Positions 1-43,044 of a stretch of DNA of 43,044 nt are shown in pieces. The translations under genes and the position numbers were made by a program. The notes beneath the pieces were generated by a model, which saw only the letters and a program-made list of their open reading frames with translations, was not told the DNA's origin and searched no databases. This DNA is from a virus. Its lineage: Duplodnaviria; Heunggongvirae; Uroviricota; Caudoviricetes. Within the stretch, counting starts at the first letter, position 1. The number at the start of each line of letters is the position of its first letter. The stretch spans positions 1 through 43,044 of the IMG/VR virus record IMGVR_UViG_2711768052_000001. The stretch is one strand, 5' to 3'.

Positions 1-15
1 CTGCAGGGGACACCA
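1..15. repeat. att core copy (left), ctgcaggggacacca; matches the 3' end of argW-type tRNA-Arg
   Basis: Exact 15-bp direct repeat with 43030..43044; ends in CCA like a tRNA 3' terminus; the tRNA-Arg match is from memory. Confidence 0.8.
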
Positions 16-127
16 TTTATCAGTTCGCTCCCATCCGTACCAGTCCGCAAAATCCCCTGAATATCAAGCCTTCCGTATATTCACGGTTCGTCATGGTTCG
101 CGTCAGATCGTTGACAGCCGCACTCCA

Positions 128-176
128 TGACGGGTAAAAAGTGGATAAAATAATTTTACCCACCGGATTTTTACCC
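128..176. promoter_or_regulatory. Candidate integrase/excisionase arm-type binding repeats (GGGTAAAA motif, one direct and two inverted copies) overlapping the int start
   Basis: gggtaaaaa, ggataaaat and two ttttaccc copies within about 50 bp; the same motif recurs twice at 42951..42971 near the other prophage end. Confidence 0.3.
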
Positions 177-1334
177 ATGCTCACCGTTAAGCAGATTGAA
201 GCAGCAAAGCCGAAAGAAAAACCATACCGCCTACTCGATGGTAATGGCCTGTACCTTTATGTCCCTGTATCAGGGAAAAAGGTATGGCAGCTTCGCTACA
301 AGATTGACGGTAAGGAGAAAATCCTGACTGTCGGAAAATATCCGCTTATGACTTTGCAGGAAGCAAGGGATAAGGCATGGACTGCGAGGAAAGACATCTC
401 GGTTGGCATCGATCCGGTAAAGGCGAAAAAGGCTTCGTCTAACAACAATTCATTTAGTGCGATTTACAAGGAATGGTACGAGCACAAGAAGCAAGTCTGG
501 TCAGTAGGCTATGCAACTGAACTTGCCAAAATGTTTGATGACGACATTTTACCCATCATCGGCGGTCTTGAGATTCAGGATATTGAGCCGATGCAACTGC
601 TGGAAGTAATCCGCAGATTTGAAGATCGCGGTGCAATGGAGCGAGCCAACAAAGCACGCAGAAGATGCGGCGAGGTTTTCCGTTACGCTATTGTCACCGG
701 AAGGGCTAAATATAACCCGGCACCTGACCTTGCAGACGCCATGAAAGGATACCGCAAGAAGAACTTCCCGTTCCTTCCAGCAGACCAGATGCCTGCATTC
801 AACAAAGCACTGGCAACATTTTCAGGAAGTATCGTATCGCTCATTGCGACAAAAGTTTTACGTTATACAGCCCTAAGAACGAAAGAGCTTCGTTCCATGC
901 TATGGAAGAACGTCGATTTTGAAAACAGGATTATCACCATCGACGCCAGTGTGATGAAGGGACGCAAAATTCATGTGGTTCCTATGTCAGACCAGGTGGT
1001 TGAACTTCTTACTACGCTAAGCTCAATCACCAAACCAGTCTCAGAGTTTGTTTTTTCCGGGCGCAACGATAAGAAGAAACCAATCTGCGAGAACGCGGTA
1101 TTGCTTGTGATCAAACAAATCGGCTATGAGGGGCTGGAAAGCGGTCACGGATTCAGGCATGAATTCAGCACGATTATGAACGAGCACGAATGGCCTGCTG
1201 ACGCTATTGAAGTGCAACTTGCACATGCCAACGGCGGATCTGTGCGCGGAATTTACAACCATGCTCAGTATCTCGATAAACGCAGAGAAATGATGCAATG
1301 GTGGGCGGACTGGATTGATGGGAAGGTGGAGTAA
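177..1334 (+). CDS. intS: Tyrosine integrase, P4/IntS family (385 aa from the second Met)
   Basis: ORF 141..1334; N-terminal AAKP...DG.GLYL arm-binding motif and C-terminal catalytic domain typical of P4-like integrases; protein from MLTVKQIEAAKPKEKPY recalled as near-identical to E. coli IntS; the ORF track begins at GTG 141 with no SD, so the ATG at 177 is preferred. Confidence 0.9.
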   Translation: MLTVKQIEAAKPKEKPYRLLDGNGLYLYVPVSGKKVWQLRYKIDGKEKILTVGKYPLMTLQEARDKAWTARKDISVGIDPVKAKKASSNNNSFSAIYKEWYEHKKQVWSVGYATELAKMFDDDILPIIGGLEIQDIEPMQLLEVIRRFEDRGAMERANKARRRCGEVFRYAIVTGRAKYNPAPDLADAMKGYRKKNFPFLPADQMPAFNKALATFSGSIVSLIATKVLRYTALRTKELRSMLWKNVDFENRIITIDASVMKGRKIHVVPMSDQVVELLTTLSSITKPVSEFVFSGRNDKKKPICENAVLLVIKQIGYEGLESGHGFRHEFSTIMNEHEWPADAIEVQLAHANGGSVRGIYNHAQYLDKRREMMQWWADWIDGKVE

Positions 1335-1426
1335 TCCTCCTTAACCACTATCGAAGAGCACAAAGCCTTGCAATCCAGTGCAAAGCTTTGTTTGTCTCAG
1401 TTTTGTCTCATCAGGATCTGATTATT

Positions 1427-3898
1427 TTATTGCAGGCGATTCGCAGCATCTCCAACAGAGCCAGTAAAAGCAACGCTTGCACTTACTCCTATAGGGGGGT
1501 TCCCATTTTCAAATGTACAGCCTTGTATTGAGTCGTAATCAGTTAGGTCTGGAGAGACAGGGCTATTAATAAACCTAACAGAATTCCACTCGGCTCTTGG
1601 TAGCTGTGATGAAGAACCACCAGAAGAACTTGGTAATGCGTAGACAAATCCGCCAGATACTTTTATAAAAGAATCCATGTTCCTTCCACCTGATGAGTCT
1701 GTTAGTGAAATAATAAAGCAATCAACTAGGTTTAGTCTGCCTGGGATATCAAACTGACCTGAAAAACCATAAAAGTTACGTACATTTATTTCTGGAACAA
1801 CAGACGGAGTAGGAAAACTGGACACCTCAGTCTGCGTATACATGCACATAAGTGTCTGGACTGCAGTATTCTGACTTGCGCTCTGATGGTCTTTTTGAAA
1901 ACCACTGTGAATATTCTCAATATTAATTATTGAGTTAAAGAAAGCCCGATTATTAGTAGAGGCAACTGCGGCAGTTGTTCCACGCAAATCCGGGAGAATA
2001 ACTGGTGCTATTTTCGCAGTCCTCGGAGGTTTGCTATATTTAATATCTTTCACAGTGATACTTGATGGCATTAGTACGCTGGGGAGTATGTAATTCCCGT
2101 TGTAGTTAATTGCGACAAAAGTTAGCCATGAATCTAGTATTGCGTCATTAAACACCTCTACCGTAATGTTTTTCACAGTAACCGCCGTACCCCACGGAAC
2201 TGGTGCTGTATAGCCATAATCAGGAGTTGTTGAACTTGTTGTGCTAACACCGGCATTGAACGACACGCATGATAGAATTCCTGGTGCGGTCTCCGATGCA
2301 GAAGAAAATGATAATTCCCTCGACATCTTATACGAAATATTTTCAACAGTAATATCACCATCAAAGTAACTACCGTAATCCTCCCGCATAAAGATAACAC
2401 TTCGACGAGTTTTATCTATGTTATTTGCACTGGTTCCAGTTAGGTCTGTCTGAGATCCAAGATATTTGGCACAATTAGAGACTCTAAGATAACCTCCACC
2501 AACACCAATGAACACACCAAATTCGTGTAACTTAGTGTGATTAACGTCTATGTCGAAAAGATGATAATGTCCATCTACCCGATTTAAAGTTGAATTAGTA
2601 ACTATCAAATCTCTCGATTTATTCAGACCAATAGCTCCCCAACCTTGCACAGCATTAACGTTATCAAGAATTATTTCAGCTGCGTAGTTACTCCCCAAGA
2701 GATACGACCCATTGTTCGCGTTATAACTTGACATGGCTTCTGCAGATATGTTATCGAACCTTATCTGACTAACACCATCACCAAGATAAAATATCTGCCT
2801 GATGTTTGTTACCTTAATATTGTCGTCTTGCCGTACAGTTATATCAGAAAACTTAACCTGTGACCTTAACGCTTTAAAAACAACACCTGACGTCATACCA
2901 GACGTATCAATGTGAGCGCCTTCAACTTTCAACCAGAAGTCTTCATCAGGTCTGAAATAGGCCTCCGGAGAGGGTGATGCAGTAAAATCATGCTCAAGAG
3001 GATATTGTAAACCTCCGTATTTTGTTACACGGTTTATCGTTGTTTTGTAATATGTTGGTGCAACTTCAGCAATCTGGCGTTTGCACAGAGGATCTCTTGT
3101 ATCCATCCAAAAAGTACCACGGCTATATGTAATCATGCCGCCATAAAGAGCCATCTCACCTTTTCTCATTCCTCCTTGCGATATTTTAGAGGTAACATTT
3201 TCTGAATTTTTCCCTTGTAGAGAATAAGTTGGAGTTGTGTCAAATGAAGGCTCTCCAGAAAACTGCGGTCTAATTACGCATCCATTGAAATAAACTGGCG
3301 TTCTTACCTCTATGTTAGCCTTTGCGTCCATGGTGATTTCTGAAACATCATATAAAACAGGAATACCAAGTGTGTTTGCTTTTTTGTGAGCTAATCTTAA
3401 TTTTTCTGTTTCATCACCAACTCCGATAACACCGAAGTCTGAGATCTGTATAAATGGTTTTCTTTTTAATATATCCCCAATTGAGCCAGATGGATATGAA
3501 ATATCAGGATTAAATCCAACATATCCAGCACCATACTCTGATTCAATTATCGCTCTAAACTGATCAGGGTCATACTTCAGCACATTAGGAAAATTGAACT
3601 GCTGTGCACCATATGCATCATAAACAGCCATAGAATGGCCTTGTACAGTTACGAATTTGGCAATCTGTCCGTTATATACCGGATATCCAGCAGCGTTAAT
3701 GATGATTGGCTGTTCAACAGGAACGTGAGAGCCGTCTTCGTTCTCCACATAAACCTGAATCTGGTTTTCAGGATTTACCGGGTCCGTGTCAATTTTACCG
3801 ATATAGATTTTGCCATTGGCTACGGCTTTAAAAGAACGAGCCATAGTGAAGAGTTGCGAAGGCATGCTCACTACAACATTGGCTGTAATGTCTGTCAT
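1427..3898 (-). CDS. Tailspike protein (823 aa) with P22-type N-terminal head-binding domain and a divergent receptor-binding domain
   Basis: First about 110 aa ([11 protein letters not shown]...[13 protein letters not shown]...DTDPVNP...YDPDQ) closely match the P22 gp9 head-binding domain; the remainder is unrelated to P22, Sf6 or HK620 spikes as far as I recall. Confidence 0.9.
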
Positions 3899-4030
3899 TT
3901 AATTTGCTCCAGATACAATGAATCGCCGCAGCATGGCTACGGTTGATGTTTGTTGCATACCGAAATGGTACGATTGTTGATTTGTACAGTAGGTTTTACG
4001 ATGCCATTCCACCCATTTGGTGAGGCATTG

Positions 4031-4288
4031 ATGATGTACAGCAAATACGATGAGGCGCAGTTCCACTTGAGGCTTACGCACGAGTTGCACGCTAAGATTA
4101 AGCAGCGTGCAAAAATGAATAACAGGTCTATCAATTCCGAAATTGTGGCTACGATGGAAGAATCACTCTCCAAACCATCACCTGTAAGCGGGTATCGTGA
4201 TGAAGAAGAGAGGTTGGCCTCATTAATCTCGGAGCGAGTAAAAGAAGTTGCGGCTGATATCCTTAGAAAAGAAAAAACCCGCGATTAA
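4031..4288 (+). CDS. mnt: Mnt-like ribbon-helix-helix repressor, copy 1 (85 aa)
   Basis: MMYSKYDEAQFHLRLTHELHAKIKQRAKMNNRSINSEIVATMEESLSKPSPVSGYR resembles P22 Mnt (RHH fold, KPSPVTGYR motif); GAGG SD 5 nt upstream of ATG 4031. Confidence 0.7.
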   Translation: MMYSKYDEAQFHLRLTHELHAKIKQRAKMNNRSINSEIVATMEESLSKPSPVSGYRDEEERLASLISERVKEVAADILRKEKTRD

Positions 4289-4296
4289 GCGGGTTT
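4277..4296. terminator. Bidirectional rho-independent terminator between convergent mnt copy 1 and the 73-aa ORF
   Basis: Hairpin acccgc/gcgggt flanked by an A-run upstream and a T-rich stretch downstream; the mnt stop codon lies in the loop. Confidence 0.5.
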
Positions 4297-4302
4297 AGTT
4301 GG

Positions 4303-4524
4303 TTAGTTATCAAAAAGTCCGTACGTTTCTTCTTCTTCAGGTGTAAGGGGAAGAATCTCTACTCTATCTATAGATATCTTTTCAATGTACCCATGAGGTC
4401 TACTTAAAATTAAAGCTCTCTCATGCCACAGAACTCCAAGAATGTGATACCTTCCAGCATCGCCTTTTACCCTGGCTCTTCCTTTGATTCTTGGCGGCAT
4501 AATGCCATATTTTTTCTTTGCCAT
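4303..4524 (-). CDS. Hypothetical protein (73 aa), last gene of the arc-ant operon
   Basis: ORF with ATGA start/stop overlap to the upstream antirepressor ORF; basic N-terminus. Confidence 0.5.
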   Translation of the reverse strand: MAKKKYGIMPPRIKGRARVKGDAGRYHILGVLWHERALILSRPHGYIEKISIDRVEILPLTPEEEETYGLFDN

Positions 4525-5252
4525 TATGCAACATTACTCCCATGAATCAGGTGTTGTAGTGCTTTAACACCTTCCTCATTGTAGCGGAATGCTTCCACCT
4601 GTTTGCTGGAATGCGCAGATTTATCCAGGAAGAACTTCCCGTACTGCTCAGTTTTGAGGTTGTTTGCGTTAGCAATGCGACCAATCTTGTTGGCCGTTAC
4701 CCCAAGCTGCTCTGCAACCTCCCCTGCTGAGTAGTAATGCTCTTCTATTGCTGGAAGAGGTATTGCATTAAAACCAACGATCGGGTTGATTATGCTTGCT
4801 GCCGCAGTCTGCTTTGCTTCCGGCGCAAGATTTGGCATCAAATCGAACAGATTGGTAACAGCTTCAACCGTCATTTTCAATGTTCGCGCCTGGCGATACT
4901 CAACAAGTCCACTAGACGATTTACCGCTTTTAATGTGCGCTTCTTGCATACTTTCAAGTTGGTCTACAAGTGAGCGGCGAACAGCTTTAGATTCACGAGC
5001 AGCCACTCGAAGGGCTTGCTTAATTGACATAACAACTTTTTCAGAAGTTGTCTTGTTTGATTTTTGAACTACGAAAATTTCGTAGTGCTCACCTTCAAGT
5101 TCATCCTTAATGCGTGCAATAAAGTCGTTATTGCGGACTTCTTTTTCCCCGCACTGTCTACGAGCATGATTGACCATCTCTAACAGGTACTGGCTATCAA
5201 TGGTTTTATCCGTGACAACGGATCCGATGTTTGCTACATTCTTAAAAGTCAT
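4524..5252 (-). CDS. Antirepressor-like protein, KilAC/ANT-type C-terminal domain (242 aa)
   Basis: ORF 4524..5303 trimmed to Met18 with AAGGAA SD; C-terminal segment YYSAGEVAEQLGVTANKIGRIANANNLK resembles phage antirepressor KilAC domains; sits in the immI-like module. Confidence 0.6.
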   Translation of the reverse strand: MTFKNVANIGSVVTDKTIDSQYLLEMVNHARRQCGEKEVRNNDFIARIKDELEGEHYEIFVVQKSNKTTSEKVVMSIKQALRVAARESKAVRRSLVDQLESMQEAHIKSGKSSSGLVEYRQARTLKMTVEAVTNLFDLMPNLAPEAKQTAAASIINPIVGFNAIPLPAIEEHYYSAGEVAEQLGVTANKIGRIANANNLKTEQYGKFFLDKSAHSSKQVEAFRYNEEGVKALQHLIHGSNVA

Positions 5253-5340
5253 TAGGCATTCCTTATGTGGTAGTAAGGGTGTGACATAGGCCGCCAGCAG
5301 CACACTGGCGGTTTTCTTTTTGCGCCGTCCGGCGCACCAA

Positions 5341-5967
5341 TCAATGAATCCATTCCTCGCCGCGCAGTTTTGCCAGCATTGGCTGAGCGTTCTTTACGAC
5401 AAAATTGTTGGTATCAAGATTCTTCATTTCACGAAGAAGTGATTTCTTGGTTTCTTCTGACATGTAGCGAGTCTCATATGCAATATCGTAAATCCTTCCT
5501 GAAAGCTCAGAACCAATTTGCTTCATTCCTGGGTAGATGTGTTTGCACATTTGTTGACTCTTCTCCATCCACAATTGTAAGTAGCAGAGATTAACCAGTT
5601 CTTCGTCAGTAAACTGTTTTGCAATCGGTGAGCATTCTGCCTGCCGATCCAAAATATCCAGCACCCAGCGGCGGAACTCTTTGGCTACCTGAGTGCGAGC
5701 AAACATCGCGATTAGGTGGGCACCGCGTAGTGAGAAAACACGCACTTTTTTGCGATAATTTCCTGAGGTACTCACTTCGAGTACCTGAGTCATTCCGGCG
5801 CTAAACTCATCGCTATACTTGTTATAAATCATTGTTACTGCACGACTATTTGCGTATTTAAGTGCAGATGCAATATTAGATGATGTAAACCAAACACCAT
5901 GCATATCACGGGTGGGCACCAATTCAACTCCGTGGAAGTTATAATCTGATTTTGCTACAATATTCAT
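5341..5967 (-). CDS. ant: Antirepressor, Bro-N domain protein (208 aa)
   Basis: ORF 5341..6051 trimmed to MNIVAKS with AAGGAA SD; N-terminal region (GVWFTSSNIASAL...LISE-like...FRRWVLDIL) fits the Bro-N fold; immediately downstream of arc. Confidence 0.7.
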   Translation of the reverse strand: MNIVAKSDYNFHGVELVPTRDMHGVWFTSSNIASALKYANSRAVTMIYNKYSDEFSAGMTQVLEVSTSGNYRKKVRVFSLRGAHLIAMFARTQVAKEFRRWVLDILDRQAECSPIAKQFTDEELVNLCYLQLWMEKSQQMCKHIYPGMKQIGSELSGRIYDIAYETRYMSEETKKSLLREMKNLDTNNFVVKNAQPMLAKLRGEEWIH

Positions 5968-6040
5968 GTTAGTTTCCTTGCATACGGTTACTGACATAGA
6001 GGCCCGGTTTGTGTTCACGCACTGCCGGGCTTCACTATTT

Positions 6041-6214
6041 TTACTGGGCATTAGCTCTTTCCTCTCTCAGGCTTTTAGCCAGTCGCTGCACAATCGCAGA
6101 GTTGATAGAAATTCCATCCATTTCAGCAACACGTCTAATCTCCTCCTTCATTCGCGCTGGCAAACGAAGCTGGAAACTTTGACTTTTACGACCTGTGTAA
6201 AGCACATCTTTCAT
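6041..6214 (-). CDS. arc: Arc-like ribbon-helix-helix repressor (57 aa)
   Basis: MKDVLYTGRKSQSFQLRLPARMKEEIRRVAEMDGISINSAIVQRL resembles P22 Arc; GGAGG SD upstream of ATG 6214; divergent from mnt copy 2. Confidence 0.75.
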   Translation of the reverse strand: MKDVLYTGRKSQSFQLRLPARMKEEIRRVAEMDGISINSAIVQRLAKSLREERANAQ

Positions 6215-6241
6215 AAGTAATCCTCCCACAATGATACCAAC

Positions 6242-6257
6242 TTGGTTCTAGAACCAA
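6242..6257. promoter_or_regulatory. Candidate operator: perfect 16-bp palindrome TTGGTTCTAGAACCAA in the arc/mnt divergent promoter region
   Basis: Perfect dyad between divergent RHH repressor genes; a partial second copy caagttggtg lies about 35 bp downstream. Confidence 0.5.
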
Positions 6258-6325
6258 TTTAACACCATTTATTTTGATGTCAAGTTGGTGCTATTGTTTA
6301 GCGAACATCTTTACGTTGAGGTCAT

Positions 6326-6646
6326 ATGAGCAAGTTCCCTAGTCATGAAATGGATAGGTTCAATATCAGGCTTCCTGCAGGAATGCGGGATGCTATAGCT
6401 GAACGAGCCAAACGTAACGGCAGATCAATGAACTCAGAGATTGTTCAGATACTGGAAGATGCCTTGAATGCAGAAAATACACTCGGGGAAATAGCAGATA
6501 AAATCAACAGCGTCTCGGTTCCGCTAAATGTTGATGCGCTAGTTCAACTTCAAGCCCAGGTTATCGCCATGCAAAAAGAAATACAGGAAAAGTTCAGAGA
6601 GCAGAACGAAAAGTTGAGAGAACTGCTAAACAAAAAAACCACCTGA
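6326..6646 (+). CDS. mnt: Mnt-like ribbon-helix-helix repressor, copy 2 (106 aa)
   Basis: MSKFPSHEMDRFNIRLPAGMRDAIAERAKRNGRSMNSEIVQILEDAL: RHH N-terminus plus C-terminal coiled coil; GAGG SD; divergent from arc as in P22 immI. Confidence 0.7.
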   Translation: MSKFPSHEMDRFNIRLPAGMRDAIAERAKRNGRSMNSEIVQILEDALNAENTLGEIADKINSVSVPLNVDALVQLQAQVIAMQKEIQEKFREQNEKLRELLNKKTT

Positions 6647-6671
6647 CGGTGGGTTAATTTTTGCCTTTTTT
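6637..6671 (+). terminator. Rho-independent terminator after mnt copy 2
   Basis: aaccacc-tgac-ggtgggtt hairpin followed by aatttttgcctttttt. Confidence 0.6.
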
Positions 6672-6744
6672 GGACCATATTGACTACTCATAAAATGAGA
6701 TCAATATTTAATCGCCCAATAACGGGTGCATGTTGAGGTATATC

Positions 6745-6924
6745 ATGGCGAAAAAACCAGGTGAAAACACAGGAAAAAACGGCGGAATATACCAAGAAGT
6801 TGGCCCGCGCGGAGGTAAGAAAGACAATTTTGCCACCGTCAAGGACAACGAAAGGCTTCCGCCAACAACAAAGCCAGGTCATGGCTGGGTATTAGATAAG
6901 CGAACTCCAGACAGCAAAAAGTAA
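6745..6924 (+). CDS. Small hydrophilic protein (59 aa) with KGG-like glycine/lysine motifs
   Basis: MAKKPGENTGKNGGIYQEVGPRGGKKDNF...; GAGGT SD 7 nt upstream; terminator hairpin directly after the stop. Confidence 0.45.
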   Translation: MAKKPGENTGKNGGIYQEVGPRGGKKDNFATVKDNERLPPTTKPGHGWVLDKRTPDSKK

Positions 6925-6930
6925 TAATCA

Positions 6931-6952
6931 AGCCGGGTCACTCCGGCTTTTT
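6931..6952. terminator. Bidirectional terminator hairpin shared by convergent genes
   Basis: agccgg-gtcact-ccggct followed by ttttt; the stop codon of minus-strand ORF 6938..7303 lies in the loop. Confidence 0.5.
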
Positions 6953-7303
6953 GATATGTCGCTCGCAGAACTCAACAAGCCTGCTCATTAAGTAGCAGTA
7001 AGTCTCGTTGGCTCTTCCTGGTTCAACATCAACGCCGACCCTTGAGCAGATATCGAATGCCATGTGAGCGCACTCATGGGCAATAGTAGATAGTTTGCCA
7101 TTGAACACACCTATCACATGCAAAACACCATTCTCGCTGCTCATTGTATGAGACGCTCCGTTGGCATCCGAGTCCTGCACGTCCACGCCAAGTTTTTGAT
7201 GCAGGCGTTGCCATTCTGGAAAGTCTCTGCAAAACACAATTGTACCGCTCTCAAAGAGCGGAACGAGCATTTTTGGTACGTTTCCAATGTTAACTTTTTT
7301 CAT
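6938..7303 (-). CDS. Hypothetical protein (121 aa) with HExxH motif (possible zinc metallopeptidase-like fold)
   Basis: Contains IAHECAHMAFD (HExxH) and several Cys; ATG start; at the P22 sieA-equivalent position between the ejection genes and immI. Confidence 0.6.
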   Translation of the reverse strand: MKKVNIGNVPKMLVPLFESGTIVFCRDFPEWQRLHQKLGVDVQDSDANGASHTMSSENGVLHVIGVFNGKLSTIAHECAHMAFDICSRVGVDVEPGRANETYCYLMSRLVEFCERHIKKPE

Positions 7304-7333
7304 GGTATCCTGCTCAAAACTAAGGAGGTTGGT

Positions 7334-7561
7334 GTGAAGCGATGGTTCCTCATAATTACTGTTTTCGCGATCATTTACACTATTTTCCCTGCATTAAAAG
7401 CACCAATGCAAATAATTTCGCTAGCAATAATTGCAATTGGTGCTTTCATTGCAGTAGCCGTACTTGTGTTTAAGGTTTTAAAGTTTTTAGTTTGGCTATC
7501 AAAAGATGATGGATGCAAAGTTCATCAAGAAAAAGAAGGCAAAATAACCAAAGTTGACTAA
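7334..7561 (+). CDS. Small membrane protein (75 aa, two predicted TM helices), GTG start
   Basis: AAGGAGG SD 5 nt upstream of GTG 7334; hydrophobic segments FLIITVFAIIYTIF and IISLAIIAIGAFIAVAVLVF; stop codon overlaps the stop of the convergent ejection gene. Confidence 0.55.
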   Translation: MKRWFLIITVFAIIYTIFPALKAPMQIISLAIIAIGAFIAVAVLVFKVLKFLVWLSKDDGCKVHQEKEGKITKVD

Positions 7562-9681
7562 CTGTCACTAGCGAGCCATGTAATAATCCCCGTGCGGGCA
7601 ATGGTTTTTGCTTCATCTGTTGATAAGGTTTTCTCCCATCTCTTAAATGCCCCAGATTGCATCAGTTTCCTTTCTATTACGCGTCTCACTTCTGCTCTGT
7701 CTACTGGTGCGTTTTGCAGGCGAAATAGCATTGATTTAAACTCAGGAGAAGACAGTAGAGCATCAGCAGCCTTTATCCTGCTTGTTTTCCCTGACATCAA
7801 TGCTGACGTTATCACCCCTGTTGCACCTACACCAGGAAGACCAGATAAGCTTGTAATACCTTCCGCCGCAGCAGCTTTTGAGGCTATTCCATAAATTTTT
7901 GCGAGACTACCCTTTTCTTTCAGAAAGTTATTAACTTGCTGATCCACAAGGCTGCTAGCATACTGCTTACCAGTATTGAGTCTATTCATAGCCTTGGCTG
8001 CTTGATAAATCGTATCAAGGCGCTTTGATGCATCTGTGCCAATAGCATCACGGAGAGCCTTCATATTGGCCCCATTGCGTGACATTCCGTTATACCATTT
8101 TACAAATCCATCAACCCCTAATTGCTGGCCTGGTGATTTAGCATAGCTGGTAAATGCTTTATTCATTGAGGTGAGCGCAACTTCCTGCCGCATATCCTTT
8201 GGAATTGACTTCATTAATTGCCTAAAGTCACCACCGTTTCCTTTTGCCATATTAACAACGGCACTTTCAACTTTTGGAATTGCTGATTGCTGAAGTTTTC
8301 TACCCAAAACGGTTACGGCATCATCTTCAATGGATTTTCGTGTTTTTACCAACTCCTTACCAAGCGTCCATAACTCCCCTGCGCCATATTTTTCTGCGAC
8401 AGCCTGTTGGTCATCTGTTATAGCCGCATATAACTTTTTAAGAACACCTGTTTCTTCATCCTTGAATGGGCCAGAGCCTTTGCCAATAGCTTGCCCAACC
8501 TGCTTTCTAGCGAGATCTAAACGCCCATACGTTGGCAAGGTGTTTGGATCAAGTCGGTTCAATGTCCGCTTCATTATTGGAGATAATTCATCAATTCCAC
8601 CTATATCATCAGCAAAATCCTCTAAAAAATTCAATGTATTAGTTGCCTCAATCCGGTCTCTTACAGGAACCTTTTCGGCAATTTTGTTGTAGATGTTATC
8701 TGACTGATTTTGTAATGATGAAATGGTTTTATCAAAATTATCTGCAAGCCTGTCAGAAACCAGTTGCTTATCAAGGCTTCCCCCAAATGAAGTTATCATT
8801 TCATCAGCTTTTCTTCCTAATTCAGTAATAAAACGCTTATGCGCCTCACTAATCTCTGTTCCAGGGAGACTTGCCACTGCATTATCAAGAGCCCTGACAG
8901 CAGGATTATTAGAGATCATGCCTGGAGTGGCATAATTTTCCAGTTCTAGCTCACGAATAGCATTTATCGCGTTAAAATCAGGATTAACTTCATCGGCGAA
9001 ATCTTGAATAGCTCGTTGCCCGCCGATAAATTTATTGTCCATTGCGCCAGCAGCTTTCTTTAACGTTGCTTTAGATGATTTACTACCCATCCCTACGGAT
9101 GAGCGATAAATATCTCCGGCACTATTTTTAATTTTTCCTGCAATCTTCCCAAGCGCTGGACCAACAATCTCTGCTACAGGGCCAGCCACAGCGCCAATAG
9201 CAGCTCCAGAAGCAACATCGCTATTTGTTCCATTGGCTACAATAGCCCCTTCTCCAGCACCAAGCCCTGCGGCGGCAGCCAGCCTTGCCGCCCCTTTCGG
9301 AACCTGAGAAATAATCCCACCACCACTAACAAATGGCGCTGCTTGTCCAACAAACTCACCAACATCTTGTGCGGTTGATGGTTTTGCCGCTAACTTCTGC
9401 TGTAGAGACTGAATTGCGGCTTGCTCTTCTGGTGTCATATCCTGAAACAGGCCAACACCTTTACCAACATCCATCAATCCACTGAGAACGCCATACATAA
9501 AACGGTCGAAACCGTTAGCATTATTAACAACATTTTCCTGTCTGGAATTTTCCTCTGGCGAAACCAAAGGTGATTGCTGCTGTTCTGGTTGGGCATCAAG
9601 CACAAAACCATCAGGAAGCTGTGAGTTATCAGGCTGATTATCGAGAACAAAGCCTTCGGGTAAACCTACATCGGTTGCCAT
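7558..9681 (-). CDS. DNA ejection/injection protein, P22 gp16-like (707 aa)
   Basis: Last gene of a conserved P22-order block (gp14, gp7, gp20, gp16); size and Gly/Ala-rich composition fit. Confidence 0.85.
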
Positions 9682-11009
9682 TGTCCGTTCCTGTAAATGA
9701 GTTTCTGACCAGTTTTAGGGTTCGTTGCCGTCGCGCCTTCTGATATCCCACTTGGCGCAGCTTTTGTCTGCCCATTACCACCTTGTGGTGTAGGCTGCGC
9801 TGGGACATCGTCAAATAGCTTGGCCTTCCTTCTCCCTAAGCTTTTTTTCAGCCCCTGAGGAATAGTATCTCCATACGTATCCAGATATTCGTCTACCTGC
9901 TGGTTAAACTGCTGCCCCATAGCGTTGGCGTTAATTTTTGCTGCGTTAACAATGTTATCCCTCGCTTCCTGTGACAAGCCATTCCCTGCATTAAGCTGGT
10001 CTACATATCCTTTTATCTGCCCCCATATGCCATCAGAGCGCATGACCTGAACCTGTTCACCTTCGCGAACAACTGACTGAGGGTCGAGAGACTTCATGTA
10101 ATTAAAGATAATCCCAAGTTGGGCAGCGCCAGTATTTACCTTGCTAAGGGCTTGCAGAGAGTTTGCCGCCGCTCTGACAGAGTTATAATTTTTGCCAAAA
10201 TTGGTAATGTCAGAATTTAATCCCTTAATTAAGTCTGCTGACGGCTTACCTTTTTGCCCCAGCTCCATTAGCTTCAATCCCATCTCATCTGAGTGCATTT
10301 GTGCCCGCTGAGCCCTGTCTAGTTGAGCGTTCTGGATATTTGCCCATCCTCTCGCATTCTCCATGTCAGCCTGACGGATGCTTTCATCCAATCGCCCTTT
10401 CTCAAGTTGGCGACCAACCATCTTATCCTGAACAGCAAACGCCTTTTCTGGTCCAAGCGCACCGAGAGACATAGTAGTCAGCATGTGTGATAGCTGCTCT
10501 GGATTCTGAATACCTGTCTGAATCATCCAGTCAGCATTCGCCCCCACGCGATTTAACCTGTCCTTGTTGTCAGTAATGAATTTACTGTAGGCTTCCGGTC
10601 CCTGAGAAAGAGCGACGTTAGCCCTCATGGCTAAATCGCCCATATCGTTGCGTTGCTGATCATTAAGACCGGAAAACGCCTGTTGTGCCTGTGCAACAAA
10701 CGCTGGATTTTCCTGGGCAAACTTAAATAGTCCCGATGGATCACCAGAAGCCCATGCATCAGCGTGAACCTTATTGAACGCACTAATAGCTTTCTGTTGC
10801 TGTTCCTGATTGTAAATATCAGCAACTCCAGCCAGACCACGTAACGCGGTCAGGCCAACGTTATTTGCACCTGAGCGAGCCAGTTCATTGTTTTCGCGGA
10901 TCATACCAAGCGTTGCGTTAATGTCGCTTGCCTTTGGCGCATTCTCATTTTGCGTACCGATGCCAGCCAGAAAACCACCAGAATTAATACCCTGTTGCCA
11001 CGTAGCCAT
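9666..11009 (-). CDS. DNA ejection protein, P22 gp20-like (447 aa)
   Basis: Position and size in the conserved P22/Sf6 ejection-gene block. Confidence 0.85.
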
Positions 11010-11019
11010 TGATTACCCC

Positions 11020-11712
11020 TTAAAACAACGAGCCAAGCAGACCAAGACCGCCGCCGATCGCAGCCCCCCACGGAGTTGATGAACCAATTAATTTCGCAAG
11101 TCCGGCCCCAGCAATAGCACCAGACGCACCTCCGCCAATAGCAGATTGCATTGCTGATGGTCTGTTGGCATTTGCCGCTGCAAGAGCCGCACTTTGCTGC
11201 GAAATCTGACTCATATTGTTGGCATATGTTTGCCCGGCGTTTGCCTGTCCTTGCAGTGCGCCAAGACCAATATTTGCCAGATTCTGGTAGTTGTTCATCT
11301 GACCAGATAGCCATTGCTGACCAAGCGTTGGTGCGATTGTTGCTAACTGATTACTGGTTGCGGTGGAACCTAATCCACCTGTTGCTTCCGCTGCCGCCAG
11401 ACTCTGATAACGAGCCTGACCAGCAAGATCTTTGTACTGCTGAGAGTTGTAATACTGGTTAAGTGCCTGACCTTGCCCTTCCAGAGACGATAAGTTCTCG
11501 AGGCTGCCGACATACTTATCAGCCAGAGGAGTAAACGGCTTCAGGTTGTTCATGATGGTGTTGAACTGCTGATTTTGCAGGTCTGCTGCATACTTCTGAG
11601 CTTCTGCGGCATACTTTGCGCTTTTATCAGAACTGCCACCTTTCCCACCCTTTTCAGGGCAATAAGGTTCCTCGCCGCGCAGTTTTCTGCCCAGCTTAAA
11701 TGCATATAACAT
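11020..11712 (-). CDS. DNA ejection protein, P22 gp7-like (230 aa)
   Basis: Position and size (P22 gp7 is 229 aa); Gly/Ala/Gln-rich. Confidence 0.85.
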   Translation of the reverse strand: MLYAFKLGRKLRGEEPYCPEKGGKGGSSDKSAKYAAEAQKYAADLQNQQFNTIMNNLKPFTPLADKYVGSLENLSSLEGQGQALNQYYNSQQYKDLAGQARYQSLAAAEATGGLGSTATSNQLATIAPTLGQQWLSGQMNNYQNLANIGLGALQGQANAGQTYANNMSQISQQSAALAAANANRPSAMQSAIGGGASGAIAGAGLAKLIGSSTPWGAAIGGGLGLLGSLF

Positions 11713-11714
11713 GG

Positions 11715-12170
11715 CTATCTCCCGTGATTCAGGAAGTCGATTAGTTCTTCGCGTGTGGCGCTGTAAAAAGTCACGTCATCAACGCCTTTGAAGTATTTCT
11801 TGATGGTTCCTACACGCTTAAGGCCAACCATTGCGCAGTACATCTGACCGTGGCGGAATTTGCGTGCAGCGAACGATGTTACGCACTGAACGGTGGTGTT
11901 AGTCAGAATGTATCTCCAGAACGCCAGCCCGATTTCCTTGCTGAAGCCGCGAATCTCTGGCAGGTACATGGCGTGGCAATCGAATGTCAGCGGCTGAATC
12001 TCCTGATAGTAAACAATGCCGCCAAACTGACCGTGCACGTTAACCTCAAAGTAACGGTATTCAGGCTTGTAGTCGTATCCATCACCGTTGTTGCTTCCGG
12101 CAATAATGTCAGGGTGATTTCCGACTGCTTCGATCAGGTCGATGTTTCGCGTTGGTTTGAACTGAATCAT
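11715..12170 (-). CDS. Head assembly/ejection-associated protein, P22 gp14-like (151 aa)
   Basis: Position between the tail needle and gp7-like genes. Confidence 0.7.
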   Translation of the reverse strand: MIQFKPTRNIDLIEAVGNHPDIIAGSNNGDGYDYKPEYRYFEVNVHGQFGGIVYYQEIQPLTFDCHAMYLPEIRGFSKEIGLAFWRYILTNTTVQCVTSFAARKFRHGQMYCAMVGLKRVGTIKKYFKGVDDVTFYSATREELIDFLNHGR

Positions 12171-13018
12171 TACTGCTCCGCGATTATCTTGATGGTTGTG
12201 GCAGTAAACGCCGCACCATTTGACTGAATGGTTAACGTACTGCCATTTGTGGCAAGAAAGCCGTCTTTATCCACGCTGAAGAACGTAGCTAACAGGATGT
12301 TATCGGTTGTTGTCGCCGCATTACGACTGCTGACCAACGTGTCAGGAACAGAGCCGGAAAAGGTTAGCTGCATTGATCTGTTGGCGGTTCCGCTGGGCCA
12401 CGTCCCGACAATAGACAGCTTGAAGAACAAAGTTTTGTTCTCGTTGAACACAACCATCTTGTTGTTAACGGTGTCGAAGAATGGTGCCAACGAGCCTGAT
12501 GACGGCGTGAGCGTTTTCAGCAGGCTAACAAGGTTGGTCGGCGCTGTCGGAATGGTTACTGATACGCCAGAGTAAACAACCTCTGACTTCTTGCGAGTAG
12601 TGGCATACTCCAGAGCATCAATGCGCGATTCATGGTCTGAAACCTGCGATTCCAGCGACTGAACTCTGGTATCAAGCGACGCAATATCGCTTTCATTCTG
12701 AGCTATTCGTGTTTCATGTTCCTGAAGAGTTGATTCTGCCTGGCTGATTCGCTCCTCATGATTAACAAGCGTTGCTTCCGCAGCAGAAATTCGCTGCTCA
12801 TGGTCAGCGAGAATCACATCCTGCTCATCGTTCCTGACCTGTGCATCATAAGCGCCCTGTCCGGCCTCGTTGGCTTTGTTAGCCACGTTACCAACATCAG
12901 TACCCTGTGCGATAACGTAAAGCAGATACGACTGCGAGAAGATATTGCGTGGAAGGACTGATGTGTCGAGCCGTGTAGCCTGAATGATTACCGGCACATT
13001 GAGATTCGAATCCGCCAT
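12170..13018 (-). CDS. Tail needle protein, P22 gp26-like (282 aa)
   Basis: N-terminal [29 protein letters not shown] like gp26, followed by a long heptad coiled coil. Confidence 0.85.
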
Positions 13019-14436
13019 TACTCAATCCTTATCTGGCAGCCAGACAGAGTGACAGGTGACTTCGTGATAACGCGCAATTTGAAGCCGACATTTTTCCTGA
13101 TGCGCCCTACTTTCTTCCACAAAACGCGTTTGTCGTAAACGAACGGTTCATTCTGCTCAATCATCTGCTCACGACCGTAATTTATGCCGTCAGTGGTTGC
13201 AGAGAGAAAAAGGCGGTCAGCGTACTGAGCAACACCCGTCGATGATTCCACCTCCAGATCAAAGCATCTGGCGTTATCTGCTTTGAAGAGTGGAGTAAAC
13301 AGCAGGTGTTCCTGTTGAAGCCCATACTGACTACTGATATCGAACTGCAATTTCCCTGTCACCGATTCCAGCTTATCGCCGCACGTTATCTGATTGCCTT
13401 CGTAAATGAAGTCGATAGCGCGGTACACATCGTCATACAAGCCTGTTTTCAGTACACACCATTGCGGACCATTGGCGCTTGAAGATGCGTCATACACGAG
13501 AACATGGCGAGGAAGGTGGATAATCAGCAACTCATGAGCATCAAACCGCAGCGATTCCATCACACCATCAGCCAGTTCATCAGCAGTGTAGGAGCGGAGG
13601 ATTTTCTCAATGCTCGCGCTGGCGATTGGTGACACCTGACCGGAGCCGATGATATACACAGACGGCGCACCCGTTGCCGGATTGCTGATGAACGCATAGG
13701 AATCAGCAAACGGCGTTTTGCAGTAAGTTCCGGCAATACCTTTCTGCACCATCAGCGATGGCTGTGCGACATACAAAGCAGCACCAACGGTGGTTGCACC
13801 AGTCAGGGAGAAATATTCAATCGTCGATGAACCAAAGCAGACGATGAAGTCTCGCCATGTGCCGATACCGATGATGCCGTCCGGCTGCGACTCGGCACGA
13901 TATTGTGCGCTGTAGCGGTCAGGGTGCGATTCATCTTCAAGGTCAGTGATAAACCATGAATCAGTACCGTCTTTTGACCACGCATAACGCCCACGTAAGC
14001 GTGTAATGTCGCGAACTGAACCTAACTCGTACTGTGTGAATCCGCTGTCTGTAGGCCAGTTTGAGACGGTTTTAACCGTGCCATCATAGCGATACTCGAC
14101 CAGTTGACCATTAACGCCTACTGCCTGTGATGTCCGACCATGCGCCATTGATACTCTACCACTTCCGGCAACATCACCGACTTCACTTTCGCCCTTATAC
14201 AGCTTGCCGCCACACACGCGATAAACAGCATTCTGCGCCATGTTGTACTCGACGCCCCGCGATACGCCGTTCACGTCGGAACGTTTTGCAATGCCCGGGA
14301 ATGAGCGAAGATATCCGCTACTGTTCAGGATTTCTTTGGGTGTAGCCAGCATATTCACTGGCAGATAGTCGATATAGTCGGCGTTTCTAAAGTCTTTGCC
14401 GACACCTTTCATAAGCGGAAGTTGCTGAATCGGCAT
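13018..14436 (-). CDS. Tail accessory protein, P22 gp10-like (472 aa)
   Basis: Size and position in the P22 order 4-10-26. Confidence 0.85.
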
Positions 14437-14445
14437 TTATTCACC

Positions 14446-14907
14446 TCACGTACTCGGATCATCTTTCTCGATGTAAAACCGATTCCACGTAAACGCGCTT
14501 TTGTTACCACTACCGCGAGGCATGTCATTTCGCCGCTCAAGTGGTGGTATTTTGGTTAAAGCGATGCAAATTGTCTGGTATGCGCTGTCAGCAGCGGTAA
14601 GGAGAGCATCTGACGGCTGAATGACGTTATCCATGCACACTTGAACGGCGAGTTTCAAAGCGACGCCATCATTTGCCCATGCAGGGATACCTGAATCATC
14701 GTCAGGTAACGGCATGATGCCGTTTTCTGTATCAGCAAACTGATATCCAAGTTCGATGCCTTTCGCCTGCCATGCGGCCATCATGTCTTCGAGGTCATTA
14801 ATGGCATCTTCAATTGCCTGTGGGTCAGCATCTGTCAACGTGGCATTGGAATACAGACCTGCTTTTCGTAAAGCCTTTAGAACGAGATCACCCTTCGTTT
14901 TCGCCAT
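14446..14907 (-). CDS. Head completion/tail adaptor protein, P22 gp4-like (153 aa)
   Basis: Size and position downstream of coat. Confidence 0.8.
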   Translation of the reverse strand: MAKTKGDLVLKALRKAGLYSNATLTDADPQAIEDAINDLEDMMAAWQAKGIELGYQFADTENGIMPLPDDDSGIPAWANDGVALKLAVQVCMDNVIQPSDALLTAADSAYQTICIALTKIPPLERRNDMPRGSGNKSAFTWNRFYIEKDDPST

Positions 14908-15076
14908 CTTCTTCCGCCTTAGCCACTTTTTGCTTCGTTGCGGTTTCTTCAGGAGTTTTTACCCAACCTTTTTTCAGGTGAGATTTAACTTCTTCGTCAT
15001 CAACAATGATGTAATCGACAGCAAACTGACCACAGATGATCATGTTTCCAGGCTTATAGAGCATTGTTCGTGCCAT
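14888..15076 (-). CDS. Small hypothetical protein (62 aa) between coat and gp4-like genes
   Basis: ORF 14888..15115 trimmed to Met14 (GGAG SD); the longer N-terminus would run through the coat terminator hairpin. Confidence 0.45.
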   Translation of the reverse strand: MARTMLYKPGNMIICGQFAVDYIIVDDEEVKSHLKKGWVKTPEETATKQKVAKAEEDGENEG

Positions 15077-15087
15077 TGTCTTCTCCC

Positions 15088-15110
15088 AATAAAAATGGGG
15101 CCGAAGCCCC
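15088..15110 (-). terminator. Rho-independent terminator immediately after the coat gene
   Basis: Minus-strand GGGGCUUCGGCCCC hairpin followed by AUUUUUAUU, 8 nt past the coat stop codon. Confidence 0.6.
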
Positions 15111-15117
15111 ACCAAAA

Positions 15118-16371
15118 TTACTGCCCGGCAATAACGATGCCCGTATATTCAGGAACAAGTACAGAGCAACCGTACAGAGTGGTGAAACGAGCAGTGGTTA
15201 CGCCTTTGATGTGGTCGAAGGCGTAAGACATGATCAGCGTAGCGCCCTGCTCGGTGGTTGCTGTCATTACCTGTGGACCCTGACCAGTCGGGAACGCCAG
15301 TTTGCCGTACATCAGTTCAACAGAACCATCAGCCCAGAACAGGTTAGCCGGTGCGGCATTTTTGTTGAGAATGGTAATTGCTGCACCATTTGCCGCGTTA
15401 GCATCAACGTTTGCATATGGACGGCTGGCGACATCCGCGTTGTCAGGCGGCAGAATTTTCGGGGAGATAGTTACTGTCGTTCCGCTAACTGCAAGAACGC
15501 GGAATACCTGCGGCTGCCCGGTGGTGTCTTTGGTGATCTGGTGTACGGAATTCACGCCAGCAATGGTGAACGCATCGCCAACCTGCAAACCAGATGCAGA
15601 TACCGTAATAGTCCCCTGTCGGTTATCCACTGGCATATCATTGTCATCTTTCGCTTCAACCTTGTGCGCAGGTTCAGCCGCCAGCGTCAGGGAAGTTGCT
15701 GTACCCTTCGGGACACGACCAGAAATATCGGTCTTGTAGCTATCGAAGGACGCGACCGGAGGGATCTGCGCTTTTTCGTATGCTGTCAGGGTTGCGCCCT
15801 GAGCATAGGCACGGTGACCAAGCTCGCCAGCAAGGTCTTTGTAGTTGAAGGGGTTCCAGAAAGAGCGACGGTTGATACCCTGTGGTACACCAATCGCCGT
15901 CATGGTGGCATCAATACCTGCCGCACAGTTCCACAAATCACGGCCCTGTGAACCAGTGGTTGAGTCAGCCATTGTGATCACGTTAGTAGCACGCTGCGTG
16001 ACCATGGAAATCAGGTCAGAGTCAATCTGTGCAGCAAGGCGCATACCTGCGGCGCGACCAGCTTCAGTTTTATGTTCCGGGTCACGCATTTCACGCGCAT
16101 CCAGAGTGTACAGAATGTTTTTCGGCTCCTTGAACACAGAAGGAACAAGGCGCTGAACCAGTGCTGTAGGCGTTTTGCCGCTGAGATCGAGGCCTTCTTC
16201 AATGTTCATGTGGTAATGCTGCGGACGATACAGAACATCACCTGCTCGCTGCATTGCGGTATCACCGGGACGGAATTTTTTAGCGTTACGGGAAACTACG
16301 CAGGCGGCCTCAAAGCCTTCAACGTAGTTTTCGAACATGATTTCAAGGTCTTTTGCTAATTGGTTAGGCAT
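15118..16371 (-). CDS. Major capsid (coat) protein, P22 gp5 family (417 aa)
   Basis: Size, position after scaffold, and similarity as recalled to Sf6/CUS-3-type coat proteins. Confidence 0.9.
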   Translation of the reverse strand: MPNQLAKDLEIMFENYVEGFEAACVVSRNAKKFRPGDTAMQRAGDVLYRPQHYHMNIEEGLDLSGKTPTALVQRLVPSVFKEPKNILYTLDAREMRDPEHKTEAGRAAGMRLAAQIDSDLISMVTQRATNVITMADSTTGSQGRDLWNCAAGIDATMTAIGVPQGINRRSFWNPFNYKDLAGELGHRAYAQGATLTAYEKAQIPPVASFDSYKTDISGRVPKGTATSLTLAAEPAHKVEAKDDNDMPVDNRQGTITVSASGLQVGDAFTIAGVNSVHQITKDTTGQPQVFRVLAVSGTTVTISPKILPPDNADVASRPYANVDANAANGAAITILNKNAAPANLFWADGSVELMYGKLAFPTGQGPQVMTATTEQGATLIMSYAFDHIKGVTTARFTTLYGCSVLVPEYTGIVIAGQ

Positions 16372-16389
16372 GCTTAATGCTCCGATAGG

Positions 16390-17283
16390 TTATTTTTTTG
16401 CCTTTTTAGCGGCGAAATACGGCGTCCAGTCACCAGTTTCCAGCGCCTTGGCTTTCAGTTTGTCTAGGTTATTGATTACTGCGCCGTTGCTCCCCTTAAC
16501 TGTCGGGGTTGTGGCTGCCGTGGTTTTTGCTTTTGGCATGATTCTGGCCTTCGATTCGATACGTTCCAGCAGACGACCAATTGCTACGGGGTTGGTAGCT
16601 TCTGCCAGTTGCTTGCGCAGTTCAGCGTTGCGGCCGAGCGCCAGAACAACGATTTCCGGCTTCTCTGACTCAAACAGGATCGCGTTTTGTGTCTCGATGG
16701 GAATTTCCTCGAGTACGGCCTGCTCAGCTTCCTGATAGCCAGGAACTTTGAGAGCCTTAACACGTTGCTGATATTTGGATAATCGCTCTTGATAGGCAGC
16801 CTGAAGCTCATGCTCCTTCTGCTTGCGAGCCATCTCCTGTTGCTGGTACTTGCCGTTATCCTCTGCCCACTTAGCCATGCGTTGCTGGTAGATTTCTTCA
16901 TCGAAACCGATGTCCTCATCATCCAGTTTTGGCATTCGCGGTGGTTGAGTGATTACCGGCTGCTGCTCGACGGGTTTCTGAGACTGACGCATCAGCTCTT
17001 TCAGCTCACGGTCTTTCTCTTTAATCGTCTTGCGCAGGTGTTTTACCAGTCCATGCTCTGCGTCATCTTCGCTGGTTGGCGAATCCAGCTTTTCGTCACC
17101 AAAGTAGAAATCCTGTTCTGATTCGTCGTCATCAGTTTCAGTAGCTTCCTCTGCATCATTGCCGGAGGACTCACTGCCATCTTCTGTTTCGACTTCTTCA
17201 GCCAGTTCTACATCATCAGGAATCTGCTCTGACGCGTCGGTTTCTATTTCAACTTCTGGTGTGTTTTCTGCCATCTGGTCCAT
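16390..17283 (-). CDS. Scaffolding protein, P22 gp8-like (297 aa)
   Basis: Highly charged, acidic N-terminus, helical; between portal and coat. Confidence 0.85.
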   Translation of the reverse strand: MDQMAENTPEVEIETDASEQIPDDVELAEEVETEDGSESSGNDAEEATETDDDESEQDFYFGDEKLDSPTSEDDAEHGLVKHLRKTIKEKDRELKELMRQSQKPVEQQPVITQPPRMPKLDDEDIGFDEEIYQQRMAKWAEDNGKYQQQEMARKQKEHELQAAYQERLSKYQQRVKALKVPGYQEAEQAVLEEIPIETQNAILFESEKPEIVVLALGRNAELRKQLAEATNPVAIGRLLERIESKARIMPKAKTTAATTPTVKGSNGAVINNLDKLKAKALETGDWTPYFAAKKAKK

Positions 17284-17373
17284 TTGTTACCCCTGTTTAC
17301 TCGATGTTCAGCCCATCGGAAGGCAATAGGGTGCCAGGCCTCATAAAGACAGCCATTGCACGTTATGGGTTAA

Positions 17374-19572
17374 TTACTGCTGTGGTTGTTGCTGAGTTGA
17401 TTTTTGCAGGATGCTGCTGATGTCCATGCGCTGCGCATGGCCATGTGCCTGACTTTTCAGGACAAGCTCTGCATCAGCACGGGCATTGTCTCCTTGCTGT
17501 TGCTGGAACTGTCCGAGCAGCTTCAGAGCCTCGCGGATATCAGATTTCTGCTGACTATCGGCAGATGCGAGTATTTTCACAACATTTGCCGCTGCAACCT
17601 GAGCATCAGTCTGTGCCTGGAATGCTTTAACCTGAATGGCTGCCTGTTCGTTCTGCGCTTTCTGCAATTCAGCCTGACCAGCAAGAAGCTGACCTTGCGC
17701 TGCAACCATAGCCGGATCTGGCTGACTGGCCTGTTGTTGTTTCGCCTGTTCAACCATCTGCTGTTCTTCAGGCGTTCTCGGCTTGATAACGCCAGACAGA
17801 AGCAACTGATTGCGGTTGTATTCTTTCAGGTCGTCCATCCCTTCTCCGTCCATATTGTCGAGAATCATCGACGATACAAGGTCGTGCTTCTGCGTTCCTG
17901 GTGGGATAAGTGCCAGCATGGAAAGTAACGACTTAACCGTTGCATCACGGCGAGTAGCGAACGACTGACCGACATCGACAGTCACTTCATAGTTACCCTG
18001 CGAAAGGTCGTTAAGCGCGATAACCTGCCCTGTCTGACGGTCAACCACTTCACCAGTCATCAGCGCCACGTCATCGCTGCCGTCCTCATTAACGATACGC
18101 ATCGGCGTATCACTGCCATAGACCTCACGCGCCATAGAAAGCCACACTACGCCAGCGCGGCGCATGGATTTAGCCATGTTGTCCATGTAGATATAGGACT
18201 GCGTGTCCATCCGGTTAAAGATGCTATCAACGGTATCGGTAGCGACGTTGCTCGGCATGTTCTCAAGCTGCGACGCACCTGTAATTTGCTGAATAGCCGT
18301 TCCGGTGTACTGTAATAGCCCGGCAAGAGCAGGAGGCATTTGTGTCGGAGGTGTATAACTGCTGACCTGAGCCTGCGCAGTAATATCTCCGTTTTTGTTT
18401 TTCAGACTGACCATCGGCAGGAACGCCGGGCGCTTTTTGTTGCGCTCCGCCCAATGAGTGGCGAGAGGACCAGGAATCATGTCAACATCAACTACAGGAA
18501 TACCATCACCGCCAGCCTGAGTGGCGTTATCTGCAATCATGGAAACCATCAGGTTCTCAAGACGCTGTGCATCCATCGCTTTTGCTGCGTGGCCTTCGAT
18601 TCGCTCCTGATTATCAACAAATGAACGACGCCCATATACCGGGATGAGAGGAATATGTTCGCCCGGAATACGCTTCGGTTCTTCCAGCCATTCAGCGCCA
18701 GACAGAAGGCCGCAATAAACGCGGCGTTTCTTCACCGTTCGCTCACCAATCAGTTCGAATGCGCCATCGGTTAGCTCGTCGACAACATCTTTTATTTGCT
18801 CTTCATCATAGATTGCCGTTTCTCCGCTGACAGGATTGCGCCACGCCGTGAGCTTCACCTTCTCTATGCGAACTTCGTAGTAGCGTCCAACATAGATGGC
18901 ATCAGGCGTTGACCAGTCATACTGAGTACCAGTGTCATCACGAGAAAGACTTGCCGCGATGGAGTCAGGGTATTCAGCCTCGAACGCTTTAGGCGTCATG
19001 GAGAACATTTCCATAGCCCACATAGCATCAGAACGGTCATATTGCTTGCTGTCCTGATCGAAGAAGACGCATGTCGCTGGGTCGTAAACAGGAAGAAGGC
19101 TGATGCGTCGCTGCTCGTTACTCGGATCCATTTCATCTTCGTAATCGGCACACATGCGAAAACAACCGAATCCGCCCGTTACAGCATCATCAAATGCGTT
19201 ATCACACGCTTCGCCACCGGATGTTTCCTGATAGTCAGCGCGGAATTTGCCGTTCATCTTTTCGGCTAACGCTTCCGATGCCTTATCGTCCTTCGGCCTG
19301 AATTTAACGCTGATGCGATTCTGTCGATACTCGCCAATGATGCGATCACATTCACGGGCAATCTTATTCAGTTCAAAACGCGGATAATGCTCAAACCTGC
19401 CTTCATCAAATGAGTAACCAGCGTTTGTGCTGCCTTCCCACTGTGCGCCGGACACCCTGACGAAACGTTGAGCCTCAATAATCTGCTCACGCATATCCTG
19501 CGTTGCTGACCAGGCATTATCAAAGTTGCACAGCACCTTGCGATGCCAGTCAGTCATCTTTTTTTCTGCCAT
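17374..19572 (-). CDS. Portal protein, P22 gp1-like (732 aa)
   Basis: Size (P22 portal 725 aa), position after large terminase, Gln-rich C-terminal barrel-like tail. Confidence 0.9.
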   Translation of the reverse strand: MAEKKMTDWHRKVLCNFDNAWSATQDMREQIIEAQRFVRVSGAQWEGSTNAGYSFDEGRFEHYPRFELNKIARECDRIIGEYRQNRISVKFRPKDDKASEALAEKMNGKFRADYQETSGGEACDNAFDDAVTGGFGCFRMCADYEDEMDPSNEQRRISLLPVYDPATCVFFDQDSKQYDRSDAMWAMEMFSMTPKAFEAEYPDSIAASLSRDDTGTQYDWSTPDAIYVGRYYEVRIEKVKLTAWRNPVSGETAIYDEEQIKDVVDELTDGAFELIGERTVKKRRVYCGLLSGAEWLEEPKRIPGEHIPLIPVYGRRSFVDNQERIEGHAAKAMDAQRLENLMVSMIADNATQAGGDGIPVVDVDMIPGPLATHWAERNKKRPAFLPMVSLKNKNGDITAQAQVSSYTPPTQMPPALAGLLQYTGTAIQQITGASQLENMPSNVATDTVDSIFNRMDTQSYIYMDNMAKSMRRAGVVWLSMAREVYGSDTPMRIVNEDGSDDVALMTGEVVDRQTGQVIALNDLSQGNYEVTVDVGQSFATRRDATVKSLLSMLALIPPGTQKHDLVSSMILDNMDGEGMDDLKEYNRNQLLLSGVIKPRTPEEQQMVEQAKQQQASQPDPAMVAAQGQLLAGQAELQKAQNEQAAIQVKAFQAQTDAQVAAANVVKILASADSQQKSDIREALKLLGQFQQQQGDNARADAELVLKSQAHGHAQRMDISSILQKSTQQQPQQ

Positions 19573-19573
19573 A

Positions 19574-20989
19574 TCAACCTACACCACAAGGAATTGAGTA
19601 ACTGGAATAGTCGGGTTGCGCAGCCGACTCCGGGCAATGCATACACATCATCAGCGCATCAGCCAGGTTAGGAGATGGAATACCGAGCTTCTGCTTCATT
19701 TCGACCTTAGTCATAAGCTCCAGCTTCCCGTTGTTATTGAATTTGCGCTGAATCTGCGTCAATTCTGCAAACAGCTTCTCAAGCATCTTCTCGCCTATCG
19801 CTTCTTTGTCGAAGCTCAGCATGTCGTCGGGGTCTGCATACTCACCGTTGACAACCGCGCGATATGTCAGATACAGCCTGTCAGCCAGCGCGTAATAGAA
19901 TTGTGCTCGCTTATTGCGGAACACATCGCCAATAGTGCGAACGTTGTCACCCTGTACGACTTCATCAGCCCATGCTCCGGCCTGATATGGTGCATCTTCA
20001 TCAAATGGCGATTCGCTGCCCTTGAACATCGTAGCGGTGATTTTCTTACCGGAGAATGCTTCCGTTGTCTGTCTGCGTAGCCCTGCACCGACACCATCAC
20101 CATCCCACAAGTAGTGGTCAGCACCGTCTTCAATCGCCAGCGAAGTAGCCCAGTCAGCCCCCTCGTTGATGTCCATCAGCAGACCTTCGGCAATGCGCTT
20201 AACTACCGAACCGTGACGCGATGCATAACCTTTAGCATCCGGCCCTGTATCTGACGGGTCATGTGCAGAAACAACAGCGCCTTTCGCTTTCCATCCGAGT
20301 TTCTTGTGCGCATCGGTTGCAGCTTCAAGCCATTCTCGTTTGATGATTGCCATATCACTTGCGCTTACTGGCTCACCAAGCCAGATGTGACGATACAGTG
20401 TCGGATTTCTGCGTTTGCACTCTTCCATCTCCAGACGGAGAACTTCAGGAAAATGCGGGTTGTCGGTGTAGTTCACCGTCAGCAGACAAATATCATCGGG
20501 AGGATTTACGACGAATCGCTGATAGGTATCGTCGAGTATGTTCTTCGGGTTAAAGCTCACCCATATTTCGGAAAATGGCTTGCGGATGGTTGGTATCAGG
20601 ATATCCCATGATTCCTTCGTTACCGCTTCCGCTTCCTCCACCCAGCAGATATCAATGCCTTCGAGCGATTTAATCTTCGTCGGGTTGTTTTTGATGCCGT
20701 AGAACATGAACTCAGCATTCGTTCCGAGATGACGAATCATTGAACGCTGAATTTCAAACTCAGCCGAATACCCTTCCCGCTCTATGGTGTCTTCAAGCAA
20801 CCGAATTACCGAATCGCTGATACTGTTTTGCAGCTCACGAGCGCAAAGTATGCGCACAGGCTGCCGACGCGCCGCTTCAACAAGCAGCCTCGCAATTGCC
20901 CATGACTTACCGCTACCTCGACCGCCTTTGGCGACTTTGTAGCGATGCGCCTCAATGAACGGTTCAAAGATAGGATTAATCGAGGTCAT
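19574..20989 (-). CDS. Terminase large subunit (471 aa), Sf6 gp2-like
   Basis: Walker A KGGRGSGKS near the N-terminus; sequence recalled as near-identical to Sf6 large terminase. Confidence 0.95.
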   Translation of the reverse strand: MTSINPIFEPFIEAHRYKVAKGGRGSGKSWAIARLLVEAARRQPVRILCARELQNSISDSVIRLLEDTIEREGYSAEFEIQRSMIRHLGTNAEFMFYGIKNNPTKIKSLEGIDICWVEEAEAVTKESWDILIPTIRKPFSEIWVSFNPKNILDDTYQRFVVNPPDDICLLTVNYTDNPHFPEVLRLEMEECKRRNPTLYRHIWLGEPVSASDMAIIKREWLEAATDAHKKLGWKAKGAVVSAHDPSDTGPDAKGYASRHGSVVKRIAEGLLMDINEGADWATSLAIEDGADHYLWDGDGVGAGLRRQTTEAFSGKKITATMFKGSESPFDEDAPYQAGAWADEVVQGDNVRTIGDVFRNKRAQFYYALADRLYLTYRAVVNGEYADPDDMLSFDKEAIGEKMLEKLFAELTQIQRKFNNNGKLELMTKVEMKQKLGIPSPNLADALMMCMHCPESAAQPDYSSYSIPCGVG

Positions 20990-21414
20990 TTTCCGAATAG
21001 AGTGCTCATCGGTGATGTTTCAATCTGGATTGCGCCGCCGTCCTTACCGACAAGCTCGTTAGTTACCTTGTCGCCATACTTACGGGGATTCATTCGGGCC
21101 AGCGCCCATTTGCGGGTATCAACGCGAAGTCTTGCCTTTGCCACCTCAGCAGCATCTGGAATCGCATTGTCAGCAATTTCGAATATCTCTTCGAAAATAG
21201 AATCAGCTCGTGCCTCAGTTGCCTTCGCGTACTTGTCGCGAAAATCCTCATGCTTTGCCAACCAGCGGAAAACAGTGGACTTATCCGGCATACCAGGACG
21301 CTTACATACTTTCAGCAAACTTTCGCCAGAAGAAAGCAACGAGCAGATATCGTCGGCCACCTCCGGCATATAATCAGAGGGGCGACCAGCTTTTGGTTCA
21401 GTCGCCATATTCAT
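20986..21414 (-). CDS. Terminase small subunit (about 140 aa), Sf6 gp1-like
   Basis: MATEPKAGRPSDYMPEVADDICSLLSSGESLLKVCKRPGMPDKSTVFRWL recalled as Sf6 gp1; the true start may be the Met at 21408. Confidence 0.9.
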   Translation of the reverse strand: MNMATEPKAGRPSDYMPEVADDICSLLSSGESLLKVCKRPGMPDKSTVFRWLAKHEDFRDKYAKATEARADSIFEEIFEIADNAIPDAAEVAKARLRVDTRKWALARMNPRKYGDKVTNELVGKDGGAIQIETSPMSTLFGK

Positions 21415-21431
21415 CTCACTTAGTTGTTATT

Positions 21432-21611
21432 TCAGGTTGAGGACTCTTTCGCGCCTTCAATCAGTGACTGCTTCAGCAATTCGAGTGTGCCAATCGCCTC
21501 GCATAAACTGATTTCACCATCGTAATCATGGATGACGCTTTCCAGCCTCTCGTATAGCTCTTGAGTAATTGGGAATTTCTTCTCCTTACCAAGATCAACG
21601 ACGCTTGTCAT
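21432..21611 (-). CDS. Hypothetical small protein (59 aa)
   Basis: ATG-initiated ORF below the 60-aa cutoff of the ORF track; weak AGGAA SD; fills the gap upstream of the small terminase. Confidence 0.4.
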   Translation of the reverse strand: MTSVVDLGKEKKFPITQELYERLESVIHDYDGEISLCEAIGTLELLKQSLIEGAKESST

Positions 21612-21620
21612 AGAGGATTC

Positions 21621-21908
21621 CTATAATTTTGAATATCCAGACTCAAATACCTCAGCAGGAGAATATGATTCATATCCATCCTCATAGACAACGTAATAGC
21701 CTCCAGACATTGGTCGGTGCTTACAGATATATTCCGCGCTAACATCAAATGCTGCGTATTTCTTATCATCCGGATGAATAATTGCCCCATAACTAGAAGA
21801 GCCAGTCTTACCAGACTGATCTGGGTTTGGCTTATGTTCTATAGAGCCAATCTTCAGGGCGCGAACTTTTTTGTGGCACTGGTATCTCGGCATTTCTTGT
21901 TCAGTCAT
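21621..21908 (-). CDS. Hypothetical protein (95 aa)
   Basis: ORF with Tyr/Gly-rich C-terminus; tightly packed upstream of the terminase genes. Confidence 0.6.
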   Translation of the reverse strand: MTEQEMPRYQCHKKVRALKIGSIEHKPNPDQSGKTGSSSYGAIIHPDDKKYAAFDVSAEYICKHRPMSGGYYVVYEDGYESYSPAEVFESGYSKL

Positions 21909-21911
21909 CTC

Positions 21912-22091
21912 TTACACTCCGGTAGTGAACAGGTCTAACGCTTCCTTCGATTTACGCACCGCTTCGATAGTGCGGGTCGTGATATCTGAATTAGCGCCGC
22001 CTGACTGGAAGTGAATTTTGAATAGCTCAAGCTTCAGCTCGTCAGTGCCAATGAATTGAAATGCTTCCTCTGCGGCTGCGTTCTGGTTCAT
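21912..22091 (-). CDS. Hypothetical small protein (59 aa); may be the C-terminal part of a frameshifted gene
   Basis: ATG ORF with poor SD; an overlapping upstream 37-codon frame has a good SD (see findings). Confidence 0.3.
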   Translation of the reverse strand: MNQNAAAEEAFQFIGTDELKLELFKIHFQSGGANSDITTRTIEAVRKSKEALDLFTTGV

Positions 22092-22258
22092 GACCAGCTT
22101 GTAAATCTCTAACTGGAATTTGCTGTTCTTCAGTCATGGGAATAATCTCTGCCATTGTTGGCTCCGTTTATCCGTTAAAAGGGATATCAGTTAAGTTATC
22201 CCGTGTAGGGTATAAGCCATTATCAAAGCCACTCTGTAGGGAATGGCTTTTGTAATAA

Positions 22259-22639
22259 CTACTGTTCGCTTAGCTTCTGCTTCAGCAAGTAACCTTCGAG
22301 CATCCAGATTTTGTTTACAGCATTTTGCCTGGCAATCTTCCGACCAATTTCTGCATCAAAGTTTTCCGGGCTTGCACAGGCGCTCTCTCCGGTGACGGTG
22401 AAGCCATTCTTCAGCACCAGTACGCAGAAAGTGAGCAACTTCAATGGTGATAAATCACGATCGCCTTCTTCTGGTTTTTCCCTGCCACAATATTCGTTGC
22501 TGGAAATGGCACCATTACGTCCATCATAAGCAGTAAAGTAATGCTCGCTTTTAATCACGTCTTCGATGTGCTGCGGAGTGATTCTCGGAGCGGTTTTGCC
22601 TTTCTCAACGATTTCTTTTTCGATTTGCTGGTCGTTCAT
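22259..22639 (-). CDS. Hypothetical protein (126 aa)
   Basis: ORF followed by a conserved post-stop hairpin element. Confidence 0.6.
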   Translation of the reverse strand: MNDQQIEKEIVEKGKTAPRITPQHIEDVIKSEHYFTAYDGRNGAISSNEYCGREKPEEGDRDLSPLKLLTFCVLVLKNGFTVTGESACASPENFDAEIGRKIARQNAVNKIWMLEGYLLKQKLSEQ

Positions 22640-22865
22640 AATTATGACCCTGTGGAGTGGTTGCTTGATTAGGATGTCTTTCCATCAGTCCGCCACCACA
22701 AAGAATCTTTTTTTGCCATAAGGCAGGAGGTTCATCTTTCAGTGGCTGCCAGTGTTATTTCCCCACTTACTGGCTTGGGTTGTTTCGCTGTACTGCCGTA
22801 ACTGGTTGCCAAGAATAAATTCTGGTTTCATTATCAAGCCCACCCGTAGATAGGCTTTGTAATGG

Positions 22866-23153
22866 CTACTTCTTCAGAACTGATTCGATGAATTCACGTC
22901 GGGGATGACGATAGTTCAGAATATCTTCTGGCATCCTCATAAAGCGGTTGTTGCCGTCTTTGGCAGTAACAAAACAGCTGTGAACTCCGCAGACATCCGT
23001 TTTGATTGTGTCGCTATACTCAAAAAGCAACTGAGCCATCTTCTCTTGCCATTCTGGCGGCATAGCCTCCATGAATACTCGCGGCATCACGCAGAACGGC
23101 GCATGCGTAAGACCAAACCACAGTTGCAGGTCTTTACGATATTCTTCATCCAT
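22866..23153 (-). CDS. Hypothetical protein (95 aa)
   Basis: AAGG SD; preceded by a terminator and followed by the same post-stop element as the 126-aa gene. Confidence 0.6.
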   Translation of the reverse strand: MDEEYRKDLQLWFGLTHAPFCVMPRVFMEAMPPEWQEKMAQLLFEYSDTIKTDVCGVHSCFVTAKDGNNRFMRMPEDILNYRHPRREFIESVLKK

Positions 23154-23171
23154 CGTCTTTACCTTTGTTGC

Positions 23172-23197
23172 AATAAAAAGCCCCGCGAATGCGAGGC
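23172..23197 (-). terminator. Rho-independent terminator between the lysis cassette and downstream late genes
   Basis: Minus-strand GCCUCGC-AUUC-GCGGGGC hairpin followed by UUUUUAUU. Confidence 0.55.
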
Positions 23198-23371
23198 TAA
23201 ATCCTGGTATTTGTAATGACTGGCTCTTATCTCAACGCAGCCCCTTACCGCGCGCAAGATGCTCAATATCAAGCATCAGCAATGAGATGTTTAATCTGGA
23301 TTCACTCCAGAAGTGATCACCACCCTGTCTACAGAGCCAGATGTGAAGGATGATGAGTAAAATTATCGCTA

Positions 23372-23839
23372 TCATCGAAGGCATTGCGTCCTGATGTATT
23401 CCTGAAGCGTTCTCAGTGCTGTTTGGTCGCGGATAATTCCGTCCCGGATATCGAGAACGTTTCGTCCAGCAACTGGAGAGAGTTCGACGGTGGCATCATT
23501 GCCCATGCCGGAGGCGCTGGAGGTTTTGGCTGAGGATGGCACAGGGCATTTTCCTTTGACGAGCACCCTGCCACCATTATCAAGCTTGCGCCGAAGAGCA
23601 TCATTTTCAGCTTTCGCATCAGCTAACTCCTTCGTGTATTTAGCATCGAGTGCATCAGCATCACGCTGGCGCTGTTGCATGTCAGTAATGGTGGCGTTCG
23701 CCAGCTTCAGCTCACTGACTTTTTTATCGCGCTGCTCTTTGTAGGTAATGGCGTTATCACGGTAATGATTAACAGCCCATGACAGGCAGACGATGATGCA
23801 GATAACCAGAGCTGAGATAATCGCGGTTACTCTGCTCAT
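23372..23839 (-). CDS. Rz: Spanin, inner-membrane subunit Rz (155 aa)
   Basis: N-terminal TM segment and coiled coil; strong similarity to lambda Rz; directly downstream of R. Confidence 0.9.
23413..23619 (-). CDS. Rz1: Spanin, outer-membrane lipoprotein subunit Rz1, embedded in the +1 frame of Rz
   Basis: [21 protein letters not shown] lipobox followed by a proline-rich stretch [11 protein letters not shown], like lambda Rz1. Confidence 0.8.
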
Positions 23840-24312
23840 GCCTCAATCTCTCTGACCGTTCCGCCAGCTTCTTTGAATTTTGCAATCAGGCTGTCAGCCT
23901 TATGCTCGAACTGACCATAACCAGCGCCCGGCAGTGAAGCCCAGATATTGCTGCAACGGTCGATAGCCTGACGAATATCACCGCGATCAATCATTGGTAA
24001 AGCGCCACGCTCTTTAATCTGTTGCAGTGCCACAGCGTCCTGGCTTTTCGGAGAGAAGTCTTTCAGGCCAAGCTGCTTACGATAGGCATCCCACCAACGG
24101 GAAAGAAGCTGGTAACGTCCGGCTGCTGTTGATTTGAGTTTGGGGTTTAGCGTGACAAGTTTGCGAGGGTGATCGGAGTAATCAGTGAATAGCTCTCCGC
24201 CAACAATGACGTCATAACCATGATTTCTGGTTTTCTGACGTCCGTTATCAGTCCCCTCTGACCACGCCAGCATATCGAGGAACGCCTTACGTTGATTATT
24301 GATTTCCACCAT
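23836..24312 (-). CDS. R: Endolysin R, lytic transglycosylase (158 aa)
   Basis: [39 protein letters not shown]... recalled as near-identical to lambda R. Confidence 0.97.
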
Positions 24313-24619
24313 CTTCTACTCCGGCTTTTTTAGCAGCGAAGCGTTTGATAAGCGAACCAATCGAGTCAGTACCGATGTAGCCGATGAACACGCTCGTTAT
24401 ATAAGCGAGATTACTACTTAGTCCGGCGAAGTCGAGAAGGTCACGAATGAACCAGGCGATAATGGCGCACATCGTTGCGTCGATTACTGTTTTTGTAAAC
24501 GCACCGCCATTATATCTGCCGCGAAGGTACGCCATTGCAAACGCAAGGATTGCCCCGATGCCTTGTTCCTTTGCCGCGAGAATGGCGGCTAACAGGTCAT
24601 GTTTTTCTGGCATCTTCAT
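24296..24619 (-). CDS. S: Holin S with dual-start motif (107 aa)
   Basis: [39 protein letters not shown]... recalled as near-identical to lambda S, including the MKM S107/S105 starts. Confidence 0.97.
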
Positions 24620-24942
24620 GTCTTACCCCCAATAAGGGGATTTGCTCTATTTAATTAGGAATAAGGTCGATTACTGATAGAACAAATCCAGGCTACTGTG
24701 TTTAGTAATCAGATTTGTTCGTGACCGATATGCACGGGCAAAACGGCAGGAGGTTGTTAGCGCGACCTACTGCCACCCGCTTTCACGAAGGTCATGTGTA
24801 GAAGGCCGCAGCGTAACTATTACTAATGAATTCAGGACAGACAGTGGCTACGGCTCAGTTTGGGTTGTGCTGTTGCTGGGCGGCGATGACGCCTGTACGC
24901 ATTTGGTGATCCGGTTCTGCTTCCGGCATTCGCTTAATTCAG

Positions 24943-25029
24943 CACAACGGAAAGAGCATTTATGGCTCGCATCGCGGGAAAAAGCCCACGGTAGAGAGTC
25001 GAACTCTACAAATACTCTTACCTGTTGTG
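24943..25029 (-). other. Inverted-repeat-flanked structured element B in the late leader, containing a tRNA T-arm-like hairpin
   Basis: Arms cacaacggaaagagca / tactcttacctgttgtg; interior has gtagag-agtcgaa-ctctac, whose complement reads as a TTCGACT T-loop; no full cloverleaf found. Confidence 0.35.
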
Positions 25030-25151
25030 CGCTCCGTTTCGTGGAGCTAACGGCGACGCTAGTGCCGGTCTATGCGTCGCACCCTTGAGGGATTTACTAA
25101 GGCGACATGCCCGTTGTTACCCACTCAATTGGACCCTCCCCGTCGCCATCT

Positions 25152-25177
25152 GGGTCTAGTCAGGAATCGAACCTGCC
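25152..25177 (-). other. tRNA-Arg-like 3' fragment (T-arm plus partial acceptor stem), probable tRNA remnant
   Basis: Minus strand GGCAGGTTCGATTCCTGACTAGACCC; 16 nt match the argW-type T-arm GCAGGTTCGATTCCTG; no D or anticodon arm and no CCA found. Confidence 0.35.
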
Positions 25178-25377
25178 GAGGGTACATTTGAATGGGCGCC
25201 CGTTATTAATCACACCGGGCCAGTGCGCCGAATTTGGTAGCGGGGAGTCGGAAGACCCCGTGATTTTGGTTTCTTAGGCCGCCATCAACATCAAATCATC
25301 GTTTGCATTTATCTTTGTGGTCAGTTTCTAAAAACCCGCAAAGTCGCCAACTCTGACGAAAACTATCGTTGTGCTGC

Positions 25378-25445
25378 CACAACGATAAGAGCACTCGGTG
25401 CATTTAAGCCAAGCCCCATAAGGGAGAATGCTCTTACCTGTTGTG
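25378..25445 (-). other. Inverted-repeat-flanked structured element A in the late leader (paralogue of element B)
   Basis: Arms cacaacgataagagca / tgctcttacctgttgtg; an adjacent perfect palindrome atcgttgtg-ctgc-cacaacgat. Confidence 0.35.
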
Positions 25446-25452
25446 CAAACGC

Positions 25453-25483
25453 AAAAAGCCCCGAGCTATTAACTCAGGGCTTT
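25453..25483 (-). terminator. tR'-like rho-independent terminator about 30-60 nt downstream of the pR' start
   Basis: Minus-strand GCCCUGAG-UUAAUAG-CUCGGGGC hairpin (one G-U pair) followed by UUUUUGCGUUU. Confidence 0.6.
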
Positions 25484-25516
25484 ATTTAACGAGTGCATTT
25501 ATCCATCGTTGAGTCA

Positions 25517-25545
25517 AATTTACCCAACTTTATTCAATAAGTCAA
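25517..25545 (-). promoter_or_regulatory. Late promoter pR' (-35 TTGACT, 17-bp spacer, -10 TAAATT) with lambda-type qut region
   Basis: Minus-strand ATATTGACTTATTGAATAAAGTTGGGTAAATTTGACTCAACGATGG, recalled as nearly identical to lambda pR'/qut through about +8. Confidence 0.8.
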
Positions 25546-25587
25546 TATTATGCCGTTAATATGTTGCCATCCGTGGCAATCATGCCG

Positions 25588-26211
25588 CTAACGTGTGACC
25601 GCATTCAAAATGTTGTCTGCGATTGACTCTTCTTTGTGGCATTGCACCACCAGAGCGTCATACAGCGGCTTAACAGTGCGTGACCAGGTGGGTTGAGTAA
25701 GGTTTGGGATTAGCATCGTTACAGCGCGATATGCGGCGCTTGCTGGCATTCTTGAATAGCCGACACCTTTGCATCTTCCGCACTCTTTCTCAACAACTCT
25801 TCCCCACTGCTCTGTTTTGGCTATATCAACCGCACGGCCTGTACCGTGGCAATCTCTGCACCTTGCTCCCGGCGTCGCGGCACTACGGCAATAATCCGCA
25901 TAAGCGAATGTTGCGAGCACTTGCAGTACCTTTGCCTTAGTATTTCCTTCAAGCTTTGCCACGCCACGGTATTTCCCCGATACCTTGTGTGCAAATTGCA
26001 TCAGATAGTTGATAGCCTTTTGTTTGTCGTTCTGGCTGAGTTCGTGCTTACCACAGAATGCAGCCATTCCGAATCCGGCTTGTGATTGCGCCATCCCCAT
26101 AGCAGCCATCACATCAGTACCGGAAAGAGAGTCAGAAGCCGTAGCCCGTGGTGAGTCGCTCATCATCTGGCTTTTTGGCGAATGAAATTTAGCTACGCTT
26201 TCGAGTCTCAT
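25588..26211 (-). CDS. Q: Late antiterminator Q (207 aa)
   Basis: [31 protein letters not shown]...[12 protein letters not shown]...CGRCKG recalled as near-identical to lambda Q. Confidence 0.97.
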
Positions 26212-26873
26212 GCGCCTTCTCCCTGTACCTGAATCAATGTTAGGTTTCCGCAGAACACTGCGCCGGTATCTATATACATCTGGTTGGCAAACTTGAGTGG
26301 TTTCACTGCTGGCGTATGACCAAAGATGAACGTGTCCGCTCCTTTGATTTCTTTTACGATCCCGTCTTGTGAGTTGCTGATTCGTTCGCGGTTCCAGATT
26401 ACCTGCTGATGATCAACTGGCTTTCCAAACTCGTATTCGTCACAAGGATAATCGGCGTGGCAGATGACATATTTTTTACCTTTGCTCACCAGTTCAATGA
26501 TTAACGGAAGTTCATCTGCTTTATGGGCAAGAGCTTTAGCCAGAATTTCTTTGTCGTAATCGAGATTAAAGAACCAGCCACCGCCATTAAACAGCCAGTG
26601 ATTGACGTTTCCACGCTCTGATAAGCCATCAATCATCATTTGCTCATGGTTTCCACGTACAGCTCGGAACCAGGGGAATGTGATTAATTCCAGACATTCG
26701 ACGTTCTCTGTACCGCGATCGACCAAATCGCCAACCGAGATAAGCAGGTCTTTTTTGGTGTCGAATCCTATCGTCTCCAGTTTTTTCATCAGGTTCGTGT
26801 AGCATCCGTGCAGATCGCCAACTACCCAAATATTTCGGTATTTGCTGCCATCAATTTTTTCGTAATAGCGCAT
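26208..26873 (-). CDS. ninI: Ser/Thr protein phosphatase NinI (lambda ORF221-like, 221 aa)
   Basis: [29 protein letters not shown]...GDLVDRG...GNHE metallophosphatase motifs; start moved to the internal Met matching lambda phosphatase. Confidence 0.9.
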
Positions 26874-27057
26874 CTCTTTCACTCCATCCGCGATGAACCA
26901 TGAGAACGTCGTTGACGATGGCGTGCATTTTCCCGTCTTTATCATCAACGTATTTTCTGACCGTACCGCGACTACATTTCAGTCTGCGTGCTACTTCTGT
27001 CTGGTTTCCGTATGCTTCAACGAGCATGTCTGGAATGGTTTTTACTGAGAACGTCAT
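26851..27057 (-). CDS. ninH: NinH (68 aa, Fis-like DNA-binding)
   Basis: [37 protein letters not shown] matches lambda NinH as recalled. Confidence 0.9.
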
Positions 27058-27665
27058 GCGGCCTCACTTCTGCTATTTCGCAGGTCTTTGAGTTTCTGTT
27101 GGTACTCTGCCTTGATCGCCTTGCACTCTTCGATAGTCCAGCGATGGCGGTTATGGTTTGATTCGATTTCGTCTACTGCTTCCTGCCCGATGCGGCTAAT
27201 CAGTTCGACGCGATACGGAACGAGATTTCCGCTTTTGTGCTGGTTGCACACCACGCATTGCTTGTGAATATTGCGTTCATCAAATCGGAGTTGAGGTGCC
27301 GCAGCAGTTGTCCGGTAATGGCCGGCATCCCACTGAGCAGACGTGAGCGTTCCGCACGAGATACATGGTAAGTCGCGGTCTCTTTCTCTGATGAAGGCGT
27401 TTACGGCTTGTTGGGCTTGTTTAATCCAGTAACTGCGGGGCTTTAAGGCGAGTTTTCGAATCTTAAGTTTATCTTTCTGTTTCTGCTCCTCTCGTCGTCG
27501 TTTCTTCTCTGCTGCTTTTTCCGCTTTTTCGCGTTCTTTACTTCGTCGTTCGAGTGCTATCTTGGTTCCACACTCTGGAGAGCACCACCACTGATTAGCG
27601 AATGCAGGGTGAAACCATTCCCGACATTCACCGTTTTTACATCGTCTTCGTGCTGGTTTAGCCAT
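27054..27665 (-). CDS. ninG: NinG/Rap recombination protein (203 aa)
   Basis: [33 protein letters not shown]... matches lambda NinG as recalled. Confidence 0.9.
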
Positions 27666-27834
27666 CGTCTTCTTCCTCGTACATTGAGCTATTCGGATCG
27701 CTCATCAGTTCTGCGCAGCAATCGGAGCACACGTGAACTTCCAGCACATGCAGCTTCTGACCGCAGTTAGCGCACGTTAAAGCTCGCTCGACGCTTTCTT
27801 TCTGGTATTGAAGGGATTGGGATGGGCTAAGCAT
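27658..27834 (-). CDS. ninF: NinF (58 aa)
   Basis: Hand-translated sub-threshold [61 protein letters not shown]; overlaps ninG start and the upstream stop (TAATG). Confidence 0.8.
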
Positions 27835-28193
27835 TATTGGATTCTCTGCATCATGAGAAAGACAATCATGGCGGCGCGGAGTGGGTTTTCATCTTGAGTC
27901 ATATGATATGGGGTACTATCACTGCCAACTTTTCTATGCGCTGCCTTCCATAATCCATTTTCTGGCGCTGGAATAATGCCAATTCTGTTCTCTACGATAA
28001 TCGGCTCTGCGTCTGATGGGCTTTTACAGTAATCAACCGTTTTTATTGCATAACCAGTTTCGTCATCCCACTCAACACCAACGATTGATGTTCCCAACTT
28101 TGCGATTTCGCAATCTTCGGGAGTAAATCCACAGCAAATTGCCACTCGCTTGTTAATTTCAAAATCACTTAACTGTGAATAATCCATTGTCAT
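27834..28193 (-). CDS. NinX-like hypothetical protein (119 aa) inserted between ninE and ninF
   Basis: ORF 27834..28229 trimmed to MTMDYSQ, whose ATG overlaps the ninE stop (ATGA); lambda has no gene here, P22 has ninX. Confidence 0.6.
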
Positions 28194-28366
28194 TTCCTCG
28201 CACGATGTCTTAGCCACCGGATATCCCACAGGTGAGCCGTGTAGTTGAAGGTTTTTACGTCAGATTCTTTTGGGATTGGCTTGCGTTTATTTCTGGAGCG
28301 TTTCGTTGGAAGGTATTTGCAGTTTTCGCAGATGATGTCGGTGAAACTTCGTCGCTGTCGTCTCAT
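28190..28366 (-). CDS. ninE: NinE (58 aa)
   Basis: Hand-translated [61 protein letters not shown], lambda NinE-like; GGAGG SD. Confidence 0.8.
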
Positions 28367-28773
28367 TCGTACCTCCTGTCGGTAAATCTGACACCCTGAC
28401 CAATAGCCCAGGCTGTTGTGTACTCGATCAGACTTGCCATGCGCTTCACGCTCATCTGCGCGCTGCTTTCGCGAATGTTGACGTATTCGCCTTCAAGCCC
28501 GGGCAAAACATCAGCTTCCTGCTTTGTTGCCACTGCATGACCGCTGATCAACAAAACCTTCCATTGTTCTGGTTTTAACCATTTATCGCACCACTGAACT
28601 TGCCTAGCGATATCTGCGACCATCGCGTGAAATTTTGCGTTCTGGTCAAGGTTGCGCTTGTAGTCAGTAATGCGGATGGTAACTGGCTTGTCTTTATCGA
28701 GTGGTGTTGCGAGGATGGCGTTGATTGCGGCTTGCTGTTGTTGTTTACCACGGAGGAAGATTGTTTGCTTCAT
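28363..28773 (-). CDS. ninB: NinB-family recombination protein (136 aa)
   Basis: ...[22 protein letters not shown]...W similar in pattern to lambda NinB (Orf) but divergent. Confidence 0.75.
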
Positions 28774-28775
28774 CG

Positions 28776-29045
28776 TTACTCCTTCACTTTGACTCCAGCA
28801 GCGCGGATGTTTTCCTCATAAGCATCCATTCCATCGCCGAAGCCATTGGAATAATCAACAGTAAACCCTTTGGTTAATGCTTCTCTGCTGTCGATAAACT
28901 TTGGCGCGGTTATTTCAATAGCTGCTCGCGATGCCTGCCACGCTTGCCAATACATCTCAACCATATTGGCGTATATTTTATTTTTAGGATCACATCCAGT
29001 GTAATTTTCAAACCATTCTTCAAACTGCTTTCTTGATTCGTCCAT
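28776..29045 (-). CDS. Hypothetical protein (89 aa)
   Basis: ORF track starts at GTG 29069; the ATG at 29045 with GGGGA SD is preferred. Confidence 0.5.
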   Translation of the reverse strand: MDESRKQFEEWFENYTGCDPKNKIYANMVEMYWQAWQASRAAIEITAPKFIDSREALTKGFTVDYSNGFGDGMDAYEENIRAAGVKVKE

Positions 29046-29046
29046 A

Positions 29047-29268
29047 TCAATCCCCGTTAGTCGTTTCACTCACGAATCTGACAAAACCAGCCATGTTAAT
29101 TTGCATGAGTTTTTTCAACACTTTGTCTCGCCGGCTACGTTTTGGTTTTGGCCTGTGGTTGAATCTTTCACAAACTGGAAGGCTTGATGATTTCCAGTAC
29201 CTATTACGCCTTGCTCCATCTTCCGCCATATCGGCATGAATAAGGTCTGCGAGTGTGCTCATATTCAC
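29047..29268 (-). CDS. Hypothetical basic protein (73 aa)
   Basis: ORF in a tightly packed early-gene array. Confidence 0.45.
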   Translation of the reverse strand: MNMSTLADLIHADMAEDGARRNRYWKSSSLPVCERFNHRPKPKRSRRDKVLKKLMQINMAGFVRFVSETTNGD

Positions 29269-29276
29269 CTCTCCAG

Positions 29277-29459
29277 TTACATTGGTTTTGTAATGTTGCT
29301 AGTCATCTTACGAATAAAAAAATGCGTACGTAGCTTTGCTTCCCACATGTAAATCTCCTCAAGGCGAGATAAATCTACGAATACCGGACCTTTGTAATCT
29401 GGTCTTGATGCCCTTATGTATGAGCTAATAGTTTGTGCATCTTGCTCGTCAAGATTCAT
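29277..29459 (-). CDS. Hypothetical protein (60 aa)
   Basis: ORF overlapping the upstream gene stop by 11 nt. Confidence 0.4.
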   Translation of the reverse strand: MNLDEQDAQTISSYIRASRPDYKGPVFVDLSRLEEIYMWEAKLRTHFFIRKMTSNITKPM

Positions 29460-29652
29460 GACTTCCCTCTCTAACAGATTTCAGGTTATTCCACTCCGTT
29501 ACCGCACTGCGATAATTCGCGGCCGCCACAGCGGCGTGGTTAGCGCAGTAGATTTGGCACCCGTTCTCCATGTCGAATATTGTCGGTGATTTTCCGCATT
29601 TACATTTTTTGGCACGCGGTGCGTCTGAACACATTCCGTTAACGGTGTCCAT
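29449..29652 (-). CDS. Hypothetical Cys-rich small protein (67 aa), possible zinc-binding
   Basis: CKCGK...CQIYCANH cysteine cluster; first gene after the tR2-like terminator. Confidence 0.45.
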   Translation of the reverse strand: MDTVNGMCSDAPRAKKCKCGKSPTIFDMENGCQIYCANHAAVAAANYRSAVTEWNNLKSVREGSHES

Positions 29653-29677
29653 CAGGATCCCCCTCGTTCTTAATCCA

Positions 29678-29708
29678 ATAAAAAAGGGCTACTGTGTAAA
29701 TAGCCCCT
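29678..29708 (-). terminator. tR2-like rho-independent terminator between the replication genes and the nin region
   Basis: Minus-strand GGGCUAUUUACACAGUAGCCC hairpin followed by UUUUUUAUUGG, right after the helicase stop. Confidence 0.6.
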
Positions 29709-29733
29709 GTTATTAGCTCAGTGATGTAGATGG

Positions 29734-31110
29734 TCATACGTCAGCCCCTTGTGCATATCGTCTGCCACGCGCAGCAGGTGCATTTGATGCTGTGCAAATC
29801 TGTCTGGCTTCATCCTGGTCACATGCAACAAAGTGTCCGTTACAGAACCGCTGGTAAACCGTACCAAGCGAGCCAAAACGGTTTTTCGTCACAATGATTT
29901 CAGCAAATGGCGCGGCGCTACTGTTCTCGTCATATACCGCTTCCCGATAGAGCATGATGATTGAGTCTGCGTCCTGTTCAATGCTTCCTGAATCACGCAA
30001 ATCTGCGTTTGTCGGGCGTTTGTTTGGTCGCTTCTCAACATCGCGCGAAAGCTGACTTAGGGAGATCACAGGCGTTTTCAGGTCTTTCGCCATCGCCTTA
30101 AGGCTTCCGGAGATGTGAGCAATTGCGAGGTCGTTGCGATCTGCTTTCGGCTTCTCAATCAGGCCAAGATAATCCGCCATGATGAGTGACAGGTTTGGAT
30201 TTTCCTGTTTGTGCCGTTCTGCGATTGAGCGTATTTCTTCGACCGATAACCGCGAGGCATCGACTACCCATACATCCAAATCTGCAAGCTGACTCATGCC
30301 GTTAGCAACGCGCGCCCAGCCTTCGTCATCCATCGATGCAGGATTTCGCAGTACGCTAACCGACATCCTCCCGGCGTTGGCAATGCTTCGCTCTGCAATC
30401 TGCAATGCGCTCATTTCCATTGAGAAAATCAATACCCCGCGCCGGACGTCAGAACCAGGAATAACGCGGCTTGCAACGCCTTCGGCAATCTTCAGCGCCA
30501 GTTCGGTTTTCCCCATACCCGGACGAGCAGCGATAATCACCAGGTCTTCCGCGTTCATCCCTCCGGTGATGGCGTCAAGTTCTTCGATTCCGGTCTTCAG
30601 GGTATCTGACTCTTCTCCGTTCCTCAGACGCTTGTCAAGCGTATCAGTGTAGTCAGTGATGATTTCCCCTAACCGTACCGGTTTAACCTCGTCACAGGGC
30701 TTTCTGATGGCTGAGAGACGCTTTACAAGTTCATCCATCGCCTGACTCGATGCGTCGATGGTTCCGCTCTGAATTGGTTCACGCATTTCATCCATGATTT
30801 CCAGCACCAGACGGCGGTGATAGTTATCCGCGACCATTCCGGCATATCCCTTCAGGTTTGCGGCACTCGGGCAGTTTTTGCTGGTCATCAGGATTGACGT
30901 GAAATGCTCCTCTCCGCACGCCTCGGCAACCATCAGCGCGTCGATTAGGTTTCTGTTTCGCGCCTGCTTGCGGATAACCTCGAAGGCTTTCCGGTAGAGC
31001 GGAATTGAAAACGCTTCCGGCTCCAGCGTTGCCAGAACGTCACTGGCAGTTGGTGTTAATCCACCAATCAGCAGGCCACCGATAACGCTCGCTTCGATAT
31101 CCTGTTTCAT
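29734..31110 (-). CDS. Replicative DNA helicase, DnaB family (P22 gp12-like, 458 aa)
   Basis: Walker A ARPGMGKT, DnaB N-terminal domain, RecA-like C-terminal domain; start overlaps the O-like stop (ATGA). Confidence 0.9.
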
Positions 31111-32054
31111 GCAATCCCCCTGCCTGCAAACTTCCCTTCCCGAACTCCCGTTAACGAATCTTCCCTCAGCAGGTAATCAAAATCAGCCGTCCAGCCCGTG
31201 TCGTTGTCTCCGAAGTAAAACGGCTTGGCCTGATGCACAAACGCCCTGACATACGCTCTGAAACCGTCCACGTTTGGCGTTTTCAGTTGCGGGATGATTT
31301 TCTTCAGGCGGCGTTTTCGTTTCTCGTTGACCGCAACAGCGTGTGGCAGTCTGTCACCGACTTCGGTGTTGTAGGCGTTCAGGAAGGATTCGTAGTCGAT
31401 TCGTTCTGCCTTGCGACGTTCAGGTTTAACCTGCCCATCGCCTCCCCCATTGGGGGGTAGGGGGGTATTATTTATATTCTTGTTAATACCTTCTTGTTCA
31501 TGATGTGCGGTTGTTTGTGCGGCTTCATGTGCGCTTTCATGTGCGGCATGTACGCTGAAAGCCGCGCTATTGCTGGCTTCATCATGTGCGGCATCATGTG
31601 CGGTTGTTTGTGCGGCTTCATGTGCGGGTAAATTGTCCATTTTTTGAGCATATTCATGGTAATTTGTGATGGTTATCACACGGCCTTTTTGCTTCTCTCC
31701 ATCAATGGAGATCATCCCCTCTTTCACAAAAACCTGAAGCATCCGCTCAACCTGATCACGGCTTGCTGGCTTGCCATGTCTGTCGCATAACTGAAGACCT
31801 AAATCAGCTGCTGTCACAACCAGTTGACCGGGTTGCAGATGCCATTCATGACCTTTGAAATTCGCTTTGTATGGCTTTCTGGCGGCATTCAGGAGAAGGT
31901 TTTCCCACAGGGTGCGAAGATAAACATCTTTCGCCCATGACTGTTTCAGAATGCTCCGGTACAACGGAATGTAACCAGTTTTCTGGTTCTCCATCCTGTT
32001 GCTCCTGCGCTCGTGTGCGGCGCTGAAATCGTAGATTTTTGCTGTATTGCTCAT
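31107..32054 (-). CDS. Replication initiation protein, lambda O / P22 gp18-like (315 aa)
   Basis: N-terminus [10 protein letters not shown] resembles lambda O MTNTAKI; contains an internal repetitive His/Ala-rich segment encoded by iteron-like DNA repeats. Confidence 0.85.
31440..31630. repeat. Probable replication origin: iteron array (about 8 copies of a (c/t)(a/t)tgtgcgg unit) plus adjacent G-rich and AT-rich tracts, inside the O-like gene
   Basis: Two about 35-bp blocks tcatgatgtgcggttgtttgtgcggcttcatgtgcg are directly repeated; flanked by ggggggtagggggg and tattatttatattc. Confidence 0.6.
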
Positions 32055-32056
32055 AA

Positions 32057-32329
32057 CTACCTGCCTTGACGAAAGACCTTAAGAACATCGTTAAACTGAC
32101 TTACGGATATGTCTTCTTTGAGAAGCTTTTCCAGAAATGCGTTTGGAATGAACGTATATCCCTCCTCTTTTGGTAGAGACGGGAGCAACGCCCTCGCCTC
32201 AGCCTTCAGAAGCTCAGTTCTGGCAACTTTCACAAAAGAGATTTGAGTTCTTTCATCAATGGAACGAAGGAAGCGCAAACGCTTAGCTTCTTTGTGTGTA
32301 TCAGGTGGAGTAAAGCCTTTGTTTCGCAT
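32057..32329 (-). CDS. Hypothetical protein (90 aa) between cII and the O-like gene
   Basis: ORF 32057..32602 trimmed to MRNKGF (GAGGT SD); the longer N-terminus would overlap cII. Confidence 0.5.
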   Translation of the reverse strand: MRNKGFTPPDTHKEAKRLRFLRSIDERTQISFVKVARTELLKAEARALLPSLPKEEGYTFIPNAFLEKLLKEDISVSQFNDVLKVFRQGR

Positions 32330-32351
32330 ATAATTACCTCGTTGGATGTTG

Positions 32352-32645
32352 TTAAAATTCCATTTGTATTTGATCAGAACGCTCGGTTGCCGCCGGGCGT
32401 TTTTTATTGGTGAGAATCGAAGCAACTTGTCGTGCCAATCGAGCCATGTCGTCGTCGACAACACCCCATTCAAGAACAGCAAGCAGCATTGAGAACTTTG
32501 GAATCCAGTCCCTCTTCCACCTGCTGATCTGCGACTTATCAACTCCCACAGCTTCCGCTGTCTTCTCAGTTCCAAGCATTGCGATTTTGTTAAGCAACGC
32601 ACTCTCGATTCTTAGAGCCTCGTTGCGTTTGTTTGCACGAACCAT
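32352..32645 (-). CDS. cII: Transcriptional activator CII (97 aa)
   Basis: MVRANKRNEALRIESALLNKIAMLGTEKTAEAVGVDKSQISRWKRDWIPKFSMLLAVLEWG recalled as near-identical to lambda CII. Confidence 0.95.
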   Translation of the reverse strand: MVRANKRNEALRIESALLNKIAMLGTEKTAEAVGVDKSQISRWKRDWIPKFSMLLAVLEWGVVDDDMARLARQVASILTNKKRPAATERSDQIQMEF

Positions 32646-32724
32646 ATGTAAGTATTTCCTTAGATAACAATTGATTGAATGTATGCAAATAAATGCATAC
32701 ACCATAGGTGTGGTTTAATTTGAT

Positions 32725-32756
32725 GCCCTTTTTCAGGGCTGTGATGTGTAAGAGCG
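32725..32756 (-). promoter_or_regulatory. nutR antitermination site (boxA CGCTCTTA and boxB GCCCTGAAAAAGGGC hairpin)
   Basis: Minus-strand CGCTCTTACACATCACAGCCCTGAAAAAGGGC, lambda nutR-like, between cro and cII. Confidence 0.75.
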
Positions 32757-32764
32757 AGAATGTC

Positions 32765-32980
32765 TTAAGCGGCTTTGTGTTCCGGCGGGAACACGTCATC
32801 AAGACTGACTTTTGCGCCTAACTTGTTTAGGCACTCAACAAGAGCACGGCATGTTTTAAGGTCTGGGAAGCGACGACCAGATTCCCAATGTCCGATAGCT
32901 CCCTGTGTGCATCCAACTGCCTTAGCAAGTGTTGTTTGAGAGATATTCAGTGACTCTCGATATTTTCGTAGGTTGCTCAT
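32765..32980 (-). CDS. cro: Cro-like HTH repressor (71 aa), non-lambda immunity type
   Basis: MSNLRKYRESLNISQTTLAKAVGCTQGAIGHWESGRRFP: HTH_XRE fold; GGAGGG SD; divergent from cI. Confidence 0.8.
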   Translation of the reverse strand: MSNLRKYRESLNISQTTLAKAVGCTQGAIGHWESGRRFPDLKTCRALVECLNKLGAKVSLDDVFPPEHKAA

Positions 32981-33006
32981 ATGCCCTCCATAGTAACCAT
33001 GAAACA

Positions 33007-33035
33007 ATAATACGATATGTACTTTTAGAATGCAA
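33007..33035 (-). promoter_or_regulatory. Candidate PR promoter (-35 TTGCAT, 17-bp spacer, -10 TATTAT) with an operator-like 15-mer in the spacer
   Basis: Minus strand TTGCAT-tctaaaagtacatatcg-TATTAT about 25 nt upstream of the cro ATG; the spacer 15-mer AAGTACATATCGTAT resembles the one in PL. Confidence 0.55.
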
Positions 33036-33092
33036 ACAAAAAAATACATCTTGTGCATGGATGGTTTTAGTACAGAGCGTAATAATAAGGGT

Positions 33093-33752
33093 ATGAAAAT
33101 GAAATGGTATGAACTGGCTAGATCCAGAATGAAAGAGCTCGGCATAACTCAAGAGAGGTTAGCTGAAGAGCTTGGTATGACGCAGGGTGGAATTGGTCAC
33201 TGGTTGCGCGGATCTCGTCATCCATCTCTTGACGAGATTGGTGTGGTGTTTAAATACCTTGGTATTGATAACGTCTCATTCAACCACGACGGTACATTTT
33301 CACCTGTTGGCGAATACTCTCTGCCCCCGTTAAAAAAACAATATGAGTACCCTGTTTTTTCTCATGTTCAGGCCGGGATGTTCTCGCCTGAGCTTAGAAC
33401 CTTTACCAAAGGTGATGCGGAGAGATGGGTCAGCACAACCAAAAAAGCCAGTGATTGTGCGTTCTGGCTTGAAGTTGAAGGTAATTCCATGACCGCGCCA
33501 ACAGGATCCAAGCCAAGCTTTCCTGACGGGATGTTAATTCTCGTTGACCCTGAGCAGGCTGTTGAGCCAGGTGATTTCTGCATAGCCAGACTTGGTGGTG
33601 ACGAGTTTACCTTCAAGAAACTGATCAGGGATAGCGGTCAGGTGTTCCTACAGCCACTAAACCCGCAATATCCAATGATTCCATGCAATGATAGCTGTTC
33701 CGTAGTAGGGAAAGTTATCGCCAGCCAGTGGCCTGAAGAGACATTTAGTTAA
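33093..33752 (+). CDS. cI: CI repressor (about 219 aa): non-lambda N-terminal HTH domain fused to a lambda-like C-terminal S24 peptidase/dimerisation domain
   Basis: C-terminal about 115 aa ([30 protein letters not shown]...EVEGNSMT...) recalled as near-identical to lambda CI; N-terminal HTH differs; start may be 33093 or 33099 (ORF track 33030). Confidence 0.9.
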
Positions 33753-33784
33753 CAGCCTCACAACTCTAAAATACACAACAATAA

Positions 33785-33812
33785 CCCGACCTTAGCGTCG
33801 GGTTTTCTTTTT
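33785..33812 (+). terminator. Rho-independent terminator downstream of cI
   Basis: cccgac-cttagc-gtcggg hairpin followed by ttttcttttt. Confidence 0.65.
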
Positions 33813-33877
33813 CCAAAATATAAACCCATTAAATACAAAGCGTTATAAAAAACTAATTATATTTAGAACATTTTGTA

Positions 33878-33906
33878 TTGACTCAATAAAGTACAAATCG
33901 TACTAT
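33878..33906 (+). promoter_or_regulatory. PL promoter (-35 TTGACT, 17-bp spacer, -10 TACTAT) with an operator-like near-palindrome AGTACAAATCGTACT in the spacer
   Basis: Consensus-like hexamers with correct spacing upstream of nutL and N; the downstream transcript start region ATCAGCAGGACGCACT is lambda-like. Confidence 0.7.
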
Positions 33907-33945
33907 TTAGCCATCAGCAGGACGCACTAACCACCATGAAGGTGA

Positions 33946-33976
33946 GGCTCTTAAAAATTAAGCCCTGAAGAAGGGC
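33946..33976 (+). promoter_or_regulatory. nutL antitermination site (boxA GCTCTTA, boxB GCCCTGAAGAAGGGC)
   Basis: ggctcttaaaaattaagccctgaagaagggc, nearly identical to lambda nutL as recalled. Confidence 0.85.
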
Positions 33977-34159
33977 GGCATTCAAAGCAGAAAGCTTTGG
34001 GGTGTGGTGAAGCTCAACGGCGAGCTAGGGAATAGTTTTGCGGTGAAGATTCTAGACAACTAACCGCAGGATGCGCGTAACCCAATCGGCAGCGCACCGA
34101 TGGAAGCTGGTTCGACTCCAGCCACCACACCACCAAAGCTAACTGACAGGAGAATCCAG

Positions 34160-34486
34160 ATGGATGCACAAACACGCCGCCGCGAACGTCGCGCAGAGAA
34201 ACAGGCTCAATGGAAAGCAGCAAATCCCCTGTTGGTTGGGGTAAACGCAAAACCAGTTAACCGCCCTATTCTCTCGCTGAATCGCAAACCGAAATCACGA
34301 GTAGAAAGCGCACTGAATCCGATAGACCTTACGGTGCTGGCTGAATACCACGAACAGATTGAAAGCAACCTGCAACGTATTGAGCGCAAGAATCAGCGCA
34401 CATGGTACAGCAAGCCACGCAGTGAAATGGGTGTGACTTGTGTTGGTCGCCAGAAAATGAAATTAGGCAGCAAACCACTTATTTGA
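34160..34486 (+). CDS. N: Antiterminator N (108 aa)
   Basis: MDAQTRRRERRAEKQAQWKAANPLLVGV... arginine-rich motif; lambda N-like; AGGAG SD; ORF-track start at 34100 rejected. Confidence 0.95.
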   Translation: MDAQTRRRERRAEKQAQWKAANPLLVGVNAKPVNRPILSLNRKPKSRVESALNPIDLTVLAEYHEQIESNLQRIERKNQRTWYSKPRSEMGVTCVGRQKMKLGSKPLI

Positions 34487-34494
34487 GGTGAGAT

Positions 34495-34860
34495 ATGGAA
34501 GAACAAGCAAACAAGATTCTCGTAGAACTACTGCAAAAAGCCAGTAATGGAATAGACGCGGCTGTTTCATTTAGCCAGGCACAGATTCCTGATGTCATCC
34601 ATCAGCTTTTGATGTGGCACGCCGTATCATCAGCTGGAATTCAGGCTATCTGTGTATTGGTGATTATAGCGTGTGTTTATCTGATGATTTTTGCATGGAA
34701 TAAAGGAGATGATGCGGATGTTGTTATTTTATCGCTACTTGTAACATCAGGAATAGAGATTACTTCTATTGTTGTTTTCTTCAATTATTTCGACTGGCTG
34801 AAAATCTGGCTTGCTCCAAAACTTTACCTTATCGAATATGCAGCATCATTGGTTAAGTAA
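34495..34860 (+). CDS. Membrane protein (121 aa, 2-3 predicted TM helices); candidate superinfection-exclusion-type moron
   Basis: GAGGTGAG SD; hydrophobic segments ICVLVIIACVYLMIFAW and ILSLLVTSGIEITSIVVFF; first gene after N. Confidence 0.6.
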   Translation: MEEQANKILVELLQKASNGIDAAVSFSQAQIPDVIHQLLMWHAVSSAGIQAICVLVIIACVYLMIFAWNKGDDADVVILSLLVTSGIEITSIVVFFNYFDWLKIWLAPKLYLIEYAASLVK

Positions 34861-34864
34861 TTTC

Positions 34865-34892
34865 AGGCCGAATATTCGGCCTTTATTTTTAG
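34865..34892 (+). terminator. Rho-independent terminator after the membrane-protein gene
   Basis: Perfect palindrome aggccgaatattcggcct followed by ttatttttag. Confidence 0.55.
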
Positions 34893-34912
34893 CATAAACA
34901 ACAGAGGTGAAT

Positions 34913-35047
34913 ATGAACGCAGTTGAATTTACAAAATGGATGGCAGAGCAAGATATCACAGGAGCCGACGAAAAGGCTGTGTACTACATGGCTATGCTAT
35001 GGATTCACAAAGCAAAAGAGGCTGCAAATGCTCTTGGAGGTGAGTGA
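34913..35047 (+). CDS. Hypothetical small protein (44 aa)
   Basis: Hand-translated MNAVEFTKWMAEQDITGADEKAVYYMAMLWIHKAKEAANALGGE; AGAGGTGA SD; stop overlaps the next ATG. Confidence 0.4.
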   Translation: MNAVEFTKWMAEQDITGADEKAVYYMAMLWIHKAKEAANALGGE

Positions 35048-35247
35048 TGTGCGAGTTTTATGAAGCAGATATCAAACGCCCAGAAATGGCAAGTGATGCG
35101 ACATTACGTGATTACTTCGCAGCAAAGGCTATGCAAGCAATGATTAGCAATCCATCGATTATCGATAATGATTCTGATGGAGCTGTTAATTATGCAGCAA
35201 GCGCTGCATATAAGTTTGCAGACGCAATGCTCAAAGCTCGCGAATAA
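35047..35247 (+). CDS. Hypothetical acidic protein (66 aa)
   Basis: ORF 35044..35247; the ATG at 35047 is preferred over GTG 35044. Confidence 0.5.
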   Translation: MCEFYEADIKRPEMASDATLRDYFAAKAMQAMISNPSIIDNDSDGAVNYAASAAYKFADAMLKARE

Positions 35248-35381
35248 GCACTGTGTATTCATTCCAACGAGTGAATACACGGAGCAATGTCGCTCGTAAC
35301 TAAACAGGAGCCGACTTGTTCTGATTATTGGAAATCTTCTTTGCCCTCCGATGTGAGGGCAATTTTTTTGATGGAGGATAT

Positions 35382-36350
35382 ATGAGTGAAGTAACAGATT
35401 TAGTTGTTATTGAAAAAGCAAATGCAATGACTGTATTTCAGTCTGCCGACCAGATTGAAGAAATCCTTCAAAAGGTTGAACGTGAAGTTATGTCCTTTGT
35501 GCCTGATATCACAACGGCAAAGGGCAGAAAGGAGATCGCTTCTCTGGCGTATAAAGTTGCGCAGACGAAAACATATCTCGATGGTCTTGGCAAAGACCTT
35601 GTTGCTGAACTGAAGGAAATTCCAAAGCTAATTGATGCCAACCGCAAGACAGTGCGCGATCGCCTTGATGAGCTGAAAGCCAAGGCACGCCAGCCTCTTA
35701 CTGATTATGAGGAAGAACAGGCGCGGATTAAAGCCGAAGAAGAAGCTAAGGCAGCAGCTGAAGCTCTCGCAAAGCAAATTGAGTCTGACCATGAAATAGC
35801 GATTTTGATGGATCGCGAATTTGACCGCCAAAGAGAAGAGGCAAGACTCAAAGCGGAGCAGGAAAAGCGAGAGCATGAAGAACGCTTAAAAAGAGAAGCT
35901 GAAGAGAAAGCCAGAGCAGAAGCCGAAGCAAAGGCAAAATCCGAAATTGAAGCAGCAGCAAGGCGAGAAGCAGAAGCTAAGGCCGCAGCGGAACGTGCAG
36001 AGCGTGAACGCATTGAAGCCGAGCAGCGAGCACAGCGCGAAGCAAAAGAGGCAGCAGAACGAGCTGAAAGAGAAAAGCAGGCAGCAATTGAAGCAGAACG
36101 CAGAAAAGCACAGGAGGAGGCTGAACGAATCCGTCGCGATGCTGAAGCAAAAGAGCAAGCCAGAATAGCAGAAGAAAAAAGAATCAAGGACGAAGAAGAG
36201 CGTAGAGCAAAGGATAAAGCTCACCGGAAAGAAGTAAATAACAAAATACTTGCTGACCTTATCAAGGTTGGCGCATCAGAAGATGTTGCTAAAAATATCA
36301 TAACAGCCATCGTAAAAGGCGAAGTATTCGCAACAAAAATAACCTACTAA
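35382..36350 (+). CDS. Hypothetical protein (322 aa) with a long Glu/Ala/Arg/Lys-rich coiled coil (TolA-like composition)
   Basis: GGAGG SD at Met19 of ORF 35328..36350; about 100-aa globular N-terminus then about 170 aa of charged helical repeats. Confidence 0.7.
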   Translation: MSEVTDLVVIEKANAMTVFQSADQIEEILQKVEREVMSFVPDITTAKGRKEIASLAYKVAQTKTYLDGLGKDLVAELKEIPKLIDANRKTVRDRLDELKAKARQPLTDYEEEQARIKAEEEAKAAAEALAKQIESDHEIAILMDREFDRQREEARLKAEQEKREHEERLKREAEEKARAEAEAKAKSEIEAAARREAEAKAAAERAERERIEAEQRAQREAKEAAERAEREKQAAIEAERRKAQEEAERIRRDAEAKEQARIAEEKRIKDEEERRAKDKAHRKEVNNKILADLIKVGASEDVAKNIITAIVKGEVFATKITY

Positions 36351-36373
36351 TAAACCAACATAAGGAACCACCC

Positions 36374-36505
36374 ATGATTTACGCAATCGCGGGAGGCGCT
36401 CGCATGGGTGCCTTCCAACTAAATGAATCTTTACTTGAACGAATCACCCGTAAATTACGTGACGGATGGAAAAGAGTTGAGGTCTTATTATGCGCAATGA
36501 AATAG
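36374..36505 (+). CDS. cIII: CIII-like protease inhibitor (43 aa)
   Basis: Hand-translated MIYAIAGGARMGAFQLNESLLERITRKLRDGWKRVEVLLCAMK; the ESLLERITRKLRDGWKR core matches lambda CIII as recalled; AAGGAA SD. Confidence 0.7.
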   Translation: MIYAIAGGARMGAFQLNESLLERITRKLRDGWKRVEVLLCAMK

Positions 36506-36642
36506 CCATCAATCACCAGATGCTTCGTGCTGCACAGAACAAAGCAGTAATAGCACGATTTATTGGTGATTCAAAAATGTGGCTTGAAGCAAATAAAGCG
36601 ATGAAATCAGCTATCAATCTTCCGTGGTATCGCAGGAAATGA
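36490..36642 (+). CDS. kil: Kil-like protein (50 aa)
   Basis: Hand-translated MRNEIAINHQMLRAAQNKAVIARFIGDSKMWLEANKAMKSAINLPWYRRK; the FIGD.KM motif resembles lambda/P22 Kil as far as I recall; GAGG SD. Confidence 0.5.
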   Translation: MRNEIAINHQMLRAAQNKAVIARFIGDSKMWLEANKAMKSAINLPWYRRK

Positions 36643-36797
36643 GTTTTACAGATAACTGGTCAGACGAAGAGTTCATTCGTCAGATGAAAGAATTAATCGG
36701 TAACGAAGGAGATATTCATGTCACTTGCAACCACAGTGAAGGAGAGCAAGTTACAGAGACGCATGTACACACAGAAAGCTCTCTGGTATCGCCATAA
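36639..36797 (+). CDS. Hypothetical small acidic protein (52 aa), possibly Arf-like
   Basis: Hand-translated MSFTDNWSDEEFIRQMKELIGNEGDIHVTCNHSEGEQVTETHVHTESSLVSP; ATGA overlap with the kil-like stop; sits just upstream of erf. Confidence 0.4.
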   Translation: MSFTDNWSDEEFIRQMKELIGNEGDIHVTCNHSEGEQVTETHVHTESSLVSP

Positions 36798-36898
36798 TGG
36801 TGACCGCGAAGGAATGCGGGTATGCCTTAATTTGTCCCGAGTCGAAGTATTAAATCAGCGTTATTTCCTTGGGCCATGTCCATTCTGAGAACAATCAT

Positions 36899-37504
36899 AT
36901 GAGCAAAGAATTTTACGCAAGACTGGCAGCTATTCAGGAAAATCTGAACGCGCCCAAGAATCAGTACAACTCATTCGGTAAATATAAATACAGAAGCTGC
37001 GAAGACATTCTTGAAGGCGTTAAGCCGTTACTGAATGGTCTGTTTTTATCAATCAGCGATGAAGTTGTGTTGATTGGTGATCGGTATTACGTGAAAGCCA
37101 CGGCAACTATTACCGATGGCGAAAACAGTCATACGGCAACCGCTCTTGCACGAGAGGAAGAAAGCAAGAAAGGAATGGATTCTGCACAAGTTACTGGAGC
37201 TACAAGTTCTTATGCGCGCAAGTATTGCCTCAATGGTTTGTTCGGCATAGATGATGCGAAAGATGCAGATACAGACGAGCATAAACATCAGCAGAACGCA
37301 GCAGCAAAGCAATCAAAGCCATCACCTACACCTGAACAGGTTTTAAAAGCATTCACTGACGCAGCAATGCAGAAAAACACCGTAGAAGAGCTTAAACAGG
37401 CGTTCGCCAAAGCGTGGAAGATGCTCGAAGGCACACCGGAGCAGCACAAAGCGCAGGACGTTTACAACATCAGACGAGACGAATTAGAAGGAGCGGCTGC
37501 TTAA
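36899..37504 (+). CDS. erf: Erf single-strand annealing recombinase (201 aa)
   Basis: MSKEFYARLAAIQENLNAPKNQYNSFGKYKYRSCEDILEGVKPLL... recalled as highly similar to P22 Erf. Confidence 0.9.
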   Translation: MSKEFYARLAAIQENLNAPKNQYNSFGKYKYRSCEDILEGVKPLLNGLFLSISDEVVLIGDRYYVKATATITDGENSHTATALAREEESKKGMDSAQVTGATSSYARKYCLNGLFGIDDAKDADTDEHKHQQNAAAKQSKPSPTPEQVLKAFTDAAMQKNTVEELKQAFAKAWKMLEGTPEQHKAQDVYNIRRDELEGAAA

Positions 37505-37887
37505 TGGCACATTCGATTACTGTAAGACTAAACAAGCCCGCAAGAGAGTTTCAGGCCGGGGAAAATATCGGATTCAACATCCGTGCTGGCGTTCAGTATT
37601 ACGATCGCCAGACAAAAAAGAAAGAATGGACAAACTACAGCGCCGTTGTATTTGCCAAGCCGGGAGCGCAAGCGGATTACTACCGTAGTGTTCTTGTTGA
37701 AGGTGGCATTGTAGAAATTACCGGAGAAAACATCAGGGTTGATGTTTATCAGGGGCAAAATGGTCAATCAATCACTCTTGAATTACTGAATGCAAAGATT
37801 GGATTTGCAACTTCAGGAAACAGCCAACAGCAGCAAAGTAGCGATCATCAAAATCATCCTGAATACGACGATTCAATTCCATTCTAA
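37504..37887 (+). CDS. Single-stranded DNA-binding protein, phage SSB-like (127 aa)
   Basis: C-terminal Gln-rich linker ending in the acidic tail DDSIPF typical of SSB; TAATG overlap with the erf stop. Confidence 0.7.
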   Translation: MAHSITVRLNKPAREFQAGENIGFNIRAGVQYYDRQTKKKEWTNYSAVVFAKPGAQADYYRSVLVEGGIVEITGENIRVDVYQGQNGQSITLELLNAKIGFATSGNSQQQQSSDHQNHPEYDDSIPF

Positions 37888-37910
37888 AGTAGCAACATAA
37901 GGATTCCATT

Positions 37911-38204
37911 ATGCCAGCGCCTATGTATGGTGCGGATGACCCGCGCCGCTGTTCCGGCAATTCCGTATCGGAGGTGCTGGATAAATTCAGGAAAAACTAC
38001 GACCTGATAATGTCGCTACCGCAGGAAACGAAAGAGGAAAAGGAATTTCGCCACTGTATATGGCTTGCAGAGAAAGAAGAACGAGAGCGAATTTACCAGA
38101 CATCAATCCGACCATTCCGCAAAGCCACATATACCCACTTCCCTGAAATTGACCCGCGCCTGCGTAATTACCGCTCACGCTATGGCGCTATCAGTAATGA
38201 CTGA
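37911..38204 (+). CDS. Hypothetical protein (97 aa); possibly Abc2-like anti-RecBCD protein
   Basis: Size and position (recombination module, next to erf) match P22 abc2 (97 aa); sequence identity not verified. Confidence 0.45.
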
Positions 38205-38214
38205 GGAATTTACC

Positions 38215-38379
38215 ATGAGAGGACTTGCATACAATCCCGGCATTCTTCCGGCAGAAATGATTATTCGCCAACGCGTAAAGCCAATGCCATCGAGAGAGGA
38301 ATTGCTTAAGAGAAAGAGTTTCGGTTCTGTTAATGACAACAAATATCTGAATGCGATGTGGCGGAGTGGGAAGAAATGA
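38215..38379 (+). CDS. Hypothetical small protein (54 aa)
   Basis: GAGGAA SD; ATGA overlap with the downstream gene. Confidence 0.4.
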
Positions 38380-39023
38380 AACAAATGACACTAATTGAGA
38401 TGGATGGATTTCTGAAAGGTAAATGCATCCCACGAGATTTAAAGGTTAACGAAACAAACGCTGAATATCTGGTGCGTAAGTTCGGTGAACTTGAATCAAA
38501 ACTAGAAACGGCGTTGCGGGAGTGTCGTTCTGCTGGAATCACGATTGATAACCTTGATGCCAAGTGCGCGGCGCTGGCAGCGGAGAGTGCGGTGATGAAG
38601 GCGGGACATTCATATTTCTCATATGGCTCTGAGCATAATTTCGAATGGCACAAAACTGCTGAGGAAGCTATCGAATCGGCTGAGGCTGCAATCGACGACT
38701 ATCGCGGTGATGCTTGCGATGGATGGAGCGAAGAGGTCGATAGTATTTGCTGGGGAATCATCATGCAATCGTCAACGAAGGTTGGCGAACGACCACGCAA
38801 CGAGGATGACTGTTGTGATCCTGCGATCGATACGATTTGCGATTATGCGCTTCTACCTAATATCGAAACCCCAGCCACCGACACTTTTCTGGCTGAAGTA
38901 CGTGCGCAGGGTGTGGAGATGGCTATGGAGCATATGCAGTCGAGCGGTTCGTTAACATTTGGAGATTGCTACATATCACTTAACGAGTTCGCCGCAGAGC
39001 TTCGCAAAGGAGGTAACCAGTGA
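38376..39023 (+). CDS. Hypothetical acidic protein (215 aa)
   Basis: ORF 38358..39023 trimmed to the Met that overlaps the upstream stop. Confidence 0.6.
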
Positions 39024-39757
39024 GCAAGATTGACTATCAAAAGCTTCGTGAAATCGCTGAAAAAACAAAAATTGCTGGTGAAGCACCTGTAATGCCTTTC
39101 GATCAGCGAATTAATGCGCTTAACGATTTTATGAAGCACTTTTCGCCAGATATCGCGCTGGCATTGTTGGATGAATGGGAAAGAAACCAGCAATACATAA
39201 AACGCCGCGATCAGGAGAACGAGGATATTGCGCTAACGGTAGGGAAGCTGCGCGTTGAGCTGGAAGGCAAAGACAGCAAAATAGCCAATCTTACCGCCGA
39301 ACGCGATGCTCTTCGTGAAGGTGAGATGGGCGACGCTAGGCATAGCAACACACGGGCCGCAGCTGATATCTACTTCCAACTGGTCGAGGAGTGCGAAATT
39401 CCTGCTGGCGGTTCTCTGGTCGAGTACGTTGACGATATGCGCGAGAAGCTGGAAGCCGCAGAGAAGCGCATTGCAGAACTGGAAAGCAACGAAGTCCGTG
39501 AAGTCGGAAATCAGTTTCTTGTTGTTCGCCATCCTGGGAAAACTCCTGTCATCAAGCACTGCACTGGTGACCTGGAAGAGTTTCTGCGGAAGTTAATCGA
39601 ACAAGACCCGTTAGTAACTATCGACATCATTACGCATCGCTATTACGGGATTGGCGGTCAATGGGTTCAGGATGCAGTTGAGTATCTGCATATGATGTCT
39701 GACGCTGGCATTCGCATCAAAGGAGACGCAGGAGAACAAAACGATGAAAAACCGTAA
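39020..39757 (+). CDS. Hypothetical protein (245 aa) with central coiled coil
   Basis: GTGA start/stop overlap with the upstream gene; the start could instead be an internal Met. Confidence 0.6.
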   Translation: MSKIDYQKLREIAEKTKIAGEAPVMPFDQRINALNDFMKHFSPDIALALLDEWERNQQYIKRRDQENEDIALTVGKLRVELEGKDSKIANLTAERDALREGEMGDARHSNTRAAADIYFQLVEECEIPAGGSLVEYVDDMREKLEAAEKRIAELESNEVREVGNQFLVVRHPGKTPVIKHCTGDLEEFLRKLIEQDPLVTIDIITHRYYGIGGQWVQDAVEYLHMMSDAGIRIKGDAGEQNDEKP

Positions 39758-39920
39758 AGCAAAATTACTTCTTTTATCGCGTTCGACGGGGTACGAGAAG
39801 CTACCAATCAGCAATCACAAACGGGCGGTGATCGGCATGTTTGGTAGGGTGGTATTCGCATTTAACTATAAACCCACCGCGTCGCGGAACAGACGAGAGA
39901 AGGGGTACGCAGTGCGATGA
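39744..39920 (+). CDS. Small very basic protein (58 aa), paralogue of the next gene
   Basis: Hand-translated MKNRKAKLLLLSRSTGYEKLPISNHKRAVIGMFGRVVFAFNYKPTASRNRREKGYAVR; the first 23 nt are repeated at the start of the next ORF. Confidence 0.4.
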   Translation: MKNRKAKLLLLSRSTGYEKLPISNHKRAVIGMFGRVVFAFNYKPTASRNRREKGYAVR

Positions 39921-40108
39921 AAAACCGTAAGGCAAAGATGCTGATAGCAAAGCCCGGGCAGCGTATCCGTATCTCAAATCGGCTTGTTATTTACTATAGA
40001 TATCTGGGTTTTAGGGGGTGTTCCTCTATTCGTTTTTACGGTGTCTGGCGGAGCAGAAGCGCGGCGCAAAACCGCTGGAAAAACCACTTGCGCACTAAAG
40101 GAGAGTGA
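39917..40108 (+). CDS. Small very basic protein (63 aa), paralogue of the preceding gene
   Basis: MKNRKAKMLIAKPGQRIRISNRLVIYYRYLGFRGCSSIRFYGVWRSRSAAQNRWKNHLRTKGE; ATG overlaps the previous stop. Confidence 0.45.
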   Translation: MKNRKAKMLIAKPGQRIRISNRLVIYYRYLGFRGCSSIRFYGVWRSRSAAQNRWKNHLRTKGE

Positions 40109-40327
40109 GGTGCCTACACTATTCAGGAAAACTATCCGCGAAAGAGTAGAGCAATAGAATTGCTGTTTATCATTCTGTTTTTCGTGTTGCTGATACCAAT
40201 ATCCTCAATATTAGTGACTGTTCTAGTGGGGAAAGCATTTGAACCGTTAGTTGACCTGTATATCGATATAGTGTGTAAACCATTCGGGGCACTACACAAT
40301 AAAATTAACCCATACAAGGAAACTGAT

Positions 40328-40564
40328 ATGGCAACTTTGACAAAAGAAGAGAGTTTTACCAAAAAACAAATCGCCGAGGCAAAAATCCTCGACAATAACG
40401 GAACATACTTTATCAACGGCTCCATCCTTCCTGTTTATATCAATGAAAATGGCGACACTTACCTTATTGAAGAGTACGAAAAAGGCAAGCCGAGCGAACA
40501 CCTCATTAAAGACTTATTCGCCGACGGCGTTCTTGTTGCTGTTAATCCGATTGGCTACAACTAA
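40328..40564 (+). CDS. Hypothetical protein (78 aa)
   Basis: AAGGAAA SD at Met57 of ORF 40160..40564; the hydrophobic N-terminal extension starts at TTG without SD in an AT-rich tract. Confidence 0.5.
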   Translation: MATLTKEESFTKKQIAEAKILDNNGTYFINGSILPVYINENGDTYLIEEYEKGKPSEHLIKDLFADGVLVAVNPIGYN

Positions 40565-40574
40565 AGCATAAATT

Positions 40575-41087
40575 ATGACCAGTATTACCAGAGAACAGGC
40601 CAAGAAAATTATTGAAGCTGCCGATGAGGTTATTAGTGCGCTTGCCGGAACTAACGAGGATGTTCACCCTGGTAGCGATAACATGCTACGTCTGTGGGAT
40701 GACCTGAATGACCGTTACGCGCCGCCGGAAGTTGTGCGTGAGCTGGCGCGTATCGTGCTGGCATCGCTGGAAGCGGAGCCTGTAGCGTGGCGATATCGCT
40801 ACGTGAAAAAAGGCGTTACGGACTCTCAGGGGGAGCCGTGGGTTGGTGACTGGAAATATGTACCGACAACAGAGGATTGCAACGACAGGCCGAGCTATGA
40901 GATTCAGGCCTTATTCACTGCCCCGCCAGTCCCGGTGACATCAGAAGGACTGGTTAAAGCCGTGCGTTTCTATGAACAAGTTAAGCGTGAAAATCCGCCA
41001 GTCGAAACCGGAGCATGGAAAGACGCGATTGACTGGGTGCTCAAAGAGGCCTGCCAGGCTGTAAACACTGGCATCAAAGGAGACTGA
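40575..41087 (+). CDS. Hypothetical protein (170 aa) sharing an ASLEAEPVAW...TAPPV motif with ORF 41295..41912
   Basis: ORF; no obvious SD. Confidence 0.55.
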   Translation: MTSITREQAKKIIEAADEVISALAGTNEDVHPGSDNMLRLWDDLNDRYAPPEVVRELARIVLASLEAEPVAWRYRYVKKGVTDSQGEPWVGDWKYVPTTEDCNDRPSYEIQALFTAPPVPVTSEGLVKAVRFYEQVKRENPPVETGAWKDAIDWVLKEACQAVNTGIKGD

Positions 41088-41088
41088 T

Positions 41089-41298
41089 ATGGCTATTGCC
41101 GCAAGTTACACCATGCATCTCTATTGTGATTGCCTCCAGTGTACAGATGGCAAATATAAGTCGCCAGACTTCGGTGAGTATATCGGTACGTCATGGGCTG
41201 GCTGTGCAAAAGAGGCGCGCAAGGATGGCTGGCGAATAAGCAAAGACAAAACGCGTGCTTTTGCGCCCGGGCATAAAGTTTTGAGGATTAACAAATGA
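41089..41298 (+). CDS. Hypothetical Cys-rich protein (69 aa)
   Basis: AAGGAG SD; CDC..C cysteine cluster. Confidence 0.5.
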   Translation: MAIAASYTMHLYCDCLQCTDGKYKSPDFGEYIGTSWAGCAKEARKDGWRISKDKTRAFAPGHKVLRINK

Positions 41299-41912
41299 CC
41301 ACTTTAACCGACAAAGAACTGATTAAAGAAATCAAAGAGCGAATCGGCAGCCTGGACGTGCGAGACGATATTGAGCGCCGTGCTTATGAAATCGCACTGG
41401 CATCGCTGGAAGCAGAGCCAGTGGCGTGGAAGACAACTTTCACGCAAATTGGCCATGAATGTAATACGTACACCGTTACGTATTTTGACAAAGCAGAAGC
41501 TGAGCGGTGGGTACATATTCATAATATAACAGGTGAGTTTCGTGCTGAAGTGGTGCTATTTTATACAGCCCCACCCGTGTCAATTGTGCAATTGCCGTTT
41601 GAGCAATGGCTGGAACAGCAGCGCGAAAAAATCGAGGTTGATTGCGGATGCGTGAGCACTGAAACGCTCATGCACTGGATGAGGATGGCGTATGAGGCGG
41701 GCGACTCTCCGGTAACTCCGGATGGTTGGATAAGCTGTAGTGAGCGAATGCCGGATAAGTTAATTCCGGTAATGGTCATGTATGAAGACGGTGAGATGTG
41801 GTCTGCAATGTGGAATGGCAATCGCTGGGATGATGGCACCGAATATCCGGATCCGCACTCAGTTACGCACTGGCGTGAAATGCCAGCAGCACCGCAGCAG
41901 GAGGTGAAGTGA
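41295..41912 (+). CDS. Hypothetical protein (205 aa) with a C-terminal DUF551-like region
   Basis: C-terminal W...P...VTHWREMP pattern resembles the phage DUF551 family as recalled; N-terminus paralogous to ORF 40575..41087. Confidence 0.6.
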   Translation: MTTLTDKELIKEIKERIGSLDVRDDIERRAYEIALASLEAEPVAWKTTFTQIGHECNTYTVTYFDKAEAERWVHIHNITGEFRAEVVLFYTAPPVSIVQLPFEQWLEQQREKIEVDCGCVSTETLMHWMRMAYEAGDSPVTPDGWISCSERMPDKLIPVMVMYEDGEMWSAMWNGNRWDDGTEYPDPHSVTHWREMPAAPQQEVK

Positions 41913-42403
41913 TGGACTCCTTCGCGAAATATACGATTATTGACTGGATAGCATTCCTTCAGGTTTTGCTCATCTGGTTTTATATGGCTTACAGGAGTGG
42001 GCAGTGGATTGTCAGTGTAGCCTGTAGCAAGGGATGGCGTTGGTGGAACCGAAAGAATAAAAAAGCGCTGGCCTTGGATTCGTTTTACGAAGCATTCAAT
42101 CTTAACAGCCTTCAGCCTGGTTCTGTCATTGTAGTCACCACTCAAAGCGGCATGACCATTCAGATTCATAAACCAAAAGAGGAAAAATTATGTGGCCTAT
42201 ATGTGTTAATTGCGGACGGATGTGCCTATCTGGATGGTGCCGAAAGTGCGACAAATGCACGAAGAAAAGACAATAACAATCCTCGCACTCGCGGGGATTT
42301 CTTTTATCTGAACTCGCTACGGCGGGTTTTGTTTTATGGAGATGATTATGGTCTGTTCAACATTCAACCCTCTAACGTTACAGAAATACCAGCCAGACCC
42401 TGA
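41912..42403 (+). CDS. Hypothetical protein (163 aa) with N-terminal hydrophobic segment
   Basis: AGGAGGTGA SD; overlaps alternative-frame ORFs in its 3' half (see findings). Confidence 0.45.
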   Translation: MDSFAKYTIIDWIAFLQVLLIWFYMAYRSGQWIVSVACSKGWRWWNRKNKKALALDSFYEAFNLNSLQPGSVIVVTTQSGMTIQIHKPKEEKLCGLYVLIADGCAYLDGAESATNARRKDNNNPRTRGDFFYLNSLRRVLFYGDDYGLFNIQPSNVTEIPARP

Positions 42404-42647
42404 AGATTTATGCTCACTGTGTGGCGGAAATCATGGTAAAGCCGCCATGATTGAATGTAAGGACAAAATCCACATTTGCCTTAATTGCGTTGATGTCCTC
42501 GTTGATATCAAAAATGAGAGAGAAGATAAAAAGCGTAGCGAGACTGTTCGCGCCTTAGATTCATGGATGCGAGATGGGTATAGTGCTGCGCAAATTTATG
42601 ACTTAGCAATATCAAAAGGCGAAATACCAGGATTGCGCATCGAATAA
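42348..42647 (+). CDS. Hypothetical protein (99 aa) with two CxxC pairs (possible zinc ribbon)
   Basis: ORF 42336..42647 trimmed to Met5 (GGAG 6 nt upstream); CSLCGG...CLNCVD. Confidence 0.45.
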   Translation: MVCSTFNPLTLQKYQPDPEDLCSLCGGNHGKAAMIECKDKIHICLNCVDVLVDIKNEREDKKRSETVRALDSWMRDGYSAAQIYDLAISKGEIPGLRIE

Positions 42648-42688
42648 GACGTAACCAATATTCGAATTGAAGAAATGAAAGAACACCA

Positions 42689-42714
42689 AGCCGCCTGATG
42701 GCGGTTTTTTATTG
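42689..42714 (+). terminator. Rho-independent terminator at the end of the PL-operon accessory genes
   Basis: gccgcc-tgat-ggcgg hairpin followed by ttttttatt. Confidence 0.6.
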
Positions 42715-42720
42715 CCTGAT

Positions 42721-42736
42721 TTGCAGGTTCGATTCC
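42721..42736. other. 16-nt tRNA-Arg T-arm-like sequence (ttgcaggttcgattcc) inside the prophage, about 300 bp from attR
   Basis: Matches the T-arm portion of the argW-type 3' end immediately 5' of the att core, but is followed by unrelated sequence. Confidence 0.3.
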
Positions 42737-42755
42737 CTATTCGGAGATAGCACTC

Positions 42756-42956
42756 ATGCAACACGAACTACAACCTGATTCACTGGTTGATTTGAAATTC
42801 ATCATGGCCGATACTGGCTTCGGTAAAACCTTCATTTATGACCGGATTAAGTCCGGCGACCTGCCTAAAGCCAAAGTTATCCACGGGCGAGCAAGATGGT
42901 TATATCGTGACCATTGTGAATTCAAAAATAAGCTCTTAAGCCGCGCCAATGGGTAA
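42756..42956 (+). CDS. alpA: AlpA-family transcriptional regulator / excisionase-like protein (66 aa)
   Basis: ...IMADTGFGKTFIYDRIKSGDLPKAKVIHGRARWL: phage AlpA-type HTH; last gene before attR, upstream of int across the att junction. Confidence 0.8.
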   Translation: MQHELQPDSLVDLKFIMADTGFGKTFIYDRIKSGDLPKAKVIHGRARWLYRDHCEFKNKLLSRANG

Positions 42957-42971
42957 AATAGCGGGTAAAAT
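42951..42971. promoter_or_regulatory. Candidate arm-type recombinase binding repeats (2 x GGGTAAAAT) next to attR
   Basis: Tandem gggtaaaat copies; the same motif occurs at 128..176 near attL. Confidence 0.3.
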
Positions 42972-43029
42972 ATTTCTCACACCTAAAAAACACCATTCCA
43001 ATCAATCCCCTGCCGCTTCAAGTAGATGT

Positions 43030-43044
43030 CTGCAGGGGACACCA
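43030..43044. repeat. att core copy (right), ctgcaggggacacca
   Basis: Exact direct repeat of 1..15; preceded by non-tRNA (phage) sequence, so this is the phage-proximal junction. Confidence 0.8.

What the first reader, a model, noticed from the sequence alone, without database searches (positions are those of the whole stretch)
41912..42647. Overlapping coding potential at the right end of the PL operon, including a 28-codon Cys-rich micro-ORF with a strong SD
The 163-aa ORF (41912..42403) overlaps a 28-codon ORF (about 42190..42276, MWPICVNCGRMCLSGWCRKCDKCTKKRQ, six Cys in a zinc-ribbon-like spacing, AGAGGAAAA SD) in another frame, and the start of a 99-aa CxxC protein (42348..42647). Not all three can be conventional genes over the same DNA; either the long ORF is shorter than called or there is genuine overlap.
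Basis: seen in the sequence. Interest (0 to 1): 0.45.

Follow-up and report, generated by a model that had tools for sequence, protein, structure and literature searches.

The report
Lost stop codon masks conserved microgene
The apparent three-way gene overlap comes from a single base change that removed the stop codon of an ordinary 92-codon phage gene. The 28-codon cysteine-rich ORF it now runs over is a real, conserved and almost never annotated phage microprotein gene.

Summary
All three ORFs exist exactly as described. The 163-codon ORF is a 92-codon DUF4752 gene that has lost its stop. All 93 related loci I could read have TGA at 42188-42190; this window alone has TTA (T at 42189). The 71 extra codons match no family. 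They run through the micro-ORF, two terminator-like hairpins and the start of the next gene, and they are not conserved.

The micro-ORF (42190-42276) is a genuine gene:
- Intact 24-29-codon versions (MWPICxxCGRxCxxxWCxKCDK) occur in at least six unrelated phage contexts, including virulent siphoviruses and a 154-kb myovirus.
- Each has a Shine-Dalgarno sequence, and the start usually overlaps the upstream stop (UGAUG).
- pN/pS is 0.27 in its own frame, against 1.9 and 1.2 in the other two.
- Five Cys are invariant; the sixth is not.
- Only phage HK106 annotates it (gp30, hypothetical). PGAP, Pfam, PHROGs and NCBIfam lack it.

The 99-codon gene (42348-42647) is also real (Sf6 gp19 / 933W L0063 family).

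So there is no conserved dual coding. The canonical layout is DUF4752, coupled microgene, tandem terminators, then the 99-aa gene. The microprotein is probably a minimal zinc ribbon; its target is unknown.

The parts
41295..41912 (+). Upstream DUF551 gene (205 aa). Its stop TGA (41910-41912) overlaps the DUF4752 ATG by 1 nt. The junction GCAGCAGGAGGTGAAGTGATG (41894-41914) carries the SD AGGAGG.
   Evidence: Pfam DUF551 E 1e-17. Sequence. The same junction precedes the micro-ORF itself in L079 and L085.
41912..42187 (+). Conserved body of the DUF4752 gene (92 codons), a small protein with an N-terminal transmembrane helix.
   Evidence: Pfam PF15944 122 bits, residues 8-91. phrog_667 residues 1-92. 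92 aa in 77 of 93 relatives and in the PGAP, Kapi1 and HK106 annotations. TM helix 9-27 is noted in the Kapi1 record.
42188..42190 (+). Codon 93. It reads TTA here and TGA (stop) in every relative. The variant base is T at 42189. In relatives this TGA overlaps the micro-ORF ATG (UGAUG), and G42189 also completes an extra upstream ATG (ATGATG).
   Evidence: Alignment A1. 60 of 60 and then 93 of 93 loci have G. No E. coli complete genome is 100% identical over 42176-42280; the best is 99.0%, one mismatch.
42188..42403 (+). Read-through extension of DUF4752 (71 codons plus TGA). It is private to this window and not a conserved coding sequence.
   Evidence: No family match beyond residue 92. pN/pS is 1.9 in this frame. 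The extension frame length in relatives varies from 35 to 88 codons, and mosaic joints and 1-nt indels fall inside it. It crosses two terminator-like hairpins.
42179..42182 (+). Shine-Dalgarno GAGG of the micro-ORF, 7-nt spacer.
   Evidence: Sequence. Every distinct upstream context of the family has a GGAG/GAGG/GGGG run 6-10 nt before the ATG.
42190..42276 (+). Microgene encoding the 28-aa Cys-rich MWPIC microprotein, a probable minimal zinc ribbon.
   Evidence: tblastn hits in lambdoid and unrelated virulent phages. Intact 24-29-codon ORFs in at least six contexts. pN/pS 0.27. 13 invariant residues. Annotated as HK106 gp30.
42278..42309 (+). Terminator-like hairpin 1 (stem-loop 42278-42299 plus T-rich tail). 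It starts 2 nt after the micro-ORF stop.
   Evidence: Scan. RNA fold -26.4 kcal/mol, z = -4.7 for 42270-42350. Conserved also in Sf6, where the upstream gene differs.
42310..42339 (+). Terminator-like hairpin 2 (stem-loop 42310-42329 plus TTTTGTTTT). The G/A polymorphism at 42326 keeps pairing (U-G or U-A).
42348..42647 (+). 99-aa CxxC...CxxC protein gene (Sf6 gp19 / 933W L0063 family, phrog_3680). SD GGAG at 42338-42341. The ATG at 42336 has no SD.
   Evidence: phrog_3680 E 2.5e-68 aligns residues 5-103 of the 103-aa form to profile positions 1-99. PGAP aa. The modal length of homologues is 99 (788 members), against 103 (28 members).
42688..42707 (+). Third terminator-like hairpin, after the 99-aa gene.
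42756..42956 (+). TorI-like excisionase, the last gene before the attachment site. It marks the end of the operon.
   Evidence: phrog_66. Annotated as excisionase or TorI in Kapi1, Sf6 and E. coli 1008S19.

Best explanation
The ancestral and family-wide layout has four units with no dual coding:
1. A 92-codon DUF4752 gene.
2. A 28/29-codon microgene whose AUG overlaps the DUF4752 UGA (UGAUG; AUGA for the extra first AUG) and which has its own SD. It can therefore be translated by termination-reinitiation coupling as well as by direct initiation.
3. Two tandem intrinsic-terminator-like hairpins.
4. A 99-codon CxxC protein gene with its own SD.

In this window one substitution (G to T at 42189) turned the DUF4752 stop TGA into TTA. 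The frame happens to stay open for 71 more codons, which creates the 163-codon ORF and the apparent three-way overlap. The same base change removes the optional first AUG and the stop/start coupling. It leaves the family-conserved AUG (42190), the SD and the whole microprotein intact.

Shown here: the stop-loss is private, the extension is not conserved, and the micro-ORF frame is under purifying selection in many unrelated phages.

Inferred: the microprotein binds a metal, most likely Zn2+, through C5/C8 and C17/C20 as a minimal zinc ribbon, with invariant C12, W2 and W16 packing or serving as an alternative ligand. It probably acts as a small accessory (moron-like) early protein that binds a host or phage partner. 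In this window, ribosomes that read through DUF4752 probably lower or alter translation of the microgene and of the 99-aa gene.
For: Stop-loss:
- The alignment with Kapi1 and Dewey shows TGA against TTA.
- 60 of 60, then 93 of 93 related loci from IMG/VR, metagenomes, phage and E. coli records have G.
- 183 E. coli complete genomes carry the segment. The best identity is 99.0% and none is identical.
- DUF4752 and phrog_667 cover only residues 1-92. The protein is 92 aa in the PGAP, Kapi1, HK106 and mEp213 annotations.

Extension not coding:
- pN/pS is 1.9 in its frame.
- The open length after the TGA varies from 35 to 88 codons among relatives. Mosaic joints and 1-nt indels lie inside it.
- It crosses two hairpins with T tails.

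Microgene real:
- tblastn finds it at 64-77% identity in virulent phages: C1, S192, KFS-SE2, KFSST1, ST1UNAM, ZCEC08, CF-SP1 and Citrobacter Tr1.
- There it is an intact 24-25-codon ORF in an unannotated 90-nt gap, directly after the upstream stop, with an SD.
- A degenerate DNA scan adds more contexts: after a TraR/DksA-type zinc-finger gene, after DUF551 genes, in L075, and in a Kluyvera prophage.
- The 28 distinct DNA versions carry abundant synonymous changes. pN/pS is 0.27 in codons 13-22, which the scan did not constrain.
- 13 residues are invariant, including 5 Cys and 2 Trp.
- The upstream stop overlaps the ATG by 1 nt in 13 of 17 contexts examined.
- HK106 gp30 (YP_007151700.1) is this ORF with the ATGA overlap.

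Zinc-ribbon inference:
- The motif is CxxC-x8-CxxC.
- The best, non-significant PDB matches are zinc ribbons such as Rpc2 VCDKCGLMGYSGWCTTC.
- An AF2 single-sequence model has pLDDT 80 with beta-bridges.
- The best, non-significant Foldseek matches are all Zn mini-domains.
Against: - Codon-usage log-odds favour the read-through frame (+0.13) over the micro-ORF frame (-0.52) on the same DNA. The whole extension scores +0.11, between real genes (0.37 +/- 0.12) and off-frames (-0.70 +/- 0.30). I attribute this to the Cys/Trp-rich composition, but it is not positive support.
- Some annotators called other frames there: mEp213 gp28 in the read-through frame and Dewey CDS0021 in the third frame.
- A few loci carry damaging changes in the microgene: C20R, C20Y, a frameshift in L078 and a stop-loss in L077.
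- The homologues were found by protein-level or codon-level searches, which favours finding conserved copies.
- There is no expression, metal-binding or phenotype evidence.
- No zinc-ribbon model reaches significance.
- Whether T42189 is a real mutation or a base-calling error cannot be decided from the sequence.
Confidence: 0.85

Rival explanations
1. Base-calling or assembly error. The true base at 42189 is G, so the genome has the canonical 92-codon DUF4752 gene, no long ORF and no overlap. This changes nothing about the gene model, only whether the stop-loss is biological.
For: The T is unique among 93 related loci and 183 E. coli genomes. A single-base difference is all that is needed.
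Against: The window differs from its nearest relatives at several other sites in the same 521 nt (best identity 98.8%), so private substitutions are expected. Accessory ea-region genes tolerate damage. A G-to-T substitution next to a homopolymer is not the typical indel-type error.
Confidence: 0.2
2. Genuine overlapping genes. A long DUF4752 isoform, or a separate gene in the read-through frame such as mEp213 gp28, is functional alongside the micro-ORF. Relatives would make it by UGA read-through, which this window has hard-wired.
For: The frame is open for 71 codons here. Its codon-usage score is intermediate (+0.11). mEp213 gp28 is annotated in the same frame.
Against: pN/pS is 1.9 in that frame over the shared DNA. 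The open length after the TGA ranges from 35 to 88 codons, because downstream modules differ and intergenic 1-nt indels occur. The frame runs through two terminator hairpins. There is no family match beyond residue 92. Non-lambdoid contexts have unrelated upstream genes.
Confidence: 0.03
3. The micro-ORF is a regulatory leader-type ORF, not a functional protein. What matters is a ribosome stopping 2 nt before hairpin 1, which would modulate termination ahead of the 99-aa gene, xis and int.
For: The stop TAA (42274-42276) is 2 nt from hairpin 1. In the virulent siphoviruses and in L079, L084 and L085 a terminator also follows within about 6-15 nt.
Against: In the TraR-linked contexts the micro-ORF is followed directly by another gene with no terminator. 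Thirteen residues are invariant and pN/pS is 0.27, which selection on translation alone would not produce. The two roles are not mutually exclusive.
Confidence: 0.08
4. The micro-ORF is conserved as nucleic acid (an RNA or DNA element), and the ORF is incidental.
For: Within lambdoid phages the segment is 96-100% identical, so selection cannot be read there.
Against: Across contexts the DNA is about 70% identical with variation concentrated at third positions (entropy 0.54, 0.70 and 1.12 for positions 1, 2 and 3). Codon switches include TGC/TGT, GAC/GAT and CGN/AGA. The ORF length, start, SD and stop are preserved. No Rfam search was run on it.
Confidence: 0.03

Closest known systems
Phage HK106 gp30 (YP_007151700.1, UniRef K7P872), a 29-aa hypothetical protein
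   Same: The same gene: MMWPICVNCGRMCLSGWCRKCDKCTKQRQ. It lies directly after the DUF4752 gene with a 4-nt ATGA overlap.
   Different: The window version has lost the first ATG (ATT) and has K26 instead of Q. HK106 has a queuine tRNA-ribosyltransferase-like gene downstream instead of the 99-aa gene. Neither has a known function.
DUF4752 family (Pfam PF15944; phrog_667; ST104 ORF7, Kapi1_004)
   Same: Residues 1-92 of the long ORF are a full-length member (122 bits).
   Different: Members are about 92 aa. This copy carries a 71-residue non-homologous C-terminal extension caused by stop-loss.
Stop/start-overlap translational coupling (UGAUG / AUGA), as in the E. coli trp operon junctions and many phage operons (established knowledge)
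   Same: In relatives the DUF4752 UGA overlaps the microgene AUG. The same 1-nt overlap links the microgene to unrelated upstream genes in 13 of 17 contexts. It also links DUF551 to DUF4752 in the window.
   Different: Coupling has not been measured here. In this window the overlap is destroyed for the microgene, so only SD-dependent initiation remains.
Minimal zinc ribbons or knuckles, e.g. the C-terminal Zn ribbon of RNA polymerase III subunit Rpc2 and the ribosomal proteins L37e and S27e
   Same: Two CxxC pairs 8 residues apart, with a CxxCG...WCxxC signature. Predicted beta-bridged mini-fold.
   Different: No significant sequence or fold match (E 0.8-10). A fifth invariant Cys (C12). The protein is free-standing at 24-29 aa. 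Phage-specific. Metal binding is untested.
Sf6 gp19 / 933W L0063 / phrog_3680 (the 99-aa neighbour)
   Same: The window 42348-42647 ORF is a 96-97% identical member.
   Different: In Sf6 and 933W it occurs without the DUF4752 + microgene module. Function is unknown. Its N-terminal module only weakly resembles the ClpX zinc-binding domain.

Membership tests
DUF4752 (Pfam PF15944) | Score above the Pfam gathering threshold over the whole domain | tested here: met
   122 bits against a cutoff of 27. Residues 8-91 match profile positions 2-84 of 84.
DUF4752 (Pfam PF15944) | Single-domain protein of about 92 aa ending at the conserved stop | tested here: not met
   The window reads TTA where 93 of 93 relatives read TGA, so the ORF runs to 163 codons.
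Conserved overlapping (dual-coding) genes | Both overlapping frames kept open and under purifying selection in homologues | tested here: not met
   pN/pS is 0.27 in the micro-ORF frame, against 1.9 and 1.2 in the other frames. All relatives have a stop at the overlap entry. The extension length varies from 35 to 88 codons.
MWPIC microprotein family (HK106 gp30-like; no database model) | A 24-29-aa ORF with the invariant pattern M-W-P-I-C-x2-C-G-R-x-C-x3-W-C-x2-C-D | tested here: met
   The window peptide has all 13 invariant residues and is 96% identical to HK106 gp30.
MWPIC microprotein family (HK106 gp30-like; no database model) | Own SD, and a start overlapping or abutting the upstream stop | tested here: inconclusive
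   The SD GAGG is present. The stop/start overlap seen in relatives and in 13 of 17 other contexts is lost here because the upstream stop is mutated.
Zinc ribbon | Two Cys-x2-Cys knuckles on beta-hairpins | tested here: inconclusive
   The CxxC-x8-CxxC pairs are invariant. The AF2 model has pLDDT 80 with beta-bridges. Pfam Zn_ribbon_3 gives E 0.82, the PDB profile gives a best E of 0.83, and Foldseek gives E of about 7 or more.
Zinc ribbon | Stoichiometric Zn2+ binding | not testable with these tools
   Needs the peptide and metal analysis.
Intrinsic (Rho-independent) terminators | GC-rich hairpin followed by a U tract | tested here: met
   Two sites at 42278-42299 and 42310-42329 with T-rich tails. 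5 sites were found in the region against 0.9 expected. Fold z = -4.7. Termination activity was not tested.
ClpX N-terminal zinc-binding domain (Pfam PF06689 zf-C4_ClpX), for the 99-aa neighbour | Score above the gathering threshold | tested here: not met
   15.6 bits against a cutoff of 27. NCBIfam ClpX gives E 0.0018, far below its cutoff. The family profile against the PDB gives E 0.016, with all top five hits being ClpX. This is a resemblance only.

The most novel reading that the evidence does not exclude
The MWPIC peptide is an unrecognised, horizontally mobile phage microprotein family of 24-29 aa with five invariant Cys. It is carried by both temperate and virulent enterobacterial phages, and its metal-bound mini-fold targets a specific host machine. 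It may act together with the recurrently adjacent proteins that share the 'IYDAIAAGKIPGxRIE' C-terminal domain, one of which (the 99-aa neighbour) has a ClpX zinc-binding-domain-like N-terminus. Under this reading the module would be a new type of host-takeover or anti-defence factor that standard annotation pipelines do not call.
Probability: 0.15. Interest if true: 0.65.

Novelty: new member of a known kind. Interest (0 to 1): 0.38.

Why it matters
For this genome, the gene model should be corrected. DUF4752 should be recorded as a stop-loss variant or possible sequencing error, the 28-codon microgene should be added, and the 99-aa gene should start at 42348. No dual coding should be claimed.

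More generally, the case shows how a single private mutation can mimic overlapping genes. It also shows that codon-usage scoring can prefer the wrong frame when the true product is a Cys/Trp-rich microprotein.

The by-product is a cleanly defined microprotein family. It is present in about 3% of complete E. coli genomes and in unrelated virulent phages, it is under purifying selection, and it is absent from Pfam, PHROGs, NCBIfam and PGAP output. At 24-29 residues it is a tractable candidate for small-protein functional work: it can be synthesised chemically and tested for metal binding and for partners.

Tried and rejected
- phmmer of a 30-aa version against 1.84 billion representative proteins gave only a tandem-repeat artefact, P0043. 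No larger protein carries this module, and the family itself is missing from the library.
- Pfam, PHROGs and NCBIfam scans of the window peptide and of 22 family members gave nothing significant. The best results were phrog_11045 at E 0.02 and C1-like_CT at E 0.037.
- PDB sequence, PDB profile and Foldseek searches gave nothing significant.
- The 90% cluster that holds HK106 gp30 has a 480-aa TolC-like representative. This is a clustering artefact and was ignored.
- The Pseudomonas MAG hit from the genome-contig scan is a chance match inside a 263-aa ORF in another frame. The Bacillus SPbeta tblastn hit (E 6) is noise.
- Full-text searches for 'DUF4752' and for the string 'MWPIC' found no relevant paper.
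- The AF2 model of the 99-aa protein was too poor in the Cys region (pLDDT 56-59) for a fold search.
- An obligatory linkage between the micro-ORF and the 99-aa-type C-terminal domain was tested and rejected. Only 33 of 123 loci have that domain nearby.
Full report
**1. What is in the sequence**

The window end carries, on the + strand, a DUF551 gene (41295-41912) and then three ORFs in three different frames:
- ATG 41912 to TGA 42403, 163 codons.
- ATG 42190 to TAA 42276, 28 codons: MWPICVNCGRMCLSGWCRKCDKCTKKRQ. GAGG lies 7 nt upstream.
- ATG 42348 to TAA 42647, 99 codons. GGAG lies 6 nt upstream. An alternative ATG at 42336 has no SD.

A TorI-like excisionase gene follows at 42756-42956. Upstream lie a repressor, an N-like antiterminator, Erf, SSB, Abc2 and ea-type genes. 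The nearest relatives are Lederbergvirus-type and lambdoid phages: IME10, Kapi1, Sf6, HF4s, CUS-3 and Stx phages.

**2. The long ORF is a 92-codon gene that lost its stop**

Pfam DUF4752 (122 bits) and phrog_667 match only residues 1-92. Nothing matches residues 93-163.

In the alignment with Kapi1 and Dewey the relatives read ...GAA AAA TGA, where the window reads ...GAA AAA TTA. The only difference at that codon is T instead of G at 42189.

How widespread is the G?
- I scanned IMG/VR and the metagenome collection with the flanking sequence and N at that position. Together with the phage and E. coli records, 93 of 93 loci have G.
- DUF4752 is 92 aa in 77 of those loci.
- In complete E. coli genomes, 183 of 5,426 carry the segment. 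The best identity to the window is 99.0%, one mismatch in 105 nt. None is identical.
- PGAP, Kapi1, HK106 and mEp213 all annotate a 92-aa protein.

The would-be extension is not conserved:
- After the TGA the same frame stays open for anywhere from 35 to 88 codons in relatives. Different modules are joined downstream, and 1-nt indels occur in the spacer.
- The extension runs through two hairpins with T-rich tails at 42278-42299 and 42310-42329. The scan found 5 terminator-like sites against 0.9 expected, and the fold has z = -4.7.
- Sf6 shares the sequence from the micro-ORF stop onward but has a different gene upstream. A mosaic boundary therefore sits in the middle of the 163-codon ORF.

**3. 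The micro-ORF is a real gene**

tblastn of the 28-aa peptide against 50,697 phage records found 30 records. They include the lambdoid relatives. They also include, at 64-77% identity (E from 1e-5 to 8e-3), the virulent siphoviruses C1, S192, KFS-SE2, KFSST1, ST1UNAM, ZCEC08 and CF-SP1 (Deseoctovirus, Skatevirus, Swiduovirus) and the 154-kb Citrobacter myovirus Tr1.

In each of these the match is an intact 24-25-codon ORF. It lies in an unannotated gap of about 90 nt, starts 1-2 nt after (or overlapping) the upstream stop, and has a GGAGG-type SD.

A degenerate DNA pattern for the first 12 codons added further contexts in IMG/VR and a Kluyvera prophage:
- After a ~72-aa TraR/DksA-type zinc-finger gene and before a 'MDYSKLSD...' gene.
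- Directly after DUF551 genes, using the same GCAGCAGGAGGTGAAGTGATG junction that precedes DUF4752 in the window.
- After an unrelated 213-aa gene (L075).

A Pseudomonas hit is a chance match inside another ORF.

Selection was read from the 28 distinct DNA versions. I used codons 13-22, which the pattern did not constrain.

| Frame | pN/pS |
|---|---|
| Micro-ORF frame | 0.27 (pS 0.93) |
| DUF4752 read-through frame | 1.9 |
| Third frame | 1.2 |

- Third-position entropy is about twice that of positions 1 and 2.
- Invariant residues show codon switching (TGC/TGT, GAC/GAT, AAA/AAG).
- Thirteen residues are invariant: M1 W2 P3 I4 C5 C8 G9 R10 C12 W16 C17 C20 D21.
- The upstream stop overlaps the ATG by one base (UGAUG) in 13 of 17 contexts.
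- In DUF4752-linked relatives there is also an extra in-frame ATG, which gives the ATGA overlap annotated for HK106 gp30. The family-wide start corresponds to the window's ATG at 42190.

So the G-to-T change leaves the conserved protein and its SD intact. It abolishes the stop/start overlap.

**4. Annotation status of the microgene**

Exact-sequence look-up shows the 29-aa form exists as HK106_030 / YP_007151700.1 / UniRef K7P872, 'hypothetical protein'. It also appears in a few TPA phage MAGs, mislabelled DUF1244.

Other annotation either omits it or uses the wrong frame:
- PGAP leaves the gap empty in E. coli genomes.
- Dewey annotates a 33-aa TTG ORF in a different frame.
- mEp213 annotates a 79-aa GTG ORF in the read-through frame.

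No Pfam, PHROG or NCBIfam model matches any of 22 family members. No PDB sequence, PDB profile or Foldseek match is significant. phmmer against 1.84 billion representative proteins returned only a repeat artefact. Full-text searches found no paper that mentions the peptide or DUF4752.

**5. What the microprotein probably is**

The invariant C5-x2-C8 and C17-x2-C20 pairs with an 8-residue spacer suggest a minimal zinc ribbon. Three further observations point the same way:
- The CxxCG...WCxxC signature resembles the Rpc2 Zn ribbon VCDKCGLMGYSGWCTTC (E about 1).
- A fairly confident AF2 single-sequence model has pLDDT 80 with beta-bridges only.
- All the best, non-significant Foldseek hits are Zn mini-domains.

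This is inference. The invariant fifth Cys (C12) leaves room for a different metal site or for intermolecular ligation.

The gene behaves as a mobile accessory (moron-like) unit in early or accessory gene blocks. Its target is unknown. I commit to 'metal-stabilised mini-domain that binds a host or phage partner', with moderate confidence in the fold (about 0.6) and low confidence in any specific target.

**6. The 99-codon gene**

It belongs to phrog_3680 (E 2.5e-68), the Sf6 gp19 / 933W L0063 family. The start at 42348 is supported by the SD, by the PHROG alignment (positions 1-99), by PGAP, and by the modal length of 99 aa among homologues (788 member sequences, against 28 for 103 aa). Only its first 56 nt are covered by the read-through ORF.

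**7. Consequences in this window (inferred)**

If T42189 is real, DUF4752 gains a 71-residue unrelated tail. Ribosomes then traverse the microgene start, both hairpins and the SD and ATG of the 99-aa gene, and terminate 53 nt inside that gene. This probably perturbs expression of both downstream genes. If it is a sequencing error, the canonical layout applies. The data cannot distinguish the two. I give about 0.2 to the error.

**8. Caveats**

- Codon-usage log-odds trained on 29 long ORFs of the window score the micro-ORF at -0.52 in its own frame and +0.13 in the read-through frame. The extension overall scores +0.11, where real genes score 0.37 +/- 0.12 and off-frames -0.70 +/- 0.30. Composition-based scoring therefore points the wrong way, and it probably explains the wrong-frame annotations.
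- A few loci carry damaged copies: C20R, C20Y, a frameshift and a stop-loss.
- Homologues were ascertained by protein-level criteria.

**9. Verdict**

The 'overlap' is a private stop-loss, or a base-call error, in an ordinary DUF4752 gene. There is no conserved dual coding. The 28-codon ORF is the valuable part: a conserved, translationally coupled and almost universally unannotated Cys-rich microprotein gene shared by temperate and virulent enterobacterial phages. I class it as a new member of a known kind (small zinc-ribbon-type phage accessory proteins), of moderate interest.

Noticed in passing
window 42348-42647 (residues 20-58 of the 99-aa protein): The N-terminal CxxC...CxxC module resembles the ClpX N-terminal zinc-binding domain, and the top hits are consistently ClpX. 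Pfam zf-C4_ClpX gives E 0.015 (below cutoff), NCBIfam ClpX gives E 0.0018, PDB 2ds7 gives E 0.055, and the family profile gives E 0.016 with all top five PDB hits being ClpX. The AF2 model is poor there (pLDDT 56-59). It may be a phage ClpX-ZBD mimic. This is a lead only.
   Followed up: partly
window 42520-42647; L063 1335-1496; L084 13496-13663; L079 9638-9799: The C-terminal 'KKR..A....IYDAIAAGKIPGxRIE' domain of the 99-aa protein also ends ~200-aa proteins. These lie immediately upstream of the micro-ORF in virulent siphoviruses (blastp E 4e-5) and downstream of it in L084 and L079. The linkage is not obligatory: 33 of 123 micro-ORF loci have the domain nearby.
   Followed up: partly
window 41894-41914; L079 and L085 just upstream of the micro-ORF: The junction GCAGCAGGAGGTGAAGTGATG (end of DUF551, SD, UGAUG) is reused in front of different downstream genes: DUF4752 here, and the micro-ORF itself in L079 and L085. 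It behaves as a mosaic boundary with a built-in coupling signal.
   Followed up: partly
L003 2002-2103 (Dewey CDS0021); L069 1214-1453 (mEp213 gp28): Deposited annotations place hypothetical proteins over the micro-ORF in the two wrong frames. PGAP annotates nothing there. Only HK106 gp30 uses the conserved frame.
   Followed up: yes
L071-L092 group (e.g. L092, oriented 10565-10857): In one set of prophage contexts the micro-ORF is coupled (UGAUG) to a ~72-aa TraR/DksA-type C4 zinc-finger gene and followed by a 'MDYSKLSD...' gene. Two small Cys-rich proteins therefore sit back to back.
   Followed up: no
window 42648-42755: The window lacks the 55-aa lambdap35-like gene that Kapi1, Dewey, HK106 and E. 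coli 1008S19 carry between the 99-aa-type gene and xis. Instead there is a hairpin at 42688-42707 that scores as terminator-like on both strands.
   Followed up: no
protein cluster of P0001/P0002: The 29-aa microprotein is filed in a 90%-identity cluster whose representative is an unrelated 480-aa TolC-like protein. This is a clustering artefact that would hide the peptide from representative-based searches.
   Followed up: yes
L025, L047, L077, L078, L024, L045: Occasional decayed or rearranged copies of the microgene occur: C20R, C20Y, stop-loss to 35 aa, a frameshift, and two recombinant C-termini. This is consistent with a dispensable accessory gene in prophages.
   Followed up: no
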